Positions 1 through 64,000 are shown, counted from the stretch's first letter. The stretch is DNA of 64,000 bases from an uncultured Armatimonadetes bacterium (GCA_963717145.1 OY970325.1:4448001-4512000); one strand, 5' to 3'. Translations and numbers: made by a program. Notes: generated by a model not told the origin, from the sequence alone.

Positions 1-304
1 CTCCGGGTGCTCCAGCGTCGCCCTTGTCGCCCTTCATTCCCTGACTAGTGCTATCACTCGGCATCATGTCGATGATGACCGGGATGGCCTTGGCGAGGGC
101 CTCAGCGAACTCGTATCGGGTCATTGCGCGCTTGCCGCCGAACGTACCGTCAGGGTATCCCTGAATGATCCCCTGATCAACCAGTTCCTGTACTGCGTCA
201 TATGCCCAGTGATCAGGCGGGACATCGGGGAATTCCTGCGCGAACGCGACGGTGCCCAGTCCGAGCAGAAGTGCAGCGATCATAACGAACGCTACTTTGT
301 TCAT
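1..304 (-). CDS. SLH-domain exported protein (OmpM/S-layer-like), N-terminal part only; runs off the window
   Basis: Manual translation: signal peptide MNKVAFVMIAALLLGLGTVAFA, then the SLH motif FPDVPPDHWAYDAVQELVDQGIIQGYPDGTFGGKRAMTRYEFA, then Gly-X-Y triplets GMKGDKGDAGAPG. SD GGAGG at 311-315 (minus). Confidence 0.85.
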   Translation of the reverse strand, partial: MNKVAFVMIAALLLGLGTVAFAQEFPDVPPDHWAYDAVQELVDQGIIQGYPDGTFGGKRAMTRYEFAEALAKAIPVIIDMMPSDSTSQGMKGDKGDAGAPG

Positions 305-826
305 GTTCATCCTCCTTGAATGTAACTAACGTCACTTCTGGCCGGAGGCGTCTCTGCTTCTCTCGTCTGTGGCATCTGCGCGAGTATCCATGTTTCCTCT
401 GCATCAACCACGTTCAGATCGAAGCGTCTTCCCTCCAGCCTATGCTATCACCGCGCAAGATCACAGGCCATTCAAGGTGTTTGTCACCTCCTTTCAACCT
501 TGTGCCGCGCGATGTGATAGTCCGATTGCCAGGCATCCTAGCAAATATACCAGGTATTGTCAAGTTCCTGGATGAGAAAGTTTCTCTAGAATCTTTGTAC
601 AACCCTGCTTCCTGTTTTTCCTCCTTGAAGTTTGCAGGACTGCGTACAAGCTCATGCTAAGCCGCTGAGGTCTTATACGCCCACCACTTCCGGAAGGTTA
701 CAGAAATTCTGCAACGCGAAAAACCATCATCGCCCGCATGTCCGACAGTCATTACCCATGCATCTGGAAAGGAAAACGCGGCGAGTAAGCAGTGGTTGGG
801 TGCTATTCAGGGCGAACGCCACGAGG

Positions 827-880
827 TTCCGTAGGAGGGATTTGCCGGGATGGCTTGTGTCCGTAATCCCTCTTACGGAA
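827..880. repeat. GTAG-type REP-like hairpin (short copy of the 59271-59382 family)
   Basis: TTCCGTAGGAGGGATT...AATCCCTCTTACGGAA; shares GGAGGGATTTGCCGGGATGG with 59278-59297. Confidence 0.75.
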
Positions 881-905
881 CCTAGTGGCGTTCGCCCTGG
901 GGGTG

Positions 906-1298
906 CTATTTCCTGAGGTATTCTTCGGCGAGGATGACCGCAGCGAGGTCATCGATCGGCCTGTTCGGGGTGAGCAGACCTCGCGGGACGAGGCGAAGGA
1001 GTCCCCTCGGCGGGTTCTCCTCGAAGAAGCGGGCGCGGGCCTTGAGGGTGGAGTTCGTTTCGTCTACGAATTCGATCGGCAGCGAGCCGGAACACTCGCG
1101 CAATCTGTCGGCGAACCCTTGCACCCGGGTCCCATTCCCTACGATGATCGTGTTGGGGGAGTAGCGAGCTATCAACTCGGCGAGAAGCTCGAGCAATCGG
1201 TCGGGCGTCAGGATCGCTCTGTGCAGCGAGTTCTCGCCGTCCATGACCGCCACACCGCACTTCTCACGGCCCGGGTCTATCGAAATGAGTACACTCAT
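906..1298 (-). CDS. YqgF/RuvX-like RNase H-fold nuclease
   Basis: MSVLISIDPGREKCGVAV...IIVGNGT...VDETNST...IDDLAAVILA; ATG overlaps the upstream stop. Confidence 0.8.
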   Translation of the reverse strand: MSVLISIDPGREKCGVAVMDGENSLHRAILTPDRLLELLAELIARYSPNTIIVGNGTRVQGFADRLRECSGSLPIEFVDETNSTLKARARFFEENPPRGLLRLVPRGLLTPNRPIDDLAAVILAEEYLRK

Positions 1299-2569
1299 CA
1301 GAGGTCCTCGACACGGAAATCGAGATCCAGCGGTCCGGCGGACCATGTATCCTGGCGTGCGATGGCTTTGAGGGTCACCGGCTTCCCGCGGCTCTTCACC
1401 TGGTTCACCATGTCGAGGAGTTGGTCCGGAGAGATCGCTCCGACGGCCGGCTGATCCTGTTCTTCATCGAAGTAGGGGATCACGCCCCGGGCTACCGCCG
1501 CCTTGCGTACATCGGAACGCAGGAAACTGATCACCTGGCCGAGGATTTGTCCTTGAGAAGTGCGGCCGTCCATGGGAGTCTTCGCGACGTCCTGGCCCTT
1601 CCAGTAGATGAGGCGGTTGTAGTTGGGCACAAACTCCACGAGTGCCTGCTCGCCCTCGACCGTGTTCCCGATCGAGACGACGCGCAGGACGACGCTGCCC
1701 GATCCGGTGGACAACTGGTCTACGAGCGCATCTATACTCGTTGCTTCGGTGACTGTCTGCTCCTTCGAACCCTCGGTCCCCGTGATCTTCTTTGTGATTA
1801 TCTCGACCGCCCTGCCGTTGTCGCCGATCCGAGCGCCCTTCTCCCGTGCGGACTTGTCCGCTTCCTCGAGCACTCTGAGCACCTCCGCGCGGACCTTCGC
1901 CCTGGGTTGGGTGCAGTCGATCGCCGCTCGGGAAAGCTCCTGGTTGGACTGGAAGATGATGGTCCGCTGGCGAAGTGCGATGTACCGCTGGTACTTCGAG
2001 ACCGCCTCACCCATCTCAGCCGCGACTATTCCTATCCCGCTGGTGAGGTTGGCTCGCTGCTCCTCCAAGACTGCGATGGCCCGGCGCTGTCTCGCAATAT
2101 CCTTCTTACGCGCCGCTATGTCCGTGGACGCAGACGCGAGAGCCGCCTCGCTGCGAACGAGCTTGAGGCGCGACTGCTGGAGGTTCGTCGAAATGCGAGT
2201 CACCTCGCCGATGAGACTGTCGCGCTGTTTGATGGCCTGCTTCGCGTCGGCGCTCGCCTTATCGGCGGTCCGGCGGGCGGCTTCGTACTTCTGCATCACC
2301 GTGTCGCGCTCGCGGAGGATATCCTCGCCTTCGAGCATGAGGAGTCGGACCCTCTGACTGATAGCTGCCATGAACCCGATGGTGAAGATGGCGATCAACA
2401 TCCCGGTGATCGTCGTGAAAACGATAGCGGTATGTCTGGGACGCAAGCCGAAAAGGCTGAGCCGTCGCTTGCCCAAGCGCCTGCCCAGCAGATCACCCCA
2501 GTACGCTATGAAGCCGCACATGCCGATGAAGACGGCGGCTGCCAGAATCGTTCGCCAAGTCATGGTCAA
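1298..2569 (-). CDS. DUF3084 family membrane-anchored coiled-coil protein
   Basis: N-terminal GFIAYWGDLLGRRLGKRRLSLFGLRPRHTA motif with two TM segments, then a coiled coil; typical neighbour of yqgF-like genes. Confidence 0.8.
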   Translation of the reverse strand: MTMTWRTILAAAVFIGMCGFIAYWGDLLGRRLGKRRLSLFGLRPRHTAIVFTTITGMLIAIFTIGFMAAISQRVRLLMLEGEDILRERDTVMQKYEAARRTADKASADAKQAIKQRDSLIGEVTRISTNLQQSRLKLVRSEAALASASTDIAARKKDIARQRRAIAVLEEQRANLTSGIGIVAAEMGEAVSKYQRYIALRQRTIIFQSNQELSRAAIDCTQPRAKVRAEVLRVLEEADKSAREKGARIGDNGRAVEIITKKITGTEGSKEQTVTEATSIDALVDQLSTGSGSVVLRVVSIGNTVEGEQALVEFVPNYNRLIYWKGQDVAKTPMDGRTSQGQILGQVISFLRSDVRKAAVARGVIPYFDEEQDQPAVGAISPDQLLDMVNQVKSRGKPVTLKAIARQDTWSAGPLDLDFRVEDL

Positions 2570-2588
2570 TAAACGGTGAGCAGTGCAC

Positions 2589-2703
2589 CACAGCCGGTCC
2601 GTAGGGGCGATCCTTCAACGGTCGCCCGGTCTACGAGTAATGGTTGAGTAGTCATCCGCAGACCGGGCGACCGTTGAAGGATCGCCCCTACGGACCGGCT
2701 GTG
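2589..2703. repeat. GTAG-type REP doublet (GTAGGGGCGATCCTT family)
   Basis: Long inverted repeat CACAGCCGGTCCGTAGGGGCGATCCTTCAACGGTCGCCCGGTCT ... AGACCGGGCGACCGTTGAAGGATCGCCCCTACGGACCGGCTGTG. Confidence 0.9.
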
Positions 2704-2706
2704 ATC

Positions 2707-3798
2707 TCACTTAGCCGCCCTCATGATAAGAAATGCGCCTACGACCGCGCAGGCGGCTGTCGGTGCGAAACTTGCGAGAACCGGCGAGACCGCTCCGTTT
2801 CGCCCCAGGATGGTCATGTAGTGCATGAGTATCCAGTACGCGAAGATGATCACGATCGAGAGCCCGAGGCCCGTCGCCGAGCTGCTTCGATGCGGTCGAA
2901 GGCCGAGCGGCGCGCCGATCAGCGCGAAGACGAGAGTAGTGAGCGGCATCGCGATCTTCTGGTAGAGGCTGACCTCGAACGCCGCCACGTCGGTTCCCTG
3001 CTGGGTGAGCATGTTGATGTAGCTCCTGAGTTGTCGGAAGCTCATCTCGTTGTCCCTTTTCTGGAAGAGCGCGATCTGCTCGGGCGTCTTGTCGATCCGA
3101 GTCTGGCGGGCCTGAGTGCCTCGGAACTCGGTCACCCAGGTCGGCTTGGTGCCCAGCGTCTTGATGTACCCGTCCCTGAACTCCCAATTATTCGTGCCGA
3201 GCCATTTCGCCTGCTCACCATAGATAAAAGCCGTCGGTTTGTTGCCAACATACTGAGTCAGCGCGACCCTCCGAAGCGTGCCGGTGGATAGATCGAATCC
3301 TCCCTGCACGAAGAAAACGCTGTTCGTCACGCCATTGTCCGCATCTATCACGAAGAACGGCTTGTCGCTCGACAACGGCTCATTCTTGATCTCCTGTAGG
3401 ATCTGCTGGTGCCGGTGCGTTGCAGAAGGCGCTACATACTCGTTCAGCACGAAGCTCGCGGCCGTGACCACGACTGCCATCACGATCACCGGCAGCACGA
3501 TCCGGTACATGCTGACTCCGCCTGCGAAGAGCGCAACCGTCTCACTGTCGCTGGAGAGCCTGCCGAACCCGAGCAGGGTCGCCAGCAGCATCGACATCGG
3601 CAGAGTGACCACCACGAGCGCCGGGAGGTTCAACGCGACCAGTTCGCCCGCTCGCCAGACCGATGCGTGGTATTCGGCGAGAAGCTCGGTTATCTGGAAC
3701 AGCTCCTTGCCGGCGAACATCAGGCTGGTGAACGCGGCAACGCCGAATACGAACGGGCCGACCAACTCGGTAAGGATGTGGCGGTCGAGTATCTTCAT
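2707..3798 (-). CDS. lptF/lptG: LPS export ABC transporter permease LptF/LptG
   Basis: MKILDRHI start, LSSDSETVALFAGGVS motif, EMSFRQL...KIAMPL...GAPLG; located in the lpt operon. Confidence 0.9.
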   Translation of the reverse strand: MKILDRHILTELVGPFVFGVAAFTSLMFAGKELFQITELLAEYHASVWRAGELVALNLPALVVVTLPMSMLLATLLGFGRLSSDSETVALFAGGVSMYRIVLPVIVMAVVVTAASFVLNEYVAPSATHRHQQILQEIKNEPLSSDKPFFVIDADNGVTNSVFFVQGGFDLSTGTLRRVALTQYVGNKPTAFIYGEQAKWLGTNNWEFRDGYIKTLGTKPTWVTEFRGTQARQTRIDKTPEQIALFQKRDNEMSFRQLRSYINMLTQQGTDVAAFEVSLYQKIAMPLTTLVFALIGAPLGLRPHRSSSATGLGLSIVIIFAYWILMHYMTILGRNGAVSPVLASFAPTAACAVVGAFLIMRAAK

Positions 3799-3830
3799 GT
3801 CTGCTTACTGCTGGGCCATCCCCCCACGAT

Positions 3831-3940
3831 GTTGGGGAGGGAGTTGGACTCCCTCCCCCTGCACTCACCGGGGCGTAGTGGCCGTGCCTCAGTGCCGGCC
3901 AGATGGTGTAGCAGGCCGGCACTGAGGCACGGCCACTACG
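3831..3940. repeat. Two adjacent palindromes: GGGAGGGAG-TTGGA-CTCCCTCCC (3831-3858) and a GTAG-type REP (3874-3940)
   Basis: CGTAGTGGCCGTGCCTCAGTGCCGGCC...GGCCGGCACTGAGGCACGGCCACTACG is a perfect IR; the first hairpin matches the 55927-56183 family. Confidence 0.85.
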
Positions 3941-3944
3941 TGAC

Positions 3945-4676
3945 TCATACCTCGAATCGGTCGCCGAGGTAATACTTGCGGGCTATCGGATCGTTCGGAA
4001 GCTCCGAGGACACGCCGGAGGTCCTCACCTTACCGTCCGAAATGATGTACGCCCGGTCGGTGATCGCAAGGGTCTCGCGAACGTTGTGATCCGTGATGAG
4101 GATGCCGATGTTCTTCGCCTTCAACTCCCCGATGATGTCCTGGATGTCGTTGATGGCGATCGGGTCGACCCCTGTGAACGGCTCGTCGAGGAGCATGAAC
4201 GCCGGGGACATCGCGAGAGTGCGCGCGATCTCCGCCCGGCGGCGCTCTCCGCCGGAAAGCATGTACCCCTTGTGATCCTTGACGTGTCGGATACGCAGTT
4301 CGTCGAGCAGCTCATCGAGTCGCGCCCAGCGCTCCTTCTTCGGCATTCCGGCGAGTTCGAGCACCAGCAGGATGTTCTCCGACACGGTCAACTTGCGGAA
4401 TACAGATGCCTCCTGCGCGAGATAGCCGATTCCGTGACGCGCGCGCTGATACATCGGCATGCCGGTGATCTCACGGCCATCGAGGAACACCTTGCCGGAC
4501 TCCGGGCGAACGAGGCCGACGATCATATAGAAGGTCGTCGTCTTGCCCGCGCCGTTAGGTCCGAGCAGGCCGACGATCTCACCGCGCTTGATGTCGAGCG
4601 ATACATCGTCGACTACGCGCCGACCCTTGTAGGTCTTGACGAGGCTCTCGGTGGTGATCTGCGTCTCGGGTCCTAT
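3945..4676 (-). CDS. lptB: LPS export ABC transporter ATPase LptB (start probably non-canonical ATA)
   Basis: Frame extends upstream of ATG 4526 through [16 protein letters not shown]...[14 protein letters not shown] (Walker A); also [29 protein letters not shown]. Confidence 0.93.
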
Positions 4677-5254
4677 TTTGTGGCCCCCTCTTTGGGTTTG
4701 ACCGAGAAGTCACCCTTCTTGACGCTAATCTTGGTCTTATTGAGGTAGATGGTGACGCTGCTGCCGGTGAGTGTCGCAGGCTGCTCCAGTTCCGGATCGA
4801 CCAGCTTGACGACCGCGTTCCCGGTGAGCACTATGTTCTCATCGTCCCCACTGGCCGCCGGAGTGAACACCGCTTTGTCCGCGGTCGCGTGGATGAACCT
4901 GGTGGTCTTCTTGGCCTTATCGACCTGCCTGGCATGGATCAGGACATCGGTGGTCGCGGTTGCCTTCGCGATGACGAGCTTCTTCTCGACCTTCTTCAGG
5001 TCCGCTGAGATCGTCTTGGCGGTAATGAGCGCATCCTGGATCGTCTTGCCGCAGATCTCGCATTTCCACGGCTCCCCGGTGAGTTCCAGAGTCGCGCCGT
5101 TTGTCAGATCGATCTTCTCGTCACTGATCTCCATGTCGCCCGCAAGTCGGATTCCGCCGACCGCCATGCTTGCCGCCGAGGTGAACCCGACGTAGACGAA
5201 GAGCGCGCCGATGATAGCGGCGAGAGCGAGTGTCTTCTTCAAATCTTTCCTCAC
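4673..5254 (-). CDS. lptA: LptA/OstA-like periplasmic protein
   Basis: Signal peptide; ATADKAVF...IVLTGNAVV...[10 protein letters not shown] beta-jellyroll-like motifs; lies between lptC and lptB. Confidence 0.65.
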
Positions 5255-5826
5255 AGGATCGCCTCCGCGTCGCTGAGCTTTGCTTTCGTAAGCGCCGTGT
5301 CAGTCGTGATGCTCTGCGCCCGGATATGAATGCTTCCCTTGTCCATGCGCACCCCGCCCGTCCCGACGATCTTGTCCTCGCGGGGCATCCAGATCATCTG
5401 ATCGGCGCTGGCGGTGGAGCCATCCGCGAGCGAAGTCACCTTCACGCCGCCGAAAGCCCGGACTTCCTTCTTGGCGCTGTCCGCCACGACCTTCGGCGCG
5501 ACCATCCGGCTCGCGACCTTTCCGTCTTTATACAGACTGGCCGTGACATCGGTGAGTTCCACCCGCGCGGATCCCCCGGCCTCGTCGGCCGTAGCCGATT
5601 TGAAGCCGGCTTCCCAGAGCCGCTTGCCCTGGTCGTCGTCCCACGTGACCTTGGCGCCTTCGAACTTGGCCTCGGTCCTCGTTCGGTCGGGCGACGGCTT
5701 CTCTGTGAGCGTCCGAGCAGGGCTCTGCTTCGGAGGCGGCTTATGCCCACATCCGGCGGGAAGAATCGCTATGCAAACTGCTATGTGAATAAGCCGGGAG
5801 ATCGTCCCGGCCCGTCGAATAGGCAT
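5251..5826 (-). CDS. lptC: LptC-like lipoprotein
   Basis: Lipobox-like LPAGC; GKRLWE...GGVKV...ADQMIW...GGVRM motifs; operon position. Confidence 0.7.
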   Translation of the reverse strand: MPIRRAGTISRLIHIAVCIAILPAGCGHKPPPKQSPARTLTEKPSPDRTRTEAKFEGAKVTWDDDQGKRLWEAGFKSATADEAGGSARVELTDVTASLYKDGKVASRMVAPKVVADSAKKEVRAFGGVKVTSLADGSTASADQMIWMPREDKIVGTGGVRMDKGSIHIRAQSITTDTALTKAKLSDAEAIL

Positions 5827-5962
5827 CGTTTAGCCTCAGCTTGAGTTTACCATAGTCAATACCCGTTTGCAACCGACGCGCCCATGATGCCTTTACAACA
5901 CAGGTGGTAACTGCTACAATCAGCGCAGGAACAAATGTGCGATTTGTAGCTCGGTGACCAGG

Positions 5963-6472
5963 ATGGCCGTAGAGCGAGATAACAAGCTTCGGATTCTCGG
6001 AGTCGATCCGGGCCTCATCACGACCGGCTACGGCATGATCGAGGCTGTCGGCGACGATGCCCGCCTGCTCGAAGGCGGAGTCATCCGCGCCTCCACGAAG
6101 CTTCCGATCGAGCAGCGGCTCTCCACCATCTTCCACGGCATCCAGGAGCTGATCAAGGAGTTCCAGCCGGACGCGCTCTCGCTCGAAGAGGTCTACACTC
6201 ACTACGAGCGGCCCAGAGTCGCGGTGTTGATGGGCCACGCGCGAGGGGTGATCTGTCTGGCCGGCGCGGTCAACCAGGTCCCGGTCTTCAGTTATGCGCC
6301 AACGCACATCAAGAGCTGCCTTACGGGGAACGGACGTGCGAGCAAGGAGCAGGTCGGCCGCATGGTGGGGCTGCGCCTCGGATTGAAGACCGTCCCTGAG
6401 CCTCTGGATGTGACCGACGCGCTGGCAATCGCCCTTTGTCATCTCGTGCGCCGAGGAAAACAGCAAACATGA
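5963..6472 (+). CDS. ruvC: Holliday junction resolvase RuvC
   Basis: RILGVDPGLITTGYG, LEEVY, HARGVI, GNGRASKEQV, DVTDALAIALCH. Confidence 0.95.
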   Translation: MAVERDNKLRILGVDPGLITTGYGMIEAVGDDARLLEGGVIRASTKLPIEQRLSTIFHGIQELIKEFQPDALSLEEVYTHYERPRVAVLMGHARGVICLAGAVNQVPVFSYAPTHIKSCLTGNGRASKEQVGRMVGLRLGLKTVPEPLDVTDALAIALCHLVRRGKQQT

Positions 6473-7101
6473 TCTCATACATCAGAGGAAGCACAGTCTT
6501 GCGAGGGGAGAGCGAAGTCATCATCTGGTCGGGCGGCATCGGGTACGAGGTCATGGCGCCGGCGACCGTGATGAAGACGCTGCTCAAGAAGACCGACGAG
6601 GAACGCCGCGATGTCATCCTGGTGACGTATCACTATTACGAAAACAACCAGTCGAGGATGGTCCCTCGGCTGGTCGGCTTCACCAACGACGTCGAGCGCG
6701 AGTTCTTCGAGATGTTCATCACCGTCGCGAACATGGGCCCGAAGACCGCTGTCCGGGCGCTGTCGAAGTCGTTCCACTCGATCGCGGAGTCGATCGAGGA
6801 CGGCGACTACAAGGCGCTCTCGACGCTCCCCGGCATCGGTGAGAAGAAGGCCCGTCAGATCATAGCCACGCTCCAGGGCAAGGCGGGCAAGTTCGCCCTC
6901 ATCCAGGACGAGGCGATCGCATCCGAGCCGCTGCCGAAGGAGGACATCGAGATCGACGCCGTCGATGTGCTCCTCCAACTCGGATACAAGCGCGTCGAGG
7001 CCCAGTCGATGGTCAAGCGCGCGTTCGAATCGGCCTCCCCGAAGCCGAAGAGTTCCGAGGAACTGATCCAGAAGATCTACGAACTCAAGCTGATGAAGTA
7101 G
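6469..7101 (+). CDS. ruvA: Holliday junction branch migration protein RuvA
   Basis: MISYIRG, GGIGYEV, LITV-like FITVANMGPKTA, LPGIGEKKARQI, LLQLGY; ATGA overlap with ruvC. Confidence 0.93.
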   Translation: MISYIRGSTVLRGESEVIIWSGGIGYEVMAPATVMKTLLKKTDEERRDVILVTYHYYENNQSRMVPRLVGFTNDVEREFFEMFITVANMGPKTAVRALSKSFHSIAESIEDGDYKALSTLPGIGEKKARQIIATLQGKAGKFALIQDEAIASEPLPKEDIEIDAVDVLLQLGYKRVEAQSMVKRAFESASPKPKSSEELIQKIYELKLMK

Positions 7102-7112
7102 GCGGGCATGTT

Positions 7113-8935
7113 GTGGGCAGATACATCATATTTGCAGCGATGGCGATACTGATGACAACGCCGGTTCTCGGACAAACGCAGACGAGCTACGACGTAGTAA
7201 TCGTCGGGGGGACACCTGGCGGAATCATGTCCGCCATCGCCGCCGCCCGAAACGGCTGTTCGGCGGTGATCCTGGAGCGACGCGCCCACATCGGCGGGCT
7301 TCCGGCCAACGGCCTCGGCGCGACTGATATCGCGACGCGCGGAGCGACCGGCGGCCTGTTTGCCGATTTCGTGGGCCGAGTCCGGAAGCACTACGTCGAC
7401 ACCTATGGCGCGGACTCCAAGCAGGTGGTCGACTGTAGCGACGGATACCGGTTCGAGCCGCATGTGGGCGAGCAGGTTTTCGAAGACGATGCTGGAGGAG
7501 CACAAAGACCGCATCACCGTTCTGCGCCAACGTCAGTTCGATGCCGAGCCCGCGAACGTCGCTCTTGTGGACGGTGGCCTGACTCAGATCACCATCACGA
7601 ACCTTGAGACGAAGCAGCCGGAGTCGTACAGCGGCAAGGTTTTCATCGACGCCACGTACGAGGGCGACCTGGCCAGCCGCCGCCGGCGCCGATTTCCGAA
7701 TCGGGCGGGAGGGGCAGAGCGAGTTCGATGAGCCGATGGCCGGCAAGCTCTACAAGCAGTGGGCCGGACCGATCGGTCCGGGCTCGACGGGTCTCGGCGA
7801 CAATGCCGTGCAGGCGTACAATTATCGCCTGTGCCTCACCCGAGACCCGGAGAAGCGCGCTGCGATCACGAAACCGGCGACGTACAATCGGGACGAGTAC
7901 GTTTCGCTGATAGACGATGTAAAGCTCAACCGATTTCCCGCTCCAGCCGATTCCAACAGGGTTGCGATGGCGTGGGACGGCATCGGCCGGGTGACCAACA
8001 TGGTCCTGCTGCCCAATGGGAAGACTGACGGCAACAATCAACACGCCGCTTTCATCTCGACCGACCTGCCCGAGGAGAACTGGCCCTGGCCGACCGCCGG
8101 TTGGGATTGGCGCGACCGATTCGCCGGGCGTCTGAGGGACTACATCCTCGGCCTGCTCTGGTTCGCGCAGAACGATCACGGTCTGCCCGAGGACTACCGC
8201 TCGCGATGTCGGGAGTGGGGTCTGGCGAACGACGAGTATGTCGATAACGGCAACTTCCCCCGCCAGGCATACGTCCGCGAGGGCAGGCGGATCGTCGGAG
8301 AGCACCTGTTCACGGCGCACGATGCGCTTCCGGTCGAACAGGGCGCTCGACCGCCGGTGTATGCCGACAGCATCACCGCGAGCCACTACGCGCTCGATTC
8401 GCATGCGGTCCTGAAGCGCGAGCCGGGCAGGGCGCATCTCGACGGGTTCTTCAGCAAAGCGAGCGCGCCGTACACCGTGCCCTACGGGGTGATGATGCCG
8501 AAGAAGGTCGAGAACCTCTTGACGCCGGTGCCGGTGTCGGGGACGCATATCGGATTCAGCACCCTGCGCATGGAGCCGTGCTGGATGGCGCTCGGGGAGG
8601 CCGCCGGTACTGCGGCCGCAATCAGCGTAAGGGATTCCGTGACGCCGAGGAAGGTAGAGATCCGCAAGCTCCAGGAGAACCTGCTCGATCACGGCGCGGT
8701 GCTCATCTACTTCCGTGACGCATCGCCCGGCGATAAGCATTACAAGTCCCTGCAGATGCTTGCGCTCCGGGGCTTGTTTTCGGGCGAATGGAATGCTAAG
8801 CTGGGCGAGAAGATCGACGAGCAGACCGCCAACCGGTGGATCGAGAAGGCCGCAGCCGGTGCTCCAGAGGCGTACAAGTCGGGAGTCACCACCCGAGGCG
8901 AACTGCTCGAAATGATCCGCGGCGAAGACTACTAG
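7113..8935 (+). CDS. Exported FAD-dependent oxidoreductase, two apparent frameshifts (~7480, ~7675)
   Basis: Signal peptide, YDVVIVGGTPGG dinucleotide motif, VFIDATYEGDLA, VQAYNYRLCLT, YVREGRR, STLRMEP, spread over three frames. Confidence 0.8.
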
Positions 8936-8978
8936 TTCTTGCCGTGTCCTGGAAATGAACAGGAGATCGGAGGGTCTC

Positions 8979-9182
8979 ATGAAGACGATCCAAGTGGAGA
9001 TAACTGACAAACTGGCCGAGGAGCTGGACGCCATGCTGCGGGAAGGGTGGTTTCAGAACCAAGGGGAGGCCGTCCGTTTTGCCATTCTGCAGCTCGTGGA
9101 AACGCAGAAGCTCGCACTCCAGGAACGGTTTCAGCGAGAGGACATCACCTGGGCACTCGGCCAGAAGAACGTAGCCACATGA
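8979..9182 (+). CDS. CopG/ribbon-helix-helix small protein (antitoxin-like, no adjacent toxin)
   Basis: [36 protein letters not shown] fits an RHH pattern; SD GGAGGG; ATGA overlap with ruvB. Confidence 0.7.
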
Positions 9183-10246
9183 GAGAGAAGATCATCACAG
9201 GAGAAGACCCGGAAGAGACACAACAGAGTGCGGTCTGCGCCAATGCCTTGGAGGACGAGGACCGGCAGTCGTGGAACCTGCGGCCGCGGACGCTCGATGA
9301 ATACATCGGCCAGATCGGTGTCGTCGACAGCATGCAGATCGCCATCACCGCCGCCCGCAACCGAAACGAGCCGCTCGATCACGTCCTACTCCACGGCTCG
9401 CCGGGCCTCGGGAAGACGACGCTCGCCCACATCATCGCCAGTGAGATGGGCGCGAGCATCATGGCGACATCCGGCCCCGCGATGGAGAAGCCCAAGGACG
9501 TCATGGGCATCCTCTCGAACCTCGAGGTCGGCGATGTCCTGTTCATAGACGAGATTCATCGGCTCTCTCGCGTTGTCGAGGAGTTCCTCTACTCGGCGAT
9601 GGAGGACTTCCAGGTCGATTTCGTGCTCGATCGGGGCGCATATGCCAAGACGGTCAAGATCCCGCTCAAGCGGTTCACTCTCGTGGGGGCGACCACCCGC
9701 GCCGGGATGCTCTCCGCCCCGATGCGCGACCGGTTCGGCATCTTCGCGCACATGGACTACTACTCGACTGAGGAGCTGACCCGCGTCGTCGTGCGGTCGG
9801 CGGGGATTCTGAGCGTGAAGGTCGATCCGAAGGGCGCGGTCGAGATTGCCCGTCGCTCAAGAGGCACACCCAGGATCGCCAACCGCCTGCTTCGACGCGT
9901 GAGGGACTACGCCGAGGTCGAGGCCGATGGAGTCATCACCCGGGAGATCGCCGACATCGCCCTCAAGCGCGAGATGGTCGATGAGATGGGGCTCGACAAG
10001 CTCGATCGGGCGTTCCTGCGGACGATCATCGAGTTCTACAGCGGGGGACCGGTGGGGATCGAGGCGCTTTCCGCGACCTTGAACGAGGAGACCGACACGC
10101 TCGTGGACATGGTCGAGCCGTACCTGCTCAAGATCGGCTTCCTCAACCGCACCCCGAGCGGCCGGAAAGCCACCCGCACCGCCTACGAGCATCTCGGCGC
10201 GACATTCACGGACACACCGACCCCCGGCCAGGGGAAGTTGTTGTAG
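9179..10246 (+). CDS. ruvB: Holliday junction DNA helicase RuvB
   Basis: [58 protein letters not shown]. Confidence 0.97.
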
Positions 10247-10260
10247 GAGACTTCCGGACT

Positions 10261-10458
10261 ATGCGACACTTTGACTACGAATCGACTGCGCGTGAGGCTG
10301 GATTGTCGGATGATGACATACAGACGATAGTGGAAGCCATTGGCAAGGAGTTTCCTGGGGACGAGATGATGCAGGAGCTGCATGTGCTTCGAGCCTGTGT
10401 CGCCATAACAGACGGACGGGCCAAGGTGAGCGATGTAGTCAAGAGAGAAGCAGAATAG
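10261..10458 (+). CDS. Small hypothetical protein (65 aa)
   Basis: ORF with SD GGAG directly after ruvB; EFPGDEMMQELHVLR. Confidence 0.55.
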   Translation: MRHFDYESTAREAGLSDDDIQTIVEAIGKEFPGDEMMQELHVLRACVAITDGRAKVSDVVKREAE

Positions 10459-10523
10459 AGTTCACCCTCAGCCGGTCTGTCCAGCATGTATGTGCTTAGG
10501 ATCGGTTTCCTGACCCCTGGTTC

Positions 10524-11108
10524 CTAGGGCTTCTGTTTGAGTTTCAATGTAAGTAAGTACGATCGCAGCCCCGGATATTCCTTCGAATTCTCGATAATGT
10601 CCTCAAGATTCCCGCCGGCCATCCCATAGCTTGATGGGGCATCTCCAATCAGATAGGCCTGCTGCCAGAACTCGTCCTCGATACCCGAGGCATCACTTAA
10701 CTCGCATTGGGTACTTAGACCTGCACGGCGGGAATCGTCTGGAATGACAACCTCTCGTCTAGTACTCTCACTGCCTTGGGACTTCAGATCAAACGTGAGA
10801 TCGATGCCTTTATCCCAGGTACAGACGGCAAGAGACCCTTTCTGCGATATCTCCTCGAACGTGTAGCTCTGAATCTTGTCTACTTTGCCGTTCTGGACCA
10901 CCTTCAAGGCGAACTCGCAACTCGGCTTCCCCTTGGGGATGATACTGAAAACCTGAACCTTCTGTGTCTTGAATTCATACTCAGCCCCGGCTTCTACGGT
11001 CAAAGAGGGTGGGGTAGAATAGTGGGTGTTGGTCCGAGTCCCCTTTGAGCACGATGCGACCGTAAGCAATCCGAGAAGAAGCATCAAACCTATGGACCTG
11101 TTGATCAC
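10524..11108 (-). CDS. Hypothetical lipoprotein, lower-GC insert
   Basis: Lipobox LTVASC after a hydrophobic stretch; visibly more AT-rich than its neighbours. Confidence 0.6.
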   Translation of the reverse strand: MINRSIGLMLLLGLLTVASCSKGTRTNTHYSTPPSLTVEAGAEYEFKTQKVQVFSIIPKGKPSCEFALKVVQNGKVDKIQSYTFEEISQKGSLAVCTWDKGIDLTFDLKSQGSESTRREVVIPDDSRRAGLSTQCELSDASGIEDEFWQQAYLIGDAPSSYGMAGGNLEDIIENSKEYPGLRSYLLTLKLKQKP

Positions 11109-11217
11109 GCAAAGCCTCCGATAGCCAGCTTGACATCACAAAGCTTGCTACCGAATAATACCAACTCGTAATCAGCCTGTCAATCATCTGATCATCTTGC
11201 CCCATTCATAATCCGCT

Positions 11218-13188
11218 CTACGCCCGGTCTGCTTTGCGCTTGGAAAGCTCTTCGACCTTCGCCTGGTACGCCATCACCGTCGTCACGAAGGCCGCGTGGC
11301 TCCACGTCAGGGGCATCACCGCGAGCGGATGACCGGTGAACGGGTGCACCTGCTCCGGAAGCAGCCCCGCCTCCGACGCATGACGCGTCGCCCAACGGAT
11401 CAGGTCCATCGCCGGCTCGAGGTCGCGGTAGCTCCGGGCCACCGCGATGTACCACTCCGCCATCCAGAGCGTCGAGATGAACCAGGGGTTTCCCGGCACG
11501 CGCTTTACGTCGTTGCTCGCCTGGAAGTAGTGGTCGTCCTCGTACCTGGCGATTCCTCCGACCGGGGAGCGGACCCACAGCCGGTCGTAGATCGCCTCCA
11601 TCGTGAACGCCACCCGCGGATCGTCCGGCGGGAGAAGCTCGAACAGGAAGAGCGCCGTCATGCTCGCGTCGATCGTCGGATCCTGGGCCAGGTCGGGGTC
11701 GATCAGACTGCGGACGAACCGGCCGTGCTCGGAGTCGAAGAACCGCTGGATGATCGACGCCTTGAGCCGATCTCTCGCCTCGGAGTACTTCTCCGCATTC
11801 TCCTTGTCGAAGATCCGCGCGAGCCGCGCCGCCCCGGAGAACGCCGCATAGACGGCGCAGCACGTGAACATATGGACGCCGCGCGTCTGCTCCCACAGGT
11901 CATAGCTCGGACGAGGGAGACCTGTCCGCTCGTCGATGCCGCCGATCATGTAGTCCACCGCCGGGACGACCAGGTCGCCGTAGATCGATTCCGTGAACTG
12001 TTTGTCCCGCCAGCGGTCGTAGTGCTTCCGTACCGCCCACAGCACGAGCGCGGTGCTGTCCTGCTGACACGGAACCTCCATGCTGTCGTCCGTGATCCAC
12101 GGATGCCACGTGGCCCCGACGTTCCCATCGGGCGAGTACTTCTGCAGGAAGTACGGACGGTGACGTGGCAGAATCCCGGCGCAGAATGAGAAGAACCGCC
12201 GCGCGGGCTCGGCGCATCCCGCGAGATCGAGCGCGCGAGCGGCAAATGCCCCGTCGCGCGGCCACACATAGCTGTAATGCGCCCGCGCGGTCTGCATGAT
12301 GTCCGTGTCGTTCGCGGCCAGTATCCCGCCCGATCGGTCCGCTTGCGTCATCAGCACGAGGAGGCTGCGCTCGTGCAATTCGGCTACCGACGCGGGCACG
12401 GGCGCATCGAGGGCCGTCCGTTTGCTCAGCCACGTCTTCCAGTGGTTCGCCGATTCCCCGAGCAGCGTCTCAAGCGGCGTCCCGACCGCCACTGTGTTCA
12501 GGTCCTCGACCTCCTCCAGTGTGCGGCCGACCGCGATCCAGTAGTCGAGAGTCGCGGTGCCGTCGCCAGGGACCGCCAGTCGGAAGCTCACTGTGCTGTC
12601 CACGGATCCCTGCTCGATCGGATGCATGCTGAGCGATCCGTCCTCGGCATCACGCCACGTTCCCTCCGCGCCGCCGAATTCCTTGACCCCGGCGGCATAC
12701 TCGAAGATGCCTCCGGTGGCGGTCCGGCCGTTGATCATGAGGTAGCAGTCGCGCTTGAAGTGTACCATCGAGCCGGTGAACGGGTGGAAGAAGGTGGTGT
12801 CGCCGATATCGGATTCCCCGATGCGGAAGTCATGGCCGAAGAAGAGCCTGATCTCGCGCTCATCGTGATGGAGGTTCTCGACGGTGACCCGTCGGACGAA
12901 GATGTTCATCTCGGGATGGACGGTATCGTTGAACCTGAGACCTATTCCGAGCCGGCCGTTCGACGCGTGGACGTCGGTCGTCAGCGTCCCGGGGAGGTAT
13001 CCCAGGCGGATCGACCACGTGTCCTCGAGCCACGCGAACTGCCCGCCGACCCAGACTCCGACCCTGTTCCGGTGTCCGCCGACGTGGTTGAACAGGCCGA
13101 CGTGCGGATAGTACAGGTCGCGTATGTTCAGGTTGCGGTCGATGTTGATCAGGAGCGATCCGTTCCCGACGACCAGATCCCTGGGCAT
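11218..13188 (-). CDS. Glycoside hydrolase family 15 (glucoamylase/trehalase-like)
   Basis: MPRDLVVGNG, YSYVWPRDGA, SYDLWE, GLLPEQV, PLTWSHA. Confidence 0.9.
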   Translation of the reverse strand: MPRDLVVGNGSLLINIDRNLNIRDLYYPHVGLFNHVGGHRNRVGVWVGGQFAWLEDTWSIRLGYLPGTLTTDVHASNGRLGIGLRFNDTVHPEMNIFVRRVTVENLHHDEREIRLFFGHDFRIGESDIGDTTFFHPFTGSMVHFKRDCYLMINGRTATGGIFEYAAGVKEFGGAEGTWRDAEDGSLSMHPIEQGSVDSTVSFRLAVPGDGTATLDYWIAVGRTLEEVEDLNTVAVGTPLETLLGESANHWKTWLSKRTALDAPVPASVAELHERSLLVLMTQADRSGGILAANDTDIMQTARAHYSYVWPRDGAFAARALDLAGCAEPARRFFSFCAGILPRHRPYFLQKYSPDGNVGATWHPWITDDSMEVPCQQDSTALVLWAVRKHYDRWRDKQFTESIYGDLVVPAVDYMIGGIDERTGLPRPSYDLWEQTRGVHMFTCCAVYAAFSGAARLARIFDKENAEKYSEARDRLKASIIQRFFDSEHGRFVRSLIDPDLAQDPTIDASMTALFLFELLPPDDPRVAFTMEAIYDRLWVRSPVGGIARYEDDHYFQASNDVKRVPGNPWFISTLWMAEWYIAVARSYRDLEPAMDLIRWATRHASEAGLLPEQVHPFTGHPLAVMPLTWSHAAFVTTVMAYQAKVEELSKRKADRA

Positions 13189-13257
13189 TGTTCGTCCTCC
13201 CCTAATCATACTTCGGTGGATTGGCCGAGCACGGTTACTGTGAACAATACCGGGAGT

Positions 13258-13680
13258 CGGGAAACACGAATCTCACGAATGGACGAATATTAGGGGGAAA
13301 TCCGGATCGTAGTGGTCCAGCACGTGTGAACGTCTGGTGAGAGGTCATGCTTCTTCGATGCCGGCACACGAATGCAGAGGGAAACACGAATGGCACGAAT
13401 GGACGAATGTGGGGGAATCCCGGAGAGGACCAACCTGGTGGATATCAGTGTCACGCCATACGTCATGCTGCTTCGATGCCCGCACACGAATGCATACCGG
13501 ATTCCGGTCTTGGCGTCCCCCGGCGTCATGGCGGTTTACCATCCGGTATCGGGCATCCCGCATCCCATTCGTGCTCAGGTACGGCAGCAGAATAACCTAT
13601 CTCCGTCACCGATATCTACCGGACTGGTACTATCCAGCATTCCCCCCGCATTCGTCCATTCGTGTGATTCGTGTTTCCCC
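13258..13680. repeat. Composite direct/inverted repeat element (MITE-like) between divergent GH15 and ahpC
   Basis: GGGAAACACGAATnnCACGAATGGACGAAT at ~13259 and ~13379; inverted copy ending at 13680; direct repeats GTCATGCT.CTTCGATGCC.GCACACGAATGCA at 13344 and 13462. Confidence 0.8.
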
Positions 13681-13739
13681 CGCGTTTAGCCGAGCGACTT
13701 GCGAGGGTACTAGCTCATCAAAAGCCAAGGAGGAGCACG

Positions 13740-14264
13740 ATGTCAATCAAGATTGGGCAGCCCGCGCCGGATTTCACCATGGAAGGCGTCATGGGCAAGG
13801 AGTTCACCAAGGTCAGCCTCTCCGACTACAAGGGCAAGTGGGTGGTCTTCTACTTCTGGCCGCTCGACTTCACGTTCATATGCCCCACGGAGATCACCGC
13901 GTTCACGAAGCACATCAAGGAGATCGAGCATCTCGGCGCGCAGGTGCTCGGGGCCAGCACGGACAGCAAATTCAGCCACCTCGCCTGGGTCGATGACATC
14001 GGCGAGCAGGCATATCCGCTGCTGAGCGACATCACGAAGGAAGTCAGCCGCCGGTATGGCGTCCTGATCGAGGAGGATGGGATCGCCCTCCGCGGCCTGT
14101 TCATTATCGACCCCGAGGGGATCGTCCGCTACTCGGTCATACACGACCTCAGCGTCGGCCGGAGTATAGAGGAGACGATCCGCGTGCTGAGCGCCCTCCA
14201 GACCGGCGAGCTGTGCCCGGTCGAATGGGAGCCCGGCGAGGAGACCCTCGGCAAAGCGGCATAG
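13740..14264 (+). CDS. ahpC: 2-Cys peroxiredoxin (AhpC/Prx1)
   Basis: FWPLDFTFICPTE (peroxidatic Cys), GELCPVEW (resolving Cys). Confidence 0.93.
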   Translation: MSIKIGQPAPDFTMEGVMGKEFTKVSLSDYKGKWVVFYFWPLDFTFICPTEITAFTKHIKEIEHLGAQVLGASTDSKFSHLAWVDDIGEQAYPLLSDITKEVSRRYGVLIEEDGIALRGLFIIDPEGIVRYSVIHDLSVGRSIEETIRVLSALQTGELCPVEWEPGEETLGKAA

Positions 14265-14280
14265 GTCATAGGCACAGACA

Positions 14281-14319
14281 CAGGAGGGAGCCGGTGACCG
14301 GCTCCCTCCTGTTGTTCTT
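14281..14319 (+). terminator. Rho-independent terminator of ahpC
   Basis: CAGGAGGGAGCCGG-TGA-CCGGCTCCCTCCTG followed by TTGTTCTT. Confidence 0.7.
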
Positions 14320-14370
14320 GCGAAAGAGGTGCTATTCGTTGCGATATGATCGCCTTCCGCTATCCATCCG

Positions 14371-15294
14371 TCATTTAGCCATCTTATTAGCGAGCAGCTT
14401 CAGGTGGAATTCCCGTTCCCAGGTATCAGGCAGCCTCTCGTACGCTGCACGAGCTTCAGCGTACTTCCCATCGTTAGCGAACGCATGGCCTAAAGATACG
14501 ATGGCCAGGCGGTAGTAGTGCGGCTCGTTCTTGTATTTCTCCGCATACTCGCGAAGTGTCTTGATGTATCCGGCCTTGTCGCCGGCCAGGCCTACGGCCT
14601 TCGCCTCCCGGTAGCCGGCATCGGATGCAAAGACACCACCCCGCGCAGAGTCTGATAACCCGTGCATGATGATAGCAGCTTTATGGAGATCAGGCTTCTC
14701 TCCATGGATGTAGGTTTGGCCCTGTCTGTACAGATCAAACGCCGCCTTCTCAGCATCATTGCGTGGGGCCACTATCTCGAATGAGAGGTCAGCGACGCTT
14801 ATCTTCCCCTTCCACTCGATTCGCTTGTTACCGACGGCATCCGGTTCAGAATAGTACTCTGCCCTCAGGATATATCGCCCCACCGGAAGCTTCCCGCTGT
14901 AGGGCGAGTTGACGTCCGATTGAGTAGACTGTGATTCGCCGGGACGGAATGCCCGACCAAAGTCTTTGGGCATAGACGGTACCAGGTACGTTATCATGCC
15001 CGGCATCGGTTTGTCGCCGGATACCTGGATCACTTCAAGTCGCCAGGTCCACGACTCAGACAATTCACCCACTACTAGCGTATTTGCGCCTACGTTCGTC
15101 AAGGCCAGAGTCACGATGATCGGTTCGCTCTCTACATAGGCGGTCTTCTCGAGAGATACCTTGAACCGGATCTCTCGCTGAGTTACCTCGGCAGAGATAG
15201 GCTCACTTCTCGGCTCAGCACCTTGGCCTGCTATGGCAAGGACGAGCAGGGTTAGCATCGGGACTATATTACGAATAAAACTGTGCCGCTTCAT
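14371..15294 (-). CDS. Exported hypothetical protein (beta-rich N-terminus, TPR-like helical C-terminus)
   Basis: Signal peptide; SLEKTAYVESEPIIVTLALTNVG; C-terminal LGHAFANDGKYAEARAAY; lower GC. Confidence 0.6.
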   Translation of the reverse strand: MKRHSFIRNIVPMLTLLVLAIAGQGAEPRSEPISAEVTQREIRFKVSLEKTAYVESEPIIVTLALTNVGANTLVVGELSESWTWRLEVIQVSGDKPMPGMITYLVPSMPKDFGRAFRPGESQSTQSDVNSPYSGKLPVGRYILRAEYYSEPDAVGNKRIEWKGKISVADLSFEIVAPRNDAEKAAFDLYRQGQTYIHGEKPDLHKAAIIMHGLSDSARGGVFASDAGYREAKAVGLAGDKAGYIKTLREYAEKYKNEPHYYRLAIVSLGHAFANDGKYAEARAAYERLPDTWEREFHLKLLANKMAK

Positions 15295-15712
15295 AATTTT
15301 AACTCCGTTCTTTGGAAAATGGGGACAGGCACAGTATTTACAATCCCGTCAAGATTCTGACTCGGCATCATTACATCTACACTCCGGGCAGTTGTGCGAC
15401 TACGCTCGTCCGTCCTTATCCCACGCGGTCCGGCGACAGCGAAAACCTGAGAGTCCTATTCAGCATGTTTGACGCGCGGTAGCCCGACTCCTGTTCCCGA
15501 GAGGTGCCCCACCGCCAGACAGCCACTCCGCCCTATACGTGCTGATTGCGCTCTGGTGTGCGTGCGCGAGCGTGCCGATATTATGTATAGGAAAGAATTC
15601 CCGTTGAATGCTGCGATTTGTCGAACCTTTAGGCGGTCAAAGGCGTCTTACAACTAGGCTATATCAGTATTTTATCAACGGGGCCGAAGCGAAAACCGGT
15701 GGTTTTGCCGGG

Positions 15713-15741
15713 TTGACAAAGCACTCTTTCTGTAGTATCAT
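15713..15741 (+). promoter_or_regulatory. Sigma70-type promoter for the giant subtilase gene
   Basis: TTGACA-17 nt-TATCAT. Confidence 0.65.
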
Positions 15742-15900
15742 CAGTCTGTTATCATATACAAGGCTCGCTTCGCGTCTTTCCGTGCAGGTATCGGTTTTCC
15801 AGACGATGGGTCGGGAATGTGGTAGCAGTTGACCCCGATCCGAGGAACGCCTCACCGGAGTGAGGCGGATCTGCGCGCGGCTCGAAGAAGAGGTGTGTCC

Positions 15901-18900
15901 GTGGATGGACAACGCACGCTCGCGAGACTATTTCCCGCAATCATACTGGCGTTCATAGTTGCGGCACTTCCTGTCCTGGCGGGACCGGAGCCGGAATCCC
16001 GACAAAGGATGCACCGCCCGATTATGCGACCGACCACATAATCGTGAAGTTCGCATCCACTCCGGCCGTCGCCCAGGGTCTGAATGGCAACGTGACGACC
16101 AGAATCGCACCGGTGGACAAGCTCAACGTCAGGTTCGGCGTGAAGAGCATGAAGCCGGTGTTTCGTCGCGCCTCCCACGGGAAAGCCCTCCCGAACGGCC
16201 ACGCGAAGAAGTTCGACCGGATCTACACGGTCTCGTTCTCCAAGAAAGCCGATCCCCGCGTCGTCGCCGGTGAGTATTCCAAGCTGCCCGAGGTCGAATA
16301 CGCCGAGCCCGACTATATTCGCCACACGTTCCGAACCGACCCGAACGACCCGTACTGGCTTTCCAACAACTCCTGGGCACAGAACTACCGCGACCAGTGG
16401 GACATGGAGATCATGAAGTGCCCGGAGGCGTGGGACCTCACGACGGGCGCCCGAGCGTCATCATCGCGGTAATCGACACCGGCATAGACTACGACCACGC
16501 CGATATCGCCGCTAATATGTGGGCCAACCCCACCGAGATCCCGGGCAACGGACTCGACGACGACAGCAACGGCCGGATCGACGATGTCCGCGGCTACGAT
16601 TTCGCCTACAAAGACGGCAACCCGATGGATGGCAACGGTCACGGCACACACGTGGCGGGTACCATCGGCGCTGTAGGGAATAACGGCATCGGCATCGCGG
16701 GTGTGAACTGGAACTGCAAGCTGATGGCCGTGAAGGCACTCGACGATTCCGGAAGCGGTTACGACTCCGACCTCGCCGATGCGATCACGTATGCAGCGGA
16801 TGAGGGCGCCCAGATCATCAACATGAGCTGGGGCGGCCCCGGATTCTCCCAGACGGTTCATGCCGCCCTCGAGTATGCCCACGGTCTGGGAGTGATCCTC
16901 TGCGCCGCCGCCGGAAACTCATCGAGCGACATTGCGAGTTTCCATCCCGCGAGCGACAATAACGTCATAACGGTCACCGCCAGCGATACGACCGACGGGG
17001 CATGCTCGTTTACCAACTGGGGCATCAAAGCCGCGGTCTCCGCCCCGGGCGGGAACGGATCGACCGCACCTCCGCCATGCGCCGTGCACAACTGCCTGTC
17101 GCTCCGTGCAGGGACGACCGATGCACTCGCGGGTGACTGCGGGGCGGGCGTCGGAGTGGTTGGCGGCAACTACTACAGGCTCGCCGGCACATCGATGGCT
17201 TGTCCGCACGTGGCAGGACTCGCGGGCCTGGTGAAAGCCGCCCATCCCTCGTGGACGAACGAACAGGTCAGGCAAGCGATCCAGATGCGCGCCGATGACA
17301 TCCTCGCGCCCGGCTTCGACAAGTACGCCGGCTTTGGGCGCATCAATGCCAAGACCACGCTCACCTCGGCCGAACCGATGACGGCCTTCATAGAATCGCC
17401 GAACAGCGGGGCGGAAGTCTCCGGTGTCGCAGCTATTCGGGGCACTGCGGCCGGGAACAACCTTTCGCAGTGGACTCTCGATTTCGGTTTCGGGCATGAG
17501 CCGACCACATGGACCACCATCGGCACCGGACTATCGTCGGTCGTGAACGGCACACTTGCCAACTGGGACGTCACCGGCATTCCCGGCGGGCTGTACACGC
17601 TGCGTCTGAGGGTCACCGGTATCGGCATGCAGAATGCCGAGTACCGCATGTCGATCACCCCGAAGTCCACGGAGGGCTCCGGCCATTTCACGGAGCTGTT
17701 CGACAGCGCTCCGTTCGATCTGGCCTACAAGTCGCTCGAGTTCATCCCGGACGGCTCGGACGAATTCTACTCCATGTGCGTCAGACCGATAGCGCAACTG
17801 CCAACGAGTCCCAGCGGCGGCTCGACTCTGGCGCTCCTCGACGATGATTCCGTCCTGGTATCGCTCGCATCCGGAGCACAGGTGTCGCTCTATGGGAACG
17901 TCCGGAGTCAGTTCTACGTCGGCAGCAACGGTTACATCACCTTCGATTCGGGCGACAACAGCTACTCCGAGACCCTCAGTAACCAGTTCAGCATGAAGCG
18001 CATCTCCGCCCTGTTCGACGACCTCATACGCGGAGCCGGCAGCGTGACCTGGAGACAACTGGCTGACCATGCGGCCGTGACCTTTGTGAGCGTGTCGGAA
18101 TATGGCGCCACCACGCAGAACACGTTCCAGATCGAGCTGTTCTTTGACGGGCGAATAGTTCTGTCGTACCTGAACATCGCCGCCTCCGATGGACTTGTCG
18201 GGCTGTCTGCGGGACTGGGCGTACCGTCGGGTTTCGTCGAGAGCGATCTGTCTGGCTATCCGCAGTGCGTGATAGCCGGCCGAGCCTTGTCGCTCGTCAA
18301 GCCGAACGGTGGTGAATGCTACGAGCCGGGAAGCACAGCACGGATCCTGTGGGCCCCCACCGGGAGCAGTTGGTCGCCCAGCGATATGGTTCGAATCGAG
18401 TGTTCACCCGATTCAGGATCCTCATGGTCGCCTGTCCCAGGCGCCGGAAGTCTGGCATACAACGCGGGGTACTTCGACTGGCTGACCTCGGGATGCCCTC
18501 AGTCCACGCACTACCGGATCAGGATCACCTTCAACGGCGATGACGCTGTCAGAGACGCTTCCAATGGTGACTTCACGGTTGGCCCGGACACGATCCCCCC
18601 TGTCATCTCGCACACACCGCTGGTCGACACGTCGCGCGCCACCGGATCGTACGACGTTTACGCCGATGTCACGGATAACCTTGGAGTTGCATCGGCGACT
18701 CTGTATTGGAACAAGAACGATGGGTCGTTCACTGCAGTCGTGATGAATCCGTCGGGCGGGACAGGGCGATATGTAGGCAGCATCCCCGGCCCCAGCGTCG
18801 TCGGCGACAGGTACTGCTACTACATCGAGGCCACGGATTCGTCGCTGGCCCACAATGTCGGCAGGCTACCCACGCAACTGGGCCAGACGTTCTGTTTCTC

Positions 18901-21900
18901 GATCATCCAGCAGGTAGACTACTATGCCCAGGCGTTCATAAGCGAGCCGTTCGATCTGCAGAACACGAGCATAGAGTTCATCCCTGACGGCTCGAACAGC
19001 TTCTATGCGGCTTGCGCTCATCCGATATCGCAACTGCCGACGGATCCCGCCGCCGGCGCGCTCGTACCGCTCGGCGACGACAACTTCATCCAGATCAACC
19101 TGATGTACGGCGAGACGGTGTCGCTCTATGGGGAAGCATACAGCGGGTTCTATGTCGGCAGCAATGGATTTGTCACCTTTGAACAGGGTGACCCCGGCTG
19201 GAACGGCGCGCTCTTCGAACACTTTGCCTTCAAACGGATTTCCGCTCTGTTTACCGACTTGTATCCCAGCGACAACGTCACCAGTGCCCAAATGCCGGAT
19301 CGCATTGCGGTTACCTTTGACGGAGTTCGCCAGTACGGCGTGGCCAATGTCAACACGTTCCAGATCGAGATGTTCTTCGACGGCAGGATAACGCTGTCAT
19401 ACCTCACAGTCGAGTCGGATGCAGGGGTGGTCGGCCTGTCCGCCGGGCTCGGCATGCCGGAAGACTACGTCGGGAGCGATCTGTCCGCTTACCCGTGTGG
19501 TCCCAGGCTGACCGTAGTGAGACCGGACGGCGGTGAGTTCTATGAGCCTGGAGATATAGCCACGATAGCCTGGACGGCGGTAGGGAGCGACTGGCAGGGG
19601 GATGATACGGTCAGATTGGAAGCCTCTGCGGATAGTGGCGCCAACTGGATACAGATACCTGGAGCGGAGAGCTTGGCCTATGATGGCGGCTCGTTTGGCT
19701 GGAATACGTCAGGTTGGGCTATGTCGTCACGCTACAGGATCATGGTCATCGCAAACAGGGATTCCGCCATCAACGACGCGTCCGATGGCGACTTCTCGAT
19801 CGCGGTAGATAATGCTCCACCGGTGATCACCCATACGCCGCTCTCCGACACCAATGATGCGGAAGGCCCGTACAGAATCGGCGCCACAGTCACAGACAAC
19901 CTTGGGGTCGCATCAGTGATCCTTTACTGGAGCAGGAACGGCGGGTCCTTTACCCCGTCTGCCATGGTCCCGGCGGGGGTTAACGACGAGTACTGGGGCG
20001 ACATACCGGGTCCGAGCGCGAACTGCACCGACGGCTACTGCTACTACATGGTGGCGACAGACGCTGCCGGCATTCCTAACGCAACCCGGAGCCCAGCGTC
20101 AGGCGAGTACTGCTTCAACGTCGCAGGCCCTACCCTCGACGTGTCAACGAGTTCGATGATGTTCGGACTGCCGCCGAATGGTACCGGCAGTGAGGATATC
20201 ACTCTTACCAACAATGGCTGTGTGCCTCTCGAGTGGCAGATCATGGAGAGGGCCGCTTCCTCCTCAGTCCTATTCGAGCCGTATGCGGGTCAGACCGCCG
20301 AGCAGCGCCCGCCGGTAAACTGGTCTGCGCCACACGTCCCTGGTCGTCTGATTGTCGGCATCAAGCCCGAAGTGCAGGCCGCGGAACGTGCCGCTGTTCA
20401 CGCTCAGGCCGGGGCCAAAGCCATCCAGCGATTCGAGTTCATATCGGCGGATGTCGTGAAGGTGGATCTTGGCGACGATCTCAAGACCGTGGCCGCGAGG
20501 TATGCCGCCATGCCGGGGGTGATATATGTCGAGCCGGATTACATGGTGTCGGCCAGCGGGGTACCGAACGACCCGCTGTTCACCGATCAGTGGGGACTGC
20601 TCAACACTGGTCAGGCGGTCGGCACGCCTGATGCGGACATCGATGCTACGGATGCCTGGGACATAACCACCGACAGCCCGAGTGTCGTGGTCGCAGTTAT
20701 CGACAGTGGCGTCTGTTACACTCACCCGGACCTCGCTGCCAACATGTGGACGAACCCGGGCGAGATCCCCGGCAATGGCGTGGATGACGACGGAAACGGC
20801 CTGGTGGACGATGTCTACGGCTATGACTACGCAAACAGTGATGGCAACCCTATGGATGATTATGGGCACGGCACTCATGTGGCCGGAATCATCGGCGCCG
20901 TGGGCGATAACGGGATAGGCGTCGCCGGCCTGAGCTGGAACGTAAAGATAATGGCCCTCAAGTTCCTCGAATCAGATGGGCAGGGCGCAACGTCGAAAGC
21001 GATAAGCTGCATCCAGTACGCAATCAGCAAGGATGTTACCCTTTCCTGCAACTCCTGGGGCGGCAGTGAATACTCGACGGCGCTCTACAATGCCATCGAA
21101 GCGGCGCGGACCGCCGGACAGCTATTCGTCGCGGCCGCGGGTAACGCAGGCGTGAATAATGATGCGTCAGCGAACTACCCCAGCAGCTACAGCCATCCGA
21201 ATATCATCTCCGTCGCAGCCACTGATCGCAATGACAATCTGGCAGTATGGTCCACCGGCGGCGGGTCGAACTGGGGACTGAATACCGTCGATATCGCTGC
21301 TCCGGGCTTGGACATTATGAGCACGGTGCCGGTGGCCAACTATGAGAGCTGGAGCGGCACTTCGATGTCCGCTCCTTATGTGGCAGGAGCGTGCGCCCTG
21401 TGCATCGCTGCGAATCCCGATGCGACTCATGAGCAGATCAAGCACTGGATATTGACCGGAGCGGAACCGAAGCCTGCACTCGCAGGGAAGATGGTCACGG
21501 GCGGACGACTCAACGTGCACAACTCGGTGGTTCTTGCAGGGATCTCATGGCTCGACGAGACTCCTAAGCGTGGGGAGATACCTCCAGGAGAGAGCAGGGT
21601 CGTCACCGTGTCCGCCGATGCCGCAGGACTTGACGACGGCTTCATGGAGACAGCCAGGATTGCGATCGCGAGCAACGATTTCGCGCATCCCACGACCTTG
21701 ATATCCGTCACCTTGAACGTCGTGCGGGCAGGACGCTTCATTCGACTGGATTCCCCGAACGGTGGCGAATGGTACGAGCCGGGGACGGTTGTCAGTGTCA
21801 ACTGGACGCCGATAGGGACCGACTGGCAATACTCGGATCCGGTGAGGATCGATTGGTCCGCGGACAGCGGCCTGACCTGGTCACTGGTTCCCGGATCAGA

Positions 21901-24900
21901 GTATATGTACTGTCTCGACGGCACATTCGCTTGGAATACGACCGGTTTCCCGCCGTCTTCGAAGTATCGGCTACGGGTCGTGTTTCCGAACGACGAGGGC
22001 ATATACGATGGCTCCGATGCCGATTTCTCCGTTGCCGCGGACACGACCCCGCCCCTGATCACTCATTCGCCGCTGCCTGATAGCGGCGACATGTCCGGCC
22101 CATATACTGTGTACGCGGGCGTTACGGATAACTACGCTGTCGGCAACGTGACGCTCTTCTGGAGTAGAAACGGAGGCTCCTTTGCGGCGGTTCCAATGGT
22201 TGCCACTGAGACCCCCGGCCAATTCTCGGGTCAGATTCCCGGCCCGAGCACTGATGGTGATCGGTACTGCTACTACATCAGGGCTGTTGATGCTTCGACG
22301 GCACTCAACGCGGCCACGGATCCGGCCGGCGCCCCGGCTCAGACCTACTGCTTCATCACCCGCACTGTCATCAACTTGCCGGTCAACTTGACGGATGGTG
22401 GTGGCTTCCGGTGGGATATCCAGCAGAACGGCAGCATTCTGGACGGAAGCAGCGACGCATTCGATAGCGGATTCGTTCTCTCCGGCTTCCCGAATGTCTC
22501 GACTGGTGGCTTGGAGGATGGAGGTAGAGAGGTTCTGATCAGCAATGGAGCCACCACGGGCATCCAGGTCAGTCGCAAGATCTACGTTCCGACCGGCAAT
22601 GCATACTGCCGGTTCCTCGAGATCGTCCGGAACCTCGGCGAGACGGCGTCAACACATACTGTGCGCTTGGACACGAATCTCGGATCGGATGCCGCAACCG
22701 TGGTTGCCGGGACTTCCGATGGCGATAGCACATTTGAGACGACCGATCAGTGGATCGTAACGGATGACACCCTCGAAGGCTCGGGTGACCCCGTCGTTAC
22801 GCATGTGATCGGGGGCGCCGGAGCCGTTCAGTCTCCGAGCCAGGTTTCCTTCACACCCGGATTCGTCGGGTATATCTACGATCTGGTGCTGGAGCCGCAG
22901 GAGACCAAGATCATAATGCACTTCGGTGTGCAGGGACAGAGCAGGACTGCCGCTCTCGGCAAAGCCGATCAGATTGCCGGCCTCGCCACTGCGCAGGAGT
23001 GTCTGATGGGAATGACCGTAGATGAGCGCGCGCATGTCGTGAACTTCACGATAATAGGTCGTTCACTGCGCATACTCAGCCCGAACGGTGGCGAGTGGTA
23101 TGAGCCGGGCAGTCCTCTGGCGATCACCTGGGCTACTGCCGGAAGTGACTGGCAGACCGGCGACACGGTGAAACTCGAATCGTCGTCGGACGGTGGCGCG
23201 ACGTGGGCTCCGATCCCGGGTGCGAGCGCGCTGGCGTACAATACCGGCTCGTTCGGTTGGAACACTACCGGCGTCATCTCGTCGGATCGCTACCGAGTCA
23301 GGGTCACGTGGAACGGCGGCAGTGAGATTACCGATGCCTCCGACAGCAACTTCGTGGTATCACAGGACAATCTCTCGCCGTTGATCACTCACACGCCGCT
23401 TGTCGATAACAACAATCTCCCCGGCCCGTATCGGGTCTGCGCCGTTGTCACCGATAAGCTCGGAGTAGCCGGTGTGACACTATACTGGAGTAAGAACGGC
23501 GGCGGGTTTGCCTCCACGCCCATGACCCCTTCAGGTCAGTCGAATGAGTACTGCGCCGATATCCCCGGCCCGAGCGTCGATGGCGATCGGTACTGCTACT
23601 ACATACGCGCCATCGATGGCTCCGTGGCAGGGAACGTATCCGTCAGTCCGAACGGCGCTCCGGCTCAGACACACTGCTTCACCGTATGCCACGTAGTCAG
23701 CCTGCCGATCAACCTGAACGATAGCGAGAGCTTCCTGTGGGATATCCAACAGAATGGAAGCATCCTCATCGGCTCGAACGACGCATTTGATGGTGCATTC
23801 GTCCTGAATGGCTTTGCCAACCAGCCGACCGGTCGCGCGGAGGATGGTGACCGCGAGATAACCATCAACGACGGCGCGAGTTCCGGCATACAGATCACTC
23901 GCAAGGTCTACGTGCCTTCCGATCGGGCCTACGCTCGTTTCCTCGAGATTGTAACCAATGACAGCAGCACTCCCGCTGTGCGCACGGTGAGGATAGACAC
24001 GAATCTGGGATCAGATACCGAGACGGTCGTCGTCGGTACCTCGGACGGGGATACGACCCTCGAGACGACCGACCAGTGGATCGTGACTGACGACGCCGAC
24101 GGCACGGGTGATCCGACGATCACGCATGTCATCGCCGGCATGGCGGCTCCTCAGTCGCCGAGTACGGTGAACCGCAGCGGTGACACCATGCGCTATGAAT
24201 ACGTCCTGAACCTCGCTCCCAATGAGACGAAGATCGTGATGCACTTCGGCGTACAGAGCCCGAATCGGGCATCAGCCCTGGCAAAGGCGTCCCAGTTGGC
24301 GCTTGTGGATGCGTCTCAGAATTCACTGTTTGGCATGACGACCGCAGAGCGCTCGCAGGTGGTGAACTTCGTCACCAGCGGAATGTACCTGCGAGTGAAC
24401 CAGCCGAACGGTGGGGAGAGCTACATCATTGGCGACATTGTGCCCATTCGGTGGGATGCCGTCGGACTGGATTGGAAGTCGGGTGATACAGTGCGGATCG
24501 ACTCCTCGCCGGACAACGGCACGACCTGGATCCCGATCGCCGGAGCCGGAAGCCTGGCATACAATACCGGTTTGTTCAACTGGAATACCACCAGCGTCAC
24601 TCCGTCGAACTCCTATCGGGTCAGGGTCGTCCGGAATGGCGATGCGACCGTGAACGACTCGTCGGACGCCGGGTTCAGGATTGCCGCCGTCCGGGGAACG
24701 CGTGACTGCAAGCTGTATCCCGACGGAGTCCCGGTGGTGTTGAACGCGAAACGCACCAGCGCAGTGTTCGCAGACGGCCTCTACATTCAGGAGGAGGATC
24801 GGTCGTCCGGCATCGGAGTCCTGTATGACGGCCCGACGCCGGCGCTGGGCGATCTTGCGACTGTGAGGGGCCTGATGGTCACGATGGACGGAGAGCGCAT

Positions 24901-25303
24901 GATAGCCGCCGACACGGTGACGTGGACCGATCCCGATGCTCTCGTGCCGATCCCGATCGGTATGAACAATCGAGAGGTCGGTGGCTCCGCGCTTGACTAT
25001 CAGCTCGGTCCACCACCGACCGGGCAGAAAGGCCTCCTCGGTAAGGCCGGCCTGAACAACATCGGCCTGCTGGTCAAGACCTGGGGCAGGGTGACCTCCG
25101 TGGACGGCGCGCCGACGTTCATCACAATCACGGATGGCTCCGGCGAGTTGATGGTCGATCTGGTGGCCGGAGCGACCGTCCCCGCTGTCGATGACAAGGT
25201 GAGCGTGATCGGTATCAGTTCGTGCTATGCGGTTGGCGGAGACCTGTATTCGAAGATCAGGCTTCGGGATGTCGCCGGCCTGGTCATCCAGACCGGGCCG
25301 TAG
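15901..25303 (+). CDS. Giant exported multidomain S8 serine peptidase (~3130 aa) with two subtilase domains; two apparent frameshifts (~16000, ~16450)
   Basis: GTG start plus signal peptide; propeptide IIVKF...VEYAEPDY; triad 1 VIDTG/HGTHVAG/GTSMACPHVAG; triad 2 VIDSG/HGTHVAG/GTSMSAPYVAG; five PNGGE/PDGGE beta modules; C-terminal GLNNIGLLVKTWG domain. Confidence 0.9.
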
Positions 25304-25337
25304 GTCGGTGAACGGTGATCGGTGAACGGTGAACAGT
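25304..25337. repeat. Heptamer tandem tract (GTGAACG/GTGATCG)
   Basis: GTCGGTGAACGGTGATCGGTGAACGGTGAACAGT directly after the stop codon. Confidence 0.7.
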
Positions 25338-25446
25338 GCAGGACCGTCCTTGCACTGTGTTGGATATCCCACCACAAGGAAATGCCCGGCTGCCCGTTGA
25401 AGAAGTAGGGGGCACACGACCGAGTCCGCAGTCTCCCGAGGTTTCA

Positions 25447-26889
25447 ATGCGCGCACTGGAGCAGTTCTCATTCCTCTTCTCCCAGGACGGCGGGTATCTG
25501 CGCATCCCTATCTGGGGGCATATCCCGCTCAGCCATTCCGCACGCCGGATCATAGGGCACCCCGACTTCGTCAGGCTTCAGAGGATCCGGCAGCTCGGCT
25601 TTGTGAATGATGTCTTCCCCGGGGCGTCACACACTCGCTTCGAGCATTCGATCGGGACATATCATCTGTCGGTCCTGATTCTTCAGAGGCTCGTGTTGAA
25701 CCCGTCCAACTGGCGAAACGAAAGCGATCCCTGCATCAGCCCGGAGGACGCGCGACTGTTCCTGGCGGCGGCACTGCTCCACGACATCGGGCACTATCCG
25801 TTCGCGCATCTGGTGGATACTCTTCCGAGTACGAGTATGAGTATGAGTATGAGTAGGAGTAGGAGTGAGAGCAAGGCGTTCGCGTCGCACGAGGACCGGG
25901 CGACGGAGTACATCGGTGGCGATCGGTCGGCGGGCAGCATATACTCGATCCTCAGAGATGAATGGGGGATCGGCGACCCGGCGCAGGTGGCGCGGATCAT
26001 CGCCGAGCCGGAGGACTCGGGCCTTCCCGGCCGGATGCTGAGCGGGATCCTCGACCCGGACAAGATGGACTACCTGATGCGCGACGCGTGGGCGTGCGGC
26101 GTCCCATACGGCAACATAGACACCGACCGGCTGATCGAATCCCTCGTTCTCGACCTCGATGGACCGAATCAACGTCTCGGGATCACCGAGAAAGGCATCG
26201 CGCCGCTCGAAAGCCTTGTGTTCGCCAAGTACATGATGTTCCGCCACATCTACTGGCACCACGCCGTCCGGATCGCCGTCGCCATGTTCACTCGCTTCGT
26301 CCAGGACGCGCTCGATGCAGGGGAGGTAGACCCCTCGCGATTCTATGAGCTGTCCGATGACGCCCTGATCGAGGAACTGGCGTCCACAGCGGATCGGGTG
26401 ATCTCCGGCGATCTGCTCATCAGGGTCAGGACCCGCGACCTGTACAAGCGCGGGTTCACGCTCTACCCCGAGCATCCCGCCGGCGAGGAGGAGTTCGCCC
26501 TCTCGCAGGACGAGATGGAGCGCGTGAAGGAGCTGTACCGGCATCCGGAGCAGCGCCGGGAGCGGGAGATCGCCGTCTGCCGCCTGCTCAGCGAGCGAGA
26601 GGGGCTCGATCTGGCCGGGTTCGAGGTCCTGCTCGACATCCCGCGGCTCGCAAGTGTGTTCGACGTGGATGATTTCCGCGACTTGCGCGTCCTCGTGACA
26701 CCCCAGACCGGCGGCGAAGGGCGGTTCGTGCCATTCAACTCGTTCGGGTTCACGCTCCTGACCGCCGACTTCGCCCAGGAGTTCGAGCGCTACAGCCGCC
26801 GCCTGCAGGTGATCTGTCGACCGGACCTCCGCGATGCTCTCCGCCGTCACTGGCGCGAGGTGAAGGCAGCGGTCGTGGGGAATGGTTGA
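25447..26889 (+). CDS. HD-superfamily phosphohydrolase (SAMHD1/dNTPase-like)
   Basis: RLQRIRQLG, HTRFEHSIG, AALLHDIGHYPF, LDPDKMDYLMRD, MFRHIYWHH. Confidence 0.9.
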   Translation: MRALEQFSFLFSQDGGYLRIPIWGHIPLSHSARRIIGHPDFVRLQRIRQLGFVNDVFPGASHTRFEHSIGTYHLSVLILQRLVLNPSNWRNESDPCISPEDARLFLAAALLHDIGHYPFAHLVDTLPSTSMSMSMSRSRSESKAFASHEDRATEYIGGDRSAGSIYSILRDEWGIGDPAQVARIIAEPEDSGLPGRMLSGILDPDKMDYLMRDAWACGVPYGNIDTDRLIESLVLDLDGPNQRLGITEKGIAPLESLVFAKYMMFRHIYWHHAVRIAVAMFTRFVQDALDAGEVDPSRFYELSDDALIEELASTADRVISGDLLIRVRTRDLYKRGFTLYPEHPAGEEEFALSQDEMERVKELYRHPEQRREREIAVCRLLSEREGLDLAGFEVLLDIPRLASVFDVDDFRDLRVLVTPQTGGEGRFVPFNSFGFTLLTADFAQEFERYSRRLQVICRPDLRDALRRHWREVKAAVVGNG

Positions 26890-26897
26890 TGGAGGTC

Positions 26898-27000
26898 TTG
26901 GGTTGTAGGTTGTAGGTTATGGGTTACGGGTTACGGGTTACGGGTTACGGGGATACCCAGAACCTACAACCCCAAAACCCATAACCTGGAACCCACAACG
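26898..27000. repeat. Inverted heptamer tracts between convergent genes
   Basis: (GGTTGTA/GGTTACG)n facing (AACCTAC/AACCCAT)n. Confidence 0.75.
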
Positions 27001-27006
27001 TGACAC

Positions 27007-28914
27007 CTAAGGAACGATCTTCCGCACATCCTCCGGCCTGCGGGTGAGGATGCGGCGTGCCGTCCCGGAAGGCGTCCAGAGGCAGGAACTGATGCCGGTG
27101 ACCTCGACCTTCTCGCCGCTGGAGTACCCCGCCGGGTCGCAGATCACCCGCACCCCGAGGTTCTCCGTCTCGCCGGTCGAAGTCCCATCCCTCAGCCTCG
27201 ACCCGTCGTCGATGTACAGATATCCCTCTCCTACCTGGGTCACCGATCCCCACGTGCGGACGAACAGTCCGATGTTGTTGAGCCCCAATGCGCCGAAGAT
27301 GCCTGCCTGTCCCCCGCCCGTGCCCGGATCAAAGGGCACTCCACCTATAGTCCGGTTGTTCAGTCCCACGGGCCTCAGAGGCAGGCTGTCTATGCGTCTG
27401 ACGTTCGACGCATTGATATAGCGCTCGCCGTTGTCATCTGTGGCCAGAGTCCCGTCAACGTGATACCGGTCACCCTCGGTGACCGGGTTGCCCCACAGGA
27501 CCTTGATGCCGGTGGATCTATCCGCATCCTCTGCGTAGAAAAGGCCGGGCAGCGCGCAGGTGGCCGTATTGCCTGAGAGGGTTGCCCCAATCCCGTCCGA
27601 CAGGGCCTTCGTGCGGGCCAGGCCCCACCTGTCGCGCACGAAGACGCCCCATGCCCCGTTCGTGTCGCCGGGAACCAGGTAGGAGGCGTCGGATTCGAAC
27701 GCCACGTACCGCCCGTCCGCGCTGATGGCGGGTACTCTGCTGTCCCCGTTCCCCTGCGTCCCGCCGCTCGACACGGAGACCCTCTCGGTGACGCCGGTCT
27801 GCCGGTGGCGCACGAAGATGTCGGATGTCCCGTTCGTGTCGCCGGGGACCAGGTTGGAGGCATAGGACGAGAGCGCCACGTACCGCCCGTCCCCGCTGAT
27901 CGAGGGCGCGTAGCTGATCGAGTTCCCCTGCGTCCCATCGCTCGATACGGAGACTCTCTCGGTAACGCCGGTCTGCTGGTCGCGCACGAAGACGTCGTAT
28001 GTCCCGTTCGTGTCGCCGGGGACCAGGTTGGAGGCATAGGACATGAACGCCACGTACCGCCCGTCCGCGCTGATGGCGGGGTGCTGGCTGTTGTTCTTCC
28101 CCTGCGTCCCGCCGCTCGACACGGAGACCCTCTCGGTGACGCCGGTCTGCCGGTCATGCACAAACACGTCATATGATATGTTGGTGTCGCCGGGGACCAG
28201 GTTGGTGGCCCGGGACTCGAACGCCACGTACCGCCCGTCCGCGCTGATGAAGGGATAGTAGCTGTACTGGTTCCCCTGCGCACCGTCACTGGACACGGAG
28301 ACCCTCTCTGTGACACCGGTCTGTCGGTCGTGGACGAAGATGTCATTACTGCCGTTCGTGTCGCCGGGGACCAGGTTGGTGGCATCTGACTCGAACGCCA
28401 CATACCGCCCGTCCGCGCTGATGGAGGGCTCATAGCTCCTGCCGTTCCCGTGCGCGCCGTCGCTCGACACGGACACCACCTCGATGGCGCCGGTCTGCCG
28501 GTCGCGCACGAAGATGTCCCTCCGTTCGTGCCGCCGGGAACGAGGTTCGTAATAAAGGAGAGGAACGCCACGAACCGCCCGTCCGCGCTGATGGCGGGCT
28601 CATAGCTGGTGTTGTTCCCCTGCGCGCCATCGCTCGGGCACCGATACCCTCTCGGTAACGCCGGTCTGTCGGTCGCATACGAAGACATCTGATAGGTTGT
28701 TGTTGTCCCCGGGGGCCAGGTTGGGGGCATCGCTGTGGAACGCCACGAACCGCCCGTCCGCGCTGATGCGAGAGTGGCAGCCAATGATGTTCGCCTGCGG
28801 GCCGTCGTCTATCACGGAGACACAGGTAGTGACGCCGGCGTGGGCATGAGAGAAGGCGAGCGCGAGAATGCACACGCATACTAGGATGGGAAAGAACCTG
28901 CCGCTCGAACGCAT
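27007..28914 (-). CDS. Exported TolB-like/PD40 beta-propeller repeat protein with GLNNIGL C-terminal domain; two apparent frameshifts (~28635, ~28520)
   Basis: Signal peptide; seven ~60-aa repeats PSISADGRYVAFES.ATNLVPGDTNG..DVFVRDRQTGVTERVSV across three frames. Confidence 0.85.
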
Positions 28915-29057
28915 GTTATTACTCCTTGCCTGGCCGCACATGGCAGTGCGGTCGGAGATAAGTCATGCCGGGTCGGAGGTGCTGACCCAACACCAGTTTA
29001 CTACTGCTCACGGCATCTGTCAACAAATGGCGCGAAAAACTGGTAAGAATACCGGGG

Positions 29058-29100
29058 GGAGGGAGTATGGGAGTGTGGGGGTGTGGGAGTATGGGAGTGC
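29058..29100. repeat. Octamer tandem tract (GGGAGTAT/GGGAGTGT) upstream of proS
   Basis: GGGAGTATGGGAGTGTGGGGGTGTGGGAGTATGGGAGTG; same unit as the in-frame tract at 47264-47346. Confidence 0.75.
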
Positions 29101-29155
29101 GGATGGGAGGACGGGGGCGCTTCGTTGGCGAAGATTGCAGCGGAGGTATCGGACA

Positions 29156-30850
29156 TTGCGCTATTCAAGACTATTTGCGCCGACGCTGAGAGAAGTGCCG
29201 GCTGATGTAGAGATGAGGAGCCATGCGCTCCTGCTGCGGGCGGGGTTCATACGCCAACTCGCGGCGGGGGTGTACGAGTTTCTGCCGTTGGGATGGCGGG
29301 TGCTCAACAAGGTCTCGGACATCATCCGCGATGAGATGGACAAGGCCGGCGCTCAGGAGCTTCTGCTCTCGACGCTCACTCCGCAGGAACTCTGGGCGGA
29401 GAGCGGTCGGGAAGCGACGATGAGCGATGTGCTACTCGGCCTCGAGGACCGCAAGGGCACGAAGTACTACCTCGGGCCGACGCATGAGGAGGTCATCACT
29501 GACATCGTTCGGCGGGGCGTCCAGTCGTACCGCGATCTGCCGCTCCATCTCTACCAGATCCAGATGAAGTTTCGCGACGAGCCGAGACCGAGGGGTGGAT
29601 TGGTCCGCGCGCGGGAGTTCCTGATGAAGGATGGCTACTCCTTCGACCGCGATGAGGCCGGGCTCGACGCCGAGTACAACAAGATGTTCGATACCTACAC
29701 AAACATCTTCAAGCGATGCGGGCTGCCGGTGATCGCGGTCGATGCGAGCGGCGGCGCGATCGGTGGCAAGGAGACGAAGGAGTTCATGCTCCTCACCGAC
29801 GCCGGCGAGGATTCGATCCTGCTCTGCCCGCAGTGCGGTTATGCGGCAAACCAGGAGATCGCCGACTTCCGGCTCGTCGTCGCTGAGCCTTCTGAAGCGC
29901 TCAAACCAATGGAGAAGGTGAGTACACCCGGCGCGCATACCGTCGATGAGGTCTGCGAGTTCCTGCACACCCACGCTGAGCGGCTCGTCAAGACGCTGAT
30001 CTGCATCGCTGACGGGAAGCCGGTCGCGGCGCTCGTGAGGGGCGATCGTGACCTGAATGAGGGCCGGTTCCGCGTGCTCCTCGGCGCGTCGAAGCTCGAG
30101 ATGGCGACTCCCGAGCAGATCCTCGAGGCGACCGGCGGCCCGGTCGGATTCAGCGGCCCGGTCGGCCTGAAGATCCCCACGTATGGCGATGAGGAACTCA
30201 AGGGCATGGTCAACTTCATCACCGGCGCGAACGAGGCCGATGCGCACCTGATCAACGTCAACTGGACCGATGTGGATGGGCACATCACCTGGTCACGGCT
30301 GAGGTTCGCGGTCGCCGGCGACGTCTGCGAGTGCTGCGGGACGGGTTTCGACGAGAAGCGCGGGATGGAGATGGGCCACATCTTCAAGCTCCGATACGCG
30401 ATCTCCGAGCCGCTGAATGCGACGTTCACCGATGAGGACGGCACGGACAAGCTGATGATCATGGGGTGCTACGGCATCGGGGTCAGCCGGATGCTTTCGG
30501 CGATCGCGGAGGTCAGCAACGACGACAACGGGCTGATCTGGCCGGTCAGCATTGCGCCGTATCAGGTTCACCTGATCTGCGCCAACGTGACCGACGAGAC
30601 CCAGCGCGCGCTCGCGGAGAAGGTCTACGCCGACCTGACCACTGCTGGCATCGAGGTGCTCTACGACGACCGCGACGAGCGTGCGGGGGTGAAGTTCAAG
30701 GACGCGGACCTCATCGGCATCCCGATCCAGATCGTCGCCGGCAAGCTCGCCTCCGAGGGCAAGGTCGAGGTCCGCGACCGCACGACCAAGGCCTCCGAGC
30801 CGGTCGCCGCGAGCGAGGTCGTCGGCAACGTCAAAGGTCGCATTGTATGA
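29156..30850 (+). CDS. proS: Proline--tRNA ligase (bacterial type with editing domain)
   Basis: SHALLLRAGFIRQ, LGPTHEE, KFRDEPRPRGGL.RAREFLMKDGYSF, MGCYGIGVSR, GVKFKDADLIGIP; TTG start after GGAGG. Confidence 0.97.
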   Translation: MRYSRLFAPTLREVPADVEMRSHALLLRAGFIRQLAAGVYEFLPLGWRVLNKVSDIIRDEMDKAGAQELLLSTLTPQELWAESGREATMSDVLLGLEDRKGTKYYLGPTHEEVITDIVRRGVQSYRDLPLHLYQIQMKFRDEPRPRGGLVRAREFLMKDGYSFDRDEAGLDAEYNKMFDTYTNIFKRCGLPVIAVDASGGAIGGKETKEFMLLTDAGEDSILLCPQCGYAANQEIADFRLVVAEPSEALKPMEKVSTPGAHTVDEVCEFLHTHAERLVKTLICIADGKPVAALVRGDRDLNEGRFRVLLGASKLEMATPEQILEATGGPVGFSGPVGLKIPTYGDEELKGMVNFITGANEADAHLINVNWTDVDGHITWSRLRFAVAGDVCECCGTGFDEKRGMEMGHIFKLRYAISEPLNATFTDEDGTDKLMIMGCYGIGVSRMLSAIAEVSNDDNGLIWPVSIAPYQVHLICANVTDETQRALAEKVYADLTTAGIEVLYDDRDERAGVKFKDADLIGIPIQIVAGKLASEGKVEVRDRTTKASEPVAASEVVGNVKGRIV

Positions 30851-30863
30851 CAACCAGCCACGC

Positions 30864-30959
30864 GATGCTTCGGTAGCAGAGGCCTGGCGGCGCTGCCGAT
30901 GCATGTCACGGCACCACGGTGCATCGGCAGCGCCGCCAGGCCTCTGCTACCGAAGCATC
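30864..30959. repeat. Inverted REP pair upstream of RAYT
   Basis: GATGCTTCGGTAGCAGAGGCCTGGCGGCGCTGCCGATGCA...TGCATCGGCAGCGCCGCCAGGCCTCTGCTACCGAAGCATC. Confidence 0.9.
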
Positions 30960-30975
30960 TGGAGGGGCGGTACAT

Positions 30976-31455
30976 ATGAGCAGATGGCACAACAACTATG
31001 TAGACGGGTATGCTCACTTCTGCACGTTCACGGTGCGGGCCTGGAAGCCACTGCTCGTTGGCAAGGCCGTAGATACGCTCTACGATGAGTGGACGAAGGC
31101 AAGCGCCAGGTTCTCCGTGAGCATACTTGCCTACGTGATCATGCCTGAGCATGTGCATGTGCTCTTGTGGTCGCCCCTGGGGAGAAACATAACCGTGTTC
31201 CTTCAGCGCACATTGGGAGAGATGTCCAAGCGGCTCTGTCCTGGTGAAGGCGGAATGTGGAAAGAGAGGCCGAGGGTCTTCCCCGTCTACTCCGAGTCGG
31301 TGATCAAGGAGAAAGTGGAGTACATCCATCGCAACCCTGTGAGACGAGGGCTTGTAGATGATGCGAGCGCGTGGCCACACTCGAGCTTACGGCAGTTGGC
31401 AACAGGGGACACAGAGGTACCATTTCTCTGCGATGCATTCCCTTCGCCCAAATGA
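30976..31455 (+). mobile_element. REP-associated tyrosine transposase (RAYT, Y1/HUH family)
   Basis: HFCTFTV, AYVIMPEHVHVLL (HUH), EYIHRNPVRRGLV...WPHSS (catalytic Tyr); flanked on both sides by REP pairs. Confidence 0.9.
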
Positions 31456-31465
31456 TCCGTGAGGC

Positions 31466-31846
31466 GATGCTTCGGTAGCAGAGGCTTGGCGGCGCTGCCG
31501 AAGGCTACCGTCACAAGGCCGATGCTTCGGCAGCGCCGCCAAGCCTCTGCTACCGAAGCATCTAGAAAACACACCGATCGAGTGCGCGACCGATGCATCG
31601 GCAGCGCCGCCGAGCCTCTGCTACCGAAGCATCTAGAAAACACGCCGATCTACTGCGCGACCGATGCATCGGCAGCGCCGCCAAGCCTCTGCTACCGAAG
31701 CATCTAGAAAACACACAGATCGAGTGCGCGACCGATGGATCGGCAGCGCCGCCAGGCCTCTGCTACCGAAGCATCTAGAAAACACACCGATCGACTGCGC
31801 GACCGATGCATCGGCAGCGCCGCCAAGCCTCTGCTACCGAAGCATC
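31466..31846. repeat. REP array (BIME-like): one inverted copy plus five direct copies at 71-bp period
   Basis: Units start at 31521, 31592, 31663, 31734, 31805; the 29-bp linkers TAGAAAACAC..CGCGACC are nearly identical. Confidence 0.92.
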
Positions 31847-31931
31847 GGGTGGTCCCTGGGCTTTGTGAGAGGATAAGCCTCCATAACATGGAACAATACA
31901 TCGGGCGCACCTGCCCAGGGAGGATTTGCTC

Positions 31932-32276
31932 ATGTTCATCATCTTCGGAACTAGGTACCGGGTAAAGCAACTCGGGCAGGATATGCAGGCTTGCCTTCGC
32001 TGCGGGCGTGAGACCGTGCACACAACCCTGACGCGCCAGATGTGGTTCACATTGTTCTTCATCCCCGTATTCCCGATCAGCAAGAACAGCACCCTTCAGG
32101 TCTGCAACCTGTGCGGGCAGATGACCGAAGTAGCCCAGGTGAATCCGGCTCTCGTTTCCGCCGGTCCGATCACCAAGAGCTGCCCCAACTGCGCCAAGCC
32201 AATGCTCGCAGAAGACGCGATTTGTTCCTACTGTGGGCATCTGACGAGCGGCTACGAAGGGGAGCTATCGGCTTGA
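31932..32276 (+). CDS. Zinc-ribbon domain protein
   Basis: MFIIFG...CLRC...WFTLFFIPVFP...CNLC...CPNC...CSYC. Confidence 0.8.
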   Translation: MFIIFGTRYRVKQLGQDMQACLRCGRETVHTTLTRQMWFTLFFIPVFPISKNSTLQVCNLCGQMTEVAQVNPALVSAGPITKSCPNCAKPMLAEDAICSYCGHLTSGYEGELSA

Positions 32277-32524
32277 TCGAGCAGCAAGGGTCTCCGCGCG
32301 ATGCGGAGACCCCCGCCTGTGGTGGCCCGACATCACCTGCCCCCCATGTCGGCCGTTTCTCCGGTCCGCGACCTTACAGCCGCGAGGGCCTGCGCGGCGA
32401 CGAACGTCTCCTCACCCACTCCTCTGAGTGAACGGCTTTGCCTCCAACGCCGCCTGTGCTCGCGGAAGGATAACCGTGGGGCAGGTGGAACAGTATGGTA
32501 GATTGCCAACCAAGGAGCCACCAC

Positions 32525-33394
32525 ATGAAAATCGGAGTCAGTTCATACAGTTGGTCGAGATACCTCAGAGAGGGCAAGTTCAACATCTTCGGCGCGATCG
32601 AGGCGACCGCCGAGCTGGGGTTCGACGGCATCGAGTTCTCCGGCCTGAATGCCCCCGAGGGCACGACCGACATGATCGGGTTCGCAGGCAAGATCAAGGC
32701 CGCGTGCGCCAAAGCCGGTCTGCCGATCATCAGCTACACCATCGGCGCGGATTTCGTCAATGCGGAAGGCGGATGCATTAAGGAGATCGAGCGGCTGAAG
32801 GGAGAGGTCGATGTCGCCGCCGCACTCGGCGCCCCCAGGATGCGTCACGATGCGACCCGTGGGTTCGGGCCGGACCGCCTGAGCCTCGGCGACTTCCTGG
32901 AGGCGCTCCCTATCCTCGAGAAGGGGTGCCGCGCCGTGACCGAGTACGCCGCGACCAAGGGTGTCAAGACGATGGTCGAGAACCATGGACATTTCGTGCA
33001 GGACAGCGACCGGTGCGAGCTGCTGATGCGCGCGGTCAAACACCCGAACTTCGGCGCGCTGTTGGACCTCGGCAACTTCATCTGCGCGGACGACGATCCG
33101 GTCCGTGCGACGAAGCGGATGGCGCCGTATGCGTTCCACGTCCATGCGAAGGACTTCCACCGCAAGCCGGGATGCGCCGACCCGGGAGCGGGGTGGGGGC
33201 GGTCGCGCGGCGGCGACCTCTATCGCGGCTCGATCATCGGGCACGGGAACGTCGATGTCCCGGCGTGCATCAAGGTCATCAAGGATTCGGGCTACGACGG
33301 CTTCCTCTCCATCGAGTTCGAGGGGATGGAGGACAACCGCATGGCGCTCGAGATCGGCCTGGCGAACCTCAGGCGGTACTCGGAGAATGGGTGA
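32525..33394 (+). CDS. Sugar phosphate isomerase/epimerase (TIM barrel)
   Basis: MKIGVSSYS, GFDGIE, VENHG, DLGNF, HVHAKD, GYDGFLSIEFEG. Confidence 0.9.
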   Translation: MKIGVSSYSWSRYLREGKFNIFGAIEATAELGFDGIEFSGLNAPEGTTDMIGFAGKIKAACAKAGLPIISYTIGADFVNAEGGCIKEIERLKGEVDVAAALGAPRMRHDATRGFGPDRLSLGDFLEALPILEKGCRAVTEYAATKGVKTMVENHGHFVQDSDRCELLMRAVKHPNFGALLDLGNFICADDDPVRATKRMAPYAFHVHAKDFHRKPGCADPGAGWGRSRGGDLYRGSIIGHGNVDVPACIKVIKDSGYDGFLSIEFEGMEDNRMALEIGLANLRRYSENG

Positions 33395-33402
33395 ATGGGA
33401 GA

Positions 33403-33549
33403 ATGGGAGACGAGAATGAGCCTGATCTGGAGGAGCTGCGCCGCGACATAGCTGTCGGCTGCGAGGAAATGGCGGACGTCTACCTGGAGATCGAGAAGGA
33501 ATTCCATCCGCTGGAGGAAGAGGCCGAGAAGCTGTTGGATGATGGATAG
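33403..33549 (+). CDS. Small acidic protein resembling the C-terminal half of a MazE/EndoAI-type antitoxin
   Basis: MGDENEPDLEELRRDIAVGCEEMADVYLEIEKEFHPLEEEAEKLL; fills the gap up to hemW. Confidence 0.45.
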   Translation: MGDENEPDLEELRRDIAVGCEEMADVYLEIEKEFHPLEEEAEKLLDDG

Positions 33550-34675
33550 CGCGTCCCTATACGTCCACATCCCCTTCTGCGCGCGGAAGTGCCTGTACTG
33601 CGACTTTGCGTCGTACGTCGGGATGGAGTCGCTGTTCGAGCCGTATGTGCGGGCGCTGAGGGCCCAGATCTGTCGGGCCGCCGAGCACTTCATGGAGACA
33701 CGCATGCCCACCGTCTACTTCGGCGGTGGGACGCCGAACGTTCTGCCCAACGACCTTCTCGCCTCGATCCTGGACGACATCAGGCGCTGCTTCAACGTGG
33801 ACGCAGATGCGGAAATCAGCACGGAAGCGAATCCGGGGGTCTCCCACTCTCCCACTCCCCCACTCCCCCACTCCCTCCGGGCCGCCGGATTCAACCGCCT
33901 GAGCCTGGGTGTCCAGTCGCTCTGCGATGAGGAACTGCGGCAACTCGGACGAGTGCACACCGCCGAGGAAGCGATCGAGGCGTTTCAGGGGGCGCGGGAG
34001 GCCGGGTTCGAGAACGTCAGCGTCGATCTGATGTACGGCATCCCGGGCCAGACGACGGAGTCGTGGCGGGAGACCCTCGGCCGGGTGATCGATCTCGGGC
34101 CGGAGCACGTGTCGCTCTACTCGCTCACGGTCGAGGAGGGCACGCCGTTCCACCGGATGCAGTGCGAGGGAAAGCTGGCGCTTCCGGGGAACGACATCGA
34201 GGCCACCATGTACGAGGATGCGATCCGGACGCTGACCGACGCCGGGTTCGTCCACTACGAGATCTCCAACTTCGCGAGGCCCGGCTTCGAGTGCCGGCAC
34301 AACATCACCTACTGGCGGAACAAGCCGTACCTCGGCTTCGGCGCGGGGGCGACTTCTTACATCGATGGCACGCGCGCGACGAGCGTGGCCGACGTGGAGG
34401 AGTACATCCGACGGGTCGAGGCACACGAGAGCGCGGCCGAGTCGGAGGAGCATCTGACCGGTCGGAAGGCGATGGGCGAGACGATGTTTCTCGGCCTTCG
34501 GATGCTCCAGGGAGTCAACCGCCAAGACGCCAAGTACGCCAAGGGAATCGATATGTTCGGGCCGGAGATCGAACGGCTGATCGAGCGCGGGTTGTTGGAG
34601 CGCACAGACGCCTTCCTGAGGCTCACGCACAGAGGTCTCTTCCTGGCGAATGATGTCTTCGCGGAGTTTGTGTGA
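33539..34675 (+). CDS. hemW: Radical SAM heme chaperone HemW
   Basis: LYVHIPFCARKCLYCDF, YFGGGTP, EANP, NRLSLGVQS, DLMYGIPGQT, HYEISNFA, HNITYW. Confidence 0.93.
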   Translation: MMDSASLYVHIPFCARKCLYCDFASYVGMESLFEPYVRALRAQICRAAEHFMETRMPTVYFGGGTPNVLPNDLLASILDDIRRCFNVDADAEISTEANPGVSHSPTPPLPHSLRAAGFNRLSLGVQSLCDEELRQLGRVHTAEEAIEAFQGAREAGFENVSVDLMYGIPGQTTESWRETLGRVIDLGPEHVSLYSLTVEEGTPFHRMQCEGKLALPGNDIEATMYEDAIRTLTDAGFVHYEISNFARPGFECRHNITYWRNKPYLGFGAGATSYIDGTRATSVADVEEYIRRVEAHESAAESEEHLTGRKAMGETMFLGLRMLQGVNRQDAKYAKGIDMFGPEIERLIERGLLERTDAFLRLTHRGLFLANDVFAEFV

Positions 34676-34692
34676 CCGGTTGGATTCACCAC

Positions 34693-34799
34693 CCCGTCAG
34701 TCCTGAGTGCGCCTCTGGGCGTGTAACGAAGGACGGCCTGCGGAGTGCCACAAGGCCGTCCTTCGTTACACGCCCAGAGGCGCACTCAGGACTGACGGG
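34693..34799. repeat. Long palindrome, CTGAGTGCGCC family
   Basis: CCCGTCAGTCCTGAGTGCGCCTCTGGGCGTGTAACGAAGGACGGCC...GGCCGTCCTTCGTTACACGCCCAGAGGCGCACTCAGGACTGACGGG. Confidence 0.9.
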
Positions 34800-34814
34800 T
34801 GCCAACGGCCAAGC

Positions 34815-36476
34815 TCACCCGCCCTTGAAGGTGACTACTGTCGGCTTGGATTCCTTGTCCCCAGGACCAATGGTTATCGCGGTGAGCGTGTATTCCGTAT
34901 TCTTGCCCTTGATCATCGTGCCCAGGGCGATGGGCTCTGTCTTGAACTTCCCAGCCTTGTCCACATCCACCAGTTGCTCGGTCACCGTCCCGGTCATCCT
35001 CAGAGCGCCCAGCACCGTAGTCGCGTATTCCAGTTTCAACTGCACCTTGGTACTGGCAGGCGCGGTTCCCACAATGGTAATGGGAGACACCACTGACGCT
35101 CCTGCCTTGGGCGAGCTGATCACCGGGGGAGTGAGCGTGCCGGTGGGTGCTGCTATCTGCTCGGGCGTCTGGGTCGTGTACGTTACGCCTCCCTTGGTAA
35201 ACGAGCCTACGATGCTCGCGCCGGTAAGGTTGTCGTCTTTGCGAATGGTATACTCACCGGTATGCACGCCGGAGGACGCCTCCTGCATTTGCACCGTGCG
35301 CAGTTTCTGCTCATCGCGCACCAGGGAAAAGCTTGCCGTCCCCCCGGGCTCTGTCTCCATTCGCACGGTAATGACATCTCCCGGCTGCAGTCCTGCCAGC
35401 GCGGTGTACGTGAAAGACTTTATGACATCCGTGGCTCCTCGAACAGTCAGGTTCCACTTCCCGGAACCGGCATTTCCGGCTTTGTCTCTCACGGATATGA
35501 CAACCGTCTTGACTCCGGCCGTCAGTGCGTTCGGCGGGCGATAGCTTACGAAGCCTGCGGTTACCGTGGATTGCGCGGTAACATCCGTGTCATTCACGGT
35601 TAGCTGCACGCTGTCTTCGTCTATGCCGCTGCCCGCCGCATCATCCAGGACGGCTGAGATACTGGGGTGAGACTGAGCAACGGTGCTGTCCGGCGCGGGC
35701 AGCATGTTCTTCACCTTCGGAGGCATTGTATCTATGGAAACGGCTGTTCCCGCCTGAATCAGACGCTCCTGTGCCCCTGCTCTCAACAGCCCCAGGACGC
35801 TGGCGCCGGATACCGTAAGGTTCGCCGTGGAGGGGACTGTCCAGATCGCGCTGTAGCTGCCGGGGCTGTCTTCCCTCATCCTCGTCTGATCCACCACGCC
35901 GGGGATCTCGAAGGACGCTGTTCCGCCCACGGTACCTTTCATTATCACCTGTAGCTGGGATCCGGCCCGCAGCCAGGTAGTCGCGTTATGGGAAAACGAT
36001 GAGATGCTCAGCACCTGCGGAGTAGTGCCGTCCGTTTCGGGAGCGGGGACGGTATCTATCAGGACGGTGCGCGAAATCGCATCCCACCGCACATCAGCTC
36101 CAAACGCCTCCCCAACGAAACGCAGCGGCACCATCGTCGAGCCGCCGATGATCGTCGCCGGCACATCGAGGATCACTTTCCGGCCGTTGACCCTGGCGGT
36201 AGTGGAGCCGACGGGAAGCTCAATGTACGTGTCGCCCTTCTCCGCCACGACCGACTTCGTTTCCGGGATCCACCCGACCAATGCTCCCATCTTCTCCAGC
36301 ACGCCTCGCAGTGGCACCAGTACCCGGCCGGATACCGACATTGGACGAGTGCCCTCGAACTGCACCGCTTCTCCATCCACGGTGACATTGATTGCCTGGC
36401 TGTTAGCCGGTGTTGCCATCATCAGCACTGTCAGGAACAGGAATGCTACACACAGGTGAGGAGTCTTTCTCATCAT
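34815..36476 (-). CDS. Copper amine oxidase N-terminal (stalk) domain surface protein with Ig-like modules
   Basis: INVTVDG...GRVLVPLRGVLEKMGA...STMVPLRFVGEAFGADVRWD. Confidence 0.85.
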   Translation of the reverse strand: MMRKTPHLCVAFLFLTVLMMATPANSQAINVTVDGEAVQFEGTRPMSVSGRVLVPLRGVLEKMGALVGWIPETKSVVAEKGDTYIELPVGSTTARVNGRKVILDVPATIIGGSTMVPLRFVGEAFGADVRWDAISRTVLIDTVPAPETDGTTPQVLSISSFSHNATTWLRAGSQLQVIMKGTVGGTASFEIPGVVDQTRMREDSPGSYSAIWTVPSTANLTVSGASVLGLLRAGAQERLIQAGTAVSIDTMPPKVKNMLPAPDSTVAQSHPSISAVLDDAAGSGIDEDSVQLTVNDTDVTAQSTVTAGFVSYRPPNALTAGVKTVVISVRDKAGNAGSGKWNLTVRGATDVIKSFTYTALAGLQPGDVITVRMETEPGGTASFSLVRDEQKLRTVQMQEASSGVHTGEYTIRKDDNLTGASIVGSFTKGGVTYTTQTPEQIAAPTGTLTPPVISSPKAGASVVSPITIVGTAPASTKVQLKLEYATTVLGALRMTGTVTEQLVDVDKAGKFKTEPIALGTMIKGKNTEYTLTAITIGPGDKESKPTVVTFKGG

Positions 36477-36568
36477 GATCTTATCTCCAAAAGGGTTGAT
36501 GTTTGTTGCAGTTCGATCAGATGAGATTATCCCCGGTATCCTATCGAGGCCAAACCCTGCGGGGCATT

Positions 36569-39500
36569 CTACTTCCGCTTGCTCTCCTCGATCAGGATCC
36601 GGCGGGGCTTTGCGCTGAGGTCGAAGGTCATCGTGTGCCGGCCCTTGTCGTCGGCGGTGAAGACCTTAATGAGCGCGCCGTTCTCGTGGATGCTGTAGAT
36701 CGTTTTCGGCGCCAACTCGAAGGTCACGGCGACCTTGCCCTTCCCGGTCAATGCGCAATCGATCCCACCGGTGGGAAGCGACTTCGCCTCCCACGCGACG
36801 TTCAGGGCGGATATCCCCGCGACTTTGCGCAGGACGGTGACCCCATACGGCTCGACCTTCACACCCTTGATGACGGTGCTCCCGTCGGCGCTGTGGAGAA
36901 CGGTCGTCCCATCGAAAATCGCGCCCGCCAGCTTCGTGACGCCGAGGTCGAACTCGGTCGTTTTGCCGAACCGCTCCTTCACGAGGATCGTTGCGTTGTC
37001 GTCCGATACATACACCCCTAAGTTGCCCGGCGCGGTGATCGATGGCTCGACCCCGGCGAGGAGGAGCATCCCCTGGTATAGCGGGTTGAGCGCGTCGTAC
37101 GGATACTGCTCCTTCTCGATGCCCCACATGGCGTTGTAGGCCATCCCGAGGTAGAACCCGCAGGTGTACACCGGGTTGCCGTTGATCACATTCCGCACGA
37201 CGACCGGCTTGCCGTCAAGCTCCAGCACCGATTCGACCGGCGGCGCGACCGTGTCGAAGACGCCGATCTCGCCGTTGTCCGGGAACTGGATGGCTAGTTC
37301 ATCGCCCTTCGCGGCCTTTCCGAAGTACCTGGCGAACTGCATCCTGATCGGGCCTGAAGCAGGCATCCTCCGGCTGAAGCCGGTCATCCCCGTGAGGCGC
37401 TCGAACCCGGGATAGACCGCCGTGGGCGAGCACGGATTGAAGTAGCAGTCCTGGTCCTGGTAGAGGCCGAGGCAGAGTCCCCGCTGGCCGGCCGCGCGCG
37501 GGTCGGTGAGCCAGTCGTCGAGCATCTGCCACGTGCGACCGCTGAGCATCTGGTTCTGCGCCGGCACGAAGATGAACTTGTACTTGCTCAGGTTGACCTT
37601 CCCCGGCTCGAATCCGCCGGGACTGATGTCCGAGTCGGGCAGGATGTCAAACGGGATGTGAAGCTGGTACAGAACGCTCGCCAGATAGCGCGTGTTGCCG
37701 TAGTCGAAGCCGGGGCTCATGCCGTATATGGCGTTCCGGTTCCGCAAGATCAGGATCGGCGCGTTCCGATTGAGAGTGAACGCCACGCTCTCGATCTGCT
37801 TGAGGAACCCGCCGAGGGAGTCGAGCGTCGAGGAGTCATATACCTCCGGCTCCTCGAAGGTCCGGCCGGCGATCACGTTCCAGTCGTAGCTTTGGAAGAA
37901 CGCGCCACCGCCGCCGACGATATCGGTCAGCCACCAGGGATAGTACGCTCGGACGCCCTCACGCGTCTTTCCGCCCATACCTTCGCCGCATGCAAATCCC
38001 TTGGCGCCACCCAGGCCTGTGTACGGTCCATAGGACGCGACGTTCTGGATGTACTCCCTGCACGAGGCCCACTCGGGCACATCGGCGGGCTCGATCCCCT
38101 GGTCGTGCTGACCGACTCCGATCACGTCGAAGCGCAACTTCGCCCGGTCGAAGCAGATGATCGAGTGCCAGGAGGGCATGAAGTCGAACGGATCGCTGTA
38201 GTACATGATGTGGTTCGGATCGGCCTCATGGAGCGCATCGGCCAGCGAGTTGAGCCGGCTGACGATCAGATCCTCCCTCATGCGCCCGAAGTCGATCCAC
38301 ATCGGGTCGCGCAGTAGGTTCTCCTGGTAGGTCCGCAGGTCGGTCAGGGGTGCATACGGAGGATCGGACGAGTGATAGTAGTCGAAGAGCGGCAGGCGAG
38401 CGTCATCGAACGACTGCCATGAGTCGAATGCGCCGGCGACGAACGGGTATTCAGGCCACATGACCTCCCGCTCGTTGATCGTCTTCTTCACCCACGTGGA
38501 GTGGTCGGTGATGTCGTACCCATAGCCCCACGCCTGCTTCAGGTTCGAGATGGTGCCATAGTCTTGGCGCAGAAACCGCTTGTACCGATCGAGCATCGCC
38601 GGGGCGTCGAGGCAGTTGTCGAATACGAGGTCCTCTTCGCCGACCATCGCCGCGACGATGACCGTCCGCTGGCTGTAGTACGCCATGATCTTGGAGTACG
38701 CGTCCCTCGCGGCGTCCCACAGCTCATCGTGGAGCAGGATCTTGCCCCGGTAGAGCGGCGGGACGACCTCGGGATGCAGCCCCCAGTAGTACGACGGCTC
38801 GATGTTGACGTACAGCCCATGCGCCTGCGCCCGATCGAGGAAGTAGTCGTAGATCTCGTAGACGTAGTTGAAGTAGGGGAGCGTATTCCCCTTCGGCTGC
38901 TTGACGACTTTCTGCCAAGTGCCGTCGTAGTTCAGCAGTTCGCTCCAGTTCCAGAAGCGCGGCTGGACGTTGATGCTCGCCTGCTTCATCCGGGCGAAAT
39001 CCTTCTCGAGGAGGTCGTAGTCGAACTCGGGGATGTTGATGATCCACCCGCCGTCCTGCTTCGGCTGGCTGTAGATCGTGAAGAACGGGCGGAAGACCCT
39101 CCGGTCGCGCTCCAGGAGGCCGGTCTTGGGATTCAGCTTGATGAACGATGCGTATCGGCCCGCGTACTCCGGTTTCAAGTACTCGTCCTTGAACGCCGAG
39201 AACTGCGGATGGCGGCCGGTCTCGACCGACAGCGACATCTGCTGCTTGCGTTCGATCAGCCGCGCCCGGATGCTCTCCCACGGCTCGGGGATCACTCGTC
39301 CCCAGGGCTCGCACGGGTACTCGCCGATCACTCTGACGGGCCTCCACGCCGAATCGTCGAAACGGAGGGCATTCCATCCATCCGCGAGATCGGCGGTAGA
39401 TCGCCAGGTCTCATCGGAGACGATGTCGGCGGTTGTGCCGTCATCGAACCGCACGGTCACTCTGCAGATCAGGCCCGCCGCGTCCCTGAGGTTGGCCGCC

Positions 39501-39850
39501 TTGATCGCGATGGCCGAGTTGTCGCGCGCGATCGGCGCCTTGACCTCGAACCGATGGGGATTCTGCCAGTCGCTCCCGGAGCCGATCATGCGGCTGTTGA
39601 CCCACAGCTCGAACGAGTCGTCAGCGGTGACGAGGACGTCGAACGCCGTGACGGGCTTGTCGAACGAGACGACCTTGCGGAAGTACATCGTTCGGGAGGG
39701 AGTTGCACTCCCTCCCGGGCCGGCGTCCGGATGCCAGATCCATTTCGCGCCGGTGAAGTCAGCGGGACCGGACGACTGGCAACTTCCCCGGCTGAGGACG
39801 CCTATCAGGATGAGAGATAAGAGCAGTAGGCGATTCAGGCGCAAGATCAT
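36569..39850 (-). CDS. Large exported glycoside hydrolase-like protein (sugar-binding N-domain plus GH42/clan-A-like barrel)
   Basis: GAKWIW...YFRK...TADDSFELWVN...IVSDETWR domain; RFLRQDYGTISNLKQAWG; WIDFGRMR; LYQLHIPFDIL. Confidence 0.65.
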   Translation of the reverse strand: MILRLNRLLLLSLILIGVLSRGSCQSSGPADFTGAKWIWHPDAGPGGSATPSRTMYFRKVVSFDKPVTAFDVLVTADDSFELWVNSRMIGSGSDWQNPHRFEVKAPIARDNSAIAIKAANLRDAAGLICRVTVRFDDGTTADIVSDETWRSTADLADGWNALRFDDSAWRPVRVIGEYPCEPWGRVIPEPWESIRARLIERKQQMSLSVETGRHPQFSAFKDEYLKPEYAGRYASFIKLNPKTGLLERDRRVFRPFFTIYSQPKQDGGWIINIPEFDYDLLEKDFARMKQASINVQPRFWNWSELLNYDGTWQKVVKQPKGNTLPYFNYVYEIYDYFLDRAQAHGLYVNIEPSYYWGLHPEVVPPLYRGKILLHDELWDAARDAYSKIMAYYSQRTVIVAAMVGEEDLVFDNCLDAPAMLDRYKRFLRQDYGTISNLKQAWGYGYDITDHSTWVKKTINEREVMWPEYPFVAGAFDSWQSFDDARLPLFDYYHSSDPPYAPLTDLRTYQENLLRDPMWIDFGRMREDLIVSRLNSLADALHEADPNHIMYYSDPFDFMPSWHSIICFDRAKLRFDVIGVGQHDQGIEPADVPEWASCREYIQNVASYGPYTGLGGAKGFACGEGMGGKTREGVRAYYPWWLTDIVGGGGAFFQSYDWNVIAGRTFEEPEVYDSSTLDSLGGFLKQIESVAFTLNRNAPILILRNRNAIYGMSPGFDYGNTRYLASVLYQLHIPFDILPDSDISPGGFEPGKVNLSKYKFIFVPAQNQMLSGRTWQMLDDWLTDPRAAGQRGLCLGLYQDQDCYFNPCSPTAVYPGFERLTGMTGFSRRMPASGPIRMQFARYFGKAAKGDELAIQFPDNGEIGVFDTVAPPVESVLELDGKPVVVRNVINGNPVYTCGFYLGMAYNAMWGIEKEQYPYDALNPLYQGMLLLAGVEPSITAPGNLGVYVSDDNATILVKERFGKTTEFDLGVTKLAGAIFDGTTVLHSADGSTVIKGVKVEPYGVTVLRKVAGISALNVAWEAKSLPTGGIDCALTGKGKVAVTFELAPKTIYSIHENGALIKVFTADDKGRHTMTFDLSAKPRRILIEESKRK

Positions 39851-39979
39851 CCTCCGAGCGATACGCCGATCTATCTGGGGGGAGGACGACGCATCGCATA
39901 TACAGTTAAACGTCCGCAACCGGACTCCTGCACGCACAGACACTGCACAGGGAGATGGAAACAGCTCACGTTCCATGAT

Positions 39980-40059
39980 AGCGGATGTCATTCTGAGCGT
40001 AGTGAAGAATCTGGCCGTGCGCAAACAGATTCTTCACTACGCTCAGAATGACATCCGCT
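39980..40059. repeat. Palindromic element GTCATTCTGAGCG...AAGAATCT
   Basis: AGCGGATGTCATTCTGAGCGTAGTGAAGAATCTG...CAGATTCTTCACTACGCTCAGAATGACATCCGCT, a perfect IR. Confidence 0.9.
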
Positions 40060-40104
40060 CGGTCGCATTATCAACAATCGTGAACGCTTGCGGGAGATGC
40101 GTCA

Positions 40105-41373
40105 TCAAGGCTCAGCATCCAGTTGCAGGACGATGATCGTGTCGGTACCGTCACGGTGTTCCTTGTGGATCGTGACCTGGATTCCATCGGAGGACTGGAT
40201 CATCTCGGGCTTCCCTCCTGTCAGGGCGTAGCACTTCACGACTTTGCCCGGGATGGCCGGCAGTTTCAGAGTATCGCTCGTCCATTCCAGGACATGCAGG
40301 TATATCGTTTTTCCCTCGTGAGTGCTCACTCCCCAGTCCGACGGGAGGAACGGACCGCCCCTGGTTCCGTAGATGCTCTTGCCGTAGCGCTTGAGCCACT
40401 TGCCGATCTCCGTGAGCCGCTGGACCTGCACAGGTTCGATCTCACCTTTGGGACTTGGTCCCACGTTCAGCAGCAGATTCCCATCCCCACCAGCGCATCG
40501 GACCAGCGTCTGGACGCAGGTTTCCGTTGACTTCACATCGTCGTTCGGCTTGTACGCCCATTGGGTTCCGATGGTGATACAGCTCTCCCACGGCCGGTCC
40601 GCCCGGAATGAACCGATCTTCTGTTCGGGCGTGTCGAAGTCCGCCGGTAGTCCCGCGCGATTGTTGATCAGAATCCCGGGCTGGAGTTCGCGGATCATCC
40701 TGAACAGGTTCTCGGCATCCCACTTCTCGGCCGTGCCGCCCAGGCCATCGAACCAGAGTATGTCCACCTTGCCGTAGTTCGTCATCAGCTCCCGAAGCTG
40801 CGCGCGCATATACTCCAGATAGCGCGGATGGTTCTCGGTCATGTAGTCGGGGTGATGCCAGTCCGGCTGCGAGTAGTAGAATCCGAGCTTCAGGCCCTCC
40901 TCGTGACAGGCCTTGGCGATCTCGGCGACGATATCGCGCTTGAAGGGCGAATTGGTGATCTTGTAGTCGGTCATCTTCGTATCGAACATGCAGAAGCCAT
41001 CGTGATGCTTAGTCGTGAAGACGAGGTATTTCATCCCGGCGGACTTTGCGATCTTTACCCACTTCTTTGCGTCGAATCGGGTCGGGTTGAAGGTCTTGTA
41101 GAGATTGTCGTATTCCTCCCAGGGGATGACGCGCTTCTTCCTGGGCGGCTCCACGCCGGCTCCGATACGGGACCAGCTGATCTCCGTGCCTTTCTGGCTC
41201 ACGGGCCCCCAGTGAATGAACAGCCCGAACCGTGCCTCCCGGAACCACTCGATGTCCTGAGGCGACGCCTGCAGGAAGCCGTTCTGCGGCGCACCTGCCT
41301 GAACGGCTGCCGGCGTGACCCAACCACAACTGGCGAGCAACAGCAAACCGACCATCACTAGTGAACACTTCAT
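40105..41373 (-). CDS. Alpha-L-fucosidase (GH29)
   Basis: WFREARFGLFIHWG, TTKHHDGF, LWFDG, WESC, GNLLLNVGP. Confidence 0.93.
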   Translation of the reverse strand: MKCSLVMVGLLLLASCGWVTPAAVQAGAPQNGFLQASPQDIEWFREARFGLFIHWGPVSQKGTEISWSRIGAGVEPPRKKRVIPWEEYDNLYKTFNPTRFDAKKWVKIAKSAGMKYLVFTTKHHDGFCMFDTKMTDYKITNSPFKRDIVAEIAKACHEEGLKLGFYYSQPDWHHPDYMTENHPRYLEYMRAQLRELMTNYGKVDILWFDGLGGTAEKWDAENLFRMIRELQPGILINNRAGLPADFDTPEQKIGSFRADRPWESCITIGTQWAYKPNDDVKSTETCVQTLVRCAGGDGNLLLNVGPSPKGEIEPVQVQRLTEIGKWLKRYGKSIYGTRGGPFLPSDWGVSTHEGKTIYLHVLEWTSDTLKLPAIPGKVVKCYALTGGKPEMIQSSDGIQVTIHKEHRDGTDTIIVLQLDAEP

Positions 41374-41445
41374 CTATCTTCATCTCCGTTTCCCGGGTAG
41401 CCGTTTCCCGGCCGAGCAGCTCCACATCAGTGATCCATGGGCTTG

Positions 41446-42378
41446 TTAGTTGCTCCGATATTCGGATCGGCGGTCTTCCCGGCGGGCGATCTCGCTCGTG
41501 TAGTGGAGGCCGAGGGTCGCCGAGCGTGCCTTCGCCCATTCCGTGAGCTTCGTCCTGCCCGTGGGTGGTGAGTCGACGTAGAGCAGGTTGTCCATCAGCC
41601 CCCGGATCTCGTCGCGCGTGATCATCACGTCATGGACCAGCTTCCCGATGACCCATGCCACAACGTATCCCATCCACGGCGGCACGGACACGACGGGCCG
41701 CCGCTTGCCGATGATCTCACCTATCGTCTCGACGAGCCCGCGATATGTGAACGTCTCAGGCCCTATCGCGTCGATGATGACGTTATCCATCTGCTTGCCC
41801 TGCTCAACCGCAAGTTGGGCCAGGTCATCGACATATATCGGCTGGAGCTTGTACTGCCCGTCACCGAAAACTCCCAACACCGGGAGATGGCGGAGTGCCC
41901 ACGCGATGTTGTTCACGAGGATGTCCTCTTTGCCGAAAAGAACGGTTGGGCGGAGGATCGCATACGACAGCCCGCTTTCGATCAGGGCGCGCTCGAGGCG
42001 GGCCTTCCCACTGAAGTACTCCAGGGGCGAGTCCTCCGAGGGATTGGTGATGCTGATGTGCACCACCCGCTTCACACCGGCGGACTTCGCAGCCTGAAAA
42101 AGCGCAAGGGTATTGCGCACGGCGTCCGCATGGGCGAAGTTCGGATGGTTGAAGCGCACCCAGTACGTGTTGTAGAGGACATCGACGTCCTTAAGGGTCT
42201 CCGCAAGCCTGTCGGGCTCATCGAAATGGAAGGGAAAGGCCTTGACGCGGTCGCCGAAGGGGTTCTCCCGGTGCGTGGAGTTGGTCAGCGTGATGACGCT
42301 CTCGCCAGCATCGAGTAGCCGGTGAGCGATGTACTTCCCGGAGTAGCCGAATGCCCCGGTGACAGCGTGTAGAGTCAT
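41446..42378 (-). CDS. NAD(P)-dependent epimerase/SDR (NDUFA9-like)
   Basis: VTGAFGYSG, YNTYWVRF, YFSGK, ILRP, LQPIYVDDLA. Confidence 0.85.
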   Translation of the reverse strand: MTLHAVTGAFGYSGKYIAHRLLDAGESVITLTNSTHRENPFGDRVKAFPFHFDEPDRLAETLKDVDVLYNTYWVRFNHPNFAHADAVRNTLALFQAAKSAGVKRVVHISITNPSEDSPLEYFSGKARLERALIESGLSYAILRPTVLFGKEDILVNNIAWALRHLPVLGVFGDGQYKLQPIYVDDLAQLAVEQGKQMDNVIIDAIGPETFTYRGLVETIGEIIGKRRPVVSVPPWMGYVVAWVIGKLVHDVMITRDEIRGLMDNLLYVDSPPTGRTKLTEWAKARSATLGLHYTSEIARREDRRSEYRSN

Positions 42379-43696
42379 GAGTAATCCTCCTGCCTGATCT
42401 CCACCGGAATGCCGCCGCGCTCGACGGACTCAAGGGCGCGGAGGATGATGGCGGTCGGGACGGCGGCGATCCGGGCGCTGCACTCCGGTTCGTCGGGGGA
42501 CGGAGCGCCTGTGTCCTCACAGGCTGGAATGCCCGTGGGGACACGGGCGCTCCTGATGCACCGGACGAAGTCGCCGAGCAGGGCGAAGTGCCCCTTGTCG
42601 GGGATCGGCGGCAGGATCGAGTTGTCGCCCTTCTCAAATGCCTCCCGCTGAGCGGCCTCGGTCCGCTGGTAGAACCCCTCGATGCCCTGCGCTTCGATCT
42701 CCGGATAGCGGTCGTTCGGGATCGGGAAGACGGTCCGGAATGGCTCATCGATGACGCCGGCGACCCTCATCTCGACGAGGTGATCGATGATGATCGCCGC
42801 GCCGTTGTGGTAGACCTCGACCAGCTCCTTCGGGTAGCCGAAACTCCCGAACGCGGTGGCGAAGATGGCAGCCAGCGATCCGTCCGCGAACTCGATGGCG
42901 ATAACCTGGCTTTCGACTGAGTACCGATCAGGCCGCCCTTCGATACACGCCCCAGAGGGCGCACTCAGGGCTGTCGGTTGGACCTTCCCAGCAATACCGA
43001 CAGCCCTGAGTGCGCCCTCTGGGGCGTGTATCGAAGGGCGGCTGACGGTCACGCGCACGGGGGCGCTCTCGATGAAGCAGCAGGCGAGGTCGGCGAAGTG
43101 GGTCATCTCGTTGATGAGCGCGCCGTGAGCGAACGCCCACTTCTTCCACGACCAGTAGTCGTCGTTGACGCGGATCATCACCTGAGTCGTCCGCTCGCCG
43201 TCCAAATGCGGGCGGTCGGCCCCTCGCGGTCCCAGCGCCAGGGGGGGGATACGGGATTCGCGCGATGCTTGTTCAGGACGCGGACGGCCTCCCGGACGGC
43301 GGGCGCCATCCGGCGGTTGTGCCCGACGGTGAACCGGATTCCGGTCTCCTCGACGACCGCGAGGATCCGCTTCATCTCGTCGAACGAGTCGGCGAGCGGC
43401 TTCTCGACGTAGATGTGCTTCCCGGCGCGGGCGAAAAGCTCGATCAGCGGCAGGCGGACGGTCTGCGTGGTCGAGAGGATTACCGCCCGGACCTCCGGGT
43501 CGGCGGCGACCTCTGAGGCGTCAACGGTCAGCCGCCGGGGATGAAATCGCTCCCCGACCTTCCGCAGGGTGCCCTCATCGATATCGCAGCACCACAGGAG
43601 TTCAAGCTCCGGGTGCCGCTCGACGTTCGGCAGATGCATCATCTGTGCCATCGCCCCGCACCCGACGACGGCGATTCCGATCTTTTCCACTTGCAT
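42375..43696 (-). CDS. Gfo/Idh/MocA oxidoreductase; apparent frameshift ~43205-43225; two in-frame palindromic inserts
   Basis: IAVVGCGAMA, HIYVEKPLA, VGHNRR, then in the next frame GALINEMTHFADL, IEFADGSLA. Confidence 0.85.
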
Positions 43697-43811
43697 GCTG
43701 GCTACTCCGGCCCAACCAGGATGAGCACCTCCGGCGCGGCGTTGTACAACCCTTGAAGGTCAACCTTGAACGCCGTCATGGTCACCGAGTACTTGTTCTC
43801 GGACATACGTG

Positions 43812-44282
43812 CTACACCAACTCCTTGACCAACTCGATCGCGCCGCTCTCCCACAACTCGTTGTACCTGCGGGTGAGACGGAAGCCGTGGCTCTCGTAGA
43901 ACCGCACCGTTAACTGATAGGAGGGCTTGGCATCCGGCGGGACCGTCAGTGCGACCACTCGATCGAACCCAAGCTCCCTGACGTGCTCGAAGAAGCGCTC
44001 CATGAGCATCGAGCCGAAGCCCTTGCCCCGGTGGTCCGGATGCGTGCCCATCAGGGTTATCTGGATCGAGCCGTCCCAGCAGGTGAAGACGATGAAGGAC
44101 ACCACCTGACCATCGAACTTCAGGACGAAGAGGTCCTGAAACATGAGATCGCGCCTGGTCTCCTCGGGGACGCCGTCGGTGAACCACTCGCCCATCAGCA
44201 TCCGGGCGATGGCGACGACCTCCTCCGCAACTCCGCCGGTCGGTCTCTGGTGCAGTTCGATAGTCGTTTCCATATCAGTCAT
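43812..44282 (-). CDS. GNAT family N-acetyltransferase
   Basis: MGTHPDHRGKGFGSML, TVRFYESHGF. Confidence 0.85.
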   Translation of the reverse strand: MTDMETTIELHQRPTGGVAEEVVAIARMLMGEWFTDGVPEETRRDLMFQDLFVLKFDGQVVSFIVFTCWDGSIQITLMGTHPDHRGKGFGSMLMERFFEHVRELGFDRVVALTVPPDAKPSYQLTVRFYESHGFRLTRRYNELWESGAIELVKELV

Positions 44283-44316
44283 CCGTGCGATGTCGTGAGT
44301 ATGGCCACGACATCAG

Positions 44317-44384
44317 ACGGGCGGCCGTTGAAGGCCGCCCCTACGGCCCCTTTGCTCCTTGACTCCTCGACTCCTTTGCTCCTA
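44317..44384. repeat. Single GTAG-REP arm plus octamer tract at the lepA stop
   Basis: ACGGGCGGCCGTTGAAGGCCGCCCCTACGG followed by (CTTTGCTC/CTTGACTC/CTCGACTC). Confidence 0.7.
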
Positions 44385-46190
44385 CTCCCCAATCTTCAGC
44401 ACCGAGAGGAACGCCTCCTGCGGGACCTCGATGTGGCCGATCTGCTTCATCCGCTTCTTGCCTTCCTTCTGCTTCTCGAGGAGCTTCCGCTTCCGGGTGA
44501 TGTCGCCGCCGTAGCACTTCGCGGTCACGTTCTTCCGGAGCGCGCTGATGTTCTCCGCCGCGATCACCTTGTTCCCGATCGCCGCCTGGATGCGCACCTC
44601 GTACTGCTGCCTCGGGAGGATGCTCTTCAGCCGCTCGACGAGGAGCTTCCCACGCGGATATGCGCGGTCCCGATGCGTGATGAACGACAGTGCGTCGACC
44701 GAGTCGCCGTTGAGCAGGATGTCGAGCTTCACCAGCTTCGACACCTGGAATCCACAGAACTCGTAGTCGAACGACGCGTAGCCCTTCGTCCGGCTCTTGA
44801 GCTGGTCGAAGAAGTCCATCAGGATCTCCGACAGCGGAATCTTGTAGTGGACGAATACCCTGTTCGTGCCGGAGTACTCCATGTGAACGAACGTCCCGCG
44901 CCTGTCCTGGCAAAGCTCCATCACGCTCCCCAGGTACTCCGCGGGGACGATGATCGTCGCATCGACATACGGCTCCTCGATCCGCTCGATCAGGTTCGCG
45001 CTCGGCAGGTTCGACGGGTTGTCGACCTCGATCATGTTCCCGTCGGTCTTCGTCACATGATATATGACGCTCGGCGCGGTGGCGATCAGCGGTATGCCGG
45101 CCTCGCGCTCCAGTCGCTCCTGGACGATCTCCATGTGCAGGAGTCCGAGGAACCCGCAGCGGAAGCCGAATCCGAGCGCCGCGGAACTCTCCGGCTCATA
45201 GATGAGCGACGAGTCGTTGAGCTGGAGCTTGGCGAGCGCATCGCGCAGGTCGGGGTACTGGTTGCTGTCGAGCGGGTAGAGGCCGCAGTAGACCATCGGC
45301 TTGGGGTGCTTATATCCCGGCAGCGGCTCGGTGGCCGGGTTGTCGGCGGATGTGATCGTGTCGCCCACCTCGCTGTCGGCGACGACCTTGATCGCCGCCA
45401 TCAGGTATCCGACTTCGCCCGCATGGAGCGCATCGACCGAAGTCATCTTGGGCTTGAACACACCTACGCTCGACACCTCGAACGTCTTGCCGCCGGTCAT
45501 CATCTTGATCCGCGTGCCCTGGCGGAGTTCGCCATCTACTACTCGGATGTAGGCGACGACTCCCTGGTACTGATCGTAGTGCGAGTCGTAGATCAGCGCT
45601 CGGAGCGGCGCATCGGGGTCGCCCGAGGGCGCAGGGATGCGGCTCACGACCGCCTCCAGGACGTCACCGACGCCGGTTCCGGCGCGGGCACTCGCGTGGA
45701 TGGCGTCGTGCGCCTCTAGTGCGAGGACCGTCTCGATCTCCTCGATTACTCGCTCGGGGTCGGCCATCGGGAGGTCGATCTTGTTGATGACGGGGATGAT
45801 CGCGAGCTTGGCGGCGATCGCCAGGTTGACGTTCGCGAGCGTCTGAGCCTCGACGCCCTGTACGGCATCGACGATCAGAAGCGCTCCCTCGCACGCGGCG
45901 AGGCTTCGAGATACCTCATAGGAGAAATCGACGTGCCCGGGCGTGTCGATCAGGTTCAGGACGTACTTCTTGCCGTCCTTCGCTGTGTAGTCGAGCCGGA
46001 CGGACGCCATCTTGATCGTGATGCCGCGCTCCCGTTCGAGGTCCATGCTGTCGAGCACCTGCTCCTGCATGTCCCGCTGCTCGATTGCGCCGGTGACCTC
46101 GAGGATCCTGTCCGCCAGCGTCGATTTTCCGTGATCTATGTGAGCGATGATGCAGAAATTCCGGATGTTCTGTTGGTTGTTCTTCGTCAT
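44382..46190 (-). CDS. lepA: Translation elongation factor 4
   Basis: [64 protein letters not shown]. Confidence 0.98.
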
Positions 46191-46244
46191 TACGTTTGAA
46201 TTCTATCAAAAACAGGCGCGGAAGTAAAGGCGAAGGGCGGCGGG

Positions 46245-46338
46245 GGAGGTGTTGGGTGTTGGGTGTTGGGGGTTGGGGACCTGGAACCGTCAGCCCTGAG
46301 TGCGCCGTCATTCACCAGGCGCACTCAGGGCTGACGGT
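46245..46338. repeat. Heptamer tract (GGTGTTG)n plus CTGAGTGCGCC-family hairpin (46286-46338)
   Basis: ACCGTCAGCCCTGAGTGCGCC...GGCGCACTCAGGGCTGACGGT. Confidence 0.85.
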
Positions 46339-46365
46339 GTGGTCTTCCGGGCGGTCCTCTGGAAC

Positions 46366-48496
46366 CTATCTCCGATGTGCCTGGTATGCGTCCAACTGCG
46401 CCTTGATCCGTGCGGATAGATCCGGATCCCTCGCCAGTGCGAGGGCCTTCCGGGCGGTGATGACGGCATCATCCCAACGGCTGGCGGACGCATAGGCGGC
46501 GGCGAGGGTATCGAGGTACTGAGGATTGCTGTTCCCCGTGGCTTGACATACCTGCTCGGCAAGACGGACGGCCTCCTTCGAGTCGCGGGCGGTCGCGCCT
46601 GGAACAGTGGCGAGGAACCATGCGAGGTTGTTCTGCGCCTCGGGCCAATTCGGGCGGAGTTCCAGCGCCTTCCTGCATTCCACGATGGCCTCCCTGATCC
46701 TGTTCTTCTGCGCCGAGCCCTATCGCCAGGTTGTAGTGCCCATCGGGGAGGCTGGGATCGGCCTTCACCGCCTTGATGAACTGCTCGAGCGATTCGTCGA
46801 GCTTTCCCTGGAGCGAGTATGCCATCCCGAGGTTGTTGTGGGCTTGGGCGTAGTCCGGTCGAACCTGCACTGCCCGCCGGAGGTTCTCGATGGCGCGGAG
46901 CAGATCATCCGTCTGCATGAGGATCGTCCCCAGATTGTTGAGCGCCTGAGCGTGGTTCGGATCGAGAGCCAGCGTCTTCTCGAACTCCGAGACAGCGTCG
47001 GGAATATCGCTCTTTTCCAGCAGCGCTGCCCCAAGGCTGTAATGCGCATCCGCCCAGCCGGGATTGGCATCCACCGCGCAGTAATGGTGCCGGATCCCCT
47101 CATCCAGGTTTCCGTCCGCGATGAGCGCGAGCCCGAGGTTGTTCTCGGCCACGGCGTTGTTCCTGGTGACGGCGAGCGCGTGTCGGAACAGCGTCTCGCT
47201 GTCGTGCCAGTATCCGACCTGCCGCCACGTGATCGGGAGCAGGACGGCGATGACGAGGATGGAGAGTATGGGAGTATGGGGGTGTGGAGGTGTGGGAGTA
47301 CGGGAGTCCGGACGCCCATACTCCCACACTCCCATACTCCCATACCCTAACATCAGAAACACTCCGATCAGCGGGATGTACGTATATCGGTCCGCCATCG
47401 CCTGCATCCCGACCTGCACCAGGCCGATGACGGGAAGCAGCGTGATGACGTACCAAAGCCATCCCACCAGAAGATGCGGCCGACTGCGCGCCGACCGGAT
47501 CACGAGCGCGGTGATGCCGATCAGCAGAATTCCTGATCCGATCACCTGCCAACCTGGGAGGCTGCTCCCGGGATGTGGGTAGAACACGGCCAGCTTCGTC
47601 GGGTAGACCGTCTTCACGAGATAGGCGACGTATGCGACCAGAGCGTTGGCGATCCGGACACCGAGCGGATAGTGCTCCAGCGAACCGACCGCGAGTCCCC
47701 GGTGTTGGGCGGCGAACGTGACGATCCCCGAGGCCACCGCCATCCCGATGAGTGGCATCTTCTCGTAGATGACACCGATCACCGTAGGGGAGGCCTTCAA
47801 CGGCCTCCCACCCTCCGGCCGGCATTCCGTAGGGGTGGGCTTCGACGCCTGCCCGGCGGGAGGTCGTTGAAGGCCTCCCCTACGGGATATGCCGAGCCGC
47901 TGCAATGGCCAGAAGTCGAGCAGCAATAGGATGAACGGCAGCGTCACCAGCATCGGCTTGCACATCAGGCCGAGTGCAAATGCGACTACGACCGGGATGT
48001 ATCGCCTCACACCCGGGCGCTCCGTGTACCTCACGTACAGGAGCATCGTCAGCATCCAGAAGAATCCGCCGAGCACGTCTTTCCGCTCGGCAACCCACGC
48101 CACCGATTCCACGTGCAGCGGATGAACGGCGAACAGCGCCGCGACGAATGCGCTTGTCCAGATGAGGCCGGTCATGCGCCGAAGGACCAGGAAGAGAAGG
48201 ATGACGCTCGCGATGTGGATCAGCAGGTTCACGGCGTGAGGGCCGGCCGGATTCATGCCGAAGAGCCGGTAGTCGATCATGTGGGAGATCCAGGTCAACG
48301 GATGCCAGTTGGCCTCACGGAAGGTGGTGAATGCCCACGCGATGTCCAGCGACCGGATGTGCGGGTTGGCGGTCACATAGTCATCGTCGTCGTAGTTGAT
48401 GAACTGACTCCCGATCACCTGCCAAAACGCGGCGAGCGTGACGACAGCGAGCATCAGGCATATCAGAATGACCAGTCTGCGATCAGTCATCGCCAT
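46366..48496 (-). CDS. TMTC-like GT-C membrane glycosyltransferase with TPR repeats; frameshift ~46712; two in-frame repeat inserts
   Basis: FINYDDDDYV, NWHPLTWISH, HPLHVESVAWVAERKDVL, ADRYTY, then TPRs (AQAHNNLG); C-terminus continues in 46366-46683. Confidence 0.85.
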
Positions 48497-48502
48497 TCAC
48501 CA

Positions 48503-49408
48503 TCAACCATCCTTCCCCAACGCTGCCGGCGCCGACGCCTTCCCGACGAATCCCGCGAGTGCGACGATCGTCAGCAGGTACGGAAGCATCAGCATGAACT
48601 CCGACGGGATCGCGATCCCTCCGATCGCCTGCCCCTGAAGCCGCATCTGGAGCGCATCGAAGAATCCGAAGAACAGGGCCGCGCCCGCCGCGCCGAGCGG
48701 AGTCCACCTGCCGAAGATCACCGCCGCCAGCGCGATGAACCCTCGGCCGCCTGACATGCCCTCCGTGAACATGTTGAGTTGGCCCAGAGAGAGATAGACG
48801 CCCGCCAGTCCGCCCAGAATCCCGCTCCCCGTGACCGCCAGATACCTCACCCAGCCGACCTTGATCCCCACGCTTCTCGCCGCCTCGGGGTTCTCGCCGG
48901 CCGAGCGGATTCGGAGGCCGAATGGAGTCGTGAAGAGCATGAAGTTCAGGCCCAGGATCAGCAGGACGGCGAGGTAGAACATGGCGTTCTGGCCGCTCAG
49001 GACAGGCCCGAGGATCGGAATGCGCCATGTGGGAAGGCCATTCACCGATGCCGAGCCGCCGACGCTCTGCATCACATATCGCAGGATGTACGTCGTCAGC
49101 CCGAGCGCCAGGATATTGAGCGCCACGCCGCTCACGATATGGTTCATCCGCGCCTTCTGTGTAAGCGTCGCATGGATGAGTCCGAGCATCCCGCCCGCCA
49201 TCATGCCCAGCAGCGCGCCGACCCAGGGGCTGCCGGTCAGCATCGAGCCGAGCATCCCGAAGAACGCGCCGACGAGCATCATGCCCTCCAGCGCGATATT
49301 GACGACGCCCGACCGCTCGGAGAGGACGCCTCCCAGCGCGGCGAGCACCAGCGGCGTAGCCAGCCGGAGCGTGCTTCGTATCAGTTCCGTGTCGAATAGG
49401 TCAGCCAT
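48503..49408 (-). CDS. ABC transporter permease (nucleoside/sugar, BPD_transp_2), without its partner genes nearby
   Basis: LSERSGVVNIALEG, TPFGLRIRSAGENPEAA, GRGFIALAAVIFGRW, LPYLLT. Confidence 0.9.
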   Translation of the reverse strand: MADLFDTELIRSTLRLATPLVLAALGGVLSERSGVVNIALEGMMLVGAFFGMLGSMLTGSPWVGALLGMMAGGMLGLIHATLTQKARMNHIVSGVALNILALGLTTYILRYVMQSVGGSASVNGLPTWRIPILGPVLSGQNAMFYLAVLLILGLNFMLFTTPFGLRIRSAGENPEAARSVGIKVGWVRYLAVTGSGILGGLAGVYLSLGQLNMFTEGMSGGRGFIALAAVIFGRWTPLGAAGAALFFGFFDALQMRLQGQAIGGIAIPSEFMLMLPYLLTIVALAGFVGKASAPAALGKDG

Positions 49409-49608
49409 GGTAGTGAACTCCGATCTCACATTCGCCGCCCCGTGGCTCCGGCCCTCCATACCGGCAATAGTGCCGGTTCTTGGCGGCCTCCCACGCTCAG
49501 GTGGACCGATCAGTTGCCGACACAGCAATAGATGGCACGGTTCTTGCACCTCAACCTCATGTATTACTTTGTCACACCTGCCGCATTCTGAATAGAGAGG
49601 TGACCGAA

Positions 49609-50235
49609 ATGGCTAGAGTGATCATGACCATCGTGTTGGCAATCGCAGTTCTCCTGACTATGGCCGGAGTAGCGCATGCGACCATCCCCAACGCCGGCTT
49701 CGAATCGGTTGCTGCCTGGACGATCGGCGGCGTCAACCTGGACGGCAAGTACAGCGCCTACTACGGAACGGATTGGGCCAGCGAGGGAAGCGGGAACTTC
49801 ACATTCCATCGGGGAACCGGCTCAGTGACCGCCGGCAACTATATCCAGATCTCGCAGGTAGGCATCGATCTCACCGGAGCGACCAAGTTCATCTTCGACT
49901 GCCAGGATACCGGCATCGACTGGGTGCCGCTCCAGTTCATCATCGATGATACCAATCTCGTGGGCGAGTGGCAGAACAACGGCTGGCCTGGCGGAGTCGG
50001 ATCCGGCTGGGGGAATACGGCTACGACTCTCGGCATCGAGATTCCTCTGGGATCGGCCTACCCGGGTCTGCACAGCCTCACGATACGGATGTGGAACCCG
50101 GCGTCCCACTTTCCGGCTGATCCGAAGGTCTACCGGATCGACAACCTGCGGACCGATGTCGTTCCCGAGCCGTCATCGCTCTGCGCACTGGCCATGGGCC
50201 TGCCCGCCCTGCTCCTGCGCCGCCGCCGGGCTTAA
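49609..50235 (+). CDS. PEP-CTERM sorting domain protein
   Basis: Signal peptide ending AHA; C-terminal VPEPSSLCALAMGLPALLLRRRRA. Confidence 0.92.
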   Translation: MARVIMTIVLAIAVLLTMAGVAHATIPNAGFESVAAWTIGGVNLDGKYSAYYGTDWASEGSGNFTFHRGTGSVTAGNYIQISQVGIDLTGATKFIFDCQDTGIDWVPLQFIIDDTNLVGEWQNNGWPGGVGSGWGNTATTLGIEIPLGSAYPGLHSLTIRMWNPASHFPADPKVYRIDNLRTDVVPEPSSLCALAMGLPALLLRRRRA

Positions 50236-50999
50236 TCGCCTGGCTGTTTGGGCTTGGCATTGGGAAGACTCGAAGGGTGTCCGCCGGTGTCGGACGATGG
50301 TTTCTGACCAGCCTTGGCATCCTCAGACTTGGCTGGCGGAGATGCTTCCGAGGATTGGGCTTTGTGCTGCTCGGTCCCCACCTTCGGGCCAGGAGCGGCT
50401 TCCCTCACGGCAGGAGGTAAGCTCGCCCCTGTCTTCGGCTTCTGAATGGAAGCCCCTGCTCTGTGTGAAAGCTCGCTCATCTGCATCTTAGCTGACATCG
50501 CTCCGGCAACGAGGTATATGATCACGAAAATGCAGATAATCACATTACATATACGGGTCAGATTAGCACGACGGACTGCGCCCTTCATTCGATGGTGCGA
50601 CCGCTTTGTTTGGCATCTGATCACAACTGGTTTGCCGTCAGAAAAGAATCCCCCTCGCGACACGGTGCTGACTGAGTCGCCCAGGTACCTCTCCTCCAGC
50701 TCTCTCGCGGAGTGAACCCAGTAGTTGTGATAAGCAACACCTTTGGAAGTCATTGCCCACCAGGCGAGGCAGAGAACTACACCAAGTGCTGATATCAGTA
50801 GTCCTATGAGTGGTAGCGGTCTGCTGGCGGTGAGAGCTACCCCAATGGAACCGAGGAGGACACTATTGGCGAGTAGCATGGCGTTGAACTTCGCCCACAG
50901 GAGGGATCCTTCATAGGTCCAAAGCAAAGCAGCAACCTGATACCCAACACGCGCATTCTCGATTGCACTGCTCTTGGCTGCGTTCGGATTGCCTGCCAT
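50232..50999 (-). CDS. Small 3-TM membrane protein (RipA/octameric membrane protein-like pattern), lower GC
   Basis: EGSLLWAKFNAMLLANS...GVVLCLAWW...YHNYW..ARELE; low-complexity tail. Confidence 0.5.
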   Translation of the reverse strand: MAGNPNAAKSSAIENARVGYQVAALLWTYEGSLLWAKFNAMLLANSVLLGSIGVALTASRPLPLIGLLISALGVVLCLAWWAMTSKGVAYHNYWVHSARELEERYLGDSVSTVSRGGFFSDGKPVVIRCQTKRSHHRMKGAVRRANLTRICNVIICIFVIIYLVAGAMSAKMQMSELSHRAGASIQKPKTGASLPPAVREAAPGPKVGTEQHKAQSSEASPPAKSEDAKAGQKPSSDTGGHPSSLPNAKPKQPGD

Positions 51000-51059
51000 A
51001 TACCTAACACCCCTCTTCTGGATTCGCGGACTCATGGGGCAAGTCCTCCCGACACAGAA

Positions 51060-53927
51060 CTAGTTGCGCCGCTTGCGCTTGGCATCGAGGAGGCGTGAGG
51101 AGAGGGTGCCGCCCTCGGATGCAGGCTTGGGCTCGGATGGAGATGCCTGTGCCGGCGCCCGTTCGGGCCCAGGCGCGGATGTCTGTTGAGGCCGGGCGCC
51201 GGGCGGGACGGTATTCGTCGTGAACTCGACCTTCTCGACGGGCTTGCGCTCCCTCTTGGCGCGGAGGAGGTTCGACACCATCTCCGGCTCCTGAGTGACC
51301 GGTCTCGTCTTCCTTCGCAAACGGTGCGCGCGGATGAACTCCCTCAGCTTCGAGTACTCCTCCACGAACTGCTCCGGCGTGATCACCAGCCGCCGAACCG
51401 CCACGTCGAGTGGGAGAAGGATCGCCGCCAGGATCACGAGCAGCCGCCAGAGGTCCGTGTATGCCCTCGATCGGCGGAATGCCTGAGTGAACACCTCCGA
51501 GGCCTTGGAGTCATACCGCCCGCCGGTCTCGGACGCGATCCGCTTGAGGAGCGCCGTGTTCGGCGCGATGTCCTTGTACTCCGGCGGGTAGGGGATCGTG
51601 ATGACGCTGACATCCGGCGAAGTTTGGTCCTGATCGCGCCTCACCACGTTCACCACGTAGCTTCCGACCTCGCGCGCGTCGAAGGTCGCCTCGTAACGAC
51701 CCGGGCCGGTCTGATCGATTGAGAGCTGCTTGCCCTTCATGCTCGGGCCGACCACCGATCCCTTGAACTTGATCTGGTTGAGGAAGTTGCCCTTGTCGTC
51801 CACCGCGTCGATGGTCACATATCCCGTTCCGTTCTGTACGTCCACCATCGTCTGGAAGTCGGTCGGCGGATTCTTGCGCATAGTCGAGCGGACGACCTGT
51901 GCCCAGAACCTCCCGTAGTCCGGCCATTGGACCCAGTGAGACGACCACCGAGCCTTGCAGTCCGACGTGAACGCCGCCGACTTCCCGAGCCCATACTGCC
52001 ACGTCGCGAGGATCGGGTCCTTGTGCTTCGAGATCATCGAGATGCGCGCGGTTGGCTTCGGGCTCGTCGTCACGTATCCGAGCAGCGCCGGGACGGACGT
52101 GATGCCCGCCAGTTCGGGGCTCGACGGATCGATCGTCGGGATGAACGGCTCCTCCACGATCAGCGACTTCGAGACCGTCATGACATCCTTGGTGAAGATC
52201 GCCTTCAAGTCGGACGCCTGCAGCGTGAGGTAGAAGTTGCCCCGACCGGCCGCCGCCACGTTCTTGAGGAACGGCACGTGTGGGCCGTCGCCGATCGCAA
52301 CCGCCGTCACCGTGATCTTCTCGCCCGCCATCTGCTTGGCGAGCGGCACGACGCCGTCCTGGTCATCGCAGTCGCCACCATCCGCGAGCAGGATGATATG
52401 CCTCTGCCGGGTCCTGCTCTTCTTCATCATCTCATAGGCCATCTGCATCGAGGGGAACACGGCGATCCCGCCGCCTTCCGCGCGGATGGTGGAGATCTGG
52501 TCGTAGATCGGGCCCTTGCTGTTCGCCTGCTGAAGCTCGACCGCCGCTACCGGGCTCGTGTGGCAGACTATTACCCCGACGTAATCGATCGGCTGGAGCA
52601 GCTTCACGACCGCAGACGCGCCATCGTTCGCCAGCTGGATCTTCGTCGTGCCGCCCTCCGGTGCGCTCATCGAGCCGGACTTGTCCATCACCACGATCAC
52701 CGAGAGCGAGGGCAGCACCTTCGTCTTGCGGACCGACATATCGACCGGGAGCGCCTTCTCGATCGGCGTGTCGAAGTAGCCGCCCGCGCCGAAGCCGTCC
52801 TCGCCGCCGACCATCGTGAACCCGATTCCCAGGTCCTTGACGCCCGATTCGATCAGCAGCATCTGCTCGGCAGACATTCCGATCGCCGGAACATCCGAGA
52901 GCACGAGCATGTCGTAGCCTCTCAACTGCGCGAGCGAGGTCGGAATCCCCGAGCGGTCGCGCGCCTCGACCTCGATGTCGGTGGTCTTGAGCGCCTCGGC
53001 GAGGTATTTCGCCTGGCCGGGGACTCCCTCCACGTACAGCACCTTCGGCTTGCCGTTGACCATCGTGTAGGCGAGCGCGGTGTTGTTCTCCATGCGAGTG
53101 TCCTGGTCGCACTCCAGGATCGCCTCGTACTCGTAGCTTCCGGGCTTGTCGATCGACTGCTGGAACGTGAGGACGCTCTTGCCCTTCGTAAGCTGCACGG
53201 ACTTGACCCCGACTGGCACGCCGTTTCTGAGGACACGGATCTGCGCCGAGACCGGCTCCTTGGCGATCGCAACCACCTTGAGATCGAACGGCTCGCCGAC
53301 TTTCACCGCGCTCGGGCAGACCATCTTGTCGAGCAGGACCTCGTGCGGAAGCTCGTTCGTGAGCGGCACGACATCGACCGAGACGTCGTTCGAGCCGATG
53401 AGCATCGCCTGCTCGATCGCCTTTCCGCGCGTCTCGTTCCCATCGGAGAGGAGCACGATCTTCTTCGCGGTCTTCTCCGGGAATAGGGCGAGTGCGAGGC
53501 CTAGTGCCTGCGAGATGTCGGTATTCCCGGTGTCGGGGATCGAGTAGATCCTGTCGATCTTCGGGACGTTCGACGGCGAGATCTCCACGGAGGCATCCGC
53601 TCCATATGCTATGATGCCGACGAGGTTCTCGGTCTTGAGCTGCTTCAGGGCGGTGTTGATATACGCCAGTGCCGTCTGCTGTCGAGTCTTCGGGATGCTG
53701 TCCGAGATGTCGATCACGAAGACGACGCACCGTTGGGAGACGTTCTGGACCGTGCGCGCGCCTGCGAGGGCGAACACAAGCATGACGAGGATGAGCGACC
53801 GCAGGACGAGCGCGAACTTCGACCGGAACCTCGACATATCGGCGAGGCTGTGGGCCGCCATCCGGTACGTATAGTACCCCAGCGGTATCAGAATCAGTAG
53901 CCACAACGGCTTGGTGAACTGGATCAT
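51060..53927 (-). CDS. Membrane protein with two VWA domains and a GATase-like domain
   Basis: MIDAS DISDS and DKSGS, VLLSDGNE, YDMLVLSDVP, GGYFDTPIEKALPV, WQYGLGKSAAFTSD. Confidence 0.9.
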   Translation of the reverse strand: MIQFTKPLWLLILIPLGYYTYRMAAHSLADMSRFRSKFALVLRSLILVMLVFALAGARTVQNVSQRCVVFVIDISDSIPKTRQQTALAYINTALKQLKTENLVGIIAYGADASVEISPSNVPKIDRIYSIPDTGNTDISQALGLALALFPEKTAKKIVLLSDGNETRGKAIEQAMLIGSNDVSVDVVPLTNELPHEVLLDKMVCPSAVKVGEPFDLKVVAIAKEPVSAQIRVLRNGVPVGVKSVQLTKGKSVLTFQQSIDKPGSYEYEAILECDQDTRMENNTALAYTMVNGKPKVLYVEGVPGQAKYLAEALKTTDIEVEARDRSGIPTSLAQLRGYDMLVLSDVPAIGMSAEQMLLIESGVKDLGIGFTMVGGEDGFGAGGYFDTPIEKALPVDMSVRKTKVLPSLSVIVVMDKSGSMSAPEGGTTKIQLANDGASAVVKLLQPIDYVGVIVCHTSPVAAVELQQANSKGPIYDQISTIRAEGGGIAVFPSMQMAYEMMKKSRTRQRHIILLADGGDCDDQDGVVPLAKQMAGEKITVTAVAIGDGPHVPFLKNVAAAGRGNFYLTLQASDLKAIFTKDVMTVSKSLIVEEPFIPTIDPSSPELAGITSVPALLGYVTTSPKPTARISMISKHKDPILATWQYGLGKSAAFTSDCKARWSSHWVQWPDYGRFWAQVVRSTMRKNPPTDFQTMVDVQNGTGYVTIDAVDDKGNFLNQIKFKGSVVGPSMKGKQLSIDQTGPGRYEATFDAREVGSYVVNVVRRDQDQTSPDVSVITIPYPPEYKDIAPNTALLKRIASETGGRYDSKASEVFTQAFRRSRAYTDLWRLLVILAAILLPLDVAVRRLVITPEQFVEEYSKLREFIRAHRLRRKTRPVTQEPEMVSNLLRAKRERKPVEKVEFTTNTVPPGARPQQTSAPGPERAPAQASPSEPKPASEGGTLSSRLLDAKRKRRN

Positions 53928-53937
53928 GTTTCTCTGC

Positions 53938-54027
53938 CTGATGTAGGAGCAGCTTCCTAGCTGCGATGGGGTTCCCTTTCTAGCTATGAAGGCCCCCATC
54001 GCAGCTAGGAAGCTGCTCCTACATCAG
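53938..54027. repeat. GTAG-type REP doublet overlapping the upstream gene's stop
   Basis: CTGATGTAGGAGCAGCTTCCTAGCTGCGATGGGG...CCCCATCGCAGCTAGGAAGCTGCTCCTACATCAG. Confidence 0.9.
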
Positions 54028-55866
54028 ATACGCCGGTGGTACGCATACCACTCGAATGCCAGGACTCCGAGCGCGAGGAGCACGAGCGGCTGGAAGAACT
54101 CCCGGTTCGTTTGCACCGGCTTCCCGGTGGACGCGAACTTCTTGCCGCCGACCGAGAACGCCTCCCTGGGCGCGGTCGATGACTCCTGCATCGAGGTCAG
54201 GTTGCACGCGAACTCCCGCCTGACGCCTTTGCCGGTCACGCGGTAGACGCCCGCGCGCTCCGTGTTGTCGAAAATCACAGGCGTTTGCGTCACCTTGATC
54301 GCCTGCTTGTGGCCGAGTGGATCGGTCACGTCGATCTGCGCCAGGCCCGCGGGCACGTCGATGTACATCGGCTGGCCCGTTCGAATGCTCTCGCCCGCGC
54401 TCAATGTCTGCGCCGGGACGAGCCAATCAAGGCAGTTCGTGATGAATATCGGGAAGCCGACTCGGAGCGGGAAATCGCTGTCGAGCAGGCTGAACGAAAG
54501 CTGCACGAAGTTCCGGCCGCCCCTCGATCCGGCAACGGCGAGCACTCCGCCTGCGCTCTCCACGAGTGCCGTCGCCCAGTTCGCAGGCGAGAGACGGCGT
54601 GCCTCCGCGACCTGCACGTTCCCGAAGTCGACGTATCGGCTCACGGGATGATTCCGCGCGTAATCGACGATCGACGGGCGCTGGATCATCTCACCGATCC
54701 CAGCGGGTCCCTGGGGCGCGGATGAGTTGATCAGCAGGTATCCTCCCTGCGGGACGTTCGCCGGCGGGGTAACTCCATCGAAGACCACCAGGTCGTACTT
54801 CGAATCCTTGAAGCTCGCGGGAATCGCCTCCGCCTTCGTGACCGATGTCCGGGGATCGAGGTTGAGCGCATTCTGGAGGAAGATGTTGCCCTTCGAGACC
54901 ATCAGCACCGAGATCTTGCGCGGCTTCGTTAGGTAGACCGAGCCGCTGTTGTCCACGGCCAGGTCGTCCTTCACATCGAGCTTGGCGGTCACCCGGCCGT
55001 CGAGGTTTCCGACGTTGTTGAGCAACTCCTGCCTCGACTCGCCCGCCTTGAGCGTCTCCTCGCGCACGTCGAGAAGCTCGTCGTTGAGGTAGACCTCGAG
55101 GTTGAACGCCTGATCGCGCTTCGAGTAGTTGCGGAATCCGATGAAGACCTGCTGTTCGCCGGAGAGCGTCTTGCGTGACGACAGGCCCGTGATCGCCACG
55201 TTATCGCATTCCCGCCCGATGCGCATGTAATCGAGCCGCGCGTTCTCGGCCGAGAGGTCGGAGAGCGCCTCGAACCCGCCGTCCGAGAGCACGACGATCC
55301 GCGGGGGAGTGCGCGACTTCCCCGCGACGAGTGAGAGCGCGAGGACCAGAGCCTGGCGCATGTTGCACGGGGTATCGACCGGCCCGAGTCGCCTGATCGC
55401 CTCATTGAGCGACTTCTTGTCCGAGGTGAACGATGCGACGACTCGCGCCTTCGAGCCGGCGGTCATGACGAGCATCGTGTCGCCGCCGCCCATGCGTCCG
55501 ACGATCCCGAGCGCCTTCGACTTGGCGTCATCGAATCGAGAGGGCTTCACGTCGGTGGCCTGCATGCTGGCGGATGAGTCGAGGATGACGACGATCCGGT
55601 TGCCCTGACCGCTCTGACTCCTGATGTATGGGCGCGCTATCGCTCCAATGACAGCCAGGAGTGCGATGACCTGGAGCAGCAGCAGGAGGCTCTTCCTGAG
55701 CTTCTGAAACGGCGCATTCGCCTGGATGTCGGCGACCGCATCCTGCCAGAGCATGACGGACGAGAACCACCTGCTCTTTGCGTTTCAGCTTGAGCAGGTA
55801 TAAGAGCACGATGATCCCGCCGAGTGGCAGGATCAGCAGTAACGACCAGGGTGATAGTAAGCTCAT
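54024..55866 (-). CDS. BatA N-terminal plus VWA domain membrane protein; apparent frameshift ~55765
   Basis: MSLLSPW...LYLLKLKR, then SSVMLW...LLLLLQ...ARP, ILDSSASM, VLSDG, C-terminal TM with EW. Confidence 0.88.
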
Positions 55867-55869
55867 GGG

Positions 55870-56183
55870 TGAGTAATCAGTTATCAGTTGTCAGTCATCA
55901 GTGAACAGTGAACGGTAAGTAAGCCGTTCGTGCCGGAGTTGTACTCCGGCACGCTAGACTAACCACCTAACGTTCGCACCGGAGTTGTACTCCGGTGCGC
56001 CGAGCTAGCAGGGGAGTTGCACTCCCCCACACACCGAACCGTGCGGAGTACAACTCCGCGGCGAGTTGCGCGGGCTGGAGTACAACTCCAGCCCGAACGT
56101 ATCGTCCTGCGGGAGGGAGTACAACTCCAGCCCGAACGTAGCGCTTATCGTCCTGCGGGAGGGAGTCCAACTCCCTCCCGAAC
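55870..56183. repeat. Heptamer tract plus a cluster of about seven GGAG-TTGTA/TACAA-CTCC hairpins, most with a GTTCG foot
   Basis: e.g. GTTCGTGCCGGAGTTGTACTCCGGCACG, GTTCGCACCGGAGTTGTACTCCGGTGCG, CGGGCTGGAGTACAACTCCAGCCCGAAC. Confidence 0.85.
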
Positions 56184-56190
56184 AGTGCGC

Positions 56191-56293
56191 TTACTTCTTG
56201 TTGTTGATCAGCACCGCCACCAGTGCGACAACCCCGAAGATGACCAGCCCGAGCACCAACAGCGGCAGGAACGAGAGACCACGTACCAGTCAT
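56191..56293 (-). CDS. Possible ~34-aa single-TM peptide (start out of frame by one base)
   Basis: SD GAGGGAGG, ATG, then LVRGLSFLPLLVLGLVIFGVVALVAVLINNKK* in the next frame. Confidence 0.35.
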
Positions 56294-56334
56294 TTCATCC
56301 TCCCTCATCAGCGTGCATCCGCGTTCATCGGCGG

Positions 56335-57237
56335 TTACTTCAATGCTCCCCGCCGGCGCAGGTAGTTCAGTATCAGGTCCTCGAACGGCGACTGGTTCGT
56401 CACGCGGACGTAGTTGCACCCGTACCGCATCGCGAACCCCTCGATCTCCCCGAGGAACTCCCCGAGCCGCTGCTGATACCGTCGGAGGAGCGTCTGCGTG
56501 ATCGTGATCTCCCGCTTCTCGCCGGTCTCCGAGTCGACCATGAGCAGGTCGCCGACCGTCGTCGGGTTGACCTCCTCCTGGTCGAGCAGGTGCACCATCG
56601 TCACCTCGAACTTGCGCGAGAGGAGCGCCGTGAGCCCCTGCTGATACGTCGGATCGAGGAAGTCCGAGATCACGATCGCCAGCCCGGAGTTCGACGTCCG
56701 AAGGCTGAAGTCGCGGATCGAGCTTCCAAGCTGCGTCTTCCCCGAGGCCTGCACAGTCCGCAGGTAGTCGAAGATCGTGAACGCCGCCTGCTTACCCCGC
56801 TTCGGGCTGAGCATCGCCGCCAACTCCCCGCTGAGCGCCGCCAGACCGACGCGGTCGAGGTTGCTCAGCGCGATATACGACAGTGCAGCCGCGATGCGCT
56901 TGGCGTACAGCAGCTTCTTCGGATGGCCGAAATCCATCGACTTCGACGTGTCCACGAGTATATAGACGTGCAGGTCCTCTTCTTCGACGAACAACTTGAG
57001 GAAAAGCTTCTCGAGGCGCGCATAGACGTTCCAGTCGACGCGCCGGAGGTCGTCGCCTGTGGTGTAGTTTCGGTAGTCGGCGAACTCGACCGCCGAGCCG
57101 CGCTTGGTCGATCGCCGCTCACCCCGGAGCCGCCCGGGGAACACCCGCTTAGCGACGAGCGACAGCCGCTCGATTTTCCGCAGAAACTCGGGATCGAGCA
57201 GTTCCTCGCGTTCGTCTATCTGTTCTATTGTATCCAA
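56335..57237 (-). CDS. DUF58 domain protein
   Basis: GSAVEFADYRNY..GDDLRRVDWN..AR, DTSKSM, ISDF. Confidence 0.93.
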   Translation of the reverse strand: MDTIEQIDEREELLDPEFLRKIERLSLVAKRVFPGRLRGERRSTKRGSAVEFADYRNYTTGDDLRRVDWNVYARLEKLFLKLFVEEEDLHVYILVDTSKSMDFGHPKKLLYAKRIAAALSYIALSNLDRVGLAALSGELAAMLSPKRGKQAAFTIFDYLRTVQASGKTQLGSSIRDFSLRTSNSGLAIVISDFLDPTYQQGLTALLSRKFEVTMVHLLDQEEVNPTTVGDLLMVDSETGEKREITITQTLLRRYQQRLGEFLGEIEGFAMRYGCNYVRVTNQSPFEDLILNYLRRRGALK

Positions 57238-57308
57238 GTGTTACCCCTTATGGAGTGCGGAAGCGGAGTCTCCGGACGGAGCTTCCGCTTTGGTCTGCAT
57301 GAACTCGG

Positions 57309-57722
57309 CTAGTCGGCCTGAGCCCGCTGCCGGTGCCGATGTATCGACCGCCCGGCGAAGAAACCGATCAGCGCTGAGGCCGCGATGACGGAAAAGGCAA
57401 TCCCCGAGCTAGCCAGACGATGATGGACAGCGCCTTCACGCATCCCATCCATGACGGCAATGACGATCACGAAGACCAGGATCGAGACCGCCGACTGAAG
57501 CATGTGCATACGGGTCTGGCGTGTCCACCCCGGATCATCCCACTGCCACCCAAGGATGAAGGCTGAAACCGCGAAGAACAGCAGCCCGGCGCCGACCACA
57601 ATCTGCCCCGCGTACGCCGGCAGGAGAACAGCCGCAATCGTCGTTGGGACTGCAAATGCCAGCACATAGCCAAGCAGTTGCAGAATCATCACCGCGTCAC
57701 TGGGGGTCTGGTTGTCCTGCAT
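57309..57722 (-). CDS. Hypothetical 4-TM membrane protein
   Basis: Hydrophobic ORF with SD GGAGG. Confidence 0.6.
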   Translation of the reverse strand: MQDNQTPSDAVMILQLLGYVLAFAVPTTIAAVLLPAYAGQIVVGAGLLFFAVSAFILGWQWDDPGWTRQTRMHMLQSAVSILVFVIVIAVMDGMREGAVHHRLASSGIAFSVIAASALIGFFAGRSIHRHRQRAQAD

Positions 57723-57779
57723 ATGCGTCCTCCATCGTCGAAAGCGGAGTCTGCGGAGCTTCCGCTCTGCTTGGCGCGA

Positions 57780-58202
57780 TCAGCCGTTCAATCTCCCTGC
57801 GCTCCTACCAGTGCCGAGCTTGCGGCCGAGCATCAATGGAGCGACAACAAACATCAACCCGGCCGCGAAGAGCGCCGCGACAACCATTAGCGCATAGGTA
57901 GCTCTCCCCGATAGAGCAAACTGAACTGCGACTATCACAATTGGTGACAGATACATCGAGAGCAGCACGACCACCAGCCAAGGAGCAAGGCTCGGACCTG
58001 TCAGCGGATAGCTATTCCGGTAGTAACCGATGAGAAACGCCGTTACCGCGACGAACAGGATGCCAGTCCCGCCTGCAACCCACTCCTTGTATTCCGGCAA
58101 GAGTAAGAGCCCGGTTGTGCCTACGAGCACGAAGGCGAGTTCGTACACGATCACTTTTCGCGCGATTCGGTTCGTCTTCTGCCGTTCCTCAGATGGCTCC
58201 AC
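57780..58202 (-). CDS. Hypothetical 4-TM membrane protein
   Basis: GTG start after GAGG; four hydrophobic segments. Confidence 0.6.
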   Translation of the reverse strand: MEPSEERQKTNRIARKVIVYELAFVLVGTTGLLLLPEYKEWVAGGTGILFVAVTAFLIGYYRNSYPLTGPSLAPWLVVVLLSMYLSPIVIVAVQFALSGRATYALMVVAALFAAGLMFVVAPLMLGRKLGTGRSAGRLNG

Positions 58203-58258
58203 TGTTGATCCTCGACTGCAAAGCGGAAGCTCCGCAGACTCCGCTTCCGCACTCCACA

Positions 58259-59257
<999 letters not shown>

Positions 59258-59270
59258 GATACCTCCCTGA

Positions 59271-59382
59271 ACATGCAGGAGGGATTTGCCGGGATGGTTT
59301 GTGCCCGGTAATCCCGAACGCGCAACGATCGGTGTTCGGGATTACCGGGCACAAACCATCCCGGCAAATCCCTCCTACATGT
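59271..59382. repeat. GTAG-type REP doublet
   Basis: AGGAGGGATTTGCCGGGATGGTTTGTGCCCGGTAATCCCGAAC...GTTCGGGATTACCGGGCACAAACCATCCCGGCAAATCCCTCCT. Confidence 0.9.
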
Positions 59383-61173
59383 CTATTCCAAACTGCTGAA
59401 ATAATCCTTGACCCTGTTCCGGTACGCCGGGGGGACCTTCTCCTTCGAGAGGGCGCTCTCGGCCGACTTCTTGTAGTTCGAGTACACATCGGTATACGGC
59501 ACTGAGGCGGGCGATGAGAGGGTGGGAGCGCCCTTCGACTCACCGGCTGAGAACACCTGACCGCTCTCGCCGAGCATCGACGGCGAGTGGGAGATGTCCT
59601 TCACATCGTTGAGCTTGCCCTTCGGTCCGGTATTGGCATCGTCTCCGCCCCTGCCCGATCCGGGGCCGCCCTTGCCGCTCGGGCCTTGACTCTCGCCGTC
59701 CGTGCCCTTGCCGTCCTTACCCGTCATTCCGCCAAGGCCGGATGCGATCGATCCGCTTGAGCCGCTCTGACCGAGCGAACAACTTGCGCCGCTTCAAGTG
59801 CCGCCCGCATGTTTGAGCGCCTCCGCGAGCTGCTGCTGGCTCTGCATCTCCTTGGTCATCTTCGCCAGCTCTTCGGGACTCATCTTTGCCAATCTCTCGG
59901 CGTTCTCGCGCATCATCTTCGCAAGCTTGTTCAGGTCCGTGCCCTTCAGTGCCTTGGCGAGCGCATCGAGCTGCTTTTGGAGCGCCTCACGGTCGGCCTC
60001 TTTCATCTGACCGCCCTGCGCCTTCTGGGTGAGCTTCTGCATCAGCTCGGACGCCTTCTTGAAATCCTCGTTCTCCGCGAGCTTGGCAAGTGCCTCACCG
60101 AGTTCCTTCGGGATCGCGAGACTGCTGTTCGGGTTGGTGTACTTCTCGACCGCCTTCTCGAGTTCCTTGCGCTCGGACTCGGTCAGCGGCTCGGACTTCT
60201 GCGCGAGTTCGGCCATCCGCTTGTCGGACGCCAGCTTCCTGAGCGCCTCAGCCGGCGGAATATTCTGCTTCTCCGCCATCTTGCGGGCCATGTCCCTCGC
60301 GAGTTCCTCCGCCGCCTTCTTCATCTCGGCCTGCGCCTCAGCCATCGACTTAGTGGTCGAGTTCTCCTTCGCCAGGCGATCCTGCTCGGCCTTGATCTGC
60401 TTGTTCAGGCGCTGGGAGCTGATCATCGCTTCCTTCTTCGGCATGCGGCCGGTCTGCATCTTGCGCCCGAGGTCGTCGAGCTTGCCTGCGAGCTTCTTCA
60501 AGTCCTTCTGTCTGTCGCCGGCCCGCTTTTCGATCTCCTTGCTGATCTTGAGGAGTGTCGCTCCCTCCTGCTTCATCGTCGCGATATCCTGTTGACGCGC
60601 CGGCGAATTGAAGCGGGCCATCTGCGGGATGAAGGTGACCCCGAGCAGCAGGACGACGGCCGCGAGGAAGGCGACGTGCGGCGGGCCGAATCGATGGCGG
60701 AAGACCTCCGACGCCTTCAGCCCCGAGAAATGCTCGTTGGCATCCGTGACGAGCGCCTGTTCGAAGTCAGTAGGGAACGCCCGGGAACCGACCCTCACCC
60801 CCGACCCCTCTCCCTCAGAAGGGCGAGGGGAGACCGCCCCCCCTCGCCCTTCTGAGGGAGAGGGGTCGGCGAAGGCGATGGCGGTCGAGAGCCGCTCCTT
60901 GAGGCCGGTGCGCTTGTCGGCGGCGATGGCGACGGTGAGGTCCCTGAGCGGGCGAGTCAATGCGAAGGCGCACCCGCCGAGTATGCCCGCGATCACCGTC
61001 GAGAACCAAATGCGGTAGTCGAGCAGCGAGGTCACCTGTGTTGACAGGATCACCATGCACGTGGCCAGGACCGCTCCCACTCCGCCGCCGAAGAGCCCGT
61101 ATCGCTCGATCAGCAGGAGCCGGACCCGCCGTCGCAACCGCCATATCTGACTATCGAGACCTTTACTGTCCAC
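59383..61173 (-). CDS. Membrane-anchored coiled-coil protein with Gly-rich tail; in-frame TGA at 59794-59796 (candidate Sec)
   Basis: ORFs 59794-61173 and 59383-59727 share a frame: ...KHAGGT*SGASCSLGQSGSSGSIASGLGGMTGKDG...VPPAYRNRVKDYFSSLE; N-terminal TMs and GLKERLSTA motif. Confidence 0.8.
59757..59782 (-). promoter_or_regulatory. Candidate bacterial SECIS hairpin
   Basis: mRNA UUGUUCGCUC-GGUCA-GAGCGGCUCAA; apical loop begins 21 nt after the UGA. Confidence 0.6.
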
Positions 61174-61195
61174 TGCTCACCGTTACCTTGCCCGT

Positions 61196-61282
61196 GACAC
61201 CGTAGGGGCGATCCTTCTACGGTCGCCCGTGGAATCGCAGAGAGTGCACGGGCGACCGTAGAAGGATCGCCCCTACGGTGTC
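61196..61282. repeat. GTAG-type REP doublet (same family as 2589-2703)
   Basis: GACACCGTAGGGGCGATCCTTCTACGGTCGCCCGTG...CACGGGCGACCGTAGAAGGATCGCCCCTACGGTGTC. Confidence 0.9.
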
Positions 61283-61289
61283 CGCAGCC

Positions 61290-62924
61290 TCAGTATTGCT
61301 CTTCCTGCACCCCGCCGCCTGACTTCCGCGCAACCCAGGGGGCGGCGGCAAGAAGCCCGAGCGTCAGGGCGGCATAAAACCCGCTGACCAGCATCCACGA
61401 CAGATCCTTGGGCCACCAGAGTTTCGGCATGGTCGGGGACCACCCCTGAGCCTCCACGATGAGCGGCGTCACCGGCCAGAACGCGGCCAGTTGCCAGATC
61501 ACTCCCGATGCCCTGGAGAGCCCGAAGTTGTAGTTGGCCAGTATTATCGCATAGCCCGCGAACATCATGATGATCGCGACGACCGCGACTACCACCGCGT
61601 TTCGTCTCAGCTTGACGACTGCCGATGCGAATATGGATATCGCGGCCATTGCGGCTGCTACAGTCACGCATACTGCCCCGATCTTGTAGACGCTGAGCCA
61701 GTTCGCATGGGTCATGTGCGTATGCGTAGACCCGACCGACCAGCGGAGCGTGAGGCCGAATACCACATACTCCAGTATTGCCCACATCAGGACGAAGCAG
61801 AACGCTCCCGACATCTCGCTCTTGAACATCTTGCGGGGATCCAACAGGCCCATTATGCTCGGCTTTCCCCCCTGCGCCGGCATGCGACCGGTCGCGAAGA
61901 TCGGCGCGACATGCACGAACATGATGAACATGCTCGCGGCGGACATGGTGACCAGCGCCTGTATGCCCATGGAACCCATCGCGCCCCTGTAGGTCGCGTC
62001 GCCGAATGTGATCCACGTGGTGAAAAGCGACGATGCGATCAGCAGTATCCTCGCCGGGAGGGCCTTCTCCGCCCTCAGGTACTTCACGTGCATCGCGGCG
62101 ACGAACAGCAGAGCCGCGCCATAGAGGGAATGCTGGATCAGCGGAGGCAGGTAGATCGGAATCTTGAGACCGCAGACTGTCGCCTTCATCAATGGTCCCC
62201 ACGGCGCCCAGCCCGGGTTCATCAACGCCATTGCATTGACGGCCCCTCCTCCGTACCACATGCTCTGCAGCAGGGCCGCGCCCGATCCCAGCGTCGAGAG
62301 CAGATAACCCAGGGACGTGCCGTAGGTCAGCAGTACCGCGGCGGCCGTGCGGTTGAACAGCGACGACCAGAAGACACCCATCGCAGCGAGTACGAAGGTC
62401 CATGCGATCAGCAGCAGGTAGGTGACGAAAACCTCAGCGGGCGATATTCCGCCGAACATCAGGCAGATGCCGGAGAGCGGCAGAGAGCACATCAGCAGGA
62501 TCAGCGAGTAGAGCATCGCGCTGAGAAGCTTCCCGAGAACCACATTCCCCGGCGACAACCTGGTCAGCACCAGCATCTCGATGGTCTTCTTCTCGAGTTC
62601 CAGGGTGAGCGCACCGGATGTGAGCGATGGGATAATCAATGCCAGCAGAACGGTCTGCGTCCAGTTGAGGCTCATGAACAGCTTCTGTCCGAGCCTGGCG
62701 TTCACGAGCGACTGAGCGCCGTATCCGGTCGCAGACATGATCCACATGGTGTAGTAGGAGATCAGCAGCACGACGCCGAGGAACAGCACGTAGCCTCCCA
62801 TGACCAGGAAGCCCTTCCGTCCCCGCATCCTCGTGCGAAGCTCCTTCGCGACCACGGGGTTGTCCCGAATCCCATTGGCCCATACATCCTTAAGCTGCAT
62901 ACTCACCGTTGCTGCAATGCTCAT
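61290..62924 (-). CDS. ABC-2 type transporter permease-like membrane protein
   Basis: NPVVAKELRTRMRG, PSLTSGALTLELEKKTIEML, LGKL, FGGISP. Confidence 0.85.
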   Translation of the reverse strand: MSIAATVSMQLKDVWANGIRDNPVVAKELRTRMRGRKGFLVMGGYVLFLGVVLLISYYTMWIMSATGYGAQSLVNARLGQKLFMSLNWTQTVLLALIIPSLTSGALTLELEKKTIEMLVLTRLSPGNVVLGKLLSAMLYSLILLMCSLPLSGICLMFGGISPAEVFVTYLLLIAWTFVLAAMGVFWSSLFNRTAAAVLLTYGTSLGYLLSTLGSGAALLQSMWYGGGAVNAMALMNPGWAPWGPLMKATVCGLKIPIYLPPLIQHSLYGAALLFVAAMHVKYLRAEKALPARILLIASSLFTTWITFGDATYRGAMGSMGIQALVTMSAASMFIMFVHVAPIFATGRMPAQGGKPSIMGLLDPRKMFKSEMSGAFCFVLMWAILEYVVFGLTLRWSVGSTHTHMTHANWLSVYKIGAVCVTVAAAMAAISIFASAVVKLRRNAVVVAVVAIIMMFAGYAIILANYNFGLSRASGVIWQLAAFWPVTPLIVEAQGWSPTMPKLWWPKDLSWMLVSGFYAALTLGLLAAAPWVARKSGGGVQEEQY

Positions 62925-62937
62925 GCTTTTCTCCTGC

Positions 62938-63969
62938 CTATGATCTTCTCAAGCGGTCGAGTCTTCGGACGGACAACCACTGACATACATATGCGTATGA
63001 TATCGATATGCCGACTGATGATAGCGCAAACCGCAAGACCTCATTGGCGTCCTTATAGCTGTCCACGATCTCGGACGCAGCTCTAAGCGGGTTGGCTATC
63101 GTGAACGCCTCCGCATCGCCTGCCGAGACGCTGGTAACCGCTGACCATATCCGGCCGGTGCCGAGCAGTACCAGTATGACCGCCATGTACGACAGGCCGA
63201 GGGGTATCACCCAGTTGGCTCGTCTGCCGATAATACGACTCATCACCCAGGACGCGACTCCAAATACTACGAAGCTCACCGGCGCTGCCTGGTAGAACAC
63301 CAGATCAGTGAAGCCCAGAAGCGCGTTCGCAGAACCTCGCATCAGGTCGCCAAGGAATACCAACGCGGCAGGTACACCAACGATCAGAACCATGGTAGTC
63401 AGGTATGCCGCAAATATGCTCGTTCGCGAATCCTTGAACACACACGAGCACAGTACTCCGAGTGCTCCGTAGGTACACGCGGCCACCAGGAGCACCCCGT
63501 ACATCTCGGCAACCTGCAAAGGCGATATCCCGCCAAGCATGAACACGACTGCCAGGACCGGGAGCGATGCCGCGAGCAGCATCACTATCTCAGCAACTGC
63601 CGCCGCCAACTTCTGCACTACAATGGCCCACGTTGGCAACAACGTTATGGCCAGCAGATCGAATGTTCGTCTATCGCGCTCGGCTGAAACAGTCATGGCA
63701 CTGTATGCCGGCACGATAAGGCACACCATCGAGACCTGCAGGAGCGACATCCACATGAAGATGTCCTCACCGAGCCGGCTGAGGTCCCCTGGCGATGGCC
63801 CTCCGGGCCAGGTCGCGAACAACGCGATCACCAGTATCGACAGCACTCCAGCGTATACCCCCATCACGATGAATGGCCGGGCCTTCCGCTGCCGGATGCG
63901 CATCTCCAGCCTGAGCACCGGGAACTCGATCTCCCTTATTCGATTGGTAAGCAGCCTAAGCTTTGCCAT
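62938..63969 (-). CDS. ABC-2 type transporter permease-like membrane protein (paralog)
   Basis: PVLRLEMRIRQR, ERDRRTFDLL, QKL, LGGISP. Confidence 0.85.
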   Translation of the reverse strand: MAKLRLLTNRIREIEFPVLRLEMRIRQRKARPFIVMGVYAGVLSILVIALFATWPGGPSPGDLSRLGEDIFMWMSLLQVSMVCLIVPAYSAMTVSAERDRRTFDLLAITLLPTWAIVVQKLAAAVAEIVMLLAASLPVLAVVFMLGGISPLQVAEMYGVLLVAACTYGALGVLCSCVFKDSRTSIFAAYLTTMVLIVGVPAALVFLGDLMRGSANALLGFTDLVFYQAAPVSFVVFGVASWVMSRIIGRRANWVIPLGLSYMAVILVLLGTGRIWSAVTSVSAGDAEAFTIANPLRAASEIVDSYKDANEVLRFALSSVGISISYAYVCQWLSVRRLDRLRRS

Positions 63970-64000
63970 CAGCAGCCAAATGCTACGCGCGCCGCAAGGC

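Follow-up and report, generated by a model that had tools for sequence, protein, structure and literature searches.

The bSECISearch criterion for a bacterial selenoprotein gene is a stem-loop located just 3′ of the UGA codon, with a G in the apical loop at a distance of about 16-37 nt. Genes for MoxR, DUF58 and VWA proteins are found together in the Bat operon of Bacteroides, which has been linked to aerotolerance. Table 1 of a 2026 review (PMC13188914) contains 119 prokaryotic selenoprotein families. We describe here a gene within a cluster of similar make-up to the Bat operon, from an uncultured Armatimonadetes bacterium, in which the UGA at codon 460 is very likely to be decoded as selenocysteine, as judged from the comparison of orthologous sequences.

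The window analysed is a stretch of 64,000 nucleotides (GCA_963717145.1, OY970325.1:4448001-4512000), and positions are counted from its first nucleotide. An earlier note on this DNA had read two open reading frames, of 459 aa and 114 aa, as one frame divided only by a TGA. This is confirmed. The two lie on the minus strand (59794..61173 with a GTG start, and 59383..59727) and share a common frame of 596 codons whose sole interruption is that TGA, and reading it as selenocysteine (U) gives a product of 596 residues that contains one U, in the context KHAGGT-U-SGASC-SLGQSG. The cysteine that the note had placed five residues beyond the UGA is Cys465. The note had gone on to suggest that the gene may carry selenocysteine, and that homologs should be searched for Cys or a conserved TGA at this column together with covarying hairpins, and the genome for selA, selB, selC and selD. 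Homologs that were consistently two separate proteins would speak against its proposal.

The note had also placed the gene in a MoxR/DUF58/VWA cluster, and the Pfam matches of the neighbours bear this out, the MoxR (AAA_3), DUF58 and VWA genes being adjacent and on the same strand. Of the 82 fetched loci, whose flanks are short, 55 have a MoxR homolog next to the ortholog. The features of the locus are collected in the table.

Features of the locus, listed in the direction of transcription of the minus strand
Feature	Position	Strand	Basis
Second ABC-2-like permease gene, upstream	62938-63999		
ABC-2-type permease-like membrane protein, upstream	61290..62924	-	PF12679, 28.4 bits against a 27.2-bit cut-off; weak GldF-like match
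Candidate selenoprotein gene, entire	59383..61173	-	596 codons from a GTG start, one of them UGA; TAG stop at 59383-59385; ortholog alignments span residues 1-596
N-terminal pair of hydrophobic helices, about residues 27-75	60949..61095	-	AF2 helices 3-43 and 53-73, pLDDT >90; membrane insertion predicted from sequence
Palindromic repeat element, in-frame insert in the helix 2-helix 3 loop, about residues 101-133	60783..60875	-	Omitted by ortholog alignments
Third hydrophobic helix, about residues 165-185, ahead of the long helical stalk	60619..60681	-	AF2 helix 164-184; membrane insertion predicted
UGA codon 460, proposed selenocysteine, motif AGGT-U	59794..59796	-	TGA in orthologs; Cys at this column in Cys-form relatives
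Cys465 (TGT), candidate partner of Sec460	59779..59781	-	Sole Cys among the last 390 residues
SECIS-like hairpin	59757..59782	-	Core stem 59773-59777 with 59763-59767; apical loop GGUCA 59768-59772; outer UUG/CAA pairs possible
Gly-rich low-complexity linker, Sec site to tail	59524..59763	-	pLDDT <50 at residues 471-529; lengths vary between orthologs
Conserved C-terminal tail, residues 551-596 (...VPY..V...Y.K.AE.AL..E.VPPAYR..VKDYF.SL)	59386..59523	-	13 columns invariant over 10 diverse members; in frame, 3′ of the TGA
MoxR-type AAA+ ATPase, next gene downstream	58259..59257	-	PF07726 AAA_3, 3.1e-63
DUF58 protein	56335..57237	-	PF01882, 5.8e-41
VWA protein, BatA-type N-terminus sub-threshold	54024..55754	-	PF13519, 1.2e-19; PF07584 below cut-off
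Large protein with VWA and GATase1-like domains	51060..53999	-	

Orthologs were sought in 61 relatives and then in 401 genomes of the phylum, with matches in 146 of the 401 at E <= 1e-10. The best frame of each fetched locus was read through any TGA and aligned to a family profile. This gave 73 intact orthologs, leaving out overlapping duplicate loci, a partial sequence (L082), a frameshifted copy (L040), L047 and L048. Where homologs carry a source name it is Armatimonadota. Outside the phylum there is one hint of a relative, a protein named Verrucomicrobiae (P0091, E = 2.7e-4).

An in-frame TGA is present in 42 of the 73 orthologs, within the single motif (K/Q)AGG(T/G)-U, and the frameshifted copy L040 (genome G052) also has the TGA motif. 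The TGA forms span 15 GTDB families. In relatives lacking the TGA the column is occupied by Cys, usually as the second Cys of a CxxC sequence, as in L034 (ACKSC), L036 (ACGTC), L092 (ACRSC), L065 (ACSAC), P0010 (ACGAC), P0012 (ACGTC) and P0015 (ACLAC). P0013 also has Cys at this position, and L044 reads AGGT-C. Homologs thus offer both a conserved TGA and Cys at the column, which were the two outcomes sought by the earlier note. One clade (L086-L090) has two in-frame TGA codons 15 codons apart, reading GGT-U-xGSGRGHRPHFGFG-U. The Sec label requires at least 12 changes when placed on a FastTree tree of the 73 proteins, and well-supported branches force 8 of these.

This distribution bears directly on whether the TGA might be an error of sequencing or assembly, or else a mutation that recently inactivated the gene in this genome alone. 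Other genes in the window look broken according to the earlier note, which would be in keeping with such an origin. However, the same codon is found in the same motif in 42 other independently assembled genomes. In our view the conservation of the TGA across genomes refutes an error or private mutation, to which we give almost no chance of being correct. Contigs of related strains from three other studies also span the site, and there is no difference there among the 40 that are listed of 178 differences, which adds a little support. The eight sequencing runs listed as matching are all soil-metagenome contigs sharing no more than 0.25 of the sampled words, and no RNA run is among them.

Alternatively the TGA could be an ordinary stop codon, giving a protein of 459 residues, with the downstream frame of 114 codons as a separate small gene or a decaying remnant. 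Public gene callers annotate the gene in this way. Among 91 homologs found by a word search, 57 end exactly in GG(T/G) and 10 have the tail. In a profile search, among the best 150 of 13,003 cluster representatives, 20 end in ...GG(T/G), while a 21st match to the regular expression is a full-length protein. There is moreover an ATG 22 codons past the TGA. Yet the stretch between the TGA and any downstream start is itself conserved as protein (i.e. ALGQC and related motifs), and the tail ...VPPAYR..VKDYF.SL closes TGA and non-TGA forms alike, in frame past the TGA, across the phylum. Ten diverse members share 13 invariant columns in the last 46 residues, and the YF..[LI] ending is present in 18 of 18 loci examined. 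The Cys forms are single open reading frames of 530-546 aa, so the consistent division into two proteins that would have spoken against the earlier note is absent. Together with the association of the TGA with selA and the suppression of synonymous variation just 3′ of it, both described below, this makes termination at codon 460 very improbable. Reassignment of TGA throughout the genome was rejected, as several orthologs use TGA as a true stop and selA and selB are open under table 11.

The source genome is a single contig of 5.37 Mb, and it contains all the components for which the earlier note had suggested a search. These are selA (567 bits), selB (383 bits), selD with an in-frame TGA of its own, and a tRNA-Sec with anticodon TCA that adjoins selA (70.6 bits with Rfam, and confirmed by ARAGORN). 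An fdhA-like gene has an in-frame TGA too. Across the phylum selA was detected in 218 of the 401 sampled genomes. It is present in 42 of 43 genomes with the TGA form, compared to 17 of 32 with a non-TGA form, counts that overstate independence because the compared genomes are kin. The sole TGA-form genome in which selA was not detected, G225, has a completeness of 86% and a selB gene scoring 410 bits. Among the 43 TGA-form genomes none was found that clearly lacks the selenocysteine machinery. The three genomes carrying non-TGA relatives from the class of the window (the Cys forms of G038 and G041, and G015) have neither selA nor selB.

The UGA might also be read through by near-cognate or suppressor decoding, inserting Trp, Cys or Arg, with the hairpin that follows acting as a stimulator of readthrough. 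The hairpin would fit that role equally well, and comparative data do not identify the inserted residue. Such decoding would not, however, account for the presence of selA or selB in every TGA-form genome and the absence of both beside the Cys forms of G038 and G041. The alternation of the column with Cys is the classic signature of selenocysteine, and the hairpin loop resembles that of the fdhA-like gene in the same genome. We therefore give readthrough without selenocysteine only a slim chance, and favour decoding as selenocysteine.

The RNA 3′ of the UGA has the sequence AGCGGCGCAAGUUGUU-CGCUC-GGUCA-GAGCG-GCUCAAG. The segments CGCUC (59777-59773) and GAGCG (59767-59763) can form a stem, with the GGUCA loop 21 nt past the UGA. 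This agrees with the geometry given in the earlier note, including the possibility of outer UUG/CAA pairs. The hairpin is short (5-6 bp) and is offset by one base from the register of its class relatives; its position is conserved in the orthologs. Folding of 59752-59796 gives -13.2 kcal/mol (z = +0.38), with 124 of 200 shuffled sequences equal or better, and 111 of 555 windows of the same size within the gene are as stable. Taken by itself this unremarkable energy would be compatible with an ordinary stop codon. The hairpin of this gene is thus at chance level by energy, so its significance comes only from comparison with the orthologs. A search of 59650-59850 with Rfam covariance models gave no match to a SECIS family up to E = 10. 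The fdhA-like gene of the same genome has the hairpin GGCC-GGUCU-GGCC, i.e. with a GGUC-type loop, at a nearly equal distance from its TGA.

Across the orthologs a downstream stem-loop was found at all 41 of the TGA sites that were folded, starting about 9-19 nt past the UGA. The stems are specific to each clade and many of the loops are GGUC-like. The class to which the window belongs has GCACUG-GGU-CAGUGC, genus g46 has GCGCGC-UGGAU-GCGCGC, family f27 has GUCUUCGC-UGGAU-GCGAAGAC, the two-Sec clade has GGGCGG-GGUCA-CCGCCC and family f9 has CAGCGG-UCC-GCUG. In the two-Sec clade the second UGA has a hairpin of its own. In 40 of the 41 the segment +9..+45 folds more stably than the average window from the same gene (median z -1.9). 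It falls within the lowest 5% of windows of the gene in 23 and within the lowest 1% in 10.

Synonymous variation is suppressed over the same region. In ten g46 genes the frequency of synonymous differences (i.e. pairs with identical residues and different codons) averages 0.448 over the gene and drops to 0.094 at U+6..U+14, ranking second of 542 windows. In 14 genes from the class of the window it falls from 0.593 to 0.324 at U+9..U+17, ranking first of 503. An ungapped alignment of 15 class members contains a helix of 8 pairs in which 90% of cells are paired, compared to 23-49% when the register is slid. In three of the 8 pairs both partners vary, and shuffling gives values as high in 7 of 500 cases. 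A natural control is provided by the Cys form L092. This retains the peptide ACALDARQW of its Sec-form congeners, but encodes it with synonymous codons that give a weaker hairpin and a different loop. Folding energies, synonymous variation, pair counts and L092 together support the view that RNA structure following the UGA is under constraint. The covarying hairpins that the earlier note had proposed to look for are thus seen as different stems in each clade, with compensatory changes and suppressed synonymous variation. Its suggestion that the gene may carry selenocysteine is supported by the conserved TGA, the alternation with Cys, the co-occurrence of selA, the in-frame tail and the RNA element.

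The protein gave nothing above cut-off with Pfam, whether scanned whole, in three pieces or through 15 homologs, with the exception of one coiled-coil-type match in P0083. NCBIfam release 20.0 gave no match above noise for the protein of the window and 8 diverse members. A distant relative, P0092, has a sub-threshold match to DUF4175 (PF13779, 17.9 bits against a cut-off of 27.3 bits). Kinship with DUF4175 is not supported, as PF13779 misses the gene both in the scan of the whole genome and in direct scans. The number of proteins found in a profile search of 1.84 billion cluster representatives was 13,003 with a limit of E <= 0.001, falling to 7,279 with E <= 1e-10 and to 2,021 with E <= 1e-30. 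The family is therefore large, with about 13,000 clusters at 50% identity. In public records the homologs are entered as 'hypothetical protein' with truncated lengths. The gene is thus part of a large family that has no annotation, in which the site is occupied by Sec, by Cys (often as CxxC or a cluster of Cys) or by neither.

An AlphaFold2 (AF2) model was calculated from an alignment of 40 rows, with a mean pLDDT of 76. From the N-terminus it comprises a pair of hydrophobic helices, a helical loop region and another hydrophobic helix, followed by a helical stalk (residues 191-469) with U460 in its last helix, a disordered Gly-rich linker (residues 471-529) and a small tail that is poorly modelled. 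Confidence at the Sec site is only moderate. Foldseek comparison of the model with the PDB gave no match at E <= 0.001. The model and the sequence suggest a layout of three membrane helices, the second and third of which are joined by a conserved loop, then a stalk of some 280 residues with AGGT-U at its end, a linker and a conserved tail of about 45 residues. In this gene the helix 2-helix 3 loop contains the insert of a palindromic repeat element, copies of which are found at about 30 places in the genome. The insert has low pLDDT and is skipped in the ortholog alignments, where residues 3-104 and 134-596 align. Metagenome contigs end at the boundaries of this element, where the summed depth is very high.

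The N-terminus is rich in Arg, and the loop preceding helix 3 is rich in Lys and Arg. By the positive-inside rule, this distribution of charge suggests that the stalk, and with it the Sec site, is probably outside the cytoplasm.

The last 390 residues contain 0-2 Cys in the 42 Sec forms, and in 36 of these a Cys lies within 19 residues of the U, at spacings of +3, +5, +6, +7, +10 or +13, or upstream. No Cys occurs in this region of the five two-Sec forms, each with two U, and L032 is a Sec form that lacks both a Cys and a second U. The number of Cys in non-Sec forms ranges from 0 to 11, with none in 7 of 31. Sec forms therefore nearly always have exactly two chalcogen residues close together, as would be expected of a selenenylsulfide or diselenide redox pair. 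L032, which has no Cys partner, and the 7 non-Sec members devoid of Cys speak against a redox function, and indicate that the site is not essential to the core role of the family. That some members do without it suggests an addition for regulation or sensing, rather than the core activity.

In the mechanism that we propose, UGA codon 460 would be decoded as selenocysteine by the SelA, SelB, SelD and tRNA-Sec of the genome, directed by the small GGUCA-loop hairpin that starts 16 nt past the UGA. Sec460 and Cys465 could then form a reversible selenenylsulfide, and the two-Sec forms of one clade might form a diselenide. The pair would be a redox-active or redox-sensing element on the stalk that tunes the activity of the MoxR/DUF58/VWA module. 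We put forward only tentatively, at somewhat less than an even chance, a role for the site as a redox pair that acts together with this module. The association of the Bat operon with aerotolerance would fit such a role. A bolder and rather unlikely reading is that throughout the phylum a selenol/thiol pair, or in one clade a two-Sec pair able to form a diselenide, on the extracytoplasmic stalk of a membrane scaffold senses or relays redox state for MoxR-DUF58-VWA ('aerotolerance'-type) systems. If a redox sensor or relay were correct it would provide a concrete chemical input for modules that are widespread and mechanistically obscure.

We rate this as a new selenoprotein family using the ordinary bacterial selenocysteine mechanism, with some risk that it already has a place in an existing list of candidates. 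The earlier note knew of no such family, and there is no catalogued match in NCBIfam or in Table 1 of PMC13188914, where none of the 119 families has a matching architecture or an AGGT-U motif. The passages compared from the papers on deep-Sep (PMC12013277) and BSepDB (PMC13326102) contain no comparable family. Literature searches that paired selenoproteins or selenocysteine with the Armatimonadetes (Armatimonadota), MoxR or von Willebrand gave only papers on unrelated subjects. The family would add a selenoprotein that is neither of a known enzyme type nor thioredoxin-like and is common in one phylum. Because its members are annotated as truncated hypothetical proteins, selenoproteome counts in these organisms would be too low and the gene models wrong. 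It would also tie the use of selenium to MoxR/DUF58/VWA modules, whose function is poorly understood. Natural variants of the site, with Sec, Cys, two Sec or no Cys, provide a ready series for testing its role.

Several known systems have features in common with this locus. Proteins of the DUF4175 / TIGR02302 type likewise have N-terminal membrane helices, a long helical region and a low-complexity stretch; by contrast the protein of the window has no Pfam match, PF13779 included. Some members of the family read T-U-G-S-C-G, T-U-L-G-C-G or T-U-M-S-C-G. These are UxxC sequences, and with the CxxC of the Cys forms they recall the UGSC-containing protein (NF041046) and the other UxxC/CxxU families included in PMC13188914. 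However, the architecture is unrelated, none of the 9 members scanned has an NCBIfam match, and in the class of the window the partner Cys is 5 or 10 residues from the U, rather than 3. The downstream genes for MoxR AAA_3, DUF58 and VWA proteins, one of the latter with a sub-threshold BatA-type N-terminus, resemble those of Bat-like clusters. The partner protein here differs in having no Pfam or NCBIfam family, and in the scans it is none of BatA-E. No report of a selenoprotein in a MoxR-DUF58-VWA cluster was found in the literature searched.

In decoding there is a likeness to bacterial SelB/SECIS-dependent selenoproteins in general, such as FdhA and SelD, both of which are present in this genome. 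The protein described here differs in that no enzyme or thioredoxin-like fold is recognised in it; a membrane-anchored helical stalk and a low-complexity linker are predicted instead, and selenocysteine would lie at the end of the stalk in a motif found in no listed family. The gene shares with such selenoproteins the in-frame UGA, the hairpin that immediately follows with a G-containing (GGUC-like) loop, the existence of Cys-containing homologs and a predicted dependence on selA, selB, selC and selD.

Two other genes in the genome to which the window belongs (G000), an fdhA-like gene and selD, each contain an in-frame TGA that is followed by a hairpin, and there are therefore at least three candidate selenoprotein genes in this genome. 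Within the family of the candidate selenoprotein itself, one clade of five orthologs contains two in-frame TGAs that are separated by 15 codons (GGT-U...GFG-U), each with its own hairpin on the 3′ side. The last 390 residues of these proteins contain no cysteine, and the two putative selenocysteines are a candidate diselenide pair.

The hairpin can also be followed in orthologs that have cysteine at the column of the TGA. In one of these (locus L036, genome G041) it is still present at its old position in a genome that has neither selA nor selB, and is possibly a fossil SECIS. In another (L092, genome G103) it has been lost through synonymous changes, in a genome that has selA. A further ortholog (L040/L049), from the 60%-complete genome G052, lies in pieces across three frames, due either to frameshifts or to assembly errors; the AGGT-TGA motif and the hairpin are both retained.

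Features of the candidate selenoprotein locus, its orthologs and its genome
Feature	Position	Strand	Location
Palindromic repeat within the gene	60783-60875	minus (gene)	residues ~101-133 of the candidate selenoprotein
Long palindromic repeat	59276-59376		between the gene and moxR
Long palindromic repeat	61186-61290		upstream of the gene
moxR-DUF58 intervening stretch (~950 bases)	57309-58258	operon strand	between moxR and the DUF58 gene
fdhA-like gene and selD	G000:C1:3207160-3207945 and 4140327-4141253		outside the window
Two-TGA clade	L086-L090		genomes G217, G225, G099, G233, G153

On the operon strand the stretch between moxR and the DUF58 gene contains only two ORFs, of 137 and 219 aa, the longer overlapping moxR. 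Neither has a match in Pfam or NCBIfam, and the stretch may be a broken gene.

The coding sequence of the candidate selenoprotein is interrupted in frame by a palindromic repeat that lies in the loop between the second and third hydrophobic helices and is without counterpart in the orthologs. Copies occur at ~30 places in the genome, and the ends of the element are break points of metagenome contigs, where the summed depth is hundreds to thousands. The gene is also flanked by long palindromic repeats. Blast matches to the downstream repeat fall in ~35 genomic bins of 150 nt, and those to the upstream repeat in ~73. The only two HSPs of at least 60 nt for the upstream repeat are both at its own locus. 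The flanking repeats could act as terminators or insulators, and they look like REP-like elements.
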